IMG/VR virus record: IMGVR_UViG_3300031134_000612
Source: a virus
Lineage: Duplodnaviria; Heunggongvirae; Uroviricota; Caudoviricetes
DNA length: 46,645 bases
Reading direction: 5' to 3' (one strand)
Positions 1 to 46,645 of this stretch are shown here, piece after piece. Position numbers and translations under genes: made by a program. The number at the start of each line of letters is the position of its first letter. Within the stretch, counting starts at the first letter, position 1. The notes under the pieces are model-generated. The model was given only the letters and a program-made list of their open reading frames with translations, made no database searches and had not been told where the DNA came from.

Positions 1-987
1 TTAAGCCGCAATCATATGTTTTAATACATTTTCGTATTTGTCATGATCCACATGATCAAGCTTTTTAATCAAACCAGACAAAAGCTTTTCTTTAAACTTG
101 CTCACATAATTATCAGAGTAAGCATTCAAAATTTCAAAATAGTTTTCTACTGCAAAATCACGAAAGAACCCTGAACACAATGTTGTACAAATACGTTGTA
201 AAGCTGCCTTATAAGCCAACTGTGGATCTTTGTAGTGACCTTTCCTGAGAATGATATAACGCTCCAATGCAATCACATAGGCTTCTTCCTGAACGCACCT
301 TACTTTGTATTCATGTGGGAGGTTATGAAACATATCTTTTTCACACCATGCTTTTGAAAAGTCTTTTTTCATCATTTCATAAACGGGACGTTCATAGTGC
401 TTAATCGCCTCATGAATGTCATCATGTTCAAACACATAGCCTACCACATTTTTTGAACGATCAAAGAAGTCTTCATTCGTTCTGTTCAAGGTGGGTAAAC
501 GTTTGTTGATACGTTCTTTTGTTTCTTGCAAACGAAGTTCATAATACAGTTGATAAGTTTTGACTTTTTCAACATCAATAACCGTTTTCAATAAAGAATA
601 GTCAGCAATACTTTTATCGTAATGAATCGGATAATGAATATGTGATTTCTTGGTCAAGTAAAGCACTTCACTGTTCACAAAATGAAAATCATTCCCAAAA
701 TTATCACTAAAGATACCGGCTGAAATACTGGTTTGATTGTCCAATAACCATTGAGAAGATCCCTTAAATGCAATTTCTATTTCGTAGTGCTGAATCTGTT
801 TATCACTTAATCGCAAAGAATATTTGGTAGATGATGTTGGAATCATTTTTGTAATAAATGGCTGATTCTTTGAGATGAAAGCAGTAAAATCATCCAGAGA
901 CATTACAACATCAATGTCCGATTTGTTAAATCGGGCAAGGTTGTTGTTTAAATTTAAATGTAAGGCTTTTGATCCCAAAACAATCAT
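1..987 (-). CDS. Putative Pol-beta-superfamily nucleotidyltransferase-like phage protein (328 aa)
   Basis: N-terminal hG-S...D-I-D motif (VLGSKAL...SDIDVV); the C-terminal HDDIHE...EEAYVIALER block resembles a widespread phage family. Confidence 0.55.
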   Translation of the reverse strand: MIVLGSKALHLNLNNNLARFNKSDIDVVMSLDDFTAFISKNQPFITKMIPTSSTKYSLRLSDKQIQHYEIEIAFKGSSQWLLDNQTSISAGIFSDNFGNDFHFVNSEVLYLTKKSHIHYPIHYDKSIADYSLLKTVIDVEKVKTYQLYYELRLQETKERINKRLPTLNRTNEDFFDRSKNVVGYVFEHDDIHEAIKHYERPVYEMMKKDFSKAWCEKDMFHNLPHEYKVRCVQEEAYVIALERYIILRKGHYKDPQLAYKAALQRICTTLCSGFFRDFAVENYFEILNAYSDNYVSKFKEKLLSGLIKKLDHVDHDKYENVLKHMIAA

Positions 988-989
988 TA

Positions 990-1274
990 TTAGTCCTCTT
1001 TTTCGTTTTCTTCATCTTCTTCGTCTTCATATTCCTCGGATTCGGAAGATTCTTCTTCTTCATATTCTTCTGGAACACCAATCTCACTTGTTTGCATAAT
1101 CTTTACCAGTTCTTTTTCATCAATAAAGATAGGCACATTTTTTTCAACAGCTAATTTACGAATATCTTGAACTTTCGACTGAATATCAGCCTGCGTTCTA
1201 ATGTTACCTTCTCTCACGGACTGATAAAGGTCACGCACTTTCTTTGATACTAGTTCAATGTCTTCTATATTCAT
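990..1274 (-). CDS. Small hypothetical protein with acidic C-terminal tail (94 aa)
   Basis: ORF coupled to its neighbours (overlapping/adjacent start-stop); E/D-rich tail. Confidence 0.7.
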   Translation of the reverse strand: MNIEDIELVSKKVRDLYQSVREGNIRTQADIQSKVQDIRKLAVEKNVPIFIDEKELVKIMQTSEIGVPEEYEEEESSESEEYEDEEDEENEKED

Positions 1275-2344
1275 TAGTCTCTCCTGATTTTTGACTGAAG
1301 TTCTGGTGCAACAATACTGGTTAATGATCGTGACACATAAATAGTGCCTGTTACTTTTACGGTGTCCATAATCGCAACAATCAATGAGTTATCAATCATT
1401 AAATCGCCATTTACAGTGATATTTTGTAAAATAGGCAATTGTGCTGCAGACAATCTTAAGTCTCCGTTAAACACTGAATCTTTTGGAATACCTACACAAC
1501 ATTTAAACTCGATTTCACTTTCATAACGACCACAAGAGAAAACAGAACCTTCTGGCATAATAATAACAGGATGTTCTTCATCAATTAAATGACCAAAGAT
1601 TAAGCAATCTTCATAACTAACTGACTTGTTGATTGAGTGAAAATAGGTTAATACATTTTTAACATGTTCTTCTGGAATAAAGCCTTTGTTAGCAAAACCT
1701 TTCGCTTGAACAATGCGGTAATATCCTTTGTGTTTATCCACCACTTCAATGGTCAACATAGGTTTGTTTTCTGCCGTGCGATATGTCAACACTTTTGAAT
1801 AGTCTCGACCATAATAGCTGTCCACACAATGAGACATCATTTTACTTTCATAAGCAAACTGCTCTTTACTAACCAGTTCAGCCAAAAAGCAATCGTTATC
1901 AAAGGACTTGATCAGATTAAGACCTTCCATATTCACTGAAATAGCTTTTCTCTTAGGTTTTGCAAAACTTTTGTGCCATACGTCTGACTGTTCGTAAGCC
2001 ACATCAAAAGGCATACCAGCGATATTGACTGACTTGCTTTCAAGGTGTTTTAAGTAATCCACCACCTGAGACATCTTGTTTTTGAAGGCTGTTGATTTCT
2101 TGAAATGATAAATCTTTTCTTCATTCTCAACCGCTTTTTGAATAACCACTGGAACATCTTGGTTATTAAAATAAGAATAGACAGAATCACGCTCTAATTC
2201 AGCCACGTTTTTATAAGTGGTCATGAGGTAGTGAGATAATTTCTTATTAAACCAGTGTTTAAGTTGTTCTTCTTTGATGGGGCTGATGAGTTGTTCTAAA
2301 AAACTCTGCACTTCGTGGTAGTTGATGTATACTTTATGTGTCAT
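1274..2344 (-). CDS. PcfJ-like domain protein (356 aa)
   Basis: Motif E-SKMMSHCVDSY...TIEV...IVQAKGFAN is typical of PcfJ-like domains; SD-like AAGGGA upstream. Confidence 0.7.
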   Translation of the reverse strand: MTHKVYINYHEVQSFLEQLISPIKEEQLKHWFNKKLSHYLMTTYKNVAELERDSVYSYFNNQDVPVVIQKAVENEEKIYHFKKSTAFKNKMSQVVDYLKHLESKSVNIAGMPFDVAYEQSDVWHKSFAKPKRKAISVNMEGLNLIKSFDNDCFLAELVSKEQFAYESKMMSHCVDSYYGRDYSKVLTYRTAENKPMLTIEVVDKHKGYYRIVQAKGFANKGFIPEEHVKNVLTYFHSINKSVSYEDCLIFGHLIDEEHPVIIMPEGSVFSCGRYESEIEFKCCVGIPKDSVFNGDLRLSAAQLPILQNITVNGDLMIDNSLIVAIMDTVKVTGTIYVSRSLTSIVAPELQSKIRRD

Positions 2345-2422
2345 TTATTATCCCTTTTCTATTTAAATATTTTAACATTAAATGATAGATAAATCAAGTT
2401 TTTCATCATTTTAATATCGTTG

Positions 2423-2435
2423 TAAAACATTGATT
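2423..2435 (-). promoter_or_regulatory. IHF-consensus site in divergent promoter region
   Basis: Minus strand AATCAATGTTTTA matches WATCAANNNNTTR. Confidence 0.4.
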
Positions 2436-2624
2436 TTAATGGGTTTTTAATAAATATTATAGTATTTTAACACTTCTCAAAATAAGCCATTTTCTTTCGA
2501 TTTTTTTTATTGTTTTACGTTATATTATAACAAGTAACAACGATGCAATACAATGTAACAATAATCATTTACATTTCCTTCAAGGTTTAAAGAGAAAAAT
2601 ATTGATATTTTAGTCTAAAATATC

Positions 2625-2652
2625 TTGACATTTATATCTTATGATGTATACT
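2625..2652 (+). promoter_or_regulatory. Sigma70 promoter
   Basis: TTGACA-16 nt-TATACT, upstream of SD AGGAG at 2671. Confidence 0.65.
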
Positions 2653-2683
2653 TCCCGACTCACTCAAAACAGGAGAAGTGCCA

Positions 2684-3250
2684 ATGCAAAATTATGAAAG
2701 TGAATCCCTAGAGACGTTGAAAAAACGTGGTTATCCAAAGGAAGAAGCTATCAAGATTGTAGAGAAAGACCAATCGATCCGAAGAAGCAACCGTGCTATC
2801 TTTTTCATCGAAGGCTTTAAAAAGAACCTGACTGGGTTCCATGTTGGTCAACTGTTTGAAATGAAACATGGTTACAAATCGGTGGATGATGCCATTCAAT
2901 CAGTCACTAACACCAATGAAACCTACGTGGTTGAATTGAAAAATGGTCTTGAACAAGAAGTCAGTAACCAAGTGGATCTTTTCCGCTTTCTGTTCAATCT
3001 GAACGGTGCTGTGTTTAAAGATGCTCAATGGCAGGTTAATTCATTCCGTGGTATGTTGAATGGTGTTAAATCTGTTTCAGTGGCTTTCCAGAACAAAGAT
3101 AAGTCAATCGAGTTCTTGGGCATTACCGTAAAAGATGATTCAATCAAGCTGCAAGACAGACGTAAAAATATCAAAAAAGACGATGTTCGAGACACTTTCA
3201 CCACGGGTGCTGAGTTGCGAGAATATCTAACAAAAACAAAAGCCTCTTAA
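2684..3250 (+). CDS. Hypothetical protein (188 aa)
   Basis: ORF track 2678..3250; ATG at 2684 is better spaced from SD AGGAG. Confidence 0.75.
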   Translation: MQNYESESLETLKKRGYPKEEAIKIVEKDQSIRRSNRAIFFIEGFKKNLTGFHVGQLFEMKHGYKSVDDAIQSVTNTNETYVVELKNGLEQEVSNQVDLFRFLFNLNGAVFKDAQWQVNSFRGMLNGVKSVSVAFQNKDKSIEFLGITVKDDSIKLQDRRKNIKKDDVRDTFTTGAELREYLTKTKAS

Positions 3251-3263
3251 TGAGGCTTTTTTT
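3238..3263. terminator. Bidirectional intrinsic terminator
   Basis: AAAAGCCTC-ttaat-GAGGCTTTTTTT between convergent genes. Confidence 0.8.
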
Positions 3264-3903
3264 AAGGTTTAAATTTTTGTTTTACTTGAACACTATCTAG
3301 TTTTTCATCAACCTTAACGGCAGGTGGAATAAAGATATTGTTCAAGTAGAATTTTAACTCTTTGATGGATTGCTGAATGTCATCAAGACCTCTATGTTTA
3401 TTAGGTTTTTCAAGTTTAGCAGCAATATCTGGATATTGTCTCCATGCGACTTCTTTAAAACTGCTTACATCTATCTTACGGTAATGCAACATCTTCGCAA
3501 AAGTTGGCATTTGAGCATTAATAAAATTCTTATCAAATCCAACGTTATTCCCACAAATAGGACTCACTCCCGGTGCAATATTGAAATCTTTCACATAATC
3601 CAACATCATTTGTTCAGCCATTGCTAATGAAAATGGTGAAGCTTTTATCTTTTCAAGCAAACCATTCTTGGTGTGCATGTCTTTAACATAGTCATTCATC
3701 AATTCCAACAAATCAGACTCTTTGTGATGAATAACAATTTCAAAACCTTTATCAATGATATTATAGTTGGCGTCAGTAATGTGCATGCCCACTTCGATAA
3801 TTTTGTGTTTGTGAACACCTTGCATGCCATCAGCTTCATCAAGACCAGTAGTCTCTAAGTCAATCCAAATAAGTAAATCTTTTCTTAATTCTATCGGCTC
3901 CAT
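3262..3903 (-). CDS. orn: Oligoribonuclease (DEDDh 3'-5' exonuclease)
   Basis: LIWIDLETTGLD, IIEVGMHITD, MHTKNGL, SPICGNNVGFDKNF, HYRKIDVSSFKE, HRGLDDIQQSIKELKFY all match Orn motifs. Confidence 0.92.
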   Translation of the reverse strand: MEPIELRKDLLIWIDLETTGLDEADGMQGVHKHKIIEVGMHITDANYNIIDKGFEIVIHHKESDLLELMNDYVKDMHTKNGLLEKIKASPFSLAMAEQMMLDYVKDFNIAPGVSPICGNNVGFDKNFINAQMPTFAKMLHYRKIDVSSFKEVAWRQYPDIAAKLEKPNKHRGLDDIQQSIKELKFYLNNIFIPPAVKVDEKLDSVQVKQKFKP

Positions 3904-3966
3904 ATCAAAACCTCATGTGTATTATAATAATTTTAGCATAAAAATTTGATATTAAAACAATAATGA

Positions 3967-4497
3967 TTACTTTTTATCAAGGTTTTCTGTATGGTCATAG
4001 ATAATGAAATCAGCTCGTTCTATGGAATCTCGAAGTTCTGTACGGATGCCAGCCATATCAGCCTTTACAATATGGCGAGTCTCCATAAACGAAATCGGAT
4101 TAACATTAGTTGGATCATTACGAAGTTGAATAGCTTGTTCAATATTCAATTTCGACATATCGGTTAAATTCAATCCATAAGGTTCATTGATATCCTTTGA
4201 AGTCAGAAATGTCTTAACATTGTTCACATAATAACAAGGAAAGAATTCGCCTGTGATCAGATGTTCCTCATGAACTGCATACAATTCAGCTAATTGAAAG
4301 ATGACATAATCCATAACAATTTGGGGATCTTCTCCTAGCATTCCATAAGGAATAGACAACACATTATGGAGTTTAAATACACCATTATCAACTTTTTCAA
4401 AGGTTGCTCGTTCTTTCGCCTTATTAACTTTAAAGATGTTTAATATTTTTTTAACAGGAGCATCTTCTTTCAACTGTATTTTGACTAAACATTCCAT
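3967..4497 (-). CDS. Hypothetical protein (176 aa)
   Basis: ORF with SD AGGAG upstream. Confidence 0.75.
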   Translation of the reverse strand: MECLVKIQLKEDAPVKKILNIFKVNKAKERATFEKVDNGVFKLHNVLSIPYGMLGEDPQIVMDYVIFQLAELYAVHEEHLITGEFFPCYYVNNVKTFLTSKDINEPYGLNLTDMSKLNIEQAIQLRNDPTNVNPISFMETRHIVKADMAGIRTELRDSIERADFIIYDHTENLDKK

Positions 4498-4738
4498 AAT
4501 TTTCTCCTAACAAAGCATATATAATAACAAAACTACAACAAAAAACCAGCAATATTAAAAAATATCATCAAACTAAGTAATAAATTTGATAAAACAAATA
4601 AAACAAAAAAGATATACAAAAAAATCCGTAATAAATAATTAACAAAATGAAACAAATACAAATGTAAAAATTTTGTAAAAATTTTGATTTTACTTATGTT
4701 TCTGCTAACATATATATAAAAACAACAATTAATCAAAT

Positions 4739-6541
4739 ATGAAAAGTAAATTATTATTAACAAGTGCTCTTGCTCTTGCTATCTCAAATACAATTCATGC
4801 CGCCTATTTTGTAAATATTCCATTAGAAGGTGCTAAAATTGTATTCGAAGATCCCCAAGTTACAGGCGATATCACATTAACCCCAACCACAATTAACCGT
4901 GGAGAAAGCTCCAACATCGTTTGGAACTATACTTATGCAGACGAAATAAACATTGAAGATGTGGGCACTTATCATTCATTGACAGGAACTCAATCAGTAA
5001 GCCCAACTGAATCGACTGTTTACAACATCCTCATTAAAAGTGGTAATAAATCAAAAAATGAAACATTAAGTTTAACGGTCATACAACCTGATCAAAATAT
5101 AGCCTTCTCTGCTGACTCCTATCGAATAGGTTATGGTGCAAGCACAAATCTTAACTGGAATGTTAATAATGCTCAATCCGTCAGTATTGACAATGGTGTG
5201 GGTTCACAATCTTTGTCAGGACTTTACAAAGTTACGCCTAATACCGATACAACGTATACTTTAACCGCAAAAGGATTTACTGGTATCAGTGATAAAACTA
5301 AGTCAGTGAACATTGTTGTAGTGCCAGATGCAACCATCAATAATTTTACAGTTGATAATGGTGAAATATCAGTCGGAGATACATCAACATTTTCATGGAA
5401 TGTATCCAATGCTGAATCATTAACACTTAATGGAGAATCAGTAAATAAAACATCAGGTACGAAACCTGTTGTATTTTCAACAGCAGGTTCATTTACATAC
5501 AGTCTACAAACGACAAGTCTTAGTGGGACAGTGGCAAATAGTGAATCTAAAACGGTGAATGTTTACAATGCACCTTCCATTACTAGTTTTACAGCTAATC
5601 CAACAATTATTGATGCGGGTCAACCTGTTACATTAACCTTTAACACGACCAACGCAGTGTACAACGAAATTAATGGTGTGAATATGAATTCTAATGCCAA
5701 TTATGTAGTCAATCCAACCACAACGACTACTTACACATTGCTATCACGAAACCCTGTCAATAAACAAGTCACAAAAGATGTTGTAGTGACAGTACAAGGA
5801 TGGACACCCACAACCCCTGTTTACGGTGACTGGACAAATGTGGCTGGTAGAATAACGTATGGTTGTGGAGCATGGTCACCAAACCCAAGTACCGTAACAA
5901 CGAATACAACCTTTACACAAACTGCAACATGTTCAACCGATCAAACGAGAACACGTCAAGACAGAGTAGTTTCAAACGTTACTGGCGAAGTTAAAAACAG
6001 TGGAGCGGTTGTTAACGAAACGCAAACCATTGCACAAGGTGCTAGTCGTTCATATGGCGTAACCTTATCTGCATGGGTAGGATCAACTGTATCAGGTTGT
6101 GCTTCATGGTCACCAGACCCAAGTACAGTTAACTCTGGTCAAGTGTTTACACAAACTGGGGCAAGCTGTTCATTACCACAAACGAGAACAAGAACTGAAA
6201 ATTACATTGATCATGTAACAGGTGCTAATGTTCAAGTATCCACTGTGGGTCAAAACCAAACACTAACCGTGGGTGGTGCTGGATATGCAGGTGGTACCCG
6301 TTCAGCCACAGGAACGAAAGCCGTAGCACCAGTGCCTGTATGTCAATATTCTTACAATGATCCAAGAAGCATGGTTTGGGATGTGACCGGAGACGCTGTT
6401 TATGTATTCTGGAGTGGTGCCTTTATAGACTTTATGGATAATGGAGTGAATTCATCAATCAACTCTGGTGGTTATAAATACTACGCCGGAACTAAAATGG
6501 GTGATTGGCAAGCCTATCAAGTATGTAGAGTTGCATTGTAA
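4739..6541 (+). CDS. Exported Ig-like/PKD-like repeat protein with thrombospondin-like Cys/Trp repeats (600 aa)
   Basis: Sec-type signal peptide (MKSKLLLTSALALAISNTIHA); Thr/Ser/Val beta-rich repeats; two W-S-P-x-P-S-T-V...C...QTRTR repeats; Cys-bounded C-terminal domain. Confidence 0.7.
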   Translation: MKSKLLLTSALALAISNTIHAAYFVNIPLEGAKIVFEDPQVTGDITLTPTTINRGESSNIVWNYTYADEINIEDVGTYHSLTGTQSVSPTESTVYNILIKSGNKSKNETLSLTVIQPDQNIAFSADSYRIGYGASTNLNWNVNNAQSVSIDNGVGSQSLSGLYKVTPNTDTTYTLTAKGFTGISDKTKSVNIVVVPDATINNFTVDNGEISVGDTSTFSWNVSNAESLTLNGESVNKTSGTKPVVFSTAGSFTYSLQTTSLSGTVANSESKTVNVYNAPSITSFTANPTIIDAGQPVTLTFNTTNAVYNEINGVNMNSNANYVVNPTTTTTYTLLSRNPVNKQVTKDVVVTVQGWTPTTPVYGDWTNVAGRITYGCGAWSPNPSTVTTNTTFTQTATCSTDQTRTRQDRVVSNVTGEVKNSGAVVNETQTIAQGASRSYGVTLSAWVGSTVSGCASWSPDPSTVNSGQVFTQTGASCSLPQTRTRTENYIDHVTGANVQVSTVGQNQTLTVGGAGYAGGTRSATGTKAVAPVPVCQYSYNDPRSMVWDVTGDAVYVFWSGAFIDFMDNGVNSSINSGGYKYYAGTKMGDWQAYQVCRVAL

Positions 6542-6548
6542 AAAAAAT

Positions 6549-6575
6549 AAAAAGACCTTCAAAGAGGTCTTTTTT
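6549..6575 (+). terminator. Intrinsic terminator
   Basis: AAAAAGACCT-loop-AGGTCTTTTTT; near-identical to the hairpin at 9783. Confidence 0.8.
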
Positions 6576-6655
6576 GTTTTACACACTGTAAAATATTTTT
6601 ATACAAAATAAAAAAAATATTTTTCTTGAATATTTTAATATCCTATTTTTCTGAT

Positions 6656-9600
6656 ATGATACGATTAATAACAAGTGCCATTTTATTGGCGATAGCTAAC
6701 CAATCGCATGCTGAATATAGAGTCAACATTCCATTAGATCCACAAATAAATTTTGAAGCCCCAGAAGTTCAAGGGGATATCGAATTAACACCTATCCAAA
6801 TTAATCGTGGTGAACAGTCTACTATAAAATGGGACTACAAGTATGCAAGTGAAATAAATATTGAAGATGTCGGCACCTACTCTACATTGAAAGGCTCACA
6901 AACTATCAATCCACTGGAATCAAGAGGTTATAATGTATTAATAAAAAGTGGCGACAAATCAGCTACAAAACAATTATACATTACAGTTATTCAACCAAAT
7001 CAAAATATAGATTTCACTGCAGATGTATACAAAATAGGTGTAGGAACCAGTACCAATCTTAATTGGACTGTTACAGGTGCTTCATCATTAGCGATTGATA
7101 ATGGAATAGGCCAACAATCATTAACAGGTTCATACAAAGTAACCCCAACCAGTGATACAACGTATAAACTAACAGCCAAAGGATTTATAGGAATTGACGA
7201 CAAATCACAATCAGTTTCTATTGTGGTTGTTCCTAATGCGGTGGTTAATAGTTTCTCAGTGGACAAAGACAAAATAACAGTAGGTGATACATCAATATTT
7301 AATTGGGATGTTTCGAATGCTGAATCTTTAACACTGAATGGAGAACCTGTTAATAAAACAACTGGAATAAAACCTGTTCTATTTAATACAGCAGGAAGTT
7401 TTGATTACAAATTGCAATCAACAAGTTTAAGTGGACTAACTGCTTACAGTGATGTAAAAACAGTCAATGTGTATGCATTACCAACCATATCATCTTTTAC
7501 TGTTAATGGAAAATCAACTGTCGATGTTTCACCAAGTGCAAGTTTAAACTTTAATTGGGCGGCAACAAATGCTAATACATTTAAACTCAATACAACAGCA
7601 GTTACAGGCAATAGCACTCAACTGACAGCTAAAACAGATACTGGTTCAACTGTTTATACACTTGAAGCTATTAACGAAGCTAATAAATCAGTCAACAAAC
7701 AAGTAACTGTAAACGTCATAGGTGATCCCGTCATTAATTCGATAACATCACCATCTCCTGTATTTGCTAATGCAGCATTTACATTATCATGGACAGGTAG
7801 TGGAATTTCTAAATACACTGTAAAAGCTAACAACAATGCGGCAGGATTATCAACATCAGAAAATGATATAGCAACAGCAACTTCTCAAACTGTAACACCA
7901 ACTACTGATGGTTCCTTTATTTATACAGTAACTGCTTACAACACTGCAGATGCGAAAAAAGAACAAACCAAGACAATTGTAGTTGAAGCTGACCCAACCA
8001 TGAATCAATTACTTGTTAACGGTGCAACATCAGTATCAGTTGCTCCAAATACAAGTTTAAACTATACAACACCGGGATTGAGTGCTGGTGCTTCATTGGT
8101 AGGTAGAGACAGCAATAATACAGAAACAGGTTCATTACCTTCTACCGCATCATCAACAGCAGGAACTACAACTTATTATGGAGCACCTACCAAAACATTA
8201 AACAGTGTTCAAAGATTTGGTTCCGTAAAAAGTGTACAAGTTACAGTTGTGGCGGCTCCAACAATAGGAACGATTACAGCCCCAACAGCAGTATTTGCAA
8301 ACACTCCATTTACTGCCTCATGGTCTGGAACTGATATTGATTCTTATTCAATAAAAAGTAACAACACAAGTTCAGGTATATCTACAAACGATACGTCTCT
8401 TTCAACAGCGACATCAAGAAACATAACACCAACTGCTGCTGGTAGTTACACCTATACAATTACAGCAACAAATTCAGTAGGAACAACAACAAGTAAATCA
8501 TTCACAACTACTGTTGAAGCCGATCCTACGTTTACATCATTTACAGTGAATGGTTCGACCAGTGCAGTAGTGGCAGCGGGTGCTTCACTCACTTACGCCG
8601 GAAGTGGCATAAGTAATGGAGCAGCTTATCAAGGAAGAACAAGTGGTAACGATGGAAACGTAACGAATCCACCAACAGCCCCTACTACGGCTGGAACATA
8701 CACATATTACATGGCAGCAGCTAAAACACTAAATAGCATTAATCGTTACAGTGCATTAAGAAGTGTATCAGTTCGTGTTGTTGATCAACCAACTATACAG
8801 TATATTACAGCAACACCAGCGGTTGTCGATGCAGGTCAAGCTTCAACATTATCATTTAGCACAGCCAATTCGACTTACAATGAAATAAACGGTGTAAATA
8901 TGTGGTCAAATGGTACTTATGTTGTGAACCCAACTGTAACAACAACTTACACTTTAACTGCAAAAAATGATGCGGGCCAAACCACGACTAAATCTGTAAC
9001 AGTTACAGTACAAAATTGGGCAGCAACAACGCCTGTATATGGTGCATGGACAAACGTGGCTGGTAAAGTGACATACGCTTGTGGAACATGGTCGCCAAAC
9101 CCTAGCACTGTTACTACGAATACAACATTTACTCAGACAGCGAGCTGTTCAACGGATCAAACCAGAACACGTCAGGACAGAATTATATCAAGTGCTACTG
9201 GTGAAATTAAAAATAGTGGTGCTATTGTGAACGAAACTCAAACAATAGCTCAAGGTGCCAGCCGTTCGTATGGTGTGACATTATCAGCTTGGTCAGGATC
9301 AACAGTATCAAGTTGTGCGTCATGGTCACCAGACCCAAGCACTGTTAATGCGGGTCAAGTCTTTACACAGACAGGTGCAAGTTGTTCATTACCACAAACC
9401 AGAACAAGAACTGAAAACTACATTGATCACGTTTCAGGTGCAAATGTTCAAGTATCTGTTGTTGGTCAAAACCAAACGTTAACAGTAGGTGGGGCAGGTT
9501 ATGTGAATGGTACAAGAAACGTAACAGGAACCAAACCAGTAGAAGAATGTGCTTATTCAACTTCACCAAAAACAGCTTGGGTTATTGTAACAGGCATGCT

Positions 9601-9766
9601 TCCAACAGGTGGTGGTGGTGTTATTGGAACACAAATATTCTATAATGGTGCCAATATATACAGCGGTAGTAGCTTAGCAACGACTATGAATGTGGGTGCT
9701 TATAATTATACAAAATCTACTGCAGTCAACAGTTTAAATTTCTACGTGTGTAGAAAACCTCTATAA
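6656..9766 (+). CDS. Larger paralogue of the exported Ig-like/TSP-like protein (about 1036 aa)
   Basis: ATG at 6656 gives signal peptide MIRLITSAILLAIANQSHA; shares N- and C-terminal blocks with 4739..6541 and has extra internal repeats. Confidence 0.7.
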   Translation: MIRLITSAILLAIANQSHAEYRVNIPLDPQINFEAPEVQGDIELTPIQINRGEQSTIKWDYKYASEINIEDVGTYSTLKGSQTINPLESRGYNVLIKSGDKSATKQLYITVIQPNQNIDFTADVYKIGVGTSTNLNWTVTGASSLAIDNGIGQQSLTGSYKVTPTSDTTYKLTAKGFIGIDDKSQSVSIVVVPNAVVNSFSVDKDKITVGDTSIFNWDVSNAESLTLNGEPVNKTTGIKPVLFNTAGSFDYKLQSTSLSGLTAYSDVKTVNVYALPTISSFTVNGKSTVDVSPSASLNFNWAATNANTFKLNTTAVTGNSTQLTAKTDTGSTVYTLEAINEANKSVNKQVTVNVIGDPVINSITSPSPVFANAAFTLSWTGSGISKYTVKANNNAAGLSTSENDIATATSQTVTPTTDGSFIYTVTAYNTADAKKEQTKTIVVEADPTMNQLLVNGATSVSVAPNTSLNYTTPGLSAGASLVGRDSNNTETGSLPSTASSTAGTTTYYGAPTKTLNSVQRFGSVKSVQVTVVAAPTIGTITAPTAVFANTPFTASWSGTDIDSYSIKSNNTSSGISTNDTSLSTATSRNITPTAAGSYTYTITATNSVGTTTSKSFTTTVEADPTFTSFTVNGSTSAVVAAGASLTYAGSGISNGAAYQGRTSGNDGNVTNPPTAPTTAGTYTYYMAAAKTLNSINRYSALRSVSVRVVDQPTIQYITATPAVVDAGQASTLSFSTANSTYNEINGVNMWSNGTYVVNPTVTTTYTLTAKNDAGQTTTKSVTVTVQNWAATTPVYGAWTNVAGKVTYACGTWSPNPSTVTTNTTFTQTASCSTDQTRTRQDRIISSATGEIKNSGAIVNETQTIAQGASRSYGVTLSAWSGSTVSSCASWSPDPSTVNAGQVFTQTGASCSLPQTRTRTENYIDHVSGANVQVSVVGQNQTLTVGGAGYVNGTRNVTGTKPVEECAYSTSPKTAWVIVTGMLPTGGGGVIGTQIFYNGANIYSGSSLATTMNVGAYNYTKSTAVNSLNFYVCRKPL
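7724..8782 (+). repeat. Two tandem ~176-aa internal repeat units (7724-8254, 8255-8782)
   Basis: Aligned by eye: P-x-VFAN...SW...TAT...TP...YTVTA...VEADPT...VNG...KTLNS. Confidence 0.7.
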
Positions 9767-9782
9767 TGGTTACAGTAAAATT

Positions 9783-9810
9783 AAAAAGACCTTGCAAGAG
9801 GTCTTTTTTT
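9783..9810 (+). terminator. Intrinsic terminator
   Basis: AAAAAGACCT-loop-AGGTCTTTTTTT. Confidence 0.8.
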
Positions 9811-9875
9811 ATTTTTAATGGCAATAATAACGAAAGTATGATATACTCAATCAATATTTTTTTTGGAGAATATCT

Positions 9876-10787
9876 ATGTTTGAAATCTACCGTAATCATT
9901 GTGAAGCCAATTTTATTTTGAATACATTCAAAAATGACATTCAATTTGTGGCTTGCAAAGAAGACATACAACGTGATAGGCAAGATAGGGTTATTCAGAC
10001 TGTATACAGAGCCATCACTCCTGAAGGCGAAAGAAACCTTGAAGTTATCTTTCCATCACAACATGTGACAAAAGCAGATATCAAACATCACATAGGTACC
10101 TTATCATTTGTCAGTAAGGAACCAAAAGCTCCATGTCCTAATAAAATCAAAGAAGACAAATACCAGCTAGCGGATCTCTTTCGAAAAGTCTATTCACCCA
10201 ATCTTGATAAAGTGGTTGAACTGGTTAAATGGTTTATTGATGAAGGTGAAAAATCATCAGTTATTGATGTTGTTGAACAATACCATTATTCGAAAAAAAT
10301 TGAACAACATCTACTGGCTAATGAATATGATACTAAAATTACAATTACTGATGTTAACGTTTCTAAGGTTTACTTCAATAATATTTTGCAAAAGACTGAA
10401 AGTCATCTTAGGAAAAATTTTAAGACATCCTACATTAATGTTGATATCGTATGGTTAGTGCATTCAGACAATACTATGCATCCTTATTTTAATGTGAGAT
10501 TGCCTTATTTTGAAACCAAAAAAGTGAGTTGTATTATGCCATTGGAAGGCAGTGACAAAATCTATTTTTATTATAATAATAATGGACTTAGAATGGATTT
10601 TGTAGATACCCGAACTTTTTACGATATCGAAGAAACAAATATTCGTGCCATTTTTAAACAAATGTTCGAAAATGAAGTGAGAAATGTGCTTGTCAAAAAA
10701 CTAAAAATCAATAAATCTGAATTGAAAGATTTATCCCTTGAAGAATTAAAAGAGTATTACATTCTGGTCGAAATGACTGAAATCTAA
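9876..10787 (+). CDS. Paralogue family A, copy 1 (303 aa, unknown function)
   Basis: Shares IDIVWLVHSDNTMHPYF..RLPY and C-terminal ELKEY..LVEM..I with five downstream copies; SD GGAG. Confidence 0.8.
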   Translation: MFEIYRNHCEANFILNTFKNDIQFVACKEDIQRDRQDRVIQTVYRAITPEGERNLEVIFPSQHVTKADIKHHIGTLSFVSKEPKAPCPNKIKEDKYQLADLFRKVYSPNLDKVVELVKWFIDEGEKSSVIDVVEQYHYSKKIEQHLLANEYDTKITITDVNVSKVYFNNILQKTESHLRKNFKTSYINVDIVWLVHSDNTMHPYFNVRLPYFETKKVSCIMPLEGSDKIYFYYNNNGLRMDFVDTRTFYDIEETNIRAIFKQMFENEVRNVLVKKLKINKSELKDLSLEELKEYYILVEMTEI

Positions 10788-10810
10788 ATAATATTGAAAC
10801 TGGAGTTTTT

Positions 10811-11722
10811 ATGTCACAATCACCTTATTACAGTGCCACTCAATCATTCTTAAACCGATTTAAGGATCATTATTCATTTTTGAACTTTAATCGTTCAGAG
10901 GCGGTTGGGCTTGATAACAATCTTATTGCAACCGATTATGAATTCGAGATTGAACGATCTGAATGGAAATTTCAATTCACCTTTCGAAATAGAGAAAAGT
11001 CAAAAGAACTCAGTCAACAATATCAAACAAGTTTATCATTTCAACATCTTGGATATAGTCGTATTTTAAAAAATGAAGTCTATACATTTTGTAAAGATGT
11101 TAGCCAAAACATAAAAGAAGTGTACCAGCCCGACTTTAATATACCTATGAATGTAATCAATTGGTTTGTTGAAGAAGGCAAAAAAAACAATGCGATCCAT
11201 GAAGCTCAATTACTCTGTTATAATCCAGCATTGTACAGCCATATTGTTCGTGACAGTCAATGTCGTGAGCGAGCAAATTTTATTGAAAAAAAGGTGATGC
11301 AAATCACTCATGATACATTGGTTCAAAATGGTCAAGGATATCAAAATAGGTATTACAAAAAATCAATCATCAGAATTGAAATTGTATTCATGATTCACTC
11401 TGATAACACCATTCATCCGTATTTTAAATTAATACTGCCTTATAATGCAGATAAAAAAATCACCTGCTTATTCCCCTTTGAAAATAAAATAAAAGTTATC
11501 TTACTCGAAAAAGATAATGTGTTGAAAAAACAGTTTATTGATACCTTAACAGCATCTGTTTACAATGAGACTCAGTTTAAAACCTATTTTAATGAGTTCT
11601 TCAAAAAAGAAGTCGTAACAGGGATTGCCAAAAAACTGGAAATTGACAAATCAGAATTGGTAGATATACCAGACGATCAGTTAGATGAGTATTTGACTGT
11701 TGTAAACATGTTAAGGATTTAA
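10811..11722 (+). CDS. Paralogue family A, copy 2 (303 aa)
   Basis: IEIVFMIHSDNTIHPYFKLILPY motif; SD GGAG. Confidence 0.8.
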   Translation: MSQSPYYSATQSFLNRFKDHYSFLNFNRSEAVGLDNNLIATDYEFEIERSEWKFQFTFRNREKSKELSQQYQTSLSFQHLGYSRILKNEVYTFCKDVSQNIKEVYQPDFNIPMNVINWFVEEGKKNNAIHEAQLLCYNPALYSHIVRDSQCRERANFIEKKVMQITHDTLVQNGQGYQNRYYKKSIIRIEIVFMIHSDNTIHPYFKLILPYNADKKITCLFPFENKIKVILLEKDNVLKKQFIDTLTASVYNETQFKTYFNEFFKKEVVTGIAKKLEIDKSELVDIPDDQLDEYLTVVNMLRI

Positions 11723-11780
11723 ATAGTGGTAATCATGATTTTTTGTGATACCATTAAAAGATAAATAATAGGAGATTACT

Positions 11781-12704
11781 GTGTTTGAAAAAGGTTCCAA
11801 TCGTATAGAAATGAATAAAGTCGTTGAACAGTTTTCACCTGTCTTAAAATGTACACATTTTGAAGAAAGTGATGATCGAAATTATGCAGTCTTCAATTAC
11901 ATGGCGACGAATGACGATGGCTGGGGTATTTCTGCCTATTTTTCTGGATTTGATTTAACAACTACAACAGGACGATATTATTATCCACGCTTTGAATTTG
12001 AAAAAAATCAAGCAAAACGATTCAAACAGAAATTAAATAATTATACAGGTCAAGCTGATGATGCAATTCAAGCGGACAAGATTATGAATCACTTTCATGA
12101 TTTATATCAGCCTAACTTTGATAGAGCTTTCGAAGTGATTGATATCTTCTTGGAACAAGGCACTACTATGGGGATTTATAATAATGTTAAAAAAATGCCC
12201 CATGATAAACACAGCAGCAGTCAGTTTTATCGTTATGAAGATGACAGAGGCTATAACAGACTTTTCTTCAACAGTAAGGTATTTGCTAAAATAACCTTTA
12301 ACAATGTCTTGCAGACACTGAGATCCGGTGAAACCAAGTTCAAGAAATCTCATTTAAGTATTGATATCGTCTATTTAGTGAGTTCTGATGATACAATGAG
12401 TCCTTATTTTAAAATACGCTTACCGTATTCATCGCATAAGAAAATCAATTGCATTCTCTCATTTGATGGAGAAAAGATGTATCTCGCCAGCGAAGATGAA
12501 AATTTAAAGAAAGATTTTATTGATAACTTAACTTTATATCCAACGGATAAAGCTTCTTTGTCTTTATTCTTCAAAGAAGAATTCAAAAAGGAAATTATCA
12601 GTGTTATCGCTAAAACACTCAAAATCAAAAGGAAAGATTTAGTCAAACTCAGTGATGATGAATTAAGAAATCATTTCATACTCATAGAAATGATAAAATT
12701 GTAA
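11781..12704 (+). CDS. Paralogue family A, copy 3 (307 aa)
   Basis: IDIVYLVSSDDTMSPYFKIRLPY motif; GTG start with SD AGGAG. Confidence 0.8.
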   Translation: MFEKGSNRIEMNKVVEQFSPVLKCTHFEESDDRNYAVFNYMATNDDGWGISAYFSGFDLTTTTGRYYYPRFEFEKNQAKRFKQKLNNYTGQADDAIQADKIMNHFHDLYQPNFDRAFEVIDIFLEQGTTMGIYNNVKKMPHDKHSSSQFYRYEDDRGYNRLFFNSKVFAKITFNNVLQTLRSGETKFKKSHLSIDIVYLVSSDDTMSPYFKIRLPYSSHKKINCILSFDGEKMYLASEDENLKKDFIDNLTLYPTDKASLSLFFKEEFKKEIISVIAKTLKIKRKDLVKLSDDELRNHFILIEMIKL

Positions 12705-12775
12705 GAAAAAAACATAAAAGACTTCCAGCAAGTCTTTTTTTATGGTATACTTTTTAAATATTTTTGGAGTATATT

Positions 12776-13705
12776 ATGTTTCCTACTACTTATCCGAACC
12801 ACCTAGAAGCCAATTATATTGCCGCTTCATTCTCAAAGTTTTTTAACTTCGTTGAATTCAATGTCAACGTAACAGTTCAAGAAAAACTTAAAACCTGTGT
12901 CACCACCTATACGGCCAAAGGCAATGATAATTGGGATCTAATTATCGAATTCTGCAATGACCTTAGCACTGACGCCAGCGAGAAACAATATTCGGCTAAC
13001 ATAAAATTTCATAGATGTGGAGAACGCTCTAAAAATTATGATGACTCATTGGTAAGAGAAAGAAGAAAAAAATATAAAGATCTACTGACTTATATGACAA
13101 CGCTTTATAATCCTAATTTTGATAATATGGTTAATGTTCTACAACTATTCTTTGCTCGTGGAGTTTCTGCTGGTTTATTTAAGACACTAACAGAAAGAAA
13201 ATACCAAAAAATTATCAAATCACATTTTAAAATCAATCATTATCATGGTTCAATTCATCGGTCTGATAATAATTATGGTACCATTTCTTTTAATAATCTA
13301 ATCCAAAAAGGGACACAAGGTTACAATGGGATTTATTTTAAAGATTCATACATGAGTGTCAGTATAGAATACCTTGTCCATTCAGATAACACGGTTCATC
13401 CTTATTTTAGAATACGCATCCCCTATTCATCTACCAGAAAAGGCACTTGCATTATGCCATTGTCGGGTGAGCCAATCATTTACTTCATGCCAAATGATGA
13501 CCGCCTTAAAAAAGGTTGTATTGATCAAATGACTTCAATGTCTAATGATGAAGCTACATTAACAGCATTCTTTGATGTAGAATTTAATAAATCAGTAAAA
13601 AATGCCATCTCATCAACGTTGAATATCAGTAAATCTGAATTATCTGGTTTATCTACTGATGAGTTAAAAGAATATTTTCTTATTGTAGAAATGCTTAAAG
13701 TTTAA
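12776..13705 (+). CDS. Paralogue family A, copy 4 (309 aa)
   Basis: IEYLVHSDNTVHPYFRIRIPY motif; ATG at 12776 follows SD GGAG. Confidence 0.8.
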   Translation: MFPTTYPNHLEANYIAASFSKFFNFVEFNVNVTVQEKLKTCVTTYTAKGNDNWDLIIEFCNDLSTDASEKQYSANIKFHRCGERSKNYDDSLVRERRKKYKDLLTYMTTLYNPNFDNMVNVLQLFFARGVSAGLFKTLTERKYQKIIKSHFKINHYHGSIHRSDNNYGTISFNNLIQKGTQGYNGIYFKDSYMSVSIEYLVHSDNTVHPYFRIRIPYSSTRKGTCIMPLSGEPIIYFMPNDDRLKKGCIDQMTSMSNDEATLTAFFDVEFNKSVKNAISSTLNISKSELSGLSTDELKEYFLIVEMLKV

Positions 13706-13721
13706 TTGTCGGAGACTATGA

Positions 13722-14645
13722 ATGTTTACAACACATAAAAATTATGAAGAAGCGAATAGTATTTTAAAAATATTTAAACCAATTGTTAATTATCATAAAT
13801 ACACCGATGATCATTACAGTGCATTCAGTTCTTATTTTTCAACTAAATACGTTGCAACTTTAGATAATGAATGGCAATTGATTACACATTTTTATGGCAA
13901 AAAAGAAGGTAAGTCTCCTAGAAAACAATATGCCCCACTCGTTGAATTTCAAAAAGATACAAAAGCAAAAATGACCCAATATACTGCCACATCTAATCAG
14001 GAAAGATTAACACTAAGTCAAACAATTGCAGAATTCCTACAAACTACCTACCAGCCGGATTTTGATAGCGTTCTTAAAGTAATTGAATACTTTATAGAAG
14101 AAGGTGTAAGCTCTGGACTATTTAATCATGTAGATACAAGAGAATATAAAAAAAATATGAGTGCTCATATGCACATCAATCATTATCATGGAATTATTTC
14201 ATTATGGAATCAAAACCATTCTAATATTACTTTTAACAATGTTCTTCAAAAAGGTGCTGGACGTAATGGAAAGCATTTTAAGAAATCATTTTTGAGCGTA
14301 GATATCATATTCTTAGCCAATTCGAAAAGTGAAGTGGAGCCTTATTTCAAAATAAAGTTACCCAAATCATCAACCAGTAAAATTATTCTACTCACGCCAT
14401 TGTCAGGTGGAAATAAAATATATCAAGTCAGTAACGATGATACCTTAATCTACAAGCCTATTGATAAAATCGTTGGCATGACGATAAATCAAAAAAACTT
14501 ATCCAACTTATTTAAAGATACGCTTCAAGATGAAATCAAAAAGAGCATTTCTAAAACTTTAAAAATTAAAAAAACTGAATTAGATAAATTGTCTGCAGAA
14601 GAATTGAAAGACTATTTTGTGTTGGTAGAAATGGTTAAAATATAA
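13722..14645 (+). CDS. Paralogue family A, copy 5 (307 aa)
   Basis: VDIIFLANSKSEVEPYFKIKLP motif; SD GGAG. Confidence 0.8.
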   Translation: MFTTHKNYEEANSILKIFKPIVNYHKYTDDHYSAFSSYFSTKYVATLDNEWQLITHFYGKKEGKSPRKQYAPLVEFQKDTKAKMTQYTATSNQERLTLSQTIAEFLQTTYQPDFDSVLKVIEYFIEEGVSSGLFNHVDTREYKKNMSAHMHINHYHGIISLWNQNHSNITFNNVLQKGAGRNGKHFKKSFLSVDIIFLANSKSEVEPYFKIKLPKSSTSKIILLTPLSGGNKIYQVSNDDTLIYKPIDKIVGMTINQKNLSNLFKDTLQDEIKKSISKTLKIKKTELDKLSAEELKDYFVLVEMVKI

Positions 14646-14705
14646 TTATCTGGTACTTTCTGTCTCCATCTGTTATAATAACCGATAACTTTTGGAGACT
14701 AATTC

Positions 14706-15617
14706 ATGTTTAAACAATTCTTGAACGCCACTGAGGCTAATCATTTCGCCAAATCGTTGTCGCCATTTTTCAAATGGAAAGAATATCATGAAGAAAAACA
14801 AAACAACTATCCTAGCTTTACAGGTAAAACGATCTACAGTGCTAAAAATGAAGATCGTAGTTGGGAATTAAACATAGCTTTCAGTAATAGAGACAGAACG
14901 AACAACGGTCTGGACATGAAACACTATTATCCAGAAATTACCTTCAAGCCAAGCACCGTATCAATGACCAGTCTTATTAAAGAAAAATTAGTTAAACTGA
15001 GTGAGTTCTTAGAAACAAAGTATGCACCAGACTATGAACAAATAACAAAAATCGTTGATAGCTTTGTTGCAAAAGGTATTGAGTCAGGTCTTCTTCGTTG
15101 CGTTGCTCATAAAAAATATGAGAAAAAAATAATCACGAACTTTGGTATGAATAGATATTCAAGTCAACTCGAATTCAAAGACAAAAATATTGGAACGGTC
15201 AGCTTTAACAATATCCTGCAGAAAGGCAGTGGGAAATATTCAGACTATTTCAAAAAGTCATTTATCAATGTTGAAATAATTCATTTGGTGCAACCAGATG
15301 ATACCATACAGCCTTTTTTCATGATCAAGCTACCCTATTCAGCTAACAATAAAATAACCTGCGTAATCCCACTAAATAATGCAGACAAGTTCTATTTTGC
15401 AGCCACAGAAGAACCGTTGAAGACGGGGTATATTAGAAAACTGAATACGGTCAATATGAATACAGCCGATTTGAATGAATACTTTGGCAGGCTGTTCAGA
15501 ACAGAAGTCACAAATGTCATTGCTGAAACTTTGAAAATCAGATTGAATGATCTTTATTCATTAACAACCGAAGAATTGAAAGAACATTTCATTCTTGTCG
15601 AAATGATGAAAATTTAA
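14706..15617 (+). CDS. Paralogue family A, copy 6 (303 aa)
   Basis: VEIIHLVQPDDTIQPFFMIKLPY motif; SD GGAG. Confidence 0.8.
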   Translation: MFKQFLNATEANHFAKSLSPFFKWKEYHEEKQNNYPSFTGKTIYSAKNEDRSWELNIAFSNRDRTNNGLDMKHYYPEITFKPSTVSMTSLIKEKLVKLSEFLETKYAPDYEQITKIVDSFVAKGIESGLLRCVAHKKYEKKIITNFGMNRYSSQLEFKDKNIGTVSFNNILQKGSGKYSDYFKKSFINVEIIHLVQPDDTIQPFFMIKLPYSANNKITCVIPLNNADKFYFAATEEPLKTGYIRKLNTVNMNTADLNEYFGRLFRTEVTNVIAETLKIRLNDLYSLTTEELKEHFILVEMMKI

Positions 15618-15692
15618 AAAAGATAAACTAAAAAAAGCAGTAGGATATTTTGAGACAATATGGTATAATCGGCTATTAAACATGAGGAACAC

Positions 15693-16382
15693 TTGATGAA
15701 GAATTGTGCAATTACTGGTAAACATTTCTATGACGATGATAGTGCTATTTTGATTCCTATCTTGATTAAGAAACATCAAGTCGAATCTTTTACAACCAAT
15801 GATAACGTCATGCCATTTCCTATTGCAGTACCTATTGAATATGGCTACGAAGATTATTACTTCAAAGAGAAAGAAAGACTGAATATTATGTTGAGCATGG
15901 TGTCTGCTATTATGGGACGGGATATTGATACTGATGAATTTCCATCTATGCGTGGAAAAGAAAAAGAAGTTATTTACCGTGACAAAGAATGTTATATTGA
16001 TACGTTCATCTGTCATGAATCAGCCTTTAACCTGATATTGAATGATTTTAAAATGCCAACACGTTACAATGAAGATAAAACAACCAACAGCTTTGAAGAC
16101 TTTAAAGCTGGTTTCACAAAATACATCAACACCAATTCAATTTCTACCTTACTAAGAAAGAGTGACCCAACTAAACCATTGAGTGAAATTCTCCCAGTTG
16201 ATGTGGCTTCTGGTTATATTATCCCATCAAACTTTGATGAATCGTATATTGATTACCTAGCTGAAATCCGGTTTATCGATTATTTCTTGAATATGGTCGG
16301 TAAGGAATGGAAGAAATCCATGACGGTTCCCTATCTTGAAGATTGTGAAGACGCATTCCAGTTGCTAAAAGACATGTCCTAA
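15693..16382 (+). CDS. Hypothetical protein (229 aa)
   Basis: ORF with SD GAGG; followed by a terminator. Confidence 0.75.
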   Translation: MMKNCAITGKHFYDDDSAILIPILIKKHQVESFTTNDNVMPFPIAVPIEYGYEDYYFKEKERLNIMLSMVSAIMGRDIDTDEFPSMRGKEKEVIYRDKECYIDTFICHESAFNLILNDFKMPTRYNEDKTTNSFEDFKAGFTKYINTNSISTLLRKSDPTKPLSEILPVDVASGYIIPSNFDESYIDYLAEIRFIDYFLNMVGKEWKKSMTVPYLEDCEDAFQLLKDMS

Positions 16383-16387
16383 GCAAG

Positions 16388-16413
16388 AAGTCCTCCTTTG
16401 AGGACTTTTTTTT
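16388..16413 (+). terminator. Intrinsic terminator
   Basis: AAGTCCTC-cttt-GAGGACTTTTTTTT. Confidence 0.8.
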
Positions 16414-16495
16414 ACAAATTTTTATGATTATTGATAATAATTCTTGATATTTATAATCTCTTAATGTTATAATAAAGAGCTTTTTATAGCATATT

Positions 16496-16930
16496 ATGGA
16501 GAATAACTACATGAGCAGACACCATTCATTTGTAAAAATAAATCAAGCTATTCAAGAAATAGAAAACACTATCAAATATAGCGATTTATGCGAATTTCAA
16601 GACGTTGAATGTGTATTGGTTTCATTAAAAAAGAAACTGAAAAATGAAGAACTATCAGAATCAGAGAATATGCTCACAAAAATGGCGATTGAAGCCTATG
16701 TTGAGACTCTTGATAAGAATAACTATCACTTATTGATTACTGGCGATGTATTCAGTGCTTTAACGCTGGTTGAGACGATTTTCCTAAAAGACAGTTTTAA
16801 GAAAATGAACCCAGACATTGATGTTGACTTTCCAGCTTTCTCATTAGAGGAAAGCTTCTACAAAAACGTTGCCATCATCGCAATACCAGAAAGGATTATT
16901 GATAATAACCGATTGAGAAAAGTTGGTTAA
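16496..16930 (+). CDS. Hypothetical protein (139-144 aa)
   Basis: ORF track; true start may be ATG 16511, after GGAG. Confidence 0.7.
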   Translation: MENNYMSRHHSFVKINQAIQEIENTIKYSDLCEFQDVECVLVSLKKKLKNEELSESENMLTKMAIEAYVETLDKNNYHLLITGDVFSALTLVETIFLKDSFKKMNPDIDVDFPAFSLEESFYKNVAIIAIPERIIDNNRLRKVG

Positions 16931-16951
16931 TCAATCATTCAGTAATAGTAA

Positions 16952-16980
16952 TTGCTAACGAAGGTCAGTTATGGTATACT
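16952..16980 (+). promoter_or_regulatory. Sigma70 promoter with extended -10
   Basis: TTGCTA-17 nt-TATACT, with TG-n before the -10. Confidence 0.6.
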
Positions 16981-17004
16981 TAGCCTTCAATTTGAGGGTT
17001 ATTT

Positions 17005-17664
17005 ATGTCAACTGGATTTTTTATTGTCGATGAAAAAGAAAATGATGAGCTAGCCATCGAAGATATGGTGTCAGCCATTGATAATATGACTCGAATGGTT
17101 TTACAAAGCGATTTTGTGGACAATTTCAAAAAGTCAGCTTTTGGTCATTACTTCAATGAATCGTTTTATGCTCAATCAAATTGGCAGTCAAAATTTGAAA
17201 AATCAACCCATGTGTGTGGTTTTACCCTTCTTATTTCTTTTGATTTCAGTGATATTAATTTTGACATCGACAATAATGAACTGGCTGACTATGCTCGCCA
17301 ATACAAAGACATCCAAGACATTGAAGAACTGACCTTTATTTTCGAATGTGCCTTTCATGACGTTAAATTAACCCAAGTTGAAAGAAAGGAAGATTTCTAC
17401 ATTGAAGTTGTCAGCTCAGTCAACAGTAGCACAAGAAAATACAATGTGGCTGACGTAGAAAGTATTGAGAAATTAAACAGTAAACTGTGGAATTCTCCTG
17501 ACTACTGCACCAATGTAAGAGAACGAGTGCTTTATTTCATTTTTGAAGATGATTACATCATTAAAAAATATGAAGTATCCCTTGAAACGCTTGTAAAAGA
17601 TTACAAAGGCATTCAAAAAATCATTAAAGACTACTTGTTGGTTGAAGCAATGAACAAGATTTAA
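17005..17664 (+). CDS. Hypothetical protein with C-terminal M-x-x-I motif (219 aa)
   Basis: ORF with SD GAGG; ends KDYLLVEAMNKI. Confidence 0.75.
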   Translation: MSTGFFIVDEKENDELAIEDMVSAIDNMTRMVLQSDFVDNFKKSAFGHYFNESFYAQSNWQSKFEKSTHVCGFTLLISFDFSDINFDIDNNELADYARQYKDIQDIEELTFIFECAFHDVKLTQVERKEDFYIEVVSSVNSSTRKYNVADVESIEKLNSKLWNSPDYCTNVRERVLYFIFEDDYIIKKYEVSLETLVKDYKGIQKIIKDYLLVEAMNKI

Positions 17665-17698
17665 AAACTAAAAATTCAATTAACTATTTTTACCATTA

Positions 17699-18874
17699 AT
17701 GTTTCATCATACAGGATTAAAATACATGACCACATCAAGACCCGTAAACTCACAAGATCTCATGTTTAAACTCTCAGAAGTGTTGTTTAGCACTGAGGTT
17801 GAACCTTTCATTCAAGTGTTGAATAAAACAGAAGCTAATGCCAGTTTTGAAATCGGTGTATCCCTTGAAGATTTTCGTAAAATGACGGATGAAGAACAAA
17901 ACGATCTTCTGGAAAAAGTAGCTGAACGTACCAAGAATCAAGTCAAACATGGGAAAATTGAATTCATGTTGGATGGTCAACATTATGAATTGCGTCATAA
18001 TACCCAAGAAAATAGCATTTTTCTTTCACATTATAAGAAACAAGAAGATAATGTCGTTGAAATTCAAGACATCTTGAAAAAGGCTGTTTCGAAAGATAAA
18101 GATACCTTTCTGCAGGATCTGGTGCAAGTAAGTCATGAATGCCCAATTGAGCAGTTCGTAGAAGAACGTGATTCTACTTATTGTGAACCATTCTATAACA
18201 ACATTATTGCTAGCCGAACCTTTCAATCGGTCAGCATCTATCTCAGTAACGAAGCATTGAAAATTTTCGAAAAGCTAAAACCATTGTTTAGCCCAGAAGA
18301 ACAAGCAGCTATTGAATCACGCATCACCACTAAATTTGCAATTCACACTCAACGTTTTGCAGATGAAATGATTGAGTTTTTCATGAATTGGATTCCAAAG
18401 TTGCAAGAAGGTCACTATACCGAAGCTAAACCAATGGTATTCAACGACCTTGATAATCATGCTTATTGTGTGAACAACACTCAATTCGTAATGATTGTAC
18501 AAGAATCACAAAACACTATTTTTGCCTATGTGTTCAACAAAGAAACATTGCAAATTAAGGTATGGACGTGTGCCGAGGTAACAAACAATGATTGTGAATA
18601 TGAAATGAACCGTTATACCACCTATCAAGATGTCATGAAAGAAATGGGTAATCCTTACAGTTATTACAACTTCCCAACAGAAATGCTGGGTGTAAGTTAT
18701 CCTAAATCCGCTCAGTATTTCTTGAACCATTTTGAAGATGAAAGCGAGTTCTTGATATTTGATTCTAACAAAGGCTTCCGAGTGAACACCTTTTATTCTG
18801 ATTCTATGGCAACCGATGTGCCTTTGCTAAACAGAATCGTAGACGAACTGCCAGAAGAAGAAGTTGAAGATTAA
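17699..18874 (+). CDS. Hypothetical acidic protein (up to 391 aa)
   Basis: Long ORF; start uncertain (17699/17726). Confidence 0.7.
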   Translation: MFHHTGLKYMTTSRPVNSQDLMFKLSEVLFSTEVEPFIQVLNKTEANASFEIGVSLEDFRKMTDEEQNDLLEKVAERTKNQVKHGKIEFMLDGQHYELRHNTQENSIFLSHYKKQEDNVVEIQDILKKAVSKDKDTFLQDLVQVSHECPIEQFVEERDSTYCEPFYNNIIASRTFQSVSIYLSNEALKIFEKLKPLFSPEEQAAIESRITTKFAIHTQRFADEMIEFFMNWIPKLQEGHYTEAKPMVFNDLDNHAYCVNNTQFVMIVQESQNTIFAYVFNKETLQIKVWTCAEVTNNDCEYEMNRYTTYQDVMKEMGNPYSYYNFPTEMLGVSYPKSAQYFLNHFEDESEFLIFDSNKGFRVNTFYSDSMATDVPLLNRIVDELPEEEVED

Positions 18875-18886
18875 TCGGGTACAAAG

Positions 18887-18914
18887 AAAAAGCTCCTAGA
18901 AAGGAGCTTTTTTT
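18887..18914. terminator. Bidirectional intrinsic terminator
   Basis: AAAAAGCTCCT-agaa-AGGAGCTTTTTTT between convergent genes. Confidence 0.8.
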
Positions 18915-18930
18915 ATAACTTATTTTTTGA

Positions 18931-19332
18931 TTAGAAAAAACTAATCACGTTGTAAACTTTGGGTTCAGTGATTTCAATCCCTTCAACTGCATTTTTCAGT
19001 ACAGTGCTGAGGTCATGCACCAGTGTCAAGAAATCACCCACTGGTTTACCTTGAACATAAGGAATACCAAAACCAAAGTACCAAGAACCACTTTCATCGC
19101 CATCAGCACCCGCCACGATTTCAATTTCACGCTCCTTGCAAAAAGCTTTCAGTTCTTTTGTCATGGATTTGGTAAACAAGTGATCATAGTCTTCACTGAG
19201 AATGTTAGGGAGGTCATCTGTATCATGTTCGATATCATGATGAGCCGCAATCACACTCAATGTGTTAGTCAAACTTTCCGCATCATTTTTCTGCCAACCA
19301 ATAACCAATACAGCACTGCGTTCTGTAGACAT
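18931..19332 (-). CDS. Hypothetical protein (133 aa)
   Basis: ORF with SD AGGAG and its own promoter. Confidence 0.75.
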   Translation of the reverse strand: MSTERSAVLVIGWQKNDAESLTNTLSVIAAHHDIEHDTDDLPNILSEDYDHLFTKSMTKELKAFCKEREIEIVAGADGDESGSWYFGFGIPYVQGKPVGDFLTLVHDLSTVLKNAVEGIEITEPKVYNVISFF

Positions 19333-19359
19333 GAGATAATCTCCTAAGATAAGATGGTT

Positions 19360-19388
19360 AGTATATCACAAATGGCTGTTTTTTGCAA
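19360..19388 (-). promoter_or_regulatory. Sigma70 promoter with extended -10
   Basis: TTGCAA-17 nt-TATACT with TGA. Confidence 0.6.
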
Positions 19389-19419
19389 TTATTATAATAA
19401 TCTTGATTTAAAAAGTAAT

Positions 19420-20328
19420 TTAATCGTTAGCTTCAACTAATAAATTATGAACTTTGAGATCTTTATTAATCTCAATCATAGTTAGATAACCTTGTTTGTT
19501 TTTCTTCATGCCATACACTGCACCAGTATCAATAAAGAATTGATTACCTAACAATAAAGGTTTCTTAACAGGCGTATGACCATGAAAGGTATAGGCTACA
19601 TTATCTATGTAACTTTTGTGACGTAACTTCTTTTTAAACTTTTCTAACACATAGCGAAATGAGAAAGATATCCCATGCTTGAGATAAGGTAATGTTTTCC
19701 GAGTGGTAATGATTCTATACAAAGTCGTTCTGTTCCATAAACCATCTTTCAAAAATTTGATATAGGCTTTTCTGGCGTATCCCACCCCATTCTTTTTCAA
19801 TTCCATGTAAATTCTTTTACGACTCCATAAGGCGTCACGAATGACTTTCCCAGAATCTTTAATAGAACTCATGTCATGAGACAAGTTGGCGTCATTGAGG
19901 TATTGTTTAAACTGGTTCCAATCATTAAACTTTTGGGGAACTTGTGCATGAACTAACCCAACCAGACCAATACTGGTTTCTATTTCAATCGCCAGTGGTA
20001 GTTTTTTTATGATGGTAAGGCACTTATCTTTCTCTTCGGGTGTTAGTGTATTATACCAATCCTTAGCATAGGCTAAATGCCCAGTTAATAACATGGTTTC
20101 ATGATTACCCAAGATAGCAAAAAACCAGTCTTCATTGTTTAAAGCTAAGACTTCTAATGATTTTGGCCCACGGTCGATTAAGTCACCTACTGAAAAGAGG
20201 CGATCAATATTTTTATCGAAGTTAACGGATGCTAACAGTTTAAACAACTGGTCATAAATACCATGAATATCACCAACGATAAAGTCTCGACCTTTTTCAT
20301 TTTTGCCAAATGAGTGTAATTGATACAT
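19420..20328 (-). CDS. Ser/Thr protein phosphatase, PphA/lambda NinI-like metallophosphoesterase
   Basis: GDIHG, GDLIDRG, GNHE, GHTP and IDTGA motifs. Confidence 0.88.
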   Translation of the reverse strand: MYQLHSFGKNEKGRDFIVGDIHGIYDQLFKLLASVNFDKNIDRLFSVGDLIDRGPKSLEVLALNNEDWFFAILGNHETMLLTGHLAYAKDWYNTLTPEEKDKCLTIIKKLPLAIEIETSIGLVGLVHAQVPQKFNDWNQFKQYLNDANLSHDMSSIKDSGKVIRDALWSRKRIYMELKKNGVGYARKAYIKFLKDGLWNRTTLYRIITTRKTLPYLKHGISFSFRYVLEKFKKKLRHKSYIDNVAYTFHGHTPVKKPLLLGNQFFIDTGAVYGMKKNKQGYLTMIEINKDLKVHNLLVEAND

Positions 20329-20421
20329 TAAACAAACCTTTTCTGAGTTTATTTTAATAGCTTATAGCAATTTTAAGGTTTGGTCTATGGTGGTATTTTG
20401 AAATGATAGTTTTGCAGGAAT

Positions 20422-20449
20422 AAAAAAAGAACAACACTAGGTTGTTCTT
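20422..20449 (-). terminator. Terminator closing the tRNA-array/endonuclease transcript
   Basis: Minus strand AAGAACAAC-loop-GTTGTTCTT followed by a T tract. Confidence 0.7.
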
Positions 20450-20847
20450 TATTTTTCTTTAATAATGTTTTCTTTACATCCAATAAAGTATTTATGTTTA
20501 TTATTCACATTTACAGCCTTTCTATTGTGAAGATCTTTTGATGGAAAAATATAATAATTACCATCACCATCTAAAATAAAAATTTCATCTACTTTTGCTG
20601 AATCAATACGTTTAGCAATTTTATTCCAAGATTGGTTACCACCAGAAGTTACTAAGCAAACTTGATAAGATACTTCATTATCCTTATATCTAGAGCTTTT
20701 GCATTCTACTTTTTTTAATACACCATCAATATCTACGATCAAATCATAATAACTTGAATGGTTAAGAGGCTTACTGACAGTATATCCGAGTGACGCATAA
20801 TAAAAAACTGCGAATGCTTCGCAGTTATCACCTTGTGCTTTATTCAT
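20449..20847 (-). CDS. PD-(D/E)XK endonuclease, group I intron-associated/homing-endonuclease-like
   Basis: G..E.....Y....GY.VSKP....YDLIVD....KKVECKS pattern; ATG at 20847 follows SD GAGG. Confidence 0.75.
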   Translation of the reverse strand: MNKAQGDNCEAFAVFYYASLGYTVSKPLNHSSYYDLIVDIDGVLKKVECKSSRYKDNEVSYQVCLVTSGGNQSWNKIAKRIDSAKVDEIFILDGDGNYYIFPSKDLHNRKAVNVNNKHKYFIGCKENIIKEK

Positions 20848-20863
20848 AAACACCTCTCTAAGA

Positions 20864-20951
20864 TGGCGGAAGCGGTGAGATTCGAACTCACGGGACTTTT
20901 ACACCCGACAGTTTTCAAGACTGTTGCCTTAAACCACTCGGCCACGCTTCC
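20864..20951 (-). tRNA. tRNA-Ser(UGA)
   Basis: Cloverleaf with anticodon arm ACAGT-CTTGAAA-ACTGT, long variable arm, TTCGAAT T-loop, G73 and encoded CCA. Confidence 0.93.
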
Positions 20952-20955
20952 ATGT

Positions 20956-21008
20956 TGGTGGGCAGCGGTTAACCATCATTACGACATAATGACAGCTCCA
21001 TACTTCCC
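20956..21008 (-). ncRNA. 53-nt tRNA-like mini-RNA (acceptor-like stem, one hairpin, ACCA end)
   Basis: GGGAAGT...GCTGCCC-ACCA (6 of 7 pairs) enclosing TCATTA/TAATGA hairpin; no D or T arm. Confidence 0.4.
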
Positions 21009-21021
21009 ATAAATCTAAATT

Positions 21022-21105
21022 TGGTGAGTGCTGATGGATTCGAACCACCGTGTCTTCCGAAGGAGGGTTACAACCTCCCGCAATCGGCCTCTATGCGAAG
21101 CACCC
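21022..21105 (-). tRNA. tRNA-Tyr(GUA), variant anticodon loop UUGUAAC
   Basis: Acceptor GGGTGCT/AGCACTC, anticodon arm GGAGG-TTGTAAC-CCTCC, T-loop TTCGAAT, ACCA. Confidence 0.88.
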
Positions 21106-21128
21106 ATAATAAAACATTTTATCTAATT

Positions 21129-21216
21129 TGGCGGAAGCTGTGGGATTCGAACTCACGGAGCTGTTACACTCGACAGTTTTCAAGACTGTTGCCTTAAACC
21201 ACTCGGCCAAGCTTCC
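21129..21216 (-). tRNA. tRNA-Ser(UGA)
   Basis: Cloverleaf, ACAGT-CTTGAAA-ACTGT, GCCA end; close paralogue of 20864-20951. Confidence 0.93.
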
Positions 21217-21237
21217 ATATACGGTTTACAACTAAAT

Positions 21238-21327
21238 TGGTGGACGCCCAAGGATTCGAACCTCACGCCAACCGACCTGTCTTATTAAGGCGTCGCTTTT
21301 ACAGAGCGATGACAAGGAAAGGCGTCC
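21238..21327 (-). tRNA. Atypical D-armless tRNA-Tyr(GUA)-like RNA with enlarged variable region
   Basis: Perfect acceptor GGACGCC/GGCGTCC-ACCA, anticodon arm TCGCT-CTGTAAA-AGCGA, T-loop TTCGAAT; only 11 nt where the D arm should be. Confidence 0.7.
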
Positions 21328-21352
21328 ATTATTCTTACTATTACATCTAATT

Positions 21353-21436
21353 TGGTAGAGAGAACTGGATTCGAACCAGTGCGTCTTTCGAGCTAAATTT
21401 ACAGTCTAGTGCCTTCATCCACTCGGCCACCTCTCC
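21353..21436 (-). tRNA. tRNA-Tyr(GUA)
   Basis: Anticodon arm CTAGA-CTGTAAA-TTTAG, D and T arms present, ACCA. Confidence 0.88.
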
Positions 21437-21459
21437 ATTGAAACAGTTTATATCTAATT

Positions 21460-21543
21460 TGGTGGTTAGTGATGGATTCGAACCACCGTGCCTTTCGGAG
21501 TAGATTTACAGTCTACCGCAATCAACCGCTCTGCCAACTAACC
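21460..21543 (-). tRNA. tRNA-Tyr(GUA)
   Basis: Acceptor GGTTAGT/ACTAACC, anticodon arm GTAGA-CTGTAAA-TCTAC, ACCA. Confidence 0.93.
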
Positions 21544-21578
21544 ATAAGGGTTTTACATCTTTTTTTTTATTAAAAAAT

Positions 21579-21666
21579 TGGAGGAAGATGTGAGATTCGA
21601 ACTCACGGAGCTGTTACACCCTTCAGTTTTCAAGACTGACGCCATCGGCCACTCGACCAATCTTCC
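21579..21666 (-). tRNA. tRNA-Ser(UGA) with U73 discriminator
   Basis: TCAGT-CTTGAAA-ACTGA, long variable arm, ends CTTCC-T-CCA. Confidence 0.9.
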
Positions 21667-21722
21667 ATTTGTATTACTAAGAAAGAGTTTTTCGTTTTGC
21701 TTCTCAACTCTTCATGTTTAAC

Positions 21723-21751
21723 ATTCTATCAACTTCTTTCGTCCTTGTCAA
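21723..21751 (-). promoter_or_regulatory. Near-consensus sigma70 promoter directly upstream of the tRNA array
   Basis: TTGACA-17 nt-TAGAAT with TG-n extended -10 and A/T-tract UP-element-like sequence upstream. Confidence 0.8.
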
Positions 21752-21788
21752 CAACTATTTTAAATTATTTTCAATTATTTTGCTTTTA

Positions 21789-21801
21789 AATCAATAACTT
21801 A
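21789..21801 (+). promoter_or_regulatory. IHF-consensus site
   Basis: AATCAATAACTTA matches WATCAANNNNTTR. Confidence 0.5.
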
Positions 21802-21841
21802 CATTATTTTAGGTTGAACTTAGCCCTGCCACTATGGACAT

Positions 21842-21874
21842 AAAAAAACCCTTCGAAGGTGGCCTTCAAAGGGT
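21842..21874 (-). terminator. Attenuator terminator hairpin
   Basis: ACCCTTTGAAGG-CCA-CCTTCGAAGGGT (12 bp, one G-U) followed by a 7-T tract. Confidence 0.85.
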
Positions 21875-21956
21875 CTGAGATAATTACTATCCAAGAATTC
21901 GAGGCCATAACTGACCTCTACTCTGGTCAGTTAACTAGAATATGATGAATAATAAT
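21860..21956 (-). promoter_or_regulatory. Alternative RNA structures of a putative transcription attenuator
   Basis: Antiterminator: TGGCCTCGAA (21907-21898) pairs with TTTGAAGGCCA (21870-21860). Competing structure: TAACTGACC/GGTCAGTTA hairpin, extended by the Tyr-codon tract ATTATTATTC pairing with GGATAGTAAT. Confidence 0.65.
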
Positions 21957-21981
21957 AGGATACAGCGAATGTAGGTTTCAT
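21931..21981 (-). CDS. Putative Tyr/Ser-sensing leader peptide MKPTFAVSYYYSSYSS
   Basis: ATG AAA CCT ACA TTC GCT GTA TCC TAT TAT TAT TCA TCA TAT TCT AGT TAA; SD GGAG at 21994-21991. Confidence 0.75.
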   Translation of the reverse strand: MKPTFAVSYYYSSYSS

Positions 21982-22015
21982 TTTGTATTTCTCCAAAAAG
22001 TAAATAATAGTAACC

Positions 22016-22044
22016 ATTATAACAGCCCGCTCAAAAAAATTCAA
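22016..22044 (-). promoter_or_regulatory. Sigma70 promoter of the leader transcript
   Basis: TTGAAT-17 nt-TATAAT with TGT extended -10; overlaps a CCGCTTGA/TTGAGCGG inverted repeat. Confidence 0.7.
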
Positions 22045-22057
22045 GCGGTATGTTGGT

Positions 22058-22981
22058 TTATTTAAAATTGTTTCGCGTTGGATCGTTAGCTGCAGCTTCA
22101 ATTTCTTTAAACTGAGTGCTGTTGAGTTTTTCTCGGAAAATGTCATCAAGCGTTGCATTATAGCTTAAAGGCTTTAATGCTGTAATCACTCGTTGAGTGC
22201 AACTATCAACACAACGAACTTTCCAGAAATAAGCATTTTCAAAATCGTTTATTTCGAGGTAGGCGGATACTATATCAAAAGCTACATTCTTATTTTTAGG
22301 ATACAGTTTTTTGTAGTATTCAACAGCTTTGGCTGTATTTTTAGGATAGATGAATCCTTTTCTATATTGATAACCATACAATAGAATAAGATCTTCATCA
22401 ATCGGCTCACCAATAGATAAGTTTTCTGCCAGTGTTTTAAAATCTTCTGCATATTGAATTTGAAGCTTATCTACCTGAGCCATCAGCGTTAGATCATCTT
22501 CAAAATAAGGCTTCTTAGCTTCATAGAGTTCAATAAATGCTTTTTTGTTGCCAGTCTTTAATGAAAGGTCTAAATAATGAAATAAGTCAGTTAACGCTTC
22601 TTTCTTTTTAGGTAAGGTGCCAACGTAGTCGTAACTGCCATAATATTGAGCATTGCCAAAAGGTTCAGTTAATGTCGCTTTCACTAAAAATTTGTTTTGT
22701 TTAATAATAAAAGTCTTGTCTGGAATTTTATAAACAATGGGTTCTCGATTAGCATCCGCTCCATAATAAGCTTTAACCAATAGAGCGTAGGCATCATAAG
22801 GATCTTTTTGTTGTTTCGCTTCTTTAAGTGTATTACCTAAAACACCATCAAAATAATCAGTGGCCTTTACAACATCAGCCCTTCCCAAAATTTTACTGGG
22901 ATCTACTTTTGGTGCAGAATCACCACAACCCGCCAAAAGAGCTAACAGTGCAGCTCCCAATACATACTTCATATATCGCAT
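22058..22981 (-). CDS. Lipoprotein with Sel1/TPR-like helical repeat (307 aa)
   Basis: Lipobox LLAGC; YGYQYRKG...KNTAKAVEYYKK resembles a Sel1 repeat. Confidence 0.7.
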   Translation of the reverse strand: MRYMKYVLGAALLALLAGCGDSAPKVDPSKILGRADVVKATDYFDGVLGNTLKEAKQQKDPYDAYALLVKAYYGADANREPIVYKIPDKTFIIKQNKFLVKATLTEPFGNAQYYGSYDYVGTLPKKKEALTDLFHYLDLSLKTGNKKAFIELYEAKKPYFEDDLTLMAQVDKLQIQYAEDFKTLAENLSIGEPIDEDLILLYGYQYRKGFIYPKNTAKAVEYYKKLYPKNKNVAFDIVSAYLEINDFENAYFWKVRCVDSCTQRVITALKPLSYNATLDDIFREKLNSTQFKEIEAAANDPTRNNFK

Positions 22982-22994
22982 AGAGCACTCCTAA

Positions 22995-23222
22995 TTAAGA
23001 CAACTTCCAAGTGGTAATCTTTTCAACAGGTTCAAGAGACAATTCCTTACCAGAGATAATTCGGAAGATAGGATTTGTACATTCATCATTTAATTCCGCT
23101 TCAAATTCTTCCTTAAATTTGATAACGTCTTCTTCTGATGAAAATGAGCTTAATTTATATGTTGGAGAGTAAGATGAATCATAATTGTCGGGTGAAACGT
23201 AGCCGTGATAAACATAATACAT
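22995..23222 (-). CDS. Small hypothetical protein (75 aa)
   Basis: ORF with SD GGAG. Confidence 0.7.
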   Translation of the reverse strand: MYYVYHGYVSPDNYDSSYSPTYKLSSFSSEEDVIKFKEEFEAELNDECTNPIFRIISGKELSLEPVEKITTWKLS

Positions 23223-23304
23223 AATATTGCTCCTGTAGGAAAGTTGTTTAAAATAATAAACTATATGACCATTTTTGTCAATTATTAAATGATATCCATC
23301 ATTT

Positions 23305-24087
23305 TTAAATCATATACATAGACAGTAAGTCAACTTTACCAGAAAGTTGTTCGCGTGGATACAAGATGAGTTCTTGTCGAATATCATCATCATCGTCTAA
23401 TTCATTAAGAATATAATTATCAATGTATTCATCAACAAAGACATCACCATGATATTCTGCGTTAAAGACTTCATTATTTTCGAAAAAATCTTCAAAGTAA
23501 ACTTCTTCCTTGCGAACACGGTAAATGGTTTGATTGTAAATATTGAATGCAAACTTATGTTCGTTTCTTTGATGTTCAAACAAAGTGATAGTAGGAACCA
23601 TCAGTATATTGCCATCTTTTGTAAGCTTAAAATTATTTTCAAAGTAATAACGAAAATAACTCTTTGACATTTTAGTAATAAAGAAAGAAGCGGTGCTGCT
23701 AGGGTAGACCAAAGGCAAGCGAAATAAAGAACCTTCTTTTTTAAATGAAAACATATCATTATTAGATAACTTATTATCAATAGAGAACATTTTGTTAAAA
23801 TTAGAGTTTGATTTCATCTGGTCAAAAAAATCAGTTACAATTTTAAAATCACTGCGTTTCATCTTATTAATAGACAACAGTTTTTTAATTTCTGGCAGAT
23901 ATTTATTGCTGGTTTTAATGGCAGTGATTGAACTATTTCTAATGGTAAAGTCAACAAATTGCTTATCTTTGTTAAAAAAAGATTTGAAAAGAATAATATC
24001 ATTAACGTCATCAAATGTAAATGTGCTTTTCGGATAACGAGAAGTGAAGATATCACTGATAAGTTGTTGCACATTATTCTTTTTCAT
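23305..24087 (-). CDS. Paralogue family B, copy 1 (260 aa)
   Basis: Shares FAFNIY.QTIY.V...YFEDFFE.N with the gene at 25070; ends LLSMYMI. Confidence 0.75.
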   Translation of the reverse strand: MKKNNVQQLISDIFTSRYPKSTFTFDDVNDIILFKSFFNKDKQFVDFTIRNSSITAIKTSNKYLPEIKKLLSINKMKRSDFKIVTDFFDQMKSNSNFNKMFSIDNKLSNNDMFSFKKEGSLFRLPLVYPSSTASFFITKMSKSYFRYYFENNFKLTKDGNILMVPTITLFEHQRNEHKFAFNIYNQTIYRVRKEEVYFEDFFENNEVFNAEYHGDVFVDEYIDNYILNELDDDDDIRQELILYPREQLSGKVDLLSMYMI

Positions 24088-24141
24088 AAGGACTCCATAT
24101 TTCGCTGGATTATAGCATGTAAAGCCTAAATGTTCAATCCG

Positions 24142-24981
24142 TTATTCATATTCTTCTGGATATTCTTTTTCGTGTGCTTTTTGTTCAGCCAAATAAACAT
24201 TCCAGTATTGTAAATCTTTGGCAGTCAACAAATTATGCGATTGAACATAGTCAAACACCAACTGAATATATCGAGAACTACCATCACCATAATGTAAAGT
24301 CCACTCTGGGATGACAGCAACTGTATCACACATGTCAGATCGTAAGGTCTTCCATTCACGTTCTGGCGGGCCTTTTTTCAAGGCTTCTGGTGTCAAGTAG
24401 TCTTCGCCATTAATATAAGCCAATATTGAATAGATGTCAGTTAATTCTGCTGGTAAAGGCTTGTCCTTATAAATAAAGGTGCCCTTTTTGTCTAAAACTT
24501 GTTGAATATAAAACAATGATGAAAAATTTTGTGAATAATCTTCAAGAAAATGATATTTTCTCGTTATCACAGTTTCGCCATCAACAAAAGATCCTTCTGA
24601 GATACTTAATGTTTCTTTTGTTTGTTTGCCTCTGGACAAGATCTGAGCCAACGTTTCATATTGAGAACGTATCAACCAGCTACTTAATAAAAAAAATCCA
24701 TTATAATTGTTGCTAGACCATACTTGTTGTTCTTTAAAGTCAAAAAACAATAAGCCATAATCATAAGGAGCAAAAAAACATCGAGCATTATAATAGTCTT
24801 CTTGTTCATAATCAGCGACGGCATCTTCAATGTATAATTCTTCTTTTAGGACATGAGATTTGAAATAATCCTCATCCAACATTCTTAAATCATTAAAAGG
24901 CGTCAAACATCCGGTTGATGTTCTGAAAGACATCTTAGAGTTATCTTTAAATCTTGCTAAAACTACAACCATTCCGCCCAT
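24142..24981 (-). CDS. MGG-start family, copy 1 (279 aa)
   Basis: MGG.V....R..D and P.DYG...FDF motifs shared with 38331 and 39559. Confidence 0.75.
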   Translation of the reverse strand: MGGMVVVLARFKDNSKMSFRTSTGCLTPFNDLRMLDEDYFKSHVLKEELYIEDAVADYEQEDYYNARCFFAPYDYGLLFFDFKEQQVWSSNNYNGFFLLSSWLIRSQYETLAQILSRGKQTKETLSISEGSFVDGETVITRKYHFLEDYSQNFSSLFYIQQVLDKKGTFIYKDKPLPAELTDIYSILAYINGEDYLTPEALKKGPPEREWKTLRSDMCDTVAVIPEWTLHYGDGSSRYIQLVFDYVQSHNLLTAKDLQYWNVYLAEQKAHEKEYPEEYE

Positions 24982-25069
24982 AATATAATACCTTTATCAA
25001 TGTTTTAAAGTTTTAGCATGAATGAAAATTATTGCAAGAGTCAAAAATTGACATTAAATTTTCGAAATA

Positions 25070-25858
25070 CTAAATGAACAACATTCTAGTTAATTCAACT
25101 TTTTTAGTAAGATCTGATAAAGGAATAGATATAATACTCTCTTTAACAGAAACATCAGTAATAGTATTTGTTAATTGGTCGTCAATATAAGCGTTAACTA
25201 ACATATCAACATCAGTATCAGGATTAAACAACGTATTTATTTCAAAGAAGTCTTCAAAATAAAAAGATTGTTGAGTAACCTTGTAAATAGTTTGCTCATA
25301 AATATTAAAAGCAAACAATTTAGGTTGAGGGCAATCTTCAAAAAAATGAATTATAGGAATAGGAAAGAACTTACCAGTTCGACTCAGCTTAAAATGATTA
25401 TAGACTCTAAATCTATAAAAAATTCTAGTATTTTTACAAATAAAATTCGAAAGCCCAGCATGCTCGGTCATAAAAGGTAGACGTATTACATCAGCTTTTT
25501 TATAAGAGCGTAAAACATTCCTTGTTTGAATGTTGTTAACCAATTGGAATGTTTGATTAAAGTTTACATTGGAATTAAACGTGTCTAGAAATGTTTGAAT
25601 AATATTTAGGTTTTGTTCTTTAATTTTACTAATAGAAAAAAAGTTTTTGATAGGCTGAGCATATTCGTGATTGAAATAGATATCATGAACAGAATAGTCT
25701 TTCACAGCGAAATCGATAAATTGACGAAGATTAATAGTAGATGACTGCACAAGCATCTTACCAATAGATGGACTAGATGATATTTCCACATTTATCTTTG
25801 GATATGTTTGAGAAAAAAGATCAATCAATATTTTTTCAATATCTGCAATATCCATCAT
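25070..25858 (-). CDS. Paralogue family B, copy 2 (about 262 aa)
   Basis: Start at ATG 25858/25855 after SD GGAG; ends LTRMLFI. Confidence 0.75.
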   Translation of the reverse strand: MMDIADIEKILIDLFSQTYPKINVEISSSPSIGKMLVQSSTINLRQFIDFAVKDYSVHDIYFNHEYAQPIKNFFSISKIKEQNLNIIQTFLDTFNSNVNFNQTFQLVNNIQTRNVLRSYKKADVIRLPFMTEHAGLSNFICKNTRIFYRFRVYNHFKLSRTGKFFPIPIIHFFEDCPQPKLFAFNIYEQTIYKVTQQSFYFEDFFEINTLFNPDTDVDMLVNAYIDDQLTNTITDVSVKESIISIPLSDLTKKVELTRMLFI

Positions 25859-25969
25859 AGGCTCCAAAATTTTGATAAGTATAACATAAAATAAGAAAGA
25901 CATCAATGTAAAATGTTTTGACAAAACATCCTATTTTTTGATAAGATTAGCAATACATTGGAGAAGACT

Positions 25970-26707
25970 ATGGCTAAAATTACAACTGAAGATTGTAAAC
26001 ATTTTATTAAAAATCATTTTGGATTAACATCAACGGTCAGTATTAAAAGAGATCGAAAATATAAAGATGCCAACGGTGACTATATTCGTGAATTCAAATT
26101 TAATACATCAGATAGTTGTTTGATTAAAGAAGATCAATCAGGAAAACTATCTATTCTTGATACTATGGAAGTCGTTTCACGACCAAAAGCAGAACCAAAA
26201 GAATTTAACGCCAAGGCTTTCTTGAAAAAACATATCAAGAAATTGGAAAATAGAGATTATGATGATGATGATGATTCCCCACTGGAAGTATTTATGAAAG
26301 AAACAAAAAATCTTTCTGCTGAAGACAAAGTAAAAGTAGCTAATGAATTTTCATTCTTCTTCCCTGATGAAACATATAATAATGAAACAAGGTATATTAA
26401 AGATGGTTTAAATACACCAATGATAGGCGATAATGAATATACTAGTAATGCTTCATTTAATCTATGGTTTTATGATAGCTTAAACTCTGAGCCTGACTTT
26501 TATGTAAGTGACATTCTTCGAGGGATATTGCCAGAATATATGGATAAAGTAGACGAATATCATTTTGAATTAGATAGAACACCATTTACAAAGAATCTGA
26601 CAATCGGAGATGTCATTGTATTACTTGAACATATGGGATTTAGATACAAAAATGATCCTGAATGGGGAGATTGTCAATGTATGTTAGCAAAATTAAATCT
26701 AAAATAA
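25970..26707 (+). CDS. Hypothetical protein sharing an N-terminal domain with 32322..33779 (245 aa)
   Basis: ATG 25970 after SD GGAG; MAKITTEDCKHF...KYKDANG. Confidence 0.75.
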   Translation: MAKITTEDCKHFIKNHFGLTSTVSIKRDRKYKDANGDYIREFKFNTSDSCLIKEDQSGKLSILDTMEVVSRPKAEPKEFNAKAFLKKHIKKLENRDYDDDDDSPLEVFMKETKNLSAEDKVKVANEFSFFFPDETYNNETRYIKDGLNTPMIGDNEYTSNASFNLWFYDSLNSEPDFYVSDILRGILPEYMDKVDEYHFELDRTPFTKNLTIGDVIVLLEHMGFRYKNDPEWGDCQCMLAKLNLK

Positions 26708-26715
26708 GAATAAAG

Positions 26716-26742
26716 AAAAGCCAGATGATTTCTGGCTTTTTT
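26716..26742. terminator. Bidirectional intrinsic terminator
   Basis: AAAAGCCAGA-tgatt-TCTGGCTTTTTT between convergent genes. Confidence 0.8.
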
Positions 26743-26745
26743 GTA

Positions 26746-27396
26746 TCAATATACAATGTCTGCAACAAAGACATGAATAATATTTGGCGAATTGTCTTCA
26801 AACACCATATTCAGTATCTTTGGCCCCGGTGTTTTAACAGTTTGGGTTAATACCATGTTCTTGAAAGAATCATAAGCTGGCGATACCTTTCCATCTTTTT
26901 CTTTTTTCTCTTTGTTTGTTGTTTTTAAGCTGGTGCTGGAATAGAGTAGAAACTTGTTCTTATCAATATACAATGCCCCTACTGTATTTTGAGACATTAA
27001 TAAAACTTCTTTGTCTTCATAGAGTTTGTATTGTTGTTGAGCAGTCACGGCCATGCTGCCATTATTCAATTCGACATCAGCATAAACAAAAGGTTGTCCG
27101 AATTTATTCAGTTTGCCAAATCGGCCTAGAACCGTATTGATATCCGTCCCAGCATCTAACAAAATGTTTGATGTTCTAATGGCTTCGCTGTTGACCACAT
27201 AATTAGATTCTTTCATGCTTTTTTTTGTGGTTGTTTTGTAAGTCATTTGAGCGACTTCTTTCAAACCTTCTTTACTGGTTTCTATTTGATATTCACTAAT
27301 TACAATAGTGGGAACAGTTCCACCCGGCTCTAATTCACCCGCAAAAATAGTGGTAGGGAGTAGTGCCATACATAATACTGAAAATAGTTTTTTCAT
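26746..27396 (-). CDS. Exported hypothetical protein (216 aa)
   Basis: Signal peptide MKKLFSVLCMALLPTTIFA; SD GAGG. Confidence 0.75.
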   Translation of the reverse strand: MKKLFSVLCMALLPTTIFAGELEPGGTVPTIVISEYQIETSKEGLKEVAQMTYKTTTKKSMKESNYVVNSEAIRTSNILLDAGTDINTVLGRFGKLNKFGQPFVYADVELNNGSMAVTAQQQYKLYEDKEVLLMSQNTVGALYIDKNKFLLYSSTSLKTTNKEKKEKDGKVSPAYDSFKNMVLTQTVKTPGPKILNMVFEDNSPNIIHVFVADIVY

Positions 27397-27470
27397 TACA
27401 TCATTCCTCTTTTTTTCAAAATAAAAAAAAGACCTACAAGAGTAAGTCTTTATTCATGTATCTTTATAGT

Positions 27471-28292
27471 TTAGCGACGTTTTTTGAAAATACTACCACT
27501 ACGTTTAAAGATGTTGGTTTTTTTTGCAGGTTTTGCTGCTTGATACGAAGTGTCAGAAGTTTTTGGTTTAGTCACTACCTGAGTTCTGTAAGCGTCTTTT
27601 GACAATGGAGCACCCGTTGCAGAGTTAGGCGTTACAGGCGTAAACTTGTTAACCGGGGCATTGGTCACTGGAGTTGTAGGTCGAGTTGACGTATTAACCG
27701 AAGGTGACAAGACATTACGGTTTTTGTTCATGTTTGCGTTAACAGGCGTAAACTTAGAACGGTAGTTGTTAACGGCTGATTGTTTTTGTGCCTGATAAGA
27801 CGAATAGGTTCCACGTCTGGTTTCAAGCGGACGATATTGACTGTTAACAGCGGACATATTGCCTTTGTTTTTGCTGAATGCGTTGAAGATAGCATTAGCA
27901 GTCAGACCACCAGCCATCGCCCACATAAAGGTGCTAAGACCACTACCACTGGTTGCTTGTTCAACCACATTACCTGCAGCGTCCACAACAGATCCTGCCT
28001 CTTCTTTGACAACGTTAAGGATTTTTTGACCAGCATCATCTACACTGTAATAAGCATCTACAATGGAAGGATCTTCTGCTTTCATTTTTGAAACCATATC
28101 TTTCAGGTCTTTGTCTTCAGCCGTTTCTGATACAGCCTGATACGCTTGACTATTAGGAGCCGTTACATGTGTTTGAGTCGTTGGCGAATTGGATACACCA
28201 CGTTCAGCCGGTGTTTGGTATTCTTTTTGTTCACAACCCACCATAAAAATAGCGGAAAAAATCATGGCATACGAAATTGTTTTCTTCATCAA
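27471..28292 (-). CDS. Lipoprotein with Gly-rich hydrophobic segment and basic low-complexity tail
   Basis: Lipobox MVGC; WAMAGGLTANAIF segment; T/P/K-rich C-terminus. Confidence 0.72.
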   Translation of the reverse strand: MMKKTISYAMIFSAIFMVGCEQKEYQTPAERGVSNSPTTQTHVTAPNSQAYQAVSETAEDKDLKDMVSKMKAEDPSIVDAYYSVDDAGQKILNVVKEEAGSVVDAAGNVVEQATSGSGLSTFMWAMAGGLTANAIFNAFSKNKGNMSAVNSQYRPLETRRGTYSSYQAQKQSAVNNYRSKFTPVNANMNKNRNVLSPSVNTSTRPTTPVTNAPVNKFTPVTPNSATGAPLSKDAYRTQVVTKPKTSDTSYQAAKPAKKTNIFKRSGSIFKKRR

Positions 28293-28324
28293 AGTTAAAA
28301 CTCCATTAGTAATTTGTTAAGATA

Positions 28325-28353
28325 ATTATATCAAAAGTAAGGGGTGTTTGCAA
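28325..28353 (-). promoter_or_regulatory. Sigma70 promoter with extended -10
   Basis: TTGCAA-17 nt-TATAAT with TGA. Confidence 0.65.
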
Positions 28354-28376
28354 TAGATTTCCAAGGGATGGAAACA

Positions 28377-28475
28377 TTATGAAACAATAGTAAAGCCAAC
28401 CGCCGTAACAAGTGAAACAAACGCCATCGACAACATAAAGATTTTTGATTTACGATTAATCTGGTTAGTTTTCAT
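28377..28475 (-). CDS. 32-aa single-pass membrane peptide (not in ORF track)
   Basis: MKTNQINRKSKIFMLSMAFVSLVTAVGFTIVS; SD GAGG; promoter TTGCAG-17-TATTAT at 28530-28502. Confidence 0.6.
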   Translation of the reverse strand: MKTNQINRKSKIFMLSMAFVSLVTAVGFTIVS

Positions 28476-28534
28476 GATGTATCCTCTAATTAAGAGACAC
28501 TATAATACCATAACAGGATAAAAGCTGCAATAGA

Positions 28535-29107
28535 TTAAAAGGTTAAGGCAGACAACATCAGCAAATTATTCTCGTTTAAATCATCAATAGACTTAAAATG
28601 TATGCCAAACATTTCACTGGCTTCATTGTCGAGAATTGGCAACAAAAATCTATTAAGTAAATCCTCATAGCTATAATAGTTATAGGTGTAACAACCAATT
28701 TCATCATAACACACTACTTTTTTAAACTGATTTTTACCTTGTGAGTTATCTTCAAATAACAAGCTTAAATAATGACCAGATTCAAGTTCAGTTACAGTAA
28801 ATATATTATTAGATGTTCTTAATTTAATATTAAAACCTTTAAGCAAACAAATAGCAATGAGTGCTGTCCATGAAGCCTTTTCAAATTTACTGGTTGCATG
28901 GTTTTCAAAAATATAAGGAAAAATTTTGTGAAAAATAGAATAATGGAATTCAATTGTTTTATGCCGGTCCATAATAATTCCGTCATAAACAGATGTGCCA
29001 CTAACATAAGGATCGGTTAGACTCCAATCAATAACTTCGATTTCTGGATTTGCAATGAGAGCTTGTTCAATAGCTTTCAATGTTGATTGTAGGTCTAACA
29101 CATTCAT
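28535..29107 (-). CDS. Hypothetical protein (190 aa)
   Basis: ORF with SD AAGGA. Confidence 0.7.
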   Translation of the reverse strand: MNVLDLQSTLKAIEQALIANPEIEVIDWSLTDPYVSGTSVYDGIIMDRHKTIEFHYSIFHKIFPYIFENHATSKFEKASWTALIAICLLKGFNIKLRTSNNIFTVTELESGHYLSLLFEDNSQGKNQFKKVVCYDEIGCYTYNYYSYEDLLNRFLLPILDNEASEMFGIHFKSIDDLNENNLLMLSALTF

Positions 29108-29122
29108 TGAATTAATCCTTAA

Positions 29123-30049
29123 TTAAAATGATGAAGCACTTTCATAGTTAAATGGGTAATTCAAACCATTCACAAATTTGTCCATGTGACTTTCAAAGTC
29201 GGGTGAAAAGATTAAGGTTAGATAATCCCTTAATACCTTAGACTTTGTAGGTGTCTGAACAGTGTTGTGAACTAGCCCAAACTTATACATAAAGGGACTG
29301 ACATCAGCCGGGAAATCATCAAATTTCAAACGATTGATACTGATATCAAAAGTGAATTTGAAATTAGGTTGCACAAATTGTACAGCGATATCCGATACGT
29401 CCTGAGACAAATCAGGTTCAGTCAAAGTCACTTTAAAACCTTTTTCTTTAAAATAGTCTTTAATGTTTCGAAGTGTATTGTAAATAGCTGTCTCTCTTGA
29501 CATCGCAAACAATTCTTTCATGTAGTCATTACCACGAGCGTCTTCAACTGCAATCAACGCTGGGATCTTATCAGCATAGCTCATGGATGTATTGTTAAAT
29601 GGATAGTTACAAGCATGAACCAGTTCACTGACCATTGAAAAGAATGTTGTTGATGCTAATTCTTGTTGGAAGTTAATAACATGAGCACTCAATTTATAAG
29701 GTGAATAACTACCCCATTCAACTTTCTCTAAGGAATACATAACAGAACTGGTGCGTTCAGGATTCCATTCACCTTCTGTTGAACGTTTTAAACGGCAATA
29801 ACGAAGATGTTCTTTCTTTTTTTCAAAGAGTATGATTTCAAGACTTGGATTACCAAAGCTGGATTCATTCCATTCAGCCTTTACATCAAAACCAAGCTGA
29901 GCAAGGTGTGTCTCAATCACATAGAGCGTTTTACTGACACTAAGATTACGAGCTGCAAAAAAAAGTCTATTGATTAAGTGTTCTTGACTTTCAATCGCCA
30001 CCAGAAGCTCTTTTTTGTTATGAAAGTTTTTGGAATAGTTATGTTGCAT
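29123..30049 (-). CDS. Hypothetical protein (308 aa)
   Basis: Long ORF in an operon; SD GAGG. Confidence 0.75.
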   Translation of the reverse strand: MQHNYSKNFHNKKELLVAIESQEHLINRLFFAARNLSVSKTLYVIETHLAQLGFDVKAEWNESSFGNPSLEIILFEKKKEHLRYCRLKRSTEGEWNPERTSSVMYSLEKVEWGSYSPYKLSAHVINFQQELASTTFFSMVSELVHACNYPFNNTSMSYADKIPALIAVEDARGNDYMKELFAMSRETAIYNTLRNIKDYFKEKGFKVTLTEPDLSQDVSDIAVQFVQPNFKFTFDISINRLKFDDFPADVSPFMYKFGLVHNTVQTPTKSKVLRDYLTLIFSPDFESHMDKFVNGLNYPFNYESASSF

Positions 30050-30061
30050 GAAAATATCCTC

Positions 30062-30538
30062 TTAGAAAGGTGAAACGTCAGCTAAATCGTTAATACGTGG
30101 GTGTTGGAAATAAGCCAGTTGAGACATAGTGAACGTTGATTCAAACTTGTCTTCAAATTCTAAATCAAACTGCCCCAATTTTTCATAAACAGGTTTCCAC
30201 TTGATATCTTCACGACCTGTACTAAATAACCATTCCAAGTTAGGCTTTGGAATAACAATCTTGTGTTTACTGTTTTTTAATGACATGACAATATGTTTAT
30301 TCAAATCAAAAGCGATTTTCAATGCTTTTTTATCAATATAAGTTGAACCTGATGCATGTGAACGCAATTCAATCATGTCACTGTCTTCACGGTTAATGAC
30401 ACGGAATGTATTGTATTCAGAATCAATGAAATGCTTGAGAACAAAGTTTTTAGGGGTTGCAAGCAAGCTAATACTGAATGAGCGGTAACAGTTTTCCACC
30501 ATTTCAAACTCGGATACAATAAGCATATTACGTTTCAT
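30062..30538 (-). CDS. Hypothetical protein (158 aa)
   Basis: ORF in an operon; SD GGAG. Confidence 0.72.
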   Translation of the reverse strand: MKRNMLIVSEFEMVENCYRSFSISLLATPKNFVLKHFIDSEYNTFRVINREDSDMIELRSHASGSTYIDKKALKIAFDLNKHIVMSLKNSKHKIVIPKPNLEWLFSTGREDIKWKPVYEKLGQFDLEFEDKFESTFTMSQLAYFQHPRINDLADVSPF

Positions 30539-30541
30539 GTA

Positions 30542-31003
30542 TTAACTCCTTAATAGTTCAAAGCGAGCAATGAATTCGTCAACAACAACAGGTTTAAGGC
30601 CATTCTCGCAAAAAAATAACTCGGGCGTATTATACCAAATATTGGCATTGTCGTCAATTGCTATCCATAAGCCTTCATACTTATGCGTACTCAACCATTC
30701 TTGTGCTTCACGCAAACGACTACCATCACTGTTTTCATAGTGATTTGGGGTAATGCCTACAATCATTTGCTGAATATTTGGAGAGAAAGGAGCTTTGAGT
30801 TGATCAAAGGTCTTATTATCACGCCAAGTGCTTGAAATAACAATTTTGAAGTCAATCGTGTCTGAGAACGAATTAATAAAGCGTTCAAATTGTGGGACAA
30901 AGTAGAAGAACTGATTTTCTTCATCAGTGCTATTCTCTTCCGGCCAGAAAAAATGAAGAACTCCATCAAAGTCCAAAAACAAAACACATTCTTTTTTAAT
31001 CAT
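30542..31003 (-). CDS. HAD-superfamily protein, Swiss Army Knife RNA-repair-like type
   Basis: LFLDFDGVLH, IVISSTWR, IVGITP and WIAIDD motifs. Confidence 0.82.
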   Translation of the reverse strand: MIKKECVLFLDFDGVLHFFWPEENSTDEENQFFYFVPQFERFINSFSDTIDFKIVISSTWRDNKTFDQLKAPFSPNIQQMIVGITPNHYENSDGSRLREAQEWLSTHKYEGLWIAIDDNANIWYNTPELFFCENGLKPVVVDEFIARFELLRS

Positions 31004-31082
31004 AATCGAGCACTCCTAAGCCATTCCCAAGTATAACAGAATATCGAAAAAGGAGCAAGAAAGAAAAAACCGCCTAAGCGGT

Positions 31083-31748
31083 TTAAAGTGGACGTGGAAC
31101 TGTTGATTTGTAACGTGAGATATAAAGACAATCTAATGTGTCTTTACAAGTATCATAGGCAACAGGTGTATTAATATCGTCTTGCTTAGCAAAATAATGG
31201 TAAGCTTCACCATTTTTCATTTTAATCGGTGAAAGTTCAAGTCGAAGACTGGTTGAAGGCTTAATGTTATGGGACTTATTTAAGGTGAAAATAATATGGC
31301 TCAATGTAGCATGTTCATTGAAACCAAAATAATCATTGTGGTCAATTTTTCTAATTAAGTAAACATTATCGACTTCGCTTTGATCAAAGTTAATGGAATA
31401 ACGAATTGAAATTTGAGACTCAGGATTTTGAGCATAATCCAAATAATATTCTGCAGTGCTGACATCGATGTTGGGTAGGTCATTAGGCATAGCAACAGTT
31501 TGGATGACATTGACCAGATTACTCACATGACCAGTAGGTTCTAAAGACATATAAGCATTATGACCATTAGATTTCATTTGAATATCAATAACTTTAAACA
31601 AATCTTCAGTAGCTCCAATATCATCTTTAATCACTGTTTCTGGTTTGATAAATTGAGTAAACAAAAAATAACCAAGAACAACAAGCACAAGAGCTGTAAG
31701 AGATAAGGTGATTTTAGCTTTGTTTTTATTCATAGATGATAACTCCAT
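31083..31748 (-). CDS. Membrane-anchored periplasmic hypothetical protein
   Basis: N-terminal basic stretch plus a single TM segment (ITLSLTALVLVVLGYFLF). Confidence 0.7.
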   Translation of the reverse strand: MELSSMNKNKAKITLSLTALVLVVLGYFLFTQFIKPETVIKDDIGATEDLFKVIDIQMKSNGHNAYMSLEPTGHVSNLVNVIQTVAMPNDLPNIDVSTAEYYLDYAQNPESQISIRYSINFDQSEVDNVYLIRKIDHNDYFGFNEHATLSHIIFTLNKSHNIKPSTSLRLELSPIKMKNGEAYHYFAKQDDINTPVAYDTCKDTLDCLYISRYKSTVPRPL

Positions 31749-31839
31749 ATGTAACTTAATAATAAACCAAAATGAAATAAATTCAACCGTTCATCAAAAC
31801 AAATAATGAAGGCAGTTGAATGAAATAATGAGATAACAC

Positions 31840-32271
31840 TTAAATAGCGTTAAGCTTCTCTTCTAAAATACCGATTTCACGCTCTTGAAATTTATCATGA
31901 CACCAAACAAGCTGAGAGACACGATCCCATGCGTAATGGTCATCATCGAGAGCAAACCAAGGAGATGTCATGTCATTCTGAGCACGCCATTGTTGAGCTT
32001 CTTCCAAACGAACACCATCACCCGTAGTATTAAGCACTGGAGTCACACCTACCAGTTTAAGAGCGATATCGGGTGAGAAGAATTTCGAGATTTGAGACAA
32101 AGTATATTCACGACGCCAAGTGCTGCTAATCACAAGCTTAAAGTCAAAACGGTCACTGTGCTTACGAATAAAATTTTCAAAATTAGGGAGATCAATGAAT
32201 TTCAAGCCATTGCTCATCAATGGGTGAAAGACACCATCAAAATCTAGAAACAACACAACACTTTTCATCAT
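31840..32271 (-). CDS. Second HAD-superfamily RNA-repair-like protein
   Basis: LFLDFDGVFH, LVISSTWR, LVGVTP and WFALDD motifs. Confidence 0.82.
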   Translation of the reverse strand: MMKSVVLFLDFDGVFHPLMSNGLKFIDLPNFENFIRKHSDRFDFKLVISSTWRREYTLSQISKFFSPDIALKLVGVTPVLNTTGDGVRLEEAQQWRAQNDMTSPWFALDDDHYAWDRVSQLVWCHDKFQEREIGILEEKLNAI

Positions 32272-32321
32272 TTAATTCCCCTTTTTAGTGTAGCTATTAT
32301 AGCATAAGTAGTAGAAAAGGA

Positions 32322-33779
32322 CTAGCCTTTTCTAAGTTTATCAATGGCTTTTGTGTAACGAACAATGGCATCATCAACTTGTGCTTTGGTAAAACCATCA
32401 CCACGGCGACCTGTTTTAAACAATTCAATTTGATTTTTAAGATCTGCTTCTAGCGATTCAAGATAAATTCTAAACTTAGCTTCAACCATCATGTCTAAAA
32501 TAGGTGGTGACACAATCCCCATACTAAATCTAGCACCCAGATAACCAATTTCATTCATATATTTAGCATATTTATGCATTGCATCATAAATGTCTTGTGC
32601 AATATTAGGGTTGCTGAAAGGATCAGGAGCATCCATCATCATATGTAATGTTAAGACTGAGCGAACTTTGTCATTGAGAACATGTCTGTATGTATCCAAT
32701 AAATTACGTTCAACCAGAACAGACATCAGCATTTGATTTTCTACGGGACTCGCTTTTTTGAAGTCATATCGACCCTCTTTCAGTAGGTAAGCGAGATAAT
32801 CAAAAGAATTCCCAAGAACAACATCAGTAATAGCTTCAGCCCAAACAGGGTTGCCAGAGTATTTAACACCCTTAGCTAAATCAGGATCATGTTTAACTAG
32901 AGCTTTAAAGCAATTAATCAAATTATGCTGCATACAGTAGACCAACGGGATATTTTTCTTGTATTTAAAATTAAGTAGACATCCACTTGATAAGGCTTCA
33001 TCAAGCATATCACCGTCATCCGTTTTGATAGCTTGTTCAAATACGGATTTGATATCAACCAAGGCAGATGATTCAACTTTAATAGCTTCATTCACAAACG
33101 ACAACTGACTAACAGTCTCGGCAAGAAAGCAACTATCCTGCAGATAGATAAAACCAGCACTTGCCATTTTCTGAACCATTTCTTTAATACTGATAGGTTC
33201 GTCATAGCTGAATTCATAGGTGCATTCCATTGCTTCACCGTCATTATCAGGAAGGAAAGAACCAATGAGATAATCCATATGTTCGTTGTATTCGCCATGT
33301 GCAGGGTAAATTTCTAAACAAAAACGATCCATTTTATGATTATAGTCACGAGCCGCATTGACGGAATCAAGAATGACTTTATGATCACCATCTAGTATAC
33401 TAAAACGGTAGACGACTTGTGAAGGAATGGCAATAAAGCCTTTATTGTCATCTGAGATTTCTTCTTCACCATCACTGTTAACATATTTGCTAACAAGGCG
33501 TTTGGCGTCAGTCATGTCTTTTTTAGAAAACGATTTAACAATAACGGTATTGTCTTTAACAACAAGGGGTTCAATAGCCACAACGACTGATTGTTTTAGT
33601 TCTAGGACACCATTGACTTCAACCAATGTTACATCACCCACGGTGGGGTTATTAAAATCACGGCAAACCAAGCCATTGTCATCTTTGTATTTACTGACAC
33701 GTTTCCATTTTGTTCGGGAACTGTCTGGATAAGTGGTCATCAAGAAATCTTTACAATCATCAGTGGATAATTTTGACAT
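32322..33779 (-). CDS. Multidomain hypothetical protein with ankyrin-like C-terminal helices (485 aa)
   Basis: ATG 33779 after SD GGAG; N-terminus shared with 25970; PLVYCMQHNLINCFKALVK is ankyrin-like. Confidence 0.65.
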   Translation of the reverse strand: MSKLSTDDCKDFLMTTYPDSSRTKWKRVSKYKDDNGLVCRDFNNPTVGDVTLVEVNGVLELKQSVVVAIEPLVVKDNTVIVKSFSKKDMTDAKRLVSKYVNSDGEEEISDDNKGFIAIPSQVVYRFSILDGDHKVILDSVNAARDYNHKMDRFCLEIYPAHGEYNEHMDYLIGSFLPDNDGEAMECTYEFSYDEPISIKEMVQKMASAGFIYLQDSCFLAETVSQLSFVNEAIKVESSALVDIKSVFEQAIKTDDGDMLDEALSSGCLLNFKYKKNIPLVYCMQHNLINCFKALVKHDPDLAKGVKYSGNPVWAEAITDVVLGNSFDYLAYLLKEGRYDFKKASPVENQMLMSVLVERNLLDTYRHVLNDKVRSVLTLHMMMDAPDPFSNPNIAQDIYDAMHKYAKYMNEIGYLGARFSMGIVSPPILDMMVEAKFRIYLESLEADLKNQIELFKTGRRGDGFTKAQVDDAIVRYTKAIDKLRKG

Positions 33780-33814
33780 TATAGTCTCCAATTCATAAAT
33801 TCAGCTAAGGCTGG

Positions 33815-33884
33815 ATTATAACAGATAAATGAAGTATTTGCAATCTTGTTAAAGCTTGCAAAATACAGCGTTTTATGTTAAAAT
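33815..33884. promoter_or_regulatory. Back-to-back divergent sigma70 promoters
   Basis: Minus: TTGCAA (33843-33838)-17-TATAAT. Plus: TTGCAA (33856)-17-TAAAAT. Both have TG-n. Confidence 0.6.
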
Positions 33885-33905
33885 TAACCATCAATTGAGG
33901 TGTCT

Positions 33906-34718
33906 ATGGAAAATGTAAATAATGAAAACTATCATGCTTTAACCAAAGTCACAATGGAAGCTATCTTTTCTCATTTAGAATTTGATTTTAAGCATAAACA
34001 TATATGTAGTGGACATGATTTTTCTGCAAAAAGCAATGGCAAATATCAATGGAATATTACCGCATTAGAAGAAAAACAAGCGTTTTCTTTGTTAGGTCGA
34101 GTAGACAATCTCAATATTCAAAATATATTACTGCAGGCATTGGATGATCGATATCCACTCAGCACCACCTTCTTCAAAGAAACAATTGAAAAAATGTCAA
34201 AGTTTTATTTAGAACTGAATTACATTGTAGAACCTTTTAACATGAATGGATTTGAAAATTTAACATGGAAATTTTTCGGAAAAACAAAAAAAACAGCAAA
34301 GAAATCTTGGATAAATTTTGACACTCATTCGTATCTTATGAGGCTGTATCCTTGGAAAAAGACGTACCCTGTCTGTTGTGGTAGTCAAAAACCTAAAATG
34401 ATTATTATTGATGATATGGGTGAATCTGTCTATATACCTGTTATAGAGGTCGGATTTCCTATCAATGATACGAAATATAAAAAGGTATGTATATCTACCG
34501 ATAAATCATTCCCTTATATTTATCTATTGAAAAATGGTCATTATGAAATTGAATCCATTGAAAATGTAATGAATGAGATTAGAGATCGAATTATGTATTA
34601 TTCTTTGTGTATCATGAAAAAGGAAAACTATATTGACTTGGATCTTAGCAATTTTTCAACATTGTCAACCAATGATTTTTTACAATACGTCAGCCTGCAT
34701 AAAATGGCAAATATATAA
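33906..34718 (+). CDS. Paralogue family C, copy 1 (270 aa)
   Basis: ATG 33906 after GAGG; shares LYPW.K...KMII.D.......IPV.E...P.N with the next gene. Confidence 0.75.
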   Translation: MENVNNENYHALTKVTMEAIFSHLEFDFKHKHICSGHDFSAKSNGKYQWNITALEEKQAFSLLGRVDNLNIQNILLQALDDRYPLSTTFFKETIEKMSKFYLELNYIVEPFNMNGFENLTWKFFGKTKKTAKKSWINFDTHSYLMRLYPWKKTYPVCCGSQKPKMIIIDDMGESVYIPVIEVGFPINDTKYKKVCISTDKSFPYIYLLKNGHYEIESIENVMNEIRDRIMYYSLCIMKKENYIDLDLSNFSTLSTNDFLQYVSLHKMANI

Positions 34719-34731
34719 GGAATTTTTCCAT

Positions 34732-35544
34732 ATGGACAATAAAGAAATTAAAACGTACCCAGAATTAGCAAAAGCTATTGTGCATTCAATTGCTGACAAA
34801 TTAGACTATACCTTTGAGTATGGTAATCACTACAAAAATCAATTCATGTATTCAAAAGAACCAGAATGCAGTATACATGCCTTTGAAGATGGACAATCAT
34901 TTAACTTTTCAATAAGAGCAAGAAATTTAGAGGTTCATCAAAAAGTGTTAACAGTCTTAACAGAACTCTATCCTTTTGATACAAAACTGTATGAATCCAC
35001 ATTAATCACATTGTCTAATTTGTATCAAACACTGTCTTTTACGATAGAACCTGTTACAACAAAGAATATCGAAAATTTTTCATGGTTGTCTTTTTGTACT
35101 AAAAACAAAATTAGTAACCAAGAGAAGTTCTGGGATAATTTTGATCACTTTTATTACGATTTTAAACTGTATCCGTGGAACAAAAAGGTGATTAATCTTT
35201 CGGTTACACAACTGATTAAAATGATTATTGTTGACAACAATGGAACAAAAAAATATATTCCTGTCATGGAAACATGGCTACCGCTCAATGAAAATAGACG
35301 AACCAAAATTTGTATTTCATTAAATAAAGAACACCCTGATATTTTTGTGTTACGAAAGTCTGGTGAGTATGAAATTGAAACGCTGGATAATGTTGTTAAA
35401 ACGGTCAACAAAGGCATTAGGAATTATATTTTTAATCTGCTCTATCAACGTTATAAAATAGAAATTTCAAAAGATGATTTTTCTAAGCTAGATTTTAACA
35501 TATACGCAGACTATATCACATTAGACAAAATGGCCGACATTTAA
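34732..35544 (+). CDS. Paralogue family C, copy 2 (270 aa)
   Basis: ATG 34732 after AAGGA; ends LDKMADI. Confidence 0.75.
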   Translation: MDNKEIKTYPELAKAIVHSIADKLDYTFEYGNHYKNQFMYSKEPECSIHAFEDGQSFNFSIRARNLEVHQKVLTVLTELYPFDTKLYESTLITLSNLYQTLSFTIEPVTTKNIENFSWLSFCTKNKISNQEKFWDNFDHFYYDFKLYPWNKKVINLSVTQLIKMIIVDNNGTKKYIPVMETWLPLNENRRTKICISLNKEHPDIFVLRKSGEYEIETLDNVVKTVNKGIRNYIFNLLYQRYKIEISKDDFSKLDFNIYADYITLDKMADI

Positions 35545-35557
35545 AAAGGAAAACAAG

Positions 35558-36181
35558 ATGAACACACCAGCGAATACAAGAAATCTGAACGAAACATTTG
35601 AAAACATCAAAAATATGATGAAAAATTTCGGAATAGAGATTACGGCTATTAAGAAAACTTCGGGATCAAAATACAATTTGACGACAAGTCATAAGAAAGC
35701 TGTTTTATTTGATGGGGGGAATTCTGTTTTAAATTTTGACTTTTTAACTTTCAAAGATGGCAAAATTGAAACAAGCTATCCAACGAATACCATTATTCAA
35801 AAAATCATTGATTATGGAAATGAATATGTTGATTTTTTTGATGCGTTAAGACTCGAAGATATAGAAACAAAAAAATTGTATTCTTATAAAGATGCAGTAA
35901 AAGCCTATATTGATTTTGACTTTGACTGGAACAATCCAGAAAAACATGAGATTGTTTTAAACTTTGCTCATAATGTGTCAAGCATAACACACCTCATTAC
36001 TAATAAATCTGTTATTAACTCAGGTGGGTATGACAATATGTATATTGTCTTTAATATGAATGGAGACATGACAGTAAATAGATTGAATGTGGCTAGAAAG
36101 AGAACAAAGGAAGCGTGGAACAATGAAATCAACAGTAATTTCAAAGAGTATGGCTTGCTAACAGAGATAGTTAGGATCTAA
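35558..36181 (+). CDS. Hypothetical protein (207 aa)
   Basis: ORF with SD AAGGA; ends LLTEIVRI. Confidence 0.72.
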   Translation: MNTPANTRNLNETFENIKNMMKNFGIEITAIKKTSGSKYNLTTSHKKAVLFDGGNSVLNFDFLTFKDGKIETSYPTNTIIQKIIDYGNEYVDFFDALRLEDIETKKLYSYKDAVKAYIDFDFDWNNPEKHEIVLNFAHNVSSITHLITNKSVINSGGYDNMYIVFNMNGDMTVNRLNVARKRTKEAWNNEINSNFKEYGLLTEIVRI

Positions 36182-36189
36182 CTATCTCA

Positions 36190-36873
36190 TTATTTGAAAG
36201 CATACATGGTAGCAACAGCTAATTCATCTGGACTAAAATCATATAGTTTTTTGTTATATTGATTTTCTAACATAGAAACATCTTTATAATTTATTTTATA
36301 CTGTTTTAACATCACGTAATCAGCATAATAAAAAATATTCATATTTTTGACAAACGTAGTCACTTTTCCTAAAGCTTTAACATCAACAAATACAAGTCTA
36401 AAAGATATAGGATTATTGACAGAAGAATAATTAACTATATTCGATTTACCATATAGTAAATAAATCACAATAATTAAAAAATTTACAAAAAGAATCATGA
36501 AGATCATTGATGCATTAAGTTTTGCAACGATGAATGATCCTATTAAAATAAATAAAATAAAAGTTAACAGCCTTGCAAATAAACTTCCACTAACAGACAT
36601 GTAGAAACATTTATGTTTGTACATAAGTCGAGCATAAATTAATAATGCAATAAGGCCAACTACAAAAGGAACTGACATAATAACATTTTCTTGCCAACCT
36701 AATTGATTGATATTACTAAAATAAAATGGGATAGCTTTCATTAAATAAACAAAGTTAGTCAAGATTAAACCAGACAATGGTGAAAACAAGAAACCATAAA
36801 AGATATCTTTTTTCGTCATTACTTCATTTGTTTTTATAAATTTATTCTGCAAATAATTTTTTAATAAATTCAA
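36190..36873 (-). CDS. 4-TM membrane protein family D, copy 1
   Basis: Four hydrophobic segments plus a soluble C-terminal domain ending KKLYDFSPDELAVATMYAFK. Confidence 0.75.
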   Translation of the reverse strand: MNLLKNYLQNKFIKTNEVMTKKDIFYGFLFSPLSGLILTNFVYLMKAIPFYFSNINQLGWQENVIMSVPFVVGLIALLIYARLMYKHKCFYMSVSGSLFARLLTFILFILIGSFIVAKLNASMIFMILFVNFLIIVIYLLYGKSNIVNYSSVNNPISFRLVFVDVKALGKVTTFVKNMNIFYYADYVMLKQYKINYKDVSMLENQYNKKLYDFSPDELAVATMYAFK

Positions 36874-36887
36874 TTTAAATCTCCACT

Positions 36888-37613
36888 TTATTGTATTGAA
36901 TACATTGTTACAACATTTAATTCATCTTGACTAAAATCATATAATTTTTTATTAAACTGGTATTCGAAAACACCAACATCTTGATAACTGAGCGTATAGC
37001 CATTAATAACAACATGATTGTGATGATAAAATACATTCATGTTATTAACGAAAGTTACGATTCTATCCAAATTATCAACATCAGTAAATATCAATTTAAA
37101 TTTATCAATAGATTTAAAATCATGTACATGCTCCGTAAATTTTCTGTTATTCGTAAATACAATCATTATTGCGACTAAATTAATCAAAATTACAAAAATA
37201 AACATCATAAAATTAAAAGGTTGAAGGGCAAGTGAAATAACTACAAAAGAAGCCAATACACTTAAAATTTTTATGAAGCTGCTTCCAACAAATGAAATAA
37301 ACACTGATTTTTTTCTGTATGCGAACAAACCATAAATAGCCGCCCCCAAAATAAAAGAAATAACTGATATTAAAATACACATGTTAATTTCAAAGGGAAT
37401 AGGATTTATTGTAGCCCTGTAAATAACAAATATTTTTGAAAAACATATAATGTTAAACAAAAGGATTACAATCGGTGGCGAAAAGATTAGATTGAGCAGA
37501 ATATATTTTTTTGTGACTGTCACATTTTTTTTGTCAAAAAAAGAAGCCCATTTATTAAAAAATGGAGACACTTTTAAATGGATTTTTGGAACAATTTTTT
37601 TTAATATTTTCAT
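36888..37613 (-). CDS. 4-TM membrane protein family D, copy 2
   Basis: Same architecture; ends KKLYDFSQDELNVVTMYSIQ. Confidence 0.75.
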   Translation of the reverse strand: MKILKKIVPKIHLKVSPFFNKWASFFDKKNVTVTKKYILLNLIFSPPIVILLFNIICFSKIFVIYRATINPIPFEINMCILISVISFILGAAIYGLFAYRKKSVFISFVGSSFIKILSVLASFVVISLALQPFNFMMFIFVILINLVAIMIVFTNNRKFTEHVHDFKSIDKFKLIFTDVDNLDRIVTFVNNMNVFYHHNHVVINGYTLSYQDVGVFEYQFNKKLYDFSQDELNVVTMYSIQ

Positions 37614-37638
37614 AATTGTTTAAATTTCAATCTCTACT

Positions 37639-38331
37639 TTATTGTATCGAATACATTGTTACAACATTTAATTCATTTTTATTAAAATCATATAATTTCT
37701 TATTGAATTGATTTTCAAAAATATCAACATCTTGATAACTTATCTTATAACCATCAATAATAACATATTGATTGTAGTAAAAAATATTTAATTTATTGAT
37801 AAATGTAACAACTTTGTCCTTGTTGTTATCAACAAAAGCAAATTTAAATTTATTAATAGTGTTTAGATTATCTAGTTGAAATACTGCCTTTTTTACAGAT
37901 AGAAAACATAAGAATGATATAAAAATATTAACAAAGCTAATATAAGCTACAGTTGCCAGAATATGGCCTTTGGTAACAAAAAATATATTCATTGTAGTTA
38001 AAAGAAGAATGCCGAAACCTATTGCTTCTGGATCACCAATGTACGACATGTAAAATGTTTTATACTTGTAAATAAAGTAAGCATATATTGACATAGGTAG
38101 ACAAAACATTAAAAAAGGCCAAGATACAATTAAAATAATCGACAAGTCAAAAATTTCTTTTTTATCTTCATATAAAATAATAAGATTCAAACCATAAATG
38201 ATATTGGCAATAATCAACATAACAAAAGGTGAAGTCAAAAAACCAATCAAAATATTTTTCTTAGTTATTTTCTTATCACTTTTTGTAGTCAAGCAATTAT
38301 TTATATATTGCTTAATATCTGAAAGTAACAT
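37639..38331 (-). CDS. 4-TM membrane protein family D, copy 3
   Basis: Same architecture; ends KKLYDFNKNELNVVTMYSIQ. Confidence 0.75.
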   Translation of the reverse strand: MLLSDIKQYINNCLTTKSDKKITKKNILIGFLTSPFVMLIIANIIYGLNLIILYEDKKEIFDLSIILIVSWPFLMFCLPMSIYAYFIYKYKTFYMSYIGDPEAIGFGILLLTTMNIFFVTKGHILATVAYISFVNIFISFLCFLSVKKAVFQLDNLNTINKFKFAFVDNNKDKVVTFINKLNIFYYNQYVIIDGYKISYQDVDIFENQFNKKLYDFNKNELNVVTMYSIQ

Positions 38332-39170
38332 TATGATTGATATCTTGTATTACTATACAAGTCCCAACGATCAAGATCAACCTGATTTAAAGAAAATCCA
38401 AGCTTGATCATTTCTTGCTTCGCATCAATAATATTAGCATGACGACTAGGTTTAAGGGTGATGATTTCAAACCCTTGCGTATCCAAGACCAAATCCAGTT
38501 GAAAAGATTCAGTTTCAGGGAATTCAAAGTCTTCTGGAATTCCAGCTTCTTGTTTTGTTTTACCCAACATAGCCAGTACAGAACCAATATCCTGAGATTT
38601 AAATGACATCGGGATTTCAACATGCTGTAATTTATCATCTAGCAGATTCAAAACATCATGCAACGTTCGAAGGTCAGAAATGTCATAATTGATATCCGAT
38701 TCATAAGATGTTTTTACAGCCTTGCAGTAACCTTTAGAAATAAATTCCTCAATGTCTTGAACATCTTTGCCATTACTCGACAATGAGACAAGCTGCAGAT
38801 CTTGTTTACCAACAGTGCGTTTCAATGACATGTAAATTGCAGAAACATTCGTATAGTCTTGCATATCAAGAATCTTCATGGTCTGGAAGTCAATGACCAC
38901 AATACCATAATCAACAGGCCCAAGACCACCAAAAGGTTTAGAACCAAACAATCCAGCGTTAGAATCTTTAAAGGTTCGTGTAACATGGTTGGCGTCGTAG
39001 TCAGCCATCAATTCACGATGATAGTTAACAAACTCGGTAAGATAAGACATATCACCCGCCAGAAAGTTTGGGTTTTTCAGCAACAGTGCTGTCATGCTAT
39101 TAGTCCACACTGGCAATGCCGTGATAACACCTTCTTTATTTCGAACAACGAGTTGAACAGTACCACCCAT
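38331..39170 (-). CDS. MGG-start family, copy 2 (279 aa)
   Basis: MGGTVQLVVRNKEG...PVDYGIVVIDF; SD GGAG. Confidence 0.78.
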   Translation of the reverse strand: MGGTVQLVVRNKEGVITALPVWTNSMTALLLKNPNFLAGDMSYLTEFVNYHRELMADYDANHVTRTFKDSNAGLFGSKPFGGLGPVDYGIVVIDFQTMKILDMQDYTNVSAIYMSLKRTVGKQDLQLVSLSSNGKDVQDIEEFISKGYCKAVKTSYESDINYDISDLRTLHDVLNLLDDKLQHVEIPMSFKSQDIGSVLAMLGKTKQEAGIPEDFEFPETESFQLDLVLDTQGFEIITLKPSRHANIIDAKQEMIKLGFSLNQVDLDRWDLYSNTRYQS

Positions 39171-39240
39171 GATAACACTCCTATCAATAATTAACTATAT
39201 GCTTGAGGTGACATAGAAACCTTAAAAACTAAATTGTAGA

Positions 39241-39555
39241 TTACTCGTGGTTGTTTTTAGCATAGCCAAAGCCATGTTCAATGCAACCTTGTTTAAATTC
39301 TTCATTAAAAGCGTCAAATTCAGCTTCTGACATATTGGAAAATTCCTCAGTGGTCGGCCAACGCTTATCAATCACATGCAAAGAGAAAGAATTCAAAATC
39401 AAACTGGCTAAGATATCCCAGTCAAGGGAATTATTAACCATCGAATCAAATGCATAGGTGTCTTCTTTAATCACTTTAATAAAATCATCATCGCTGATAA
39501 TAACATGTGTGCTATAACGAAGATGATTAACAGCTCTTGTAATAAATTTATTCAC
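39241..39555 (-). CDS. Hypothetical protein (104 aa)
   Basis: ORF directly downstream of 39559..40317. Confidence 0.65.
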   Translation of the reverse strand: MNKFITRAVNHLRYSTHVIISDDDFIKVIKEDTYAFDSMVNNSLDWDILASLILNSFSLHVIDKRWPTTEEFSNMSEAEFDAFNEEFKQGCIEHGFGYAKNNHE

Positions 39556-39558
39556 AAA

Positions 39559-40317
39559 TTAATCCTCATAGGTTCTAATATACGATTTCCATTGTTCTTG
39601 GTCATTAGCTGATAATGTAAACCCAACAGATTGAATATCCATCAAAAATTTCTCAACACTTTCTTTCTGACGTACTTCATAAATAATGGTTTCAAAACCT
39701 TTTTTATCAAAAATCAAATCCAATGAGAATGACTCTTTATTACCGTAACGAATTTTTCTAAGATTTGTAGAGTTTACCAACTGTGTTGTTAAAAATGAAT
39801 TCAATTCGTCTAATGACCGGACATGCGACACATCATAATCAACATCAGAATGGTAATCAGTTTTAATAGACTGAATATGACCGCCATTCAACAAATTATT
39901 CACATTGACCAGATCACCACCAGAACCAATAGACACCATACGAACATCAGTCTGAAATGTTGTATTTTCAAATGCAGCATAAATAGATTTGGAACAAGTG
40001 TATTCTTGCATTTCAAAAATTTTCATTGATTTGAAGTCAAAAACAACAATACCGTAACTCATAGGATACAATCCACCAAAAGAATGGGAGCCATATTCAG
40101 CCGCACCACTGTCTTTAAAATGCTTGGTCAATCTGTTTTCAGCATAATCATCCATCAACTGATGATGATAATTAACAAATTCATTAAAAGTAGTGAAATC
40201 ACCTGCTAAGAATTCTGGGTTTTTTAGGAGTTTGATGGACATACTATTAGTCCATACAGGAAATGATGTAATTTCGCCGTCTTTTTTTCGAACGACTAAT
40301 TGAATTGTTCCACCCAT
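39559..40317 (-). CDS. MGG-start family, copy 3 (252 aa)
   Basis: MGGTIQLVVRKKDG...PMSYGIVVFDF; SD AGGAG; promoter TTGCCT-17-TATAAT at 40378-40350. Confidence 0.78.
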   Translation of the reverse strand: MGGTIQLVVRKKDGEITSFPVWTNSMSIKLLKNPEFLAGDFTTFNEFVNYHHQLMDDYAENRLTKHFKDSGAAEYGSHSFGGLYPMSYGIVVFDFKSMKIFEMQEYTCSKSIYAAFENTTFQTDVRMVSIGSGGDLVNVNNLLNGGHIQSIKTDYHSDVDYDVSHVRSLDELNSFLTTQLVNSTNLRKIRYGNKESFSLDLIFDKKGFETIIYEVRQKESVEKFLMDIQSVGFTLSANDQEQWKSYIRTYED

Positions 40318-40418
40318 GACTGGCTCCTAAATACAATAAATTGAAGGCTATTATAGCAAATTTTCTTTAAACAGGCAAGCATGTAGACAAAAAAAATAGT
40401 GCCTGAGCACTATCTTAA

Positions 40419-40577
40419 TTAAACCACTGATTCCAATTGAGCAACCATTGCTTGAATTCGGTCTTGAATACGTTCCTTAATCTCTGGATTCTTTTCCAAA
40501 TAAGTGGTATTCGCTTTGATTTCAAAACGCAGTTGTTGAAGTTTCAGTGCTACTTGTTTAGCCAGTTTATCAGACAT
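40419..40577 (-). CDS. 52-aa helical protein (not in ORF track)
   Basis: MSDKLAKQVALKLQQLRFEIKANTTYLEKNPEIKERIQDRIQAMVAQLESVV; SD GGAG; terminator ATAGTGC/GCACTAT downstream. Confidence 0.7.
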   Translation of the reverse strand: MSDKLAKQVALKLQQLRFEIKANTTYLEKNPEIKERIQDRIQAMVAQLESVV

Positions 40578-40635
40578 CTTGGTGTATCTCCGTATTAATC
40601 AAAAAACGAATTATACAGATTTTAGTAGCTAATGT

Positions 40636-41124
40636 CTAGAGTTTATTTGGTGGATCTGGCACCATATCTTGCTTAATTTTAGCAATAAAATAGAGCCTGT
40701 CTTTTTCATTACATTTAATAATGATATCTTGTGTATTACCCGCCAGTAAATAGTATCTGTTAGTGTCCATTATTCCTTTTACAAAACCTTTATATTGTTC
40801 TTGATACTGTAAAAATAGTTTTCGGGCATCTGCATCACATGCGGCCCAATCTTTATAGACATCACCATAGGCGTATACGGAATGCACAGTGCTGTCTCTA
40901 TTCAGAACAATCTGATAGTGGTTTAATAATTCAGGAATAGGATGTTCTGGAGTGATATTAATTTTGGTTTTAAAAGGATAGTTAATATAACGATAGTCTT
41001 TATATTCTACTCCCACCTTAACACCAAAAGCATTGATTGCAATATCAGGCACTTGCCAAGTGCCAGCCGTTGAAACTGATGCTAGCAGTGCAGTAAAAGC
41101 CAGTGAAATTGTTTTTAAAAACAT
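40636..41124 (-). CDS. Exported protein family E, copy 1 (162 aa)
   Basis: Signal peptide; FGVKVG and YQIVL...VH.VYA.G motifs; two Cys. Confidence 0.72.
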   Translation of the reverse strand: MFLKTISLAFTALLASVSTAGTWQVPDIAINAFGVKVGVEYKDYRYINYPFKTKINITPEHPIPELLNHYQIVLNRDSTVHSVYAYGDVYKDWAACDADARKLFLQYQEQYKGFVKGIMDTNRYYLLAGNTQDIIIKCNEKDRLYFIAKIKQDMVPDPPNKL

Positions 41125-41210
41125 GATTAATCCTTTAATTTAATATTGAAAGTAAGATGCATTCTATTATAGATGATTGACAATAGAATGCAAAATTATA
41201 CTATGACATC

Positions 41211-41711
41211 TTACAGGTTGTTTTTAATGCCATCGACAGTAAAAACATTGGACTTAGGTTCTTCCAAATCTTTTTTGAGGCGAGCTTCGTAAAGAATTTT
41301 ATCACCTTCACAATACATCTTCACTTCTTGGGTTCTTCCTACATATTCATAGAAACCATCACGTTCCGTATAAGAAATGATATCTGACAAATAGTTATTT
41401 TTAAACATGCCAGCCAAATTATAGGCCATTTCTGGACAAGTGAAGTCTTTATGTTTCATATTTCCTTGGGCATAGACAGTATGAACGGTATTTTCTGGTG
41501 TTAATGTAATTTGATATTTGTTAAACACTTTTGGCATATCATTTTGGGGCAATACATTAATTTTAGTACCAAACAGATAGTCTGAGTAATTGTAGTATTT
41601 ATAAGGGGCACCCAGTTCAATACCGAAGGATTGTATATGCATATCAGCCTGAGCAGTAGAAATAAAAGAAGCGAATACAACAGAGAGAGACAACAACATG
41701 GATTTAAACAT
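41211..41711 (-). CDS. Exported protein family E, copy 2 (166 aa)
   Basis: Signal peptide; FGIELG and YQITL...VHTVYAQG motifs. Confidence 0.72.
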   Translation of the reverse strand: MFKSMLLSLSVVFASFISTAQADMHIQSFGIELGAPYKYYNYSDYLFGTKINVLPQNDMPKVFNKYQITLTPENTVHTVYAQGNMKHKDFTCPEMAYNLAGMFKNNYLSDIISYTERDGFYEYVGRTQEVKMYCEGDKILYEARLKKDLEEPKSNVFTVDGIKNNL

Positions 41712-41770
41712 AACAACTCCTATTTTGAAATATTTTTAATGAAAAAGCCGAATTGAGATTCGGCTACAGA

Positions 41771-42316
41771 TTACAGGTTAATTTTAACGTCTTTAAGTTT
41801 GTTTATAGGTACATAAAAATCATTCAGATCTTGACGATAAGCGTAACTATAAGAAATTTGACCTGCAATACACTGAATAGATGCAATGACAAAATCATTC
41901 ATGTAGACATATTGACCATTTTTATTATCAAGTGGACGCATAATGCCATTTCCCTGACCATTTCCATATTTCAACATAAAACTTCTATTGAGAGCTGCTG
42001 CCACTTCAATGCAAGTAAAATTCTTATTAGACAAATCACCCGTAGCAATAAATTTATACACTCGTTCATCAGGCGTTTGAATAACTCGATAAGTGTCAAA
42101 AAAAGTTGTCAATGGATCTTTTGGTTGAATATAGATATATTCATTTGTTTTTTTTGTAACGGGTAGTTCTGCAATCGGTTGACCTAGAGTGACCCCAAAA
42201 GAAGATATAAACGAAATTTGTTTAACAGGCTCTAATTCCGCTGATAGACAAGACAACGACACAAAAGAGAGGATACACAAAGAAAAAGTTAGTGCGATAC
42301 GTTTTAGTTTCATCAT
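41771..42316 (-). CDS. Exported protein family E, copy 3 (181 aa)
   Basis: ATG 42316 after AAGGA; signal peptide; FGVTLG and YRVIQT..ERVYKFIATG motifs. Confidence 0.68.
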   Translation of the reverse strand: MMKLKRIALTFSLCILSFVSLSCLSAELEPVKQISFISSFGVTLGQPIAELPVTKKTNEYIYIQPKDPLTTFFDTYRVIQTPDERVYKFIATGDLSNKNFTCIEVAAALNRSFMLKYGNGQGNGIMRPLDNKNGQYVYMNDFVIASIQCIAGQISYSYAYRQDLNDFYVPINKLKDVKINL

Positions 42317-42401
42317 TTTAAAAGTCCTTAAATAAGAAAAGTGCCTCAAATGAAGACACTTTTGGAAACGCTAGTATACCTTAAAGTTGATTAAATATCA
42401 A

Positions 42402-42959
42402 TCACTCTTTAAATTTTTCGTGAATGTAGGCAATGGCCTTTTCAAACACTTCAAGGTTGGTGGTTGAAGTATCATCAGGGAAGATGATTTTCTGGCAGCA
42501 TTCAGTCACCATGCAGTTATCAATCCGATCCAAGTCTTCAATGAGTTGTCCCTCTTTATCAAAGTAACAGCCATCAAGTAACACCACTTCACCAGAAGCT
42601 ACAAGCTTTTCAAGGTAAGTGCGGTTATCAGTGGAATAACCATAAACAGGCTTATGAATCATGTCGGCAGCGGCCATTTCAGCAGCCGTACCTACGTCCA
42701 TACCCGTGCCACGAAACGGGGACATGTTAGCCACCACGATGTCACAAGAACGCACACCTTCAATACAAGCCTTTTTACAAATATCGGCTCGTTGAGCATT
42801 GTTATAACGTGGGTTGGAAAAGAGATCTTTGGGCAACAAATCCAGCGGGAATACACCCACAAAACCATACTTGGCACAGATTGCTTTTTTAGCTTCTCCG
42901 ATTTCAACAGCTTTTGGGTAGAAGACATCTGGGCCAGCAATATAGATTTTTTGAGACAT
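42402..42959 (-). CDS. Nucleoside 2-deoxyribosyltransferase family protein
   Basis: KIYIAGPDVF...FPLD...CDIVVANMSPFRG...DVGTAAEM...KPVYGY. Confidence 0.88.
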   Translation of the reverse strand: MSQKIYIAGPDVFYPKAVEIGEAKKAICAKYGFVGVFPLDLLPKDLFSNPRYNNAQRADICKKACIEGVRSCDIVVANMSPFRGTGMDVGTAAEMAAADMIHKPVYGYSTDNRTYLEKLVASGEVVLLDGCYFDKEGQLIEDLDRIDNCMVTECCQKIIFPDDTSTTNLEVFEKAIAYIHEKFKE

Positions 42960-42996
42960 ACAATAATACTCCGGTGATTTAAATAAGGTGAATAAC

Positions 42997-43212
42997 TTAG
43001 TTTTCTTTATAATTCGAATTATACTCGTTTGGCATCAAGCACGCAAGCACAATATACAACAAGATGAATGCTCCTGATGTAAATAAAATGAGAGCCAAGA
43101 AACCAAGACGAACTAAAAATGGATTAATGCCGTAAGCTTTGCAAATACCACCTAAAACGCCTGAAACCCATTTGTCAGTAAGGTTGGTTTTTGTAACTTT
43201 TTTATTGGACAT
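42997..43212 (-). CDS. pspC: PspC-domain membrane protein (71 aa)
   Basis: DKWVSGVLGGICKAYGINPFLVRLGF...LYIVLACLMP; ATG 43212 after SD AGGAG. Confidence 0.85.
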   Translation of the reverse strand: MSNKKVTKTNLTDKWVSGVLGGICKAYGINPFLVRLGFLALILFTSGAFILLYIVLACLMPNEYNSNYKEN

Positions 43213-43337
43213 TGATAATCTCCTTGTTGATGGCCTTATTATACTACAAAGGCAAGTAGACCGCAAGGATTATGGTTGTGTTAAATTGTTTCAAGAAGAA
43301 ACTGCAGTTTCTCTACTGCAGCTTCTAAGTAAGACAG

Positions 43338-43583
43338 TTAAATCCACTTCACGTTCAGCAAGGCCGAAATACCAGACTTGTTGAGAGCTACATGGTCAGC
43401 GACAACCACCATCAGATCAAGATTAGCAGATTGATGATGCTGAATTGTAGAAATCATATCAGTCGAGATATCAATTTCATCAGCGATGACCACCAGTGCA
43501 ATATTGTCTCGTTGGGACTGTGCAACAAAGGCTTCAATAGCCGATTCATGGCAAATGGTACCCAGTACTTTATTCTCTTTCAT
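43338..43583 (-). CDS. Hypothetical protein (81 aa)
   Basis: ATG 43583 after SD GGAG. Confidence 0.6.
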   Translation of the reverse strand: MKENKVLGTICHESAIEAFVAQSQRDNIALVVIADEIDISTDMISTIQHHQSANLDLMVVVADHVALNKSGISALLNVKWI

Positions 43584-43608
43584 CTTTAAACTCCTTTCAA
43601 TAAGAAGG

Positions 43609-44517
43609 CTACTGAATGTGGCCTTCATGTTTCAAAATCATAACCTGAGCAACTTTAATAGCGTCTTCAAGTTCACCTCTAAACATCGTGATAAATGCCC
43701 CTTTATGGCAGAAGAACAAGCCTTTAATACCAGAAGCTTTTTCAAGTTCTTCTCCGCTCAATCCAAGCCATTCTTGTGGAGCTGGAACTCGTTTAGAATA
43801 GTCATCATTAGCGGTCAATGGAACCGTTTCAATTGCCCATGCTCCCTTACTGTGTGGATAGATAACCATTTTTTTATCTGGCAAATGAGCAACACGTTTT
43901 GCAGCGTCTTTAATATTACTTTCACATACTACGATATTTTTATATTTTTCACTATTTTTAATAGCTTTAGCAATCGCCTTTTCAGCTTTCATGTTACCAC
44001 GAACATAAACAAAATAGTTAATAAAGTGAGATTTAGCTGGCTTAAGTGCCATCATAAACTGTTTATCTTGTTCTCGTGGGTCATCAGGCTTGCGGTTATA
44101 CATGACCAAGAAATTACAATCGCTGAATTTGGCAATGCCATTGTCTTGCATATCAACACGACGAATAAATTCTTGTTCCAACACGTTCATTGTTTCATCA
44201 TTCATTTTGCCGTTAAGGTATTTGTTGGCACGCAACCATTTCCATACCATACCACAAGACGACAAGGGCACACCGTCATCCCAGCAAAGGCTAGAATCAT
44301 TCTGGTGATGATCAAAGTTACGCATAGCTGGATCATATTTCAAACCTACGTCAACCACAAAGGTATCAGGTTCAGCTTGACCAGCCTCAATAATGGCTTT
44401 GTTACGAGTGCGAATTAATTCAAATTTTTGTCCATCAAATACATAAAGAGACAAAAGGGCAACAGCCATCAATTCATCAAGGTGAAATTGTTGAGAATGC
44501 GTGATTACTTTAAACAT
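43609..44517 (-). CDS. MYG1 (UPF0160) family DHH-like exonuclease
   Basis: THSQQFHLDE, IRTR, VVDVG..YD....FDHHQ, LSSCGMVW and VDMQDNG motifs. Confidence 0.88.
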   Translation of the reverse strand: MFKVITHSQQFHLDELMAVALLSLYVFDGQKFELIRTRNKAIIEAGQAEPDTFVVDVGLKYDPAMRNFDHHQNDSSLCWDDGVPLSSCGMVWKWLRANKYLNGKMNDETMNVLEQEFIRRVDMQDNGIAKFSDCNFLVMYNRKPDDPREQDKQFMMALKPAKSHFINYFVYVRGNMKAEKAIAKAIKNSEKYKNIVVCESNIKDAAKRVAHLPDKKMVIYPHSKGAWAIETVPLTANDDYSKRVPAPQEWLGLSGEELEKASGIKGLFFCHKGAFITMFRGELEDAIKVAQVMILKHEGHIQ

Positions 44518-44549
44518 TTGATTTAATCCTGTTTGTTTTGAATGCAGTG

Positions 44550-44578
44550 ATTATAGCAAATTTTTAAATTATGGTCAA
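44550..44578 (-). promoter_or_regulatory. Sigma70 promoter with extended -10
   Basis: TTGACC-17 nt-TATAAT with TGC. Confidence 0.65.
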
Positions 44579-44601
44579 GAAAAAAGCCTCCTAAGAGACT
44601 T

Positions 44602-45036
44602 TTAATCAGTAGAGCTACTGCTACTACTATCACTATCGCTACTATTACCACCACCCCCTCCACCGCCACCACTGGTTGTAGTGTTGTTACTATCACCATA
44701 GGTATTATTGTTGTGTGGCGTATGGATTGGAGCACTATCAACAAAACCAGTTTCATGTTTACGATGTTTAGTAGAGACATCATCATCATAAAAGGTGTTG
44801 TTTAAGGGGGAGTTCGGATTCAATGGATGAAGTGGATTTGAAAAAACATCACTACCATTATCAGCCGTTCGCATACGTTCCCGATCACGGCGTTCACGTT
44901 CTTCTCGTTCTCGTCTAGCTTTTTCGAGAATGCGATCATGATCTTCTTTTTTAGCTTTTTCCAATACTGAAGGCTCGATAGGTTGTTTAGTTTCTTTAAC
45001 TTTAAAACCGAAAAGCTTCTTTACTGTATCTAGCAT
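44602..45036 (-). CDS. Hypothetical protein with charged coil and Gly/Ser low-complexity tail (144 aa)
   Basis: SD GGAG; REREERERRDRER segment and GGGGGGG...SSSSSS tail. Confidence 0.7.
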   Translation of the reverse strand: MLDTVKKLFGFKVKETKQPIEPSVLEKAKKEDHDRILEKARREREERERRDRERMRTADNGSDVFSNPLHPLNPNSPLNNTFYDDDVSTKHRKHETGFVDSAPIHTPHNNNTYGDSNNTTTSGGGGGGGGNSSDSDSSSSSSTD

Positions 45037-45131
45037 TGTAAATCTCCTTTAGATTTAGTAGTCTTGCTCATTTCTATTTTTTTTTTGCGTGCAAATTGTA
45101 ACAGCTTTCTTTTCAAAAAGCTATTATTTTT

Positions 45132-45935
45132 TTACTTCACAAAAGAGACAATCTTAAAACGAGAATTCAATTTACTCAGTCTATCAGCAATGTCTAATGG
45201 CACATTACTCAACACCAAGATATCTTTTTTATCGTTATACTGTTCATCAATATGGACAACATGGTCAATATCACGGATATCTGAAAGTCGGTGCGAAATC
45301 TGTTCATAGTCCATAAAAATAGGGTTAACATTGTCCATCGACTTCATTTGTTCTCTCAATTCAACAAGCACTGGTGAACTTTTTTCGAGACTAACCACCT
45401 GATTGACATCAGCCAGAATAAAACCTTTTCTAGCGTGTTTCAGCCATTTTTCATTTTTGCGTAAGATGATTTCATTTATGACAGCATGATCATTGCTTTG
45501 CATCGCCATCAAGAGAGCACATTGTTTAATAACAGTATCAATTCTTGCCAACACATCTTCTTTGGATACTTTACCCTTGTAAACACTTGTGGCGACACCT
45601 GAATATTTTTGAACAGCTTCTGCAAAACGGCCTACATAACCCGTCAATTTAATGAATCCGATGTGGAAACTTTCACGTTGATAAGAAGCTGCTTCATCAA
45701 AGGCACTAGAAATAAGGGTATTCAAGGCTTCAAAGTCATCAGACAGGTCAAGATGAATAGAAACAGCTACCAGCAAGGTATCAATGGTTTCTTCAAGCAT
45801 TTCTGGGAAATCTGATAAAACAATAGCTTCTCCGAATTCACCCATTTCTTCGGTAAGCTTAGTATTACGTTGAAATAAAGTTTTTTTATCAAAAATCATT
45901 GAATTTTTAACTAATTTTTGTTGTAAATCTATCAT
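45132..45935 (-). CDS. MazG-like NTP pyrophosphohydrolase, probably two tandem helical domains
   Basis: KLTEEMGEFGEAI...EETIDTL (ExxE...ExxD) plus a second KLTGYVGRFAEAVQK helix pair. Confidence 0.65.
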   Translation of the reverse strand: MIDLQQKLVKNSMIFDKKTLFQRNTKLTEEMGEFGEAIVLSDFPEMLEETIDTLLVAVSIHLDLSDDFEALNTLISSAFDEAASYQRESFHIGFIKLTGYVGRFAEAVQKYSGVATSVYKGKVSKEDVLARIDTVIKQCALLMAMQSNDHAVINEIILRKNEKWLKHARKGFILADVNQVVSLEKSSPVLVELREQMKSMDNVNPIFMDYEQISHRLSDIRDIDHVVHIDEQYNDKKDILVLSNVPLDIADRLSKLNSRFKIVSFVK

Positions 45936-46004
45936 TATAATTCCTCTAAGTTAAACAAATATGCCACATGAGCCAAGTATACCAGATGCTAACTTCGTTT
46001 TCAA

Positions 46005-46622
46005 TCAAATGCTGTGCATTTCATCCACCATAACCATCATCTCATACAATTCCTTATCAAAACACTTTTCTGATATAGCAAACGTATTGTTTTCAAACGT
46101 ATCGAGTTTCGGATGTAGAGTAAAAAATGTTTTAAAGACTAAATCATCAACAGAAGAATAGACACAAGCCTTATTATCAATGTAAAAGTCACCAGTAATA
46201 ATACCATTTTCAATAGTGACACAAAAGATATTTTTTGAATACAGTGCGTCATTAGCATTCTCTTTTAATGACAAGCTAATGTTATATTCAATCTGTATTT
46301 CAGTCGAACTCAAAAATCTGCGAACTGTCCACATCATTATTTCAAAATCAATACCATTCAGCTTGTTTTTGTAAGTAAGGCTACGTTCACATTGACCAAT
46401 AGTAGGAAAATCAGAAATGAAAAAAGATATCTTACTAATATAATTTTTAAACATTTCAATAGATGAAGTGTTGTCATAAACAGTAAAGTTTTCTCTTAAA
46501 AAAGAATCAAAATGAATGTCATTATGAATCCAATGAGAAGTAAAATCATTAATATAGCGACAATGATCTTGTTCAACGGCTAAGATGAGATTTCCATCAA
46601 TATTATGGGGATTTAAGAACAT
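46005..46622 (-). CDS. Hypothetical protein with C-terminal M-x-x-I motif (about 205 aa)
   Basis: ATG at 46622; start uncertain near the window edge; ends VDEMHSI. Confidence 0.68.
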   Translation of the reverse strand: MFLNPHNIDGNLILAVEQDHCRYINDFTSHWIHNDIHFDSFLRENFTVYDNTSSIEMFKNYISKISFFISDFPTIGQCERSLTYKNKLNGIDFEIMMWTVRRFLSSTEIQIEYNISLSLKENANDALYSKNIFCVTIENGIITGDFYIDNKACVYSSVDDLVFKTFFTLHPKLDTFENNTFAISEKCFDKELYEMMVMVDEMHSI

Positions 46623-46645
46623 TTTAATTCTACCATTCAAAACAG

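Follow-up and report, generated by a model that had tools for sequence, protein, structure and literature searches.

That phages carry tRNAs as a means of countering host defence is a recent idea, and the pairs studied in the laboratory are few: T5 with PARIS, T5 with Retron-Eco7, and lambda with P2-OLD. Several nucleases cut inside the anticodon stem, AriB at 40/41, P2-OLD at both 28/29 and 40/41, and RorSlfn5 at 30/31 (PMC12409363, PMC12445682, PMC13056530), and phage tRNAs resist nucleases through base-pair changes in the stem (PMC12445682, PMC12409363). VapC toxins, for their part, cut Ser tRNAs at a GA within the anticodon (PMC10264068). Tyrosine enters the picture with Retron-Eco7, whose PtuAB depletes tRNA-Tyr and is overcome by a strongly promoted phage tRNA-Tyr (PMC11555353). 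PtuAB was considered as a possible reader of the tRNA-Tyr stem and set aside: tRNA-Tyr is depleted in vivo, but the enzyme neither cut nor bound it directly in vitro (PMC12819146).

The locus described here may bear the mark of such a conflict in natural populations, with Tyr isodecoders that change almost only in the ten nucleotides of the anticodon stem. It lies in a window of 46,645 nt (46.6 kb), the whole stretch of DNA analyzed, whose sequence is found unchanged within a metagenomic contig of 1.28 Mb (ENA ERZ27247443, k141_1011963). ARAGORN and the Rfam tRNA model RF00005 agree that the window contains six tRNA genes and no more. All six lie on the minus strand in one orientation, encode CCA, and specify canonical bacterial class II cloverleafs (44.7-60.7 bits, where the gathering score is 29), with a conserved AAUUAGAU-like trailer 3' of each CCA. 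Three are tRNA-Tyr(GUA) and three tRNA-Ser(UGA), and they are accompanied by two further elements, a tRNA-like RNA without a D arm and a 53-nt mini-RNA (Table 1).

Table 1. Features of the tRNA array and its surroundings, in order of transcription (positions in the window)
Feature	Position	Strand	Evidence	Remarks
Promoter-like site P1	22016..22044	-	Consensus scan, 10/12	TTGAAT-17-TATAAT + TG; upstream of leader ORF
Leader ORF, 16 codons	21931..21981	-	Read from sequence	MKPTFAVSYYYSSYSS; GGAG Shine-Dalgarno; 4 Tyr + 5 Ser codons
Intrinsic terminator-like hairpin	21846..21876	-	Terminator scan	14 pairs, then T run; between leader and array
Promoter P2, near-consensus sigma-70	21723..21751	-	11/12	TTGACA-17-TAGAAT + extended TG; 57 nt upstream of first tRNA
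tRNA-Ser(UGA) copy 1 (Ser1)	21579..21666	-	ARAGORN; Rfam 52.8 bits	U73; anticodon stem UCAGU/ACUGA
tRNA-Tyr(GUA) copy 1 (Tyr1)	21460..21543	-	ARAGORN; Rfam 57.7 bits	Anticodon stem GUAGA/UCUAC
tRNA-Tyr(GUA) copy 2 (Tyr2)	21353..21436	-	ARAGORN; Rfam 55.8 bits	Anticodon stem CUAGA/UUUAG
D-armless, CCA-ended tRNA-like RNA	21238..21327	-		"Fourth Tyr" of the first-pass annotation; GUA anticodon arm, stem UCGCU/AGCGA
tRNA-Ser(UGA) copy 2 (Ser2)	21129..21216	-	ARAGORN; Rfam 56.2 bits	G73; stem ACAGU/ACUGU
tRNA-Tyr(GUA) copy 3 (Tyr3)	21022..21105	-	ARAGORN; Rfam 44.7 bits	Stem GGAGG/CCUCC; loop UUGUAAC; slot is a variable cassette
CCA-ended mini-RNA, 53 nt	20956..21008	-	Folding energy z = -2.67	Acceptor-like stem + 12-bp hairpin
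tRNA-Ser(UGA) copy 3 (Ser3)	20864..20951	-	ARAGORN; Rfam 60.7 bits	G73; stem ACAGU/ACUGU
PD-(D/E)XK (PDDEXK_5) gene	20449..20853	-	Pfam PF11645 6e-14; PDB 2OST E = 3.9e-6	Directly downstream of array

The first-pass annotation had counted four Tyr and three Ser tRNAs. The array is real and its three Ser genes stand, but there are only three Tyr genes, the fourth element being the D-armless RNA, which is not a canonical tRNA. The four anticodon stems it quoted were read correctly, three of them in tRNAs and one in that fourth element, as was the single deviant Tyr loop among loops that are otherwise CUGUAAA. Its statement that each species is present in diversified copies holds for Tyr and fails for Ser, where Ser2 and Ser3 have identical anticodon arms. 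It had also noted that no other isoacceptor occurs, which is true of the array and of the window. At the level of the genome the statement breaks down: a 437 kb relative (G001) carries 26-27 tRNAs of about 12 specificities in several clusters, so the restriction to two species belongs to the operon and not to the genome.

TyrRS identifies its substrates by A73, G34-U35 and a long variable arm, SerRS by G73 and a long variable arm. A73 and the GUA anticodon are present in all three Tyr genes and in the D-armless RNA, and G73 in two of the three Ser genes.

The D-armless RNA consists of a 7-bp acceptor stem, A73-CCA, a GUA anticodon arm, a T arm and a 27-nt variable region, with an 11-nt connector in place of the D arm. 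ARAGORN missed it whether run in standard, relaxed or mitochondrial mode, and the Rfam tRNA model did not match it even at E <= 10; a match to mascRNA (14.9 bits, E = 8.7) was at chance level and was discarded. The element is nonetheless a structured, covarying RNA. It is kept in all complete arrays compared, seven of its base pairs have changed on both sides (three in the acceptor, four in the anticodon stem), and 99.3% of cells are paired, a level that 0 of 500 shuffles reach. Its 3' half is conserved, and the same pattern is found in relative L001. Four alleles of its anticodon stem are known, including that of run X6, a near-identical strain whose D-armless RNA differs from the window's solely by two compensated stem pairs. 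The mini-RNA also occurs in L001 and L048, and comparison with L030 shows compensated pair changes, judged by eye.

Upstream of the array are the elements of a leader-attenuator: a short frame with a run of regulatory codons, then an intrinsic terminator. The leader peptide contains the run SYYYSSYSS, and a Ser/Tyr run is kept in the corresponding frames of L001 (MKTTLMTTSYYYSYYSH) and L048 (MKPTFKFSSSYYYSYSR). The terminator-like hairpin and the arrangement of P1 recur in the same two relatives, and the hexamers and spacing of P2 are identical in L030, L001 and L048. The region 21840-21948 matches the Rfam His_leader family below threshold (29.6 bits, E = 0.016, gathering score 49).

On a simple view, the array does nothing but boost the reading of Tyr and Ser codons in a host with few such tRNAs, as an AT-rich proteome full of these residues would require, the differences amongst Tyr stems being tolerated drift, in that the upper anticodon stem is read by neither TyrRS nor the ribosome. 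Proteins of the window contain 5.0% Tyr and 7.7% Ser, with TAT at 36 per 1000 codons and TCA, the top Ser codon, at 23 per 1000. A leader followed by a terminator is the architecture of a charged-tRNA sensor. Ser sets in the relatives extend to more codons, with anticodons CGA, GCU, UGA and AGA. Relative G001 encodes its own TyrRS, SerRS, ThrRS and TrpRS, with tyrS and serS 16 and 28 kb upstream of its tRNA array; the synthetases were seen in this relative, not in the window's own genome, for which the search covered the window. With the leader and terminator, the Tyr/Ser-rich proteins and the relative's synthetases behind it, a supply role regulated by demand has at least as much support as escape from nucleases, with which it is compatible. 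The first-pass assertion that the array serves escape rather than codon-usage compensation is thus not established.

Supply as the whole story is another matter, and I consider it unlikely, though it deserves more weight than the remaining rivals. Lys, Leu, Ile and Asn are each more frequent than Tyr in the window's proteins, yet the relative has single genes for tRNA-Lys and tRNA-Asn as against two to three for tRNA-Tyr. Gene copy number, judged from the window's codon usage and the relative's tRNA genes, does not track codon demand across amino acids.

The TyrRS of G001 contains 2 Tyr amongst 419 residues (p = 1e-7 at 5% usage), and exactly 2 Tyr are found in 105 of 120 homologues of 60-100% identity. 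Such a signature would fit a protein that is needed when Tyr decoding fails. Taken with the Tyr/Ser leader and terminator and the consensus promoter, the two-Tyr TyrRS appears to point to a recurrent shortage of Tyr decoding.

Arrays from eight distinct relatives were compared, all of them likewise restricted to tRNA-Ser, tRNA-Tyr and the D-armless RNA. The tRNA-Tyr(GUA) genes and the D-armless RNA are taken together as GUA elements. Variable columns make up 32 of 50 in their anticodon stems and 46 of 360 elsewhere (odds ratio 12, p = 3e-14, Fisher), whilst Ser(UGA) genes in the same operons vary at 6 of 30 stem columns and 19 of 234 others. The two kinds of stem differ from each other (32/50 vs 6/30, p = 1.8e-4, Fisher) and the non-stem columns do not differ significantly (p = 0.08), with the proviso that, because the sequences are related and recombining, independence is overstated in the Fisher tests. 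Per site, the mean difference between pairs of GUA elements is 0.28-0.70 within the stem and 0.04-0.10 elsewhere. For Tyr1, five different stems occur in six orthologues (0.40 in the stem vs 0.039 elsewhere), and for Tyr2, three in four. Across the arrays there are 17 distinct GUA stems, every one fully paired, and their loops are all CUGUAAA except in the Tyr3 of the window and of L048, which deviate at positions 32 and 38.

Most of the variation falls at 27:43, 28:42 and 29:41, pairs that in tRNAs at large tend to be under less constraint, a point against escape. Anticodon stems are not free to vary in general, because Ser1 and Ser2 show no excess in the stem. Ser1 is identical at 86-88 of 88 nt in six relatives, the stem of Ser2 is invariant in nine sequences, and Ser3 has two stem alleles. 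What varies amongst Ser copies is mainly anticodon base 34 (UGA, AGA, CGA) or the presence of an extra GCU copy: the Ser1 anticodon in L048 is AGA, with one base changed, and in L001 Ser1 has CGA and Ser3 has AGA. Change concentrated in the stem, with the decoding parts kept, is therefore true of Tyr only. The first-pass idea of an escape repertoire is supported for Tyr, with its most variable, always compensated stems and constant loops, and does not fit the conserved Ser copies, half of the array. On supply alone, drift should hit both kinds of tRNA, yet the Ser(UGA) stems are almost frozen in the same operons. SerRS does not read the anticodon stem either.

How fast do the stems change? When the window is set against L030, 13 of 60 anticodon-stem positions are different, as compared with 28% at four-fold degenerate sites. 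The figures are close, so the stem rate is about neutral and not demonstrably above it; positive selection above the neutral rate was not shown in this comparison, and a divergence near the synonymous rate is what tolerated drift would give. Tyr3 is missing from L030 and L001, and the copy in L048 is identical to that of the window at 84 of 84 positions. In run X8, a near-identical strain, 15 of 84 positions of Tyr3 differ, against 5 of 590 in neighbouring sequence, and the X8 stem recurs in L055 and L061. Tyr3 alleles are therefore common to several lineages, and the pattern is not that of clock-like drift. The hypervariable Tyr anticodon stems look, from these comparisons, like the product of an arms race over tRNA-Tyr.

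P2-OLD was considered as the specific opponent. Its "paired CNG" motif is absent from the window's four GUA stems and present in L030's three, but across the eight arrays stems with and without it show no clear pattern, the enzyme prefers tRNA-Thr, and the explanation was dropped.

Alleles that cross lineages call to mind exchange, and the gene directly downstream of the array provides a possible agent. It is related to PDB 2OST and probably encodes a free-standing homing endonuclease. Together with the tandem repeats of the array, such an enzyme might drive gene conversion and exchange amongst co-infecting relatives, producing mosaic arrays with no selection at all. The gene is patchy in distribution: it is present in L030, L055, L056 and L061, absent from L001 and L060, and replaced by a different gene in L031. 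Tyr gene order and number also vary amongst the relatives, Tyr3 alleles are shared between lineages, and there is a precedent in phage T4, where SegB is a homing endonuclease within a tRNA cluster. Shuffling accounts well for presence, absence and order. It does not account for orthologues that differ almost only in ten compensated stem nucleotides, nor for the constancy of the adjoining Ser genes, and as a full explanation I find it improbable.

In a search for related loci, the window's phosphatase and a 260-aa protein as queries led to one IMG/VR contig only, and the PD-(D/E)XK protein to no relative. More distant relatives of the phosphatase (L034-L038, about 60% identity) have no tRNAs within 10 kb, and arrays could lie elsewhere in those genomes. 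Sequencing runs in which the sequence occurs derive from samples of the phyllosphere, of food production and of surfaces, some of them labelled with an organism; RNA runs contained only small shares of the sequence words.

All tRNAs of the array have long variable arms, and they are joined by two CCA-ended RNAs, one whose variable region is oversized and one that is a minihelix. This raises the idea of a counter to a toxin acting on class II tRNAs or on CCA ends, a nucleotidyltransferase of the AbiE/MenT type, which would be flooded with class II substrates and distracted by two tRNA-like decoys. MenT3 acts specifically on tRNA-Ser, and AbiEii probably has a preference for class II tRNAs (bioRxiv 10.64898/2026.01.19.700257). 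Leu, however, the third bacterial class II tRNA, is absent from the array (in the 437 kb relative it sits in a separate cluster), variability specific to Tyr anticodon stems is left unexplained, and the decoy role is hypothetical; I find this reading improbable. Schlafen-type nucleases were also examined as class II-specific agents and rejected, since the bacterial examples considered cleave a wide range of tRNAs or cut at other sites (PMC13056530, PMC13462974).

Might the element itself be the aggressor? It could destroy or block host tRNA-Tyr, either to shut off the host or to exclude rivals, and carry immune replacements whose stems track its own nuclease. A full private Tyr channel, with tRNAs, TyrRS and leader, would suit such a takeover, and the tRNA nucleases P2-OLD and PARIS are indeed carried by phages or satellites (PMC12445682, PMC11464382). 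On the other hand, no candidate nuclease was found in the window, and several stems per genome would be needless against a single self-encoded enzyme. I regard this as very improbable.

I propose instead, at roughly even confidence, that the array makes up the tRNA side of a private Tyr/Ser decoding module in a giant phage-like element, and that its Tyr stems evade a factor that acts on the anticodon stem. The near-consensus promoter would yield a single precursor, to which the Tyr/Ser-codon leader and terminator probably add read-through when ribosomes stall at Tyr or Ser codons. Processing of this precursor would release three tRNA-Tyr(GUA), three tRNA-Ser(UGA) and the two CCA-ended tRNA-like RNAs. 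Once charged, the tRNAs, with TyrRS and SerRS encoded by the element, as in the 437 kb relative, would keep Tyr and Ser codons readable while the host is short of charged tRNA. The Ser genes, which are conserved, would serve simply for supply. On the Tyr side, the tRNA genes and the D-armless RNA would be maintained as several isodecoders, with anticodon stems that turn over fast and are always compensated. The most likely driver of that hypervariability would be a factor of the host or of a rival element that recognizes or cuts the anticodon stem of tRNA-Tyr. With differing stems and high dosage, some copies would always survive. Against this, no published nuclease is known to read the anticodon stem of tRNA-Tyr.

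A bolder form of the proposal, tentative and on balance doubtful, would have the GUA genes form a polymorphic tRNA immune-evasion locus akin to those of antigenic variation. Hosts of these elements of 0.4-1.9 Mb would then carry an undiscovered enzyme directed against the upper anticodon stem of tRNA-Tyr, met by shuffled isodecoders and by the D-armless RNA as decoy or sensor, and the module would be turned on, through a virtually Tyr-free TyrRS and the leader, once Tyr decoding broke down.

The ten variable nucleotides are where known defence nucleases cut, and the constant tRNA-Ser genes next door provide a built-in control. If the proposal is true, it predicts an undescribed nuclease directed at the anticodon stem of tRNA-Tyr, and 17 natural stem variants are ready for finding it. 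It would also mean that tRNA-like decoys and synthetases free of their cognate amino acid share one strategy in very large phage-like elements. If it is wrong, there is still an unusual leader-attenuated tRNA operon, paired with TyrRS and SerRS encoded by the element.

The upstream region resembles the leader-peptide attenuators of enterobacterial his and thr operons, in which a short frame with regulatory codons precedes an intrinsic terminator, in keeping with the sub-threshold match to His_leader. It departs from them in having tRNA genes downstream rather than biosynthetic genes, two kinds of codon (Tyr and Ser) in the leader, and a second, near-consensus promoter between terminator and genes. 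The downstream region resembles that of phage T4, where a free-standing homing endonuclease lies within or beside a tRNA cluster and helps the region to be inherited or exchanged. The T4 cluster, however, holds eight different single-copy tRNAs, and the endonuclease there is of the GIY-YIG type, not PD-(D/E)XK and I-Ssp6803I-like as here.

The tRNAs themselves invite comparison with three systems. For anticodon-loop variants in mycobacteriophages, avoidance of host tRNases was likewise argued from comparative sequence (PMC10264068). There the loops change, whereas here the stems vary and the loops are invariant save for positions 32/38 of Tyr3, and there are multiple isodecoders per genome. 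T5 and SP15 facing Retron-Eco7 (Ec78) share with this locus a phage tRNA-Tyr(GUA), in their case under a very strong promoter, with Tyr decoding restored and dosage mattering (PMC11555353, PMC12819146). In T5 a single gene is enough, and over-expressed E. coli tRNA-Tyr also rescues. Here there are three to four GUA genes per genome with fast-changing stems, a D-armless GUA RNA, a Tyr/Ser leader with terminator, and a TyrRS encoded by the element, as seen in the relative. The closest match in the position of the changes is with T5 tRNA-Lys, -Thr and -Asn against PARIS AriB and phage tRNA-Thr(UGU) against P2-OLD, since the same region of the stem varies: escape is by substitutions near 28/29 and 40/41, with the anticodon loop kept (PMC11464382, PMC12409363, PMC12445682). 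The tRNAs there are those for Lys, Thr and Asn, each present as a single resistant copy, with a known enzyme and resistance that was assayed; here the putative target is tRNA-Tyr, and the basis for supposing so is hypervariability at the level of populations.

ARAGORN and the Rfam tRNA model concur on six tRNA genes in the 46.6-kb window, all on the minus strand at 20864-21666, all with an encoded CCA and all scored by Rfam at 44.7-60.7 bits, where the gathering score is 29. The array reported in the first-pass annotation is thus real, as are the stem sequences and the odd loop given there, and what needs correcting is the count, three Tyr and three Ser tRNAs rather than four and three. The supposed fourth Tyr tRNA is a tRNA-like RNA that lacks a D arm. 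A further CCA-ended mini-RNA fills the last spacer, so the operon has two tRNA-like RNAs besides its six tRNAs. Behind each CCA lies a conserved AAUUAGAU-like trailer.

Coordinates of the array, its surroundings and related features (window positions unless a locus or the 437-kb relative G001 is named)
Feature	Position	Strand	Basis or remark
Ser(UGA) tRNAs	21666-21579, 21216-21129, 20951-20864	minus	ARAGORN, Rfam
Tyr(GUA) tRNAs	21543-21460, 21436-21353, 21105-21022	minus	ARAGORN, Rfam
D-armless tRNA-like RNA	21327-21238	minus	fold, covariation
CCA-ended mini-RNA, 53 nt	21008-20956	minus	folding z = -2.67 vs shuffled sequence
Promoter-like site	22044-22016	minus	upstream of array
Shine-Dalgarno site and 16-codon frame MKPTFAVSYYYSSYSS	21981-21931	minus	
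Intrinsic terminator, 14 pairs	21876-21846	minus	
Second promoter, TTGACA-17-TAGAAT with TG	21751-21723	minus	near consensus
PD-(D/E)XK protein gene (PF11645, PDDEXK_5)	20449-20853	minus	match to PDB 2OST; directly downstream of array
Terminator-like hairpin	20826-20806		
Six tandem paralogues	9876-15617	plus	
TyrRS gene	L050:1411-2670 (G001 ~243 kb)		other synthetases in L051, L052, L053
Region upstream of tyrS	L050:1230-1400		
CUA tRNA	G001 375947 (L005)		
tRNA with 8-nt loop	G001 389162 (L002)		
Lys(UUU) tRNA	G001 214974 (L009)		

In the D-armless RNA, a 7-bp acceptor stem with A73-CCA is combined with a GUA anticodon arm and a T arm; an 11-nt connector stands where the D arm should be, and the variable region measures 27 nt. 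It escapes ARAGORN in its standard, relaxed and mitochondrial modes alike, and it does not match the Rfam tRNA model at E <= 10. Across five distinct sequences 99.3% of cells are paired, and two-sided changes affect seven pairs, three of them acceptor-stem and four anticodon-stem pairs, a result that 0 of 500 shuffles match. Covariation of this kind argues strongly for a real RNA. A pseudoknot between CCUGUC of the connector and GACAGG of the variable region is possible and would accommodate two one-sided changes. Identity features for TyrRS are retained in the molecule (A73, the GUA loop, a long extra arm), and it could be charged or act as a decoy. The mini-RNA is an acceptor-like stem plus a 12-bp hairpin; compared with the array at L030, three of its pairs are changed with compensation, two neighbouring ones in the hairpin and one in the acceptor stem. 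The array at L001 has an additional spacer of ~104 nt, likewise ending CCCACCA.

It was also claimed that no other isoacceptor is present. That holds for the operon, even in relatives: eight distinct arrays contain only Ser tRNAs, Tyr(GUA) tRNAs and the D-armless RNA, in varying order and number. It does not hold for the genome. G001 carries 26-27 tRNAs in several clusters, among them five CAU (Met-type), five Ser, three Leu, two each of Thr(UGU), Gly, Pro and Tyr, and single copies of Lys, Cys and Asn. The restriction to two species is therefore a conserved property of the operon, not of the genome. G001 further carries a CUA (amber) suppressor-type tRNA, another of its tRNAs has an anticodon loop of 8 nt (ARAGORN: 'agaa'), and the anticodon loop of its Lys(UUU) tRNA is apparently enlarged. 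Stop codons in the window are TAA in 47 of 54 genes and TAG in 4.

The window (33% G+C) is identical over 20.9 kb to positions ~468.7-489.6 kb of a metagenomic contig of 1,281,823 bp (ENA ERZ27247443 k141_1011963). Contigs of relatives reach 437 kb (G001; from IMG/VR, CheckV 98% complete), 520 kb, 604 kb, 773 kb and 1.85 Mb, sizes that far exceed those of known phages. Their gene content looks phage-like, and I call the source a giant phage-like element, its sizes being those assembled from metagenomes. Most window proteins have no family assignment; phage-family matches are a virion structural protein (phrog_2155), a NinI-like phosphatase and an RNase T-type exonuclease. No close cultured phage was found for the window. 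Six tandem paralogues of 303-313 aa without a family match form a block kept at three relatives' loci (L029, L043, L044), with more copies near the array in L001.

Is the array a diversified repertoire for escape from nucleases, as had been suggested? Orthologue classes were defined by acceptor stem, and the ten nucleotides of the anticodon stem were compared with the rest of the molecule.

Pairwise difference per site within orthologue classes
Class	Anticodon stem	Rest
Tyr1	0.40	0.039
Tyr2	0.28	0.059
Tyr3	0.36	0.10
Tyr4	0.70	0.08
D-armless RNA	0.36	0.047
Ser1	0.05	0.043
Ser2	0	0.018
Ser3	0.24	0.023

Among elements with GUA (the Tyr tRNAs and the D-armless RNA), 32 of 50 stem columns vary against 46 of 360 elsewhere (OR 12, p = 3e-14), and among Ser tRNAs 6 of 30 against 19 of 234 (p = 0.05); the two groups differ in their stems (p = 1.8e-4) and not significantly in their bodies (p = 0.08), all these p-values overstating independence in sequences that are related and recombining. 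The 26 GUA sequences have 17 different stems, every one fully paired, and their loops are all CUGUAAA except for UUGUAAC in Tyr3 of the window and L048. As a control against free drift of anticodon stems there are the Ser genes, which share the operons, genomes and divergence times of the GUA elements and whose anticodon arms SerRS is not known to read. How fast the stems change is another matter. Between the window and L030 they differ (by tally) at 13 of 60 positions, compared with 28% of four-fold sites, and the rate is therefore about neutral, not demonstrably above it. Most of the pairs that vary lie between 27:43 and 29:41, and these tend to be under weaker constraint. The idea of an escape repertoire is partly supported: diversification is real for elements with the Tyr anticodon and not for Ser.

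The pattern recurs among close strains. Logan contigs of four sequencing runs were aligned to the array. In one run (X8) the stretch from Ser1 to Ser2, 590 nt, has 5 differences from the window, while Tyr3 has 15 in 84, with a normal CUGUAAA loop and a stem, GUCGG/CCGAC, found also in L055 and L061 at a different array position. The window's own Tyr3, odd loop included, is identical (84/84) in L048, an array with other versions of Tyr1 and Tyr2; Tyr3 is absent from the arrays of L030 and L001. In a second run (X6) the D-armless RNA is changed only at two adjacent compensated stem pairs, giving UCUGU/ACAGA. Such patterns indicate that the Tyr genes behave as exchangeable alleles common to several lineages. 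The PD-(D/E)XK protein, encoded in some relatives and missing from others, may drive the exchange. Its match, 2OST, is I-Ssp6803I, an intron-encoded homing endonuclease. The terminator-like hairpin lies within the first codons of its gene.

The Ser genes vary differently. The first slot holds UGA in six relatives, AGA in L048 and CGA in L001, and base 34 is the sole difference in 88 nt between L048 and the window. The last slot holds UGA, or AGA in L001, and a GCU copy occurs only in L001 and L048. A34 is unusual in a bacterial Ser tRNA. Ser1 has U73, the other copies G73. From these sequences, Ser variation does not resemble a collection of alternative stems; it suggests that decoding capacity is being tuned, or that something reading base 34 is being avoided.

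Codon-usage compensation had been set aside in favor of escape. Regulated supply is at least as well supported, and it is compatible with escape. All four upstream signals, among them the parts of a putative Tyr/Ser attenuator, are kept in relatives, whose leaders are MKTTLMTTSYYYSYYSH and MKPTFKFSSSYYYSYSR; an Rfam His_leader match in this region is sub-threshold (29.6 bits, E = 0.016). In G001, the relative in which they were seen rather than the window's own genome, TyrRS (TIGR00234, 381 bits) lies 16 kb and SerRS (TIGR00414, 505 bits) 28 kb upstream of the array. A search of five synthetase families also found ThrRS and TrpRS, and no MetRS, class IIb or Ile/Leu/Val-type synthetase, so Tyr and Ser are two of the four amino acids with a synthetase found. 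Window proteins contain 5.0% Tyr and 7.7% Ser, with TAT at 36 and TCA at 23 per 1000 codons. The TyrRS has two tyrosines in 419 residues, both aligned to tyrosines of a solved TyrRS (PDB 6HB5); the probability of so few is 1e-7 at 5% usage and 3e-4 at 3%. Of 120 homologues at 60-100% identity, on contigs up to 1.5 Mb, 105 have exactly two and 13 have three. For the other enzymes the counts are 3 Thr among the 421 residues of ThrRS (p = 8e-10), no Trp among the 331 of TrpRS and 18 Ser among the 427 of SerRS (p = 0.003). A synthetase depleted of the amino acid it charges can be produced even while that amino acid is undecodable. Together with the leaders, such depletion points to a system built for shortage, whose cause could be demand or attack. 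The region preceding tyrS in G001 has a promoter-like site, a short frame, MKATFHFQKSFTVRY, ending in a Tyr codon, and a hairpin with a T run; it may be a Tyr-sensing leader for TyrRS.

Attack on tRNAs has precedents. PARIS AriB nicks between positions 40 and 41, and the T5 tRNA-Lys escapes through two stem substitutions (PMC12409363, PMC11464382). For P2-OLD the cuts follow positions 28 and 40, and a phage tRNA-Thr escapes it with changed pairs in a stem that is also shorter (PMC12445682). The RorSlfn5 cut lies between positions 30 and 31 (PMC13056530). Retron-Eco7 PtuAB depletes tRNA-Tyr, and T5-like phages prevail through a strongly promoted tRNA-Tyr (PMC11555353); direct cleavage by PtuAB was not reproduced in vitro (PMC12819146). 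Ser tRNAs are cut in the anticodon by VapC toxins (PMC10264068), MenT3 acts on tRNA-Ser, and the probable targets of AbiEii are class II tRNAs, at their CCA end (bioRxiv 10.64898/2026.01.19.700257).

No enzyme described so far is known to read the anticodon stem of tRNA-Tyr, and the locus would predict one. Phage tRNAs as counter-defence are already a known kind, to which the present array would belong.

Follow-up and report, generated by a model that had tools for sequence, protein, structure and literature searches.

A pseudoknotted, non-cloverleaf tRNA-Tyr(GUA) family from phage tRNA arrays and its probable role as a working tyrosine tRNA

Known tRNAs and tRNA-like RNAs with related features

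The closest described molecules to the RNA reported here are the (8/4) tRNAs, or allo-tRNAs, of bacteria and alpha-proteobacterial phages (Mukai et al. 2017, PMC5389517). Members of the (8/4) group have an acceptor/T branch split 8/4 or 9/3 together with a long variable arm, and they carry Ser or His identity (PMC5389517). The likeness to our RNA is considerable—a 12-bp branch split 8/4, a long variable arm, residence in phage tRNA clusters, and a tendency to be missed or mis-called by standard tools. However, allo-tRNAs are cloverleaves with a D stem-loop (a long stem closed by a tetraloop) and a Ser-type G73 or U73, whereas here there is no D hairpin but a pseudoknot, with A73 and a GUA anticodon. 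Canonical class II tRNA-Tyr (RF00005) is similar in other respects: it shares the CUGUAAA anticodon loop, G1-C72, A73, a long variable arm, the UUCGAAU T loop, CCA, the operon, and the processing junctions. Its branch is split 7/5, it has a D hairpin, and its 13-nt variable arm carries a free loop; in contrast, the pseudoknotted tRNA-Tyr has an 8/4 branch and a 27-nt variable region whose loop is paired to a 5' connector.

The lack of a D hairpin between the acceptor and anticodon stems is familiar from the D-armless mitochondrial tRNAs, such as mammalian mt-tRNA-Ser(AGY) and those of nematodes (PMC7609411). In these the connector is short and flexible, the variable region is short, no helix takes the place of the D arm, and the elbow is often weakened (PMC7609411); in the present RNA, which is found in a phage and bacterial context, the core seems instead to be rebuilt by a covarying 6-bp helix and a GG motif. 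The bromovirus BMV TLS-Tyr (PMC9976931) offers a different likeness, as a pseudoknot-containing RNA that presents Tyr identity elements. It lies at the 3' end of a positive-sense ssRNA genome, has C1-G72, uses its pseudoknot to build the acceptor arm, is not an L-mimic when free, and does no decoding, whereas our RNA is encoded inside a tRNA operon in DNA, has G1-C72, and forms its acceptor stem in the ordinary way. Lastly, the tRNA-Tyr of phages T5 and T6, studied in relation to retron-Eco7 and Septu (PMC11555353, PMC13096335), is likewise a phage-borne extra tRNA-Tyr for which the variable loop matters when a defence cleaves tRNA-Tyr; these tRNAs are ordinary cloverleaves, whereas resistance of the pseudoknotted form is hypothetical.

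Searches of the open literature turned up no account of a tRNA that contains this pseudoknot, and a 2020 review of non-canonical tRNAs makes no mention of one (PMC7609411). The phage tRNA-Tyr family that we describe is apparently both widespread and undescribed. Because its fold is not a cloverleaf, standard tRNA finders miss it, and phage arrays consequently look as if they were without a tRNA-Tyr.

A 90-nt gene in a Ser/Tyr tRNA array

The window—the whole 46,645-nt stretch of viral DNA that was analysed—is phage-like in the surroundings of the gene, encoding a virion structural protein family, a NinI-like phosphatase, and a PD-(D/E)XK protein. The array and its candidate transcription signals are as follows.

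20864..21666, minus strand: tRNA array, in the order Ser, Tyr, Tyr, pseudoknotted Tyr, Ser, Tyr, 53-nt mini-RNA, Ser
21723..21751, minus strand: strong promoter-like site, TTGACA, 17 nt, TG-TAGAAT, with 11/12 consensus matches (a consensus match only)
20806..20826, minus strand: terminator-like hairpin and U run past the last tRNA

ARAGORN and Rfam call six canonical tRNAs in the array, three Ser-UGA and three Tyr-GUA, with canonical tRNA-Tyr neighbours of the 90-nt gene at 21353-21436 and 21460-21543. Only Ser and Tyr tRNAs are present, in several diversified copies, and the pseudoknotted RNA is a fourth, structurally different Tyr tRNA beside three diversified canonical ones. With three canonical tRNA-Tyr genes in the window lineage, it fills no gap there. 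The junctions AU/GG and CCA/AAUU (the slash marks the boundary) are common to all units of the array, the pseudoknotted gene included, and this gene is therefore expected to be processed like its neighbours.

The gene itself occupies window positions 21238-21327 on the minus strand, and has a GUA anticodon arm, an acceptor stem, a T arm, A73, and CCA. Read in the reverse complement, it comprises the acceptor GGACGCC/GGCGTCC (7 bp, all perfect), an 11-nt connector, and the anticodon arm TCGCT-CTGTAAA-AGCGA, followed on the same strand by CGCC...GGCG with a 19-nt loop, the T arm TGAGG-TTCGAAT-CCTTG, and A-CCA; the variable region amounts to 27 nt. The first-pass annotation had transcribed these parts (acceptor, connector, anticodon arm, variable stem, T arm, and CCA), and its transcription is exact to the base. 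Among the features of a cloverleaf, the acceptor stem, discriminator, 7-nt anticodon loop, and UUCGAAU T arm are all found; the D hairpin is absent, and there is no local hairpin in the 10 nt that separate the 8-bp acceptor from the anticodon stem.

Standard tools pass over the gene. ARAGORN called the six flanking tRNAs and left the 90-nt gene uncalled; a search of the 1.2-kb array with Rfam RF00005 matched all six flanking tRNAs and gave no match on the 90-nt gene, even at E<=10. A homologue from phage Rembedalsseter, introduced below, reaches 26.3 bits against RF00005, under its gathering threshold of 29 bits. A match to Rfam mascRNA-menRNA (14.9 bits, E 8.6) was set aside as chance. Folded as a single sequence, the RNA has z = -1.22 relative to shuffled copies, which is no better than chance; since one sequence leaves the matter undecided, the case for an RNA rests on the comparison of homologues.

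Fold, covariation, and selection

RNA position p corresponds to window coordinate 21328-p, and the features of the gene are listed below in RNA order.

21238..21327, minus strand: pseudoknotted tRNA-Tyr(GUA), whole gene; 85.7 bits with covariance model R1 (canonical tRNAs <=35)
21320..21327, minus strand: acceptor 5' strand, nt 1-8, GGACGCC plus U8; pairs with nt 79-86, the eighth pair being U8-G79
21318..21319, minus strand: linker UU, nt 9-10, in the place of residues 8-9; column 9 is U/C in 47/48 and column 10 is U in 46/48
21311..21317, minus strand: long-range helix 5' strand CCUUGUC, nt 11-17, with one U bulged; partner nt 47-52
21310, minus strand: A18, a lone base separating the pseudoknot helix from the anticodon stem, comparable to residue 26; A/G throughout the family
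21293..21309, minus strand: anticodon arm, stem UCGCU/AGCGA and loop CUGUAAA; anticodon GUA at 21300-21302
21289..21292, minus strand: variable stem 5' strand CGCC, nt 36-39; partner nt 59-62
21282..21288, minus strand: A-rich linker UUAAUAA, nt 40-46; 4-12 nt and 54% A in the family
21276..21281, minus strand: long-range helix 3' strand GACAGG, nt 47-52; partner nt 11-17
21270..21275, minus strand: UCGG-UU, nt 53-58; U-Y-G-G is a candidate equivalent of D-loop 16-17-G18-G19
21266..21269, minus strand: variable stem 3' strand GGCG, nt 59-62, from covariation
21250..21264, minus strand: T arm, nt 64-78, 4-bp stem GAGG/CCUU and loop UUCGAAU, from covariation
21238..21249, minus strand: acceptor 3' strand, nt 79-86, discriminator A87, and encoded CCA, from family conservation

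Alignment A1 contains 48 distinct homologues with a median pairwise identity of 66%, and was counted over a five-helix structure in which one helix crosses another. Standard pairs fill 98.5% of its cells, against 74.5% in shuffles and 39-48% when the partners are slid; 22 of the 27 pairs have changed on both sides, and the observed values were reached by none of 500 shuffles. The acceptor columns 1-8/87-94 are 100% paired, with both-side changes in all eight pairs. Pair 8-87 is standard in 48/48 sequences (UG31, GC12, AU3, UA2), whereas the alternative 7/5 acceptor/T branch (71-87) is only 23% paired; the branch is therefore split 8/4, and still amounts to 12 bp. The anticodon stem is 99.6% paired and covaries in five of five pairs.

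The remaining helices form the core. The long-range helix, columns 11-17/53-58, is 99.3% paired and covaries in 4/6 pairs; its general form, CCNNNC/GNNNGG, occurs in more than 20 complementary sequence versions across the family, such as CCUGUC/GACAGG, CCCGUC/GACGGG, CCUUAC/GUAAGG, CCGGUC/GAUCGG, CCUGCC/GGCAGG, and CCCGAU/AUUGGG. The variable stem is 97.4% paired, with covariation in three of its four pairs. As this covarying 4-bp stem is crossed by the covarying long-range helix, the fold is a true pseudoknot. RNAalifold, run without a supplied structure, predicts the 8-bp acceptor stem as well as the long-range helix. The purine at nt 18 covaries with nt 36 as A/C (28) or G/U (17), which are isosteric wobble pairs. 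An alternative pairing, of CCUUG in the connector with UGAGG in the T stem, was set aside: it is unconserved in the family, whereas the pseudoknot partner covaries.

A pairing between connector and variable loop had been proposed at first pass, along with a search for homologues in which CTTGTC and GACAGG covary. Such homologues exist, and they display compensatory changes rather than random decay. The helix thus stands, and its register has been corrected: CC-U-(U)-GUC pairs with GACAGG with one U bulged. In the window the pairs are C11-G52, C12-G51, U-A50, G15-C49, U16-A48, and C17-G47, the bulged U being 13 or 14. This extra base is lacking in the near relatives L117, L127, and L174 (contigs of 0.4-0.6 Mb), and is a C in contig L010.

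Outside the helices, the A73 equivalent is present in 46/48 sequences of A1, G1-C72 in 47/48, and CCA in at least 44/48. These positions, the CC at nt 11-12, and the covarying positions were not imposed by the search patterns; CTGTAA, GGTYGG, and GGTTCGAATCC were fixed in the patterns that fetched most members, and their conservation is partly circular for that reason. Members that came by other search routes vary in U-Y-G-G, with UGG in L025, L041, and L228 and UGUG in L229, and T-loop variants with UUCGAUU were recovered by the covariance model and BLAST.

The covariation suggests how the core may be arranged; the mapping that follows is reasoned from it, as distinct from a computed model. 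The long-range helix would take the position of the D stem and of the 8-14 and 15-48 layers of a normal tRNA, and would stack on the anticodon stem via one purine, as residues 22-25 and 26 do. Its 3' strand starts with a G like G10 and ends in the invariant GG, and may be read as residues 10-13 plus two extra layers; the U-Y-G-G that follows would serve as D-loop 16-17-G18-G19, docking on the T loop. The covariation of purine 18 with nt 36 is as expected of a 26-44 pair. On this mapping the L shape and its elbow would be kept, with the 5' half of the D arm in effect re-threaded into the variable loop. The label "D-armless" given at first pass is accordingly apt for the missing hairpin and misleading for the fold, since connector and variable loop together rebuild a 6-bp helix where the D stem would lie, and UYGG follows it. 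The analogy with D-armless mitochondrial tRNAs that accompanied the label does not suit this RNA, because a covarying replacement helix occupies the D-stem position.

Closely related loci provide a second view of selection. The 307-aa protein encoded just upstream of the array has nine homologue clusters with 98% to 48% identity, and none in the viral contigs searched. Two JGI contigs, L010 and L011, encode a 50%-identical homologue of it beside the same kind of Ser/Tyr array, with the pseudoknotted gene elsewhere in the order. The L010 copy is identical to that of the window at 87/90 bases—the changes are U to C at the bulged base, one variable-loop base, and C82 to U, whereby G5-C82 becomes G5-U82. 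Logan contigs from four further runs have the gene unchanged, with different flanks. These runs are probably DNA, and contigs cannot show RNA ends, so they bear neither way on expression; the same applies to the finding that no run recorded as RNA is listed for the 110-nt stretch around the gene. Logan contigs with upstream-protein homologues (L001-L009) end just before the tRNA array and are uninformative on the gene. So few changes, in a gene that stays unchanged while its flanks vary, argue for purifying selection and not for decay.

It would be reasonable to ask whether the gene is a decaying tRNA-Tyr pseudogene that has lost its D arm, or an artefact of assembly, as it is uncalled by tRNA finders and has an ordinary single-sequence fold energy. 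The covariation refutes this reading, every helix showing compensatory changes among about 50 independent sequences; moreover, the gene is more conserved than its flanks and recurs in many independent assemblies and in isolated phages. The earlier suggestion that the stems are under selection is borne out by the covariation in 48 homologues and by the higher conservation of the gene relative to its flanks. The assembly error that it had raised as a concern is excluded, the gene being present in the independent assemblies L010/L011 and L127 and unchanged in the four other Logan runs.

A related reading holds that the family is functional and that the window copy alone is weakened or retiring, its bulge impairing the fold and three canonical Tyr genes having taken over. 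The 5'-strand bulge is indeed limited to the window and L010/L011, being absent in L117, L127, L174, and all other members, and the R1 scores are among the lowest of typical members (85.7 bits for the window, 81.2 for L010). However, the bulge is common to two lineages whose neighbouring protein is 50% identical, with only the identity of the base (U/C) changed; the rest of the gene is intact, with 87/90 bases identical, and four other runs show the bulged form without any change. A 6-bp helix, in addition, easily tolerates one bulged pyrimidine. We consider the retirement of the window copy improbable.

Distribution and function

Pattern scans keyed to the anticodon loop, GG motif, and T loop yielded, after parsing of the matches, about 50 distinct sequences of 85-95 nt with one architecture. 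Members are found in 79 metagenome contigs and 16 bacterial genome-assembly contigs, mostly alpha-proteobacterial MAGs; the IMG/VR viral contigs with members are L019, L028, L032, L048, and L061. A pattern demanding the variable stem CGCC/GGCG had no match in viral contigs, and blastn searches of complete E. coli genomes and of PLSDB plasmids gave no copy. Covariance model R1 separates the family well, with members at 70-105 bits and canonical tRNAs at no more than 35 bits; scores of 41-67 bits correspond to variants with other T loops or GG motifs. The window copy fits the family in its 6-bp helix, crossing 4-bp stem, 8/4 branch, GUA, G1-C72, A73, and U-Y-G-G.

Isolated phages carry the gene as well. 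BLAST revealed unannotated members in Pseudomonas phages, namely Lyrsu01-03, which infect P. syringae (Lyrsu01 is PP179323), and Rembedalsseter (PQ464593), which infects P. trivialis; in each the gene lies at the genome end and adjoins the small terminase gene; in Rembedalsseter (45 kb) the pseudoknotted RNA is the sole tRNA-like gene. The alpha-proteobacterial type was found in none of the isolated phages. Members in cultured Pseudomonas phages put experiments within reach.

The position of the RNA within large arrays points to a role. A canonical tRNA-Tyr was called in two of the 23 member loci that have 10 or more called tRNAs, each other amino acid being represented in 7-21 of them, and in 21 of the 23 arrays the pseudoknotted RNA is the only one with a GUA anticodon—counts that are ARAGORN-based and were taken on contig excerpts of 1-14 kb, including some near-duplicate loci. 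Contig L154 illustrates the pattern: it has 22 tRNAs for 19 amino acids, Tyr alone is missing, and a pseudoknotted GUA RNA lies within the array. A scan that left the anticodon free returned GUA in 8/8 pseudoknot-positive matches.

The bacterial Tyr identity elements are G1-C72, A73, and U35 (PMC9976931). Tolerance for unusual architecture is also documented: tRNAs with an 8/4 branch translate in E. coli (PMC5389517), and a tRNA without a D arm is accepted by E. coli HisRS, EF-Tu, and the ribosome (PMC11551756). The sequences support the view that the pseudoknotted RNA retains what TyrRS and EF-Tu would require, namely G1-C72, A73, GUA, a long variable arm, and a 12-bp branch. We infer that the RNA is processed, charged, and used in decoding. 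It would be co-transcribed with its neighbours from one promoter and cut at AU/GG and CCA/AAUU; host TyrRS would charge it via G1-C72, A73, G34-U35-A36, and the long variable arm; and EF-Tu would carry the charged RNA to read UAY codons. Judged on sequence comparison, the gene is probably a working tyrosine tRNA with a non-cloverleaf core, possibly favoured against nucleases that cleave the tRNA-Tyr variable loop; of the three roles raised at first pass (nuclease-resistant tRNA, decoy, and binding mimic) we prefer a working, possibly nuclease-resistant tRNA, because in most large phage arrays the place for Tyr would be empty if this RNA did not fill it.

A pure decoy, or a mimic that merely binds proteins, is less likely. 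Here the RNA would be a tRNA-shaped decoy or sponge outside translation, absorbing a host nuclease directed at tRNA-Tyr or titrating a tRNA-binding factor such as TyrRS. In the window and its close relatives the RNA has two or three canonical tRNA-Tyr genes beside it, so that decoding there does not require it, and its place as almost the sole tRNA-type gene in small Pseudomonas phages is what might be expected of an anti-defence gadget; overexpressed phage tRNA-Tyr also partly suppresses the Septu-mediated loss of host tRNA-Tyr (PMC13096335). A decoy does not, however, need G1-C72, A73, CCA, a 12-bp branch, and a 7-nt loop containing both U33 and A37 all together, and it accounts less well for the RNA being the only one with a GUA anticodon in 21/23 large arrays. 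An anticodon change in T5-type tRNA-Tyr abolished rescue, moreover, and was read by the authors as a need for translation (PMC11555353). We regard the decoy as unlikely, though less so in lineages such as that of the window, where canonical Tyr genes are present.

More doubtful again, and slightly less probable than retirement of the window copy, is a tRNA-like RNA that works outside translation, where it might serve as a primer or regulatory ligand or supply an aminoacyl group to a non-ribosomal enzyme. Natural tRNAs of irregular form include some that are charged yet unused in translation (PMC5389517), and the location of the gene at the genome end beside the small terminase gene in Pseudomonas phages could be taken in the same sense. 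There is no conserved protein partner, however, the sole constant context being other tRNA genes, and the anticodon and identity elements track Tyr.

If the pseudoknotted RNA is indeed charged and decodes as a tyrosine tRNA, it would constitute an exception that occurs naturally and widely among bacteria and their phages. Such an RNA would show a second way of building the tRNA core, informing the true requirements of RNase P, TyrRS, EF-Tu, and the ribosome, and genetic-code engineering would gain a tRNA scaffold of distinct structure.

Why such a design would be favoured is a more tentative matter. The tRNA-Tyr variable loop is cleaved by Septu and retron-Eco7, and phage tRNA-Tyr rescues infection (PMC13096335, PMC11555353). 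A spare tRNA-Tyr with its variable loop buried in a pseudoknot could escape Septu and the PtuAB of retron-Eco7, and the pseudoknotted tRNA-Tyr may, by a hypothesis to which we give the lesser chance, be such a cleavage-resistant spare. Resistance is conjectural because the 4-bp variable stem remains, and PtuAB cleavage has been mapped within the variable-arm stem of the E. coli tRNA. Joined to the reading of a working tRNA, the idea becomes a broader proposal—that bacterial ribosomes in nature routinely use non-cloverleaf tRNAs, with the 5' half of the D arm in the variable loop and a pseudoknotted L-shaped core, and that phages evolved and spread this design, mainly for Tyr and occasionally with anticodons such as UCU or UGA, because its variable loop is hidden from Septu and retron PtuAB. 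This joint proposal is plausible but, in our estimate, falls short of an even chance. If it holds, phage tRNA inventories are systematically under-counted, and there is a testable link to the arms race over tRNA-Tyr cleavage.

Two further observations fit the idea of resistance. Small Pseudomonas phages with little or no other tRNA keep the pseudoknotted RNA, and the array in the window consists solely of diversified Ser and Tyr copies.

The pseudoknot architecture beyond tyrosine and in cultured phages

The architecture of the pseudoknotted tRNA-Tyr family, in which the D hairpin is replaced by a long-range helix with the variable-arm loop, also occurs in two RNAs with other anticodons:

L061 660-747, minus strand: family architecture, anticodon UCU
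L162 3694-3784, minus strand: family architecture, anticodon UGA

The first is of Arg type, with the loop CUUCUAA and G73, and the second has the loop GUUGAGC and a perfect CCUACC/GGUAGG helix. As the two RNAs share the pseudoknot architecture, the design is therefore not strictly Tyr-only.

Family members are also present, unannotated, in cultured Pseudomonas phages:

L228 463-550 (PP179314.1): unannotated family member
L229 513-600 (PQ464593.1): unannotated family member

Lyrsu01-03 and Rembedalsseter carry such members with a small terminase gene just downstream; in the Rembedalsseter member, UGUG rather than UYGG follows the helix.

The tRNA array and its neighbors

Gene order in the array (window 20864-21666) is not the same as in a distant relative, the JGI contig L010 (5292-6079)—the pseudoknotted tRNA follows the second tRNA-Tyr in the window and the third in L010. 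Logan contigs from other runs join 21349 to 21125 (window coordinates). Features in or beside the array, with a counterpart in the relative:

Window 21022-21105, minus strand: third canonical tRNA-Tyr
Window 20956-21008, minus strand: 53-nt mini-RNA with CCA at its end, within the array
L010 5938-5990, plus strand: mini-RNA counterpart
Window 19420-20853, minus strand: PD-(D/E)XK_5 nuclease-family gene (134 aa) and NinI-like metallophosphoesterase gene (302 aa), directly downstream of the array

Of the six canonical tRNAs in the array, the third tRNA-Tyr scores lowest against RF00005, the Rfam canonical tRNA model (44.7 bits); its anticodon loop, UUGUAAC, is unusual and one D-stem pair is mismatched. 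The mini-RNA is kept in the distant relative, where it lies directly 3' of the pseudoknotted tRNA, and its central hairpin displays compensatory changes, from UCAUUA...UAAUGA in the window to UUGUUA...UAACAA in L010. Downstream of the array, a TnpB (OrfB_IS605) gene stands in L010 in place of the PD-(D/E)XK gene; it is conceivable that the PD-(D/E)XK_5 and NinI-like neighbors are linked to tRNA damage or repair.

Other tRNA-like elements and long variable arms

Separate from the pseudoknotted family, a tRNA-like element of about 78 nt recurs where phage tRNA clusters end. Its sequence starts with UCUCUGUAAAGCG and ends with UACGGAGA-CCA, and the CUGUAAA that it carries belongs to the acceptor and 8-9 region rather than to an anticodon loop. 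The family pattern scan also returned, as an off-target match, a conserved tRNA-like 3' region with a terminal CUCCCUCACCG-CCA and the hairpin CUGUAAUGAAAUCAGUGAG inside.

L012 11088-11164; also L013, L016, L020, L024, L025 and about 20 further IMG/VR loci: element of about 78 nt
L107, L109, L123, L165 and L184 (Aeromonas simiae NZ_CDBY01000083.1): CUCCCUCACCG-CCA region

Long variable arms are normally confined to Leu, Ser and Tyr tRNAs. In family-bearing phage arrays such arms are also present in tRNAs of 85-96 nt specific for Asn(GUU), Ile(UAU), Lys(CUU/UUU) and Thr(UGU):

L199 2850-2935, 3936-4029 and 4658-4745; L111 5526-5614; L112 3795-3884 and 3947-4039: long-variable-arm Asn, Ile, Lys and Thr tRNAs

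Follow-up and report, generated by a model that had tools for sequence, protein, structure and literature searches.

What is the role of a 16-codon ORF that ends in nine consecutive serine and tyrosine codons and lies ahead of a tRNA array composed solely of tRNA-Ser and tRNA-Tyr? The question was addressed in a 46,645-nt stretch of viral DNA (Caudoviricetes; IMG/VR record IMGVR_UViG_3300031134_000612), referred to here as the window. We consider it reasonably likely that the locus is a bivalent (Tyr + Ser) leader-peptide transcription attenuator placed before tRNA genes. The bases for this reading are the anatomy of the locus, its conservation pattern, its folding energies, and the codon matching observed in the public phage LR756502.1. 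All parts of the predicted attenuator were found on one strand and in order, as follows:

22016..22044, minus strand: promoter P1, TTGAAT, 17-nt spacer and extended -10 TGtTATAAT; predicted start at about 22011-22008
21982..22011, minus strand: 5' UTR, with the SD GGAG at 21994-21991, 9 nt ahead of the ATG at 21981
21931..21981, minus strand: leader ORF, 16 codons plus stop (21933-21931), MKPTFAVSYYYSSYSS
21908..21933, minus strand: hairpin P3, 9 bp, beginning within the stop codon and taken as segment 1:2; -12.2 kcal/mol
21901..21918, minus strand: alternative hairpin GAGGUCA/UGGCCUC (segment 2:3); -10.9 kcal/mol
21860..21907, minus strand: antiterminator, UGGCCUCGAA with UUUG-AGGCCA (terminator 5' arm and loop); -16.5 kcal/mol
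21883..21956, minus strand: anti-antiterminator, Tyr-codon tract 21956-21946 with 21893-21883 (11 bp, 2 G-U)
21842..21876, minus strand: intrinsic terminator, 14-bp stem (21876-21846), CCA loop and U7 (21848-21842); -19.3 kcal/mol
21752..21841, minus strand: post-terminator spacer, with an A/T-rich UP-like tract before P2
21723..21751, minus strand: promoter P2, TTGACA-17-TGaTAGAAT, 11/12 matches, 3' of the terminator
20864..21666, minus strand: tRNA array, Ser(UGA), Tyr(GUA), Tyr, a tRNA-Tyr-like RNA, Ser, Tyr, a mini-RNA, Ser
20806..20826, minus strand: terminator ending the tRNA transcription unit

P1, the GGAG and the ORF with its terminal Ser/Tyr run (codons 8-16, 21960-21934, up to the stop) were present where the original prediction had located them. 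The terminator with its U7 was recovered as well, with a stem counted as 14 pairs instead of the 12 claimed. ARAGORN and Rfam likewise agreed with the downstream genes proposed, assigning to the array six tRNAs, split evenly between Ser(UGA) and Tyr(GUA), and no other species. Among the genes of the window, the GGAG-to-ATG spacing ranged from 2 to 9 nt, mostly 5-9 nt. No terminator was found between the upstream 307-aa gene (stop at 22058) and the leader. A 75-aa ORF ending in the leader (22158-21931) was rejected as the coding unit, given that its start lies within the upstream gene and that its extension carries stops in related contigs; this upstream in-frame extension is not conserved.

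The nine Ser/Tyr codons ahead of an array restricted to Ser(UGA) and Tyr(GUA) were the regulatory codons expected of an attenuator. Runs of at least nine such codons did not occur in any of 200 Markov shuffles of the window (longest, 7), and the one other long Ser/Tyr run in the window (length 10) corresponds to the antisense strand of a tract coding for acidic residues. The (TAT)3(TCA)2 stretch of the leader resembles a simple repeat. Codons preferred by the element are used in the leader (UAU, 36.7 per thousand; UCA, 23.0 per thousand). Under standard wobble rules, tRNA-Ser(UGA) cannot read AGU and reads UCC only poorly; two of the five leader Ser codons thus lack a cognate anticodon in the array.

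The three structures that had been claimed for the leader RNA all folded, with -16.5 kcal/mol for the antiterminator vs. -19.3 kcal/mol for the terminator, and a fourth hairpin (segment 2:3) was detected besides; this hairpin is needed to explain termination with a ribosome at the stop codon. The antiterminator pairing, designated UGGCCUCGAA/UUUGAAGGCCA, encloses an inner hairpin (UCU-GGAUA/UAUCU-AGA) and is mutually exclusive with the terminator, whose 5' arm and loop it takes. It is itself opposed by two anti-antiterminators, the Tyr-tract pairing and the 2:3 hairpin. In the former, AUUC/GAAU and AG/CU pairs close over P3, and the partner of the Tyr tract includes GGAUAGUAAU; the latter occupies the antiterminator 5' arm once P3 is melted. 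The trp leader has similar energies for the corresponding terminator, antiterminator, P3 and 2:3 structures.

The minimum free energy (MFE) of the whole leader was -47.2 kcal/mol, a value matched by none of 200 shuffles (z = -4.2), and z-scores for leader RNA structure ranged from -4.2 to -6.1. The whole-leader MFE structure holds the Tyr-tract pairing around the 9-bp P3, together with the terminator, and the anti-antiterminator was part of it for ORF versions A and C (domain, -23.0 kcal/mol). The Tyr-tract pairing was better than that of duplex shuffles (p = 0.006-0.02), as was the GAGGUCA/UGGCCUC hairpin (p = 0.02); the antiterminator complementarity alone was no better than duplex shuffles (p = 0.20). 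When folding was repeated with ribosome-masked positions on RNA ending at 21862, the antiterminator formed with a probability of 0.01 when no ribosome was placed, rising to 0.75-0.96 for A-site positions at codons 9-12 and staying at or below 0.16 for a ribosome at codons 14 to stop, whereas the 2:3 hairpin reached at least 0.83 with the ribosome at codons 14-17. With RNA two nucleotides longer (to 21860), the antiterminator was the MFE structure and was favoured at equilibrium in every ribosome state. Since the three expected states appear only within a narrow range of transcript lengths, the decision would have to be kinetic, and it is on folding kinetics that the attenuator model would rest.

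An independent test was provided by LR756502.1, a public 642-kb uncultured huge phage unrelated in sequence to this element, in which ORFs with a stop at most about 40 nt upstream of a terminator preceding a tRNA were considered, with a permutation control. All seven terminators that immediately precede tRNA blocks had a short ORF in front of them, with 23-37 nt between its end and the terminator stem. Each ORF was enriched in the amino acids of its own tRNA block (7/7), as exemplified by QQQQQQQ before four tRNA-Gln and SSRSRSS before Arg/Ser/Arg, and the true ORF-block pairing was the single best of 5040 permutations. The switching of leader codons with array anticodons, which the original prediction had named as a check, was encountered in every block. 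The two elements share the layout of ORF, terminator and tRNAs, and in each the ORF codons specify the amino acids carried by the downstream tRNAs, although the sequences are unrelated. In four of the seven LR756502.1 blocks the terminator lies 9-20 nt from the first tRNA, which leaves no room for an internal promoter, and the gate is complete. At the present locus, in contrast, P2 (21751-21723) stands between terminator and tRNAs. Because this conserved promoter sits behind the terminator, the attenuator would add regulated output to a basal supply; it is not the sole control of the array, and possibly not the main one, in line with the earlier caveat that a second promoter would make it modulate rather than gate expression.

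Conservation was evaluated in 14 related contigs with readable downstream sequence, in which neighbouring proteins were 48-98% identical; in distant lineages the neighbouring gene was about 58-62% identical and spacers 47-77%. The P1 -10 hexamer was identical in all relatives, and so was the -35 hexamer save for one base in a single contig (L013), yet the 17-nt spacer between them, constant in length, was only 47-94% identical. GGAG was found in all relatives despite a 62-94% identical, indel-bearing UTR. The ATG, frame and stop of the leader ORF were retained, with indels (+6 and -3 nt) in frame. Three versions of the ORF occurred (..AVSYYYSSYSS, ..TVSYYYSSYSS and ..KFSSSYYYSYSR), all of them with 5 Ser and 4 Tyr codons. 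The N-terminal MKPTF (codons 1-5) was kept with one synonymous change; synonymous substitutions were seen in codons 5-6 (TTC>TTT, GCT>GCC) and none in the Ser/Tyr codons.

The 91-nt RNA from the stop codon to the U-tract was 94-98% identical among relatives, matching the conservation level of the tRNAs (94-100% for tRNA-Ser1) and exceeding that of the post-terminator spacer (74-93%). P3 varied only in a single loop base and in a pair near its end, and in the 3' arm of the terminator a GA to AG change preserved the U-G and U-A pairs. P2 was 86-97% conserved, with one relative (L014) retaining both hexamers around a different spacer, and the tRNA species of the array were the same throughout. 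Within the 91 nt (21933-21843), 80 positions take part in one or more of the four competing helices. The six substitutions observed were structurally neutral in four cases (vs. 27% expected; p = 0.05) and fell on near-terminal pairs in the remaining two. Of the two conservation signatures sought to support the attenuator, the Ser/Tyr codon bias of the leader was kept, but covarying stems were almost absent, with six substitutions in all. Near-invariance of the leader RNA could reflect another constraint, for example a protein-binding site or a trans-acting RNA.

Searches for further relatives yielded one among metagenome contigs (L013). In GenBank phages there was no leader homologue, just tRNA and promoter-like matches. 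Viral contigs gave no match by a protein scan or four DNA patterns, and genome contigs none to two DNA patterns. A profile search with the neighbouring protein returned nothing but non-syntenic paralogues and additional copies accompanied by this same invariant leader.

Such near-invariant primary sequence is less characteristic of a cis switch than of RNAs that act in trans or are bound by protein, and it could be read as the mark of an independent gene for a small RNA of about 165 nt, trans-acting or protein-binding, with the ORF incidental or dual-function and the tRNAs transcribed from P2 alone. P1 and a strong terminator do flank a compact RNA rich in structure (z = -4.2 to -6.1), P2 would serve as the tRNAs' own promoter, and the antiterminator complementarity, taken alone, lacks significance. 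However, this explanation leaves the SD, the ATG, the frame, the stop and the retention of 5 Ser and 4 Tyr codons unaccounted for, as it does the agreement between the leader codons and the two tRNA species that make up the array. Moreover, the ORF-terminator-tRNA layout recurs with switched codons seven times in LR756502.1, and no Rfam sRNA family matched the leader RNA. We regard a small-RNA gene as unlikely.

It seems quite improbable that the 16-17-residue peptide is itself the product, either a regulatory or toxic peptide or the precursor of a modified one, with the RNA reduced to a 3' UTR and terminator. The match between codons and array would then be a coincidence, and Pfam revealed no recognisable modifying enzyme or partner gene adjoining the leader. 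Conservation of the ORF, the SD and the N-terminal MKPTF would fit a functional peptide, but its 3' UTR is better conserved than its variable middle, and the Ser/Tyr codons lack the synonymous variation seen in codons 5-6, which argues that the RNA or the identity of the codons, and not the amino acid, is under constraint.

Chance features in an AT-rich spacer would not be expected to persist at 94-100% where spacers drop to 47-77%. This weighs against an ordinary operon-end terminator followed by P2 as the true tRNA promoter, with P1, the mini-ORF and the pairings arising by accident. The stretch 21876-21842 does end the upstream operon, as no terminator lies between the 307-aa gene and the leader, the (TAT)3(TCA)2 tract is repeat-like, and another Ser/Tyr run of 10 arose by accident; but the P1 hexamers are kept around a varying spacer and no shuffle reached a run of nine, and such an origin appears very improbable. 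A ribosome-independent, T-box-like sensor of tRNA-Tyr or tRNA-Ser, with the UAU tract as specifier and UGG reading the NCCA end, would suit the extreme conservation and an antiterminator 5' arm that starts with UGG and pairs with the CCA of the terminator loop, but is highly improbable, as no T-box or other riboswitch model matched 21680-22080 even at E = 10 and the conserved SD, ATG and reading frame would be unnecessary.

Under the preferred reading, a leader-peptide attenuator, transcripts from P1 plus read-through from the upstream operon would carry the 16-codon ORF as a test of decoding, which we infer to be translated. With no ribosome, the Tyr tract would pair with 21893-21883, AUUC/GAAU would close over P3 and UGGCCUCGAA would be occupied; the terminator would then fold and transcription would end at about 21842. 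A ribosome at the stop codon would melt the 5' arm of P3, GAGGUCA would take UGGCCUC, and the terminator would again form. The presumed physiological trigger would be scarcity of charged tRNA-Tyr or tRNA-Ser, stalling the ribosome while its A site holds one of codons 9-13 (Y Y Y S S). The stalled ribosome would cover the Tyr tract and leave P3 intact, and UGGCCUCGAA would capture the terminator 5' arm and loop. RNA polymerase would pass P2 and transcribe the Ser(UGA)/Tyr(GUA) array, and the tRNA product would relieve the stall, closing a negative feedback on UAU and UCA decoding capacity. Extra Tyr and Ser tRNAs would probably be made, in short, when ribosomes read those codons slowly.

The nearest known counterparts are the leader-peptide attenuators of enterobacterial amino-acid operons, namely the multivalent ones of thr (Thr + Ile) and ilvGMEDA (Ile/Leu/Val) and the trpL, hisL and pheL leaders. 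The present locus shares with them a promoter, a short SD-led ORF, a 3' run of regulatory codons, exclusive hairpins and an intrinsic terminator. The enterobacterial leaders control biosynthetic enzymes, whereas here tRNAs are the output, and decoding capacity rather than amino-acid supply would be restored. The locus also differs in belonging to a giant phage-like element, in having five interacting segments instead of four, in the P2 behind its terminator, and in its lack of membership in a sequence family. The best sub-threshold Rfam matches were all attenuator-type leaders (His_leader, trpB motif, Phe_leader and PyrR), with scores below gathering for His_leader (RF00514; 29.6 vs. 49 bits), the trpB motif (30.9 vs. 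59) and Phe_leader (16.6 vs. 55); the likeness to curated leader families is one of architecture only.

A translation component is controlled through charged-tRNA supply by a leader peptide with cognate codons in the E. coli pheST attenuator (pheM leader); unlike the present locus, it is chromosomal, senses one amino acid and governs a synthetase, not tRNA genes. T-box riboswitches similarly convert the state of a specific tRNA into a choice between terminator and antiterminator before translation-related genes, but read the tRNA directly and without a ribosome, whereas here the ORF is conserved and no T-box was matched. Bacterial tRNA genes are taught as being under growth-rate and stringent-response control, not under control of their own decoding performance. 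No leader-peptide attenuator for tRNA genes was found in the literature searched, consistent with the earlier statement that none had been described. If the reading is correct, a leader peptide that gauges codon-reading speed and feeds back on the same tRNAs would put a classic mechanism to new use, and would bear on why phages carry tRNAs and when these are needed. The leader codons would state which decoding step is limiting, through codon-usage mismatch or host tRNA cleavage. The recurrence of the same logic in the unrelated LR756502.1 suggests a widespread, unannotated feature.

Phage tRNAs are known to counter tRNA-targeting defences, as with T5 tRNA-Tyr against retron-Eco7 PtuAB and T1/T7 tRNA-Lys against PrrC170, and the phage-supplied tRNA-Tyr is driven there by a strong promoter (PMC11555353). 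The near-consensus P2 resembles that supply; no sensing or feedback is described in that work, and, unlike in those systems, some of the supply would here be conditional, through the codon-matched leader. The present locus may be linked to tRNA-cleaving defences. Bacterial Schlafen nucleases were considered as a trigger and dropped, as the paper checked names no Ser or Tyr target. As a tentative extension, which we would not yet favour, codon-matched leaders might serve large phages of unrelated lineages as a general means of sensing the tRNA pool. Here the leader would form part of a wider self-regulated translation module. It would be induced to offset the loss of Tyr and Ser tRNAs, which have a long variable arm, to host nucleases; P2 would set a basal dose and read-through from P1 would deliver an emergency dose.

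Part of the stretch was also contained in six sequencing runs recorded as RNA, and in others guessed to be RNA. Contigs from these libraries cover the leader and some cross the terminator, although they lack ends and strand and may derive from DNA carry-over. In diverged homologues from two metagenome runs, the segment 21783-21851 was found behind different terminators.

All parts of the leader described in the original prediction were found when the minus strand was read over 22200-21600, and the array behind it consisted, as had also been claimed, only of Ser(UGA) and Tyr(GUA) tRNAs. The features of the locus were the following:

22981-22058: gene upstream of the leader (307-aa protein), without a terminator of its own
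22044-22016, minus strand: promoter P1, TTGAAT, 17 nt, TGtTATAAT (score 10/12, extended -10)
21994-21991, minus strand: SD GGAG, from sequence reading
21981 (ATG) to TAA at 21933-21931, minus strand: leader ORF of 16 codons, MKPTFAVSYYYSSYSS, from sequence reading
21876-21846, minus strand: terminator-like hairpin, 14 pairs with a CCA loop, then U7
21751-21723, minus strand: promoter P2, TTGACA-17-TAGAAT (11/12, with TG)
21666-20864, minus strand: six alternating tRNAs, Ser(UGA) and Tyr(GUA); ARAGORN and Rfam agree
20826-20806, minus strand: array-closing terminator, ending the tRNA unit

Since the upstream gene lacks a terminator, its transcripts would also run into the leader. The G+C content of the window was ~33%, most of its ORFs had no Pfam match, and nothing close to it was found among the GenBank phages searched. 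The Tyr/Ser leader is rather likely to be a leader-peptide attenuator ahead of a tRNA array, a reading supported, at the level of sequence, by the conservation analysis and by a test in the phage LR756502.1. Leader-peptide attenuation is a textbook mechanism, and the proposed leader would be multivalent like those of thr and ilv; these do not control tRNA genes, and the pheST leader controls a synthetase, whereas the leader in the window precedes tRNA genes. In the literature searched, no paper on leader-peptide attenuation of tRNA genes was found, in line with the original prediction, which knew of none.

In order to evaluate whether these elements could arise by chance, shuffled sequences were analyzed. 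The leader RNA folded at -47.2 kcal/mol (z = -4.2), and none of 200 shuffles was equally good. The nine-codon Ser/Tyr run was absent from 200 Markov shuffles of the window, in which the longest run was 7; the sole other long Ser/Tyr run in the window lay antisense to an acidic coding tract. In duplex shuffles, p values were 0.006-0.02 for the Tyr-tract pairing and 0.02 for a fourth hairpin, while the antiterminator complementarity alone was ordinary (p = 0.20). The competing helices were:

terminator: -19.3 kcal/mol
antiterminator, 21907-21860, taking the terminator 5' arm and loop: -16.5 kcal/mol
hairpin P3, beginning in the stop codon: -12.2 kcal/mol
fourth hairpin, GAGGUCA/UGGCCUC: -10.9 kcal/mol
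Tyr-tract pairing, 21956-21946 with 21893-21883: -23.0 kcal/mol for the whole domain

Together these helices would make up a chain of five segments that can adopt three states. In the absence of a ribosome, the antiterminator region would be held by the codon tract and AUUC/GAAU, and the terminator would form; with a ribosome at the stop codon, the P3 5' arm would be melted, GAGGUCA would take UGGCCUC and the terminator would again form. A ribosome stalled at codons 9-13 would cover the Tyr tract and leave P3 intact, freeing UGGCCUCGAA so that the antiterminator could form. When a 30-nt ribosome mask was applied, partition functions reproduced the three predicted states for RNA ending at 21862, with antiterminator probabilities of 0.01 with no ribosome, 0.75-0.96 with the ribosome at codons 9-12, and ≤0.16 from codon 14 to the stop, but not for RNA two nucleotides longer, where the antiterminator was favoured in every ribosome state; in this model, then, the choice must be kinetic, as in classical attenuators. 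The best Rfam matches in the leader stretch were all sub-threshold (His_leader, 29.6 bits, below its gathering score of 49; trpB motif; Phe_leader; PyrR), a likeness to attenuator-type leaders in architecture, not family membership.

Relatives were identified as homologues of the upstream 307-aa protein (98% down to 48% identity), and 14 loci with readable downstream sequence were obtained from homologue contigs, one metagenome match and profile-search matches; the majority of the relatives' contigs ended within tRNA repeats. Conservation along the locus was very uneven. Identity with the most distant lineage was 47-65% in the P1 spacer, about 58-60% in the upstream gene, 62-71% in the 5' UTR and 74-77% in the spacer after the terminator, rising to 94-96% from stop codon to terminator, 95% in the terminator and 99% in tRNA-Ser1. 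The P1 hexamers were invariant except for one -35 base (in L013, a relative from a 520-kb contig) and the spacer was always 17 nt, the signature of a working promoter, which P1 is thus predicted to be. The leader ORF occurred in three versions, MKPTFAVSYYYSSYSS, MKPTFTVSYYYSSYSS and MKPTFKFSSSYYYSYSR, separated by in-frame indels (+6 and -3 nt), each with five Ser and four Tyr codons. Contigs from further runs carried two synonymous changes in the ORF (TTC>TTT and GCT>GCC) and none in the Ser/Tyr codons. Extending the ORF in frame beyond the ATG ran into stops in relatives, which leaves the short ORF as the conserved unit. The near-invariance of 21933-21843 can be explained by pairing, as 80 of its 91 nt belong to at least one competing helix; four of its six substitutions were structurally neutral, versus 27% expected (p = 0.05), and the other two touched near-terminal pairs.

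Because all relatives carry Ser and Tyr tRNAs in the array, correspondence between leader codons and array was analyzed in an independent public huge phage, LR756502.1 (642 kb, unannotated; tRNA blocks at ~373-424 kb). It contained 50 tRNA matches in several blocks, with seven intrinsic terminators directly ahead of blocks. Leaders were defined as ORFs with a stop 23-37 nt before the terminator stem, which gave a single candidate in 7/7 cases, each enriched in the residues that the tRNAs of the following block carry:

Gln x4: MTTSFQQQQQQQINRTD, with seven consecutive Gln codons
Arg/Ser/Arg: ..TSSRSRSSKS..
Phe/His/Phe: ..KHKHFSK..F..H.F..F.
Glu/Tyr: ..IETIGYTGYEGAYSE..
Ile/Gly/Gly/Gly/Ala: ..ISVGVIAIGAGSV..
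Asn/Leu/Val/Ile/Thr: ..NLNMNLNTLTVVNNTL..
Pro/Asp: ..VVVDQDQPD..

When every leader was scored against every block, the true pairing was the single best of 5040 permutations, bearing out the expectation that leader codons follow array anticodons; with the window pair added, it was the best of 40320. The two of these leaders that were folded proved strongly structured (z = -5.8 and -5.2). This pairing, in sequences unrelated to the window, supports what would be a general mechanism.

In four of the seven blocks the terminator lay 9-20 nt before the first tRNA, leaving no space for an internal promoter, whereas in the window P2 lies between terminator and tRNAs. P2 was conserved at 86-97% in relatives (L014 keeps both hexamers with a different spacer) and, with an A/T-rich tract ahead of it, has the look of a strong constitutive promoter, so that the attenuator would tune the array rather than gate it, as the original prediction had cautioned. 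RNA-library contigs, which lack ends and strand and may be of DNA origin, covered the leader, some extending past the terminator. One 151-nt contig from a size-fractionated metatranscriptome (21804-21954) spanned the leader core and 38 nt past the U-tract, without giving transcript ends; its depth was the greatest among that run's contigs placed on the locus.

Regarding the trigger, the leader is a possible sensor of tRNA-cleaving defence. Retron-Eco7 PtuAB cleaves tRNA-Tyr and T5 tRNA-Tyr provides rescue (PMC11555353), but no feature seen at this locus ties it to a system of that kind. UAU and UCA are frequent codons in the element itself (36.7 and 23.0 per thousand, with Tyr making up 5.1% of residues), which makes simple decoding demand as plausible a trigger.

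Several further observations were made. In LR756502.1, a 9-codon mini-ORF, MKTKRKYKR (four Lys; L022:2799-2828), lay directly ahead of three tRNA-Lys genes and was followed by a hairpin without a U-tract, possibly a form of the codon-matched leader that lacks a classical terminator. A 239-aa ORF between tRNA blocks (L022:3466-4185), with HIGN and KMSKS motifs, resembles a class I (Trp/Tyr-type) aminoacyl-tRNA synthetase of very short length. Among relatives, the first tRNA-Ser of L013 (L013:1145-1337, minus strand) had anticodon AGA, not UGA, and was followed by an extra tRNA-Ser(GCU); AGU opened the Ser/Tyr run of its leader. The terminator 3' arm, U-tract and following spacer (21783-21851) were shared with contigs in two metagenome runs that had different terminator hairpins upstream, probably diverged homologues or paralogous units. 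In the window the array is followed by a PD-(D/E)XK nuclease and a metallophosphoesterase; in one lineage a TnpB/Cas12f-like gene (OrfB_IS605; L009:7231-8664 and L010:4071-5504) stood in that place. A distant homologue of the 307-aa protein, away from tRNAs, was located on an ENA scaffold of 1,691,479 bp (L016), further evidence for megabase size in this element group. Two array gaps, 21238-21327 and 20956-21008, contained a tRNA-Tyr-like RNA and a CCA-ended mini-RNA, neither called by ARAGORN or Rfam; the tRNA-Tyr-like RNA was conserved in L013 (L013:835-925).
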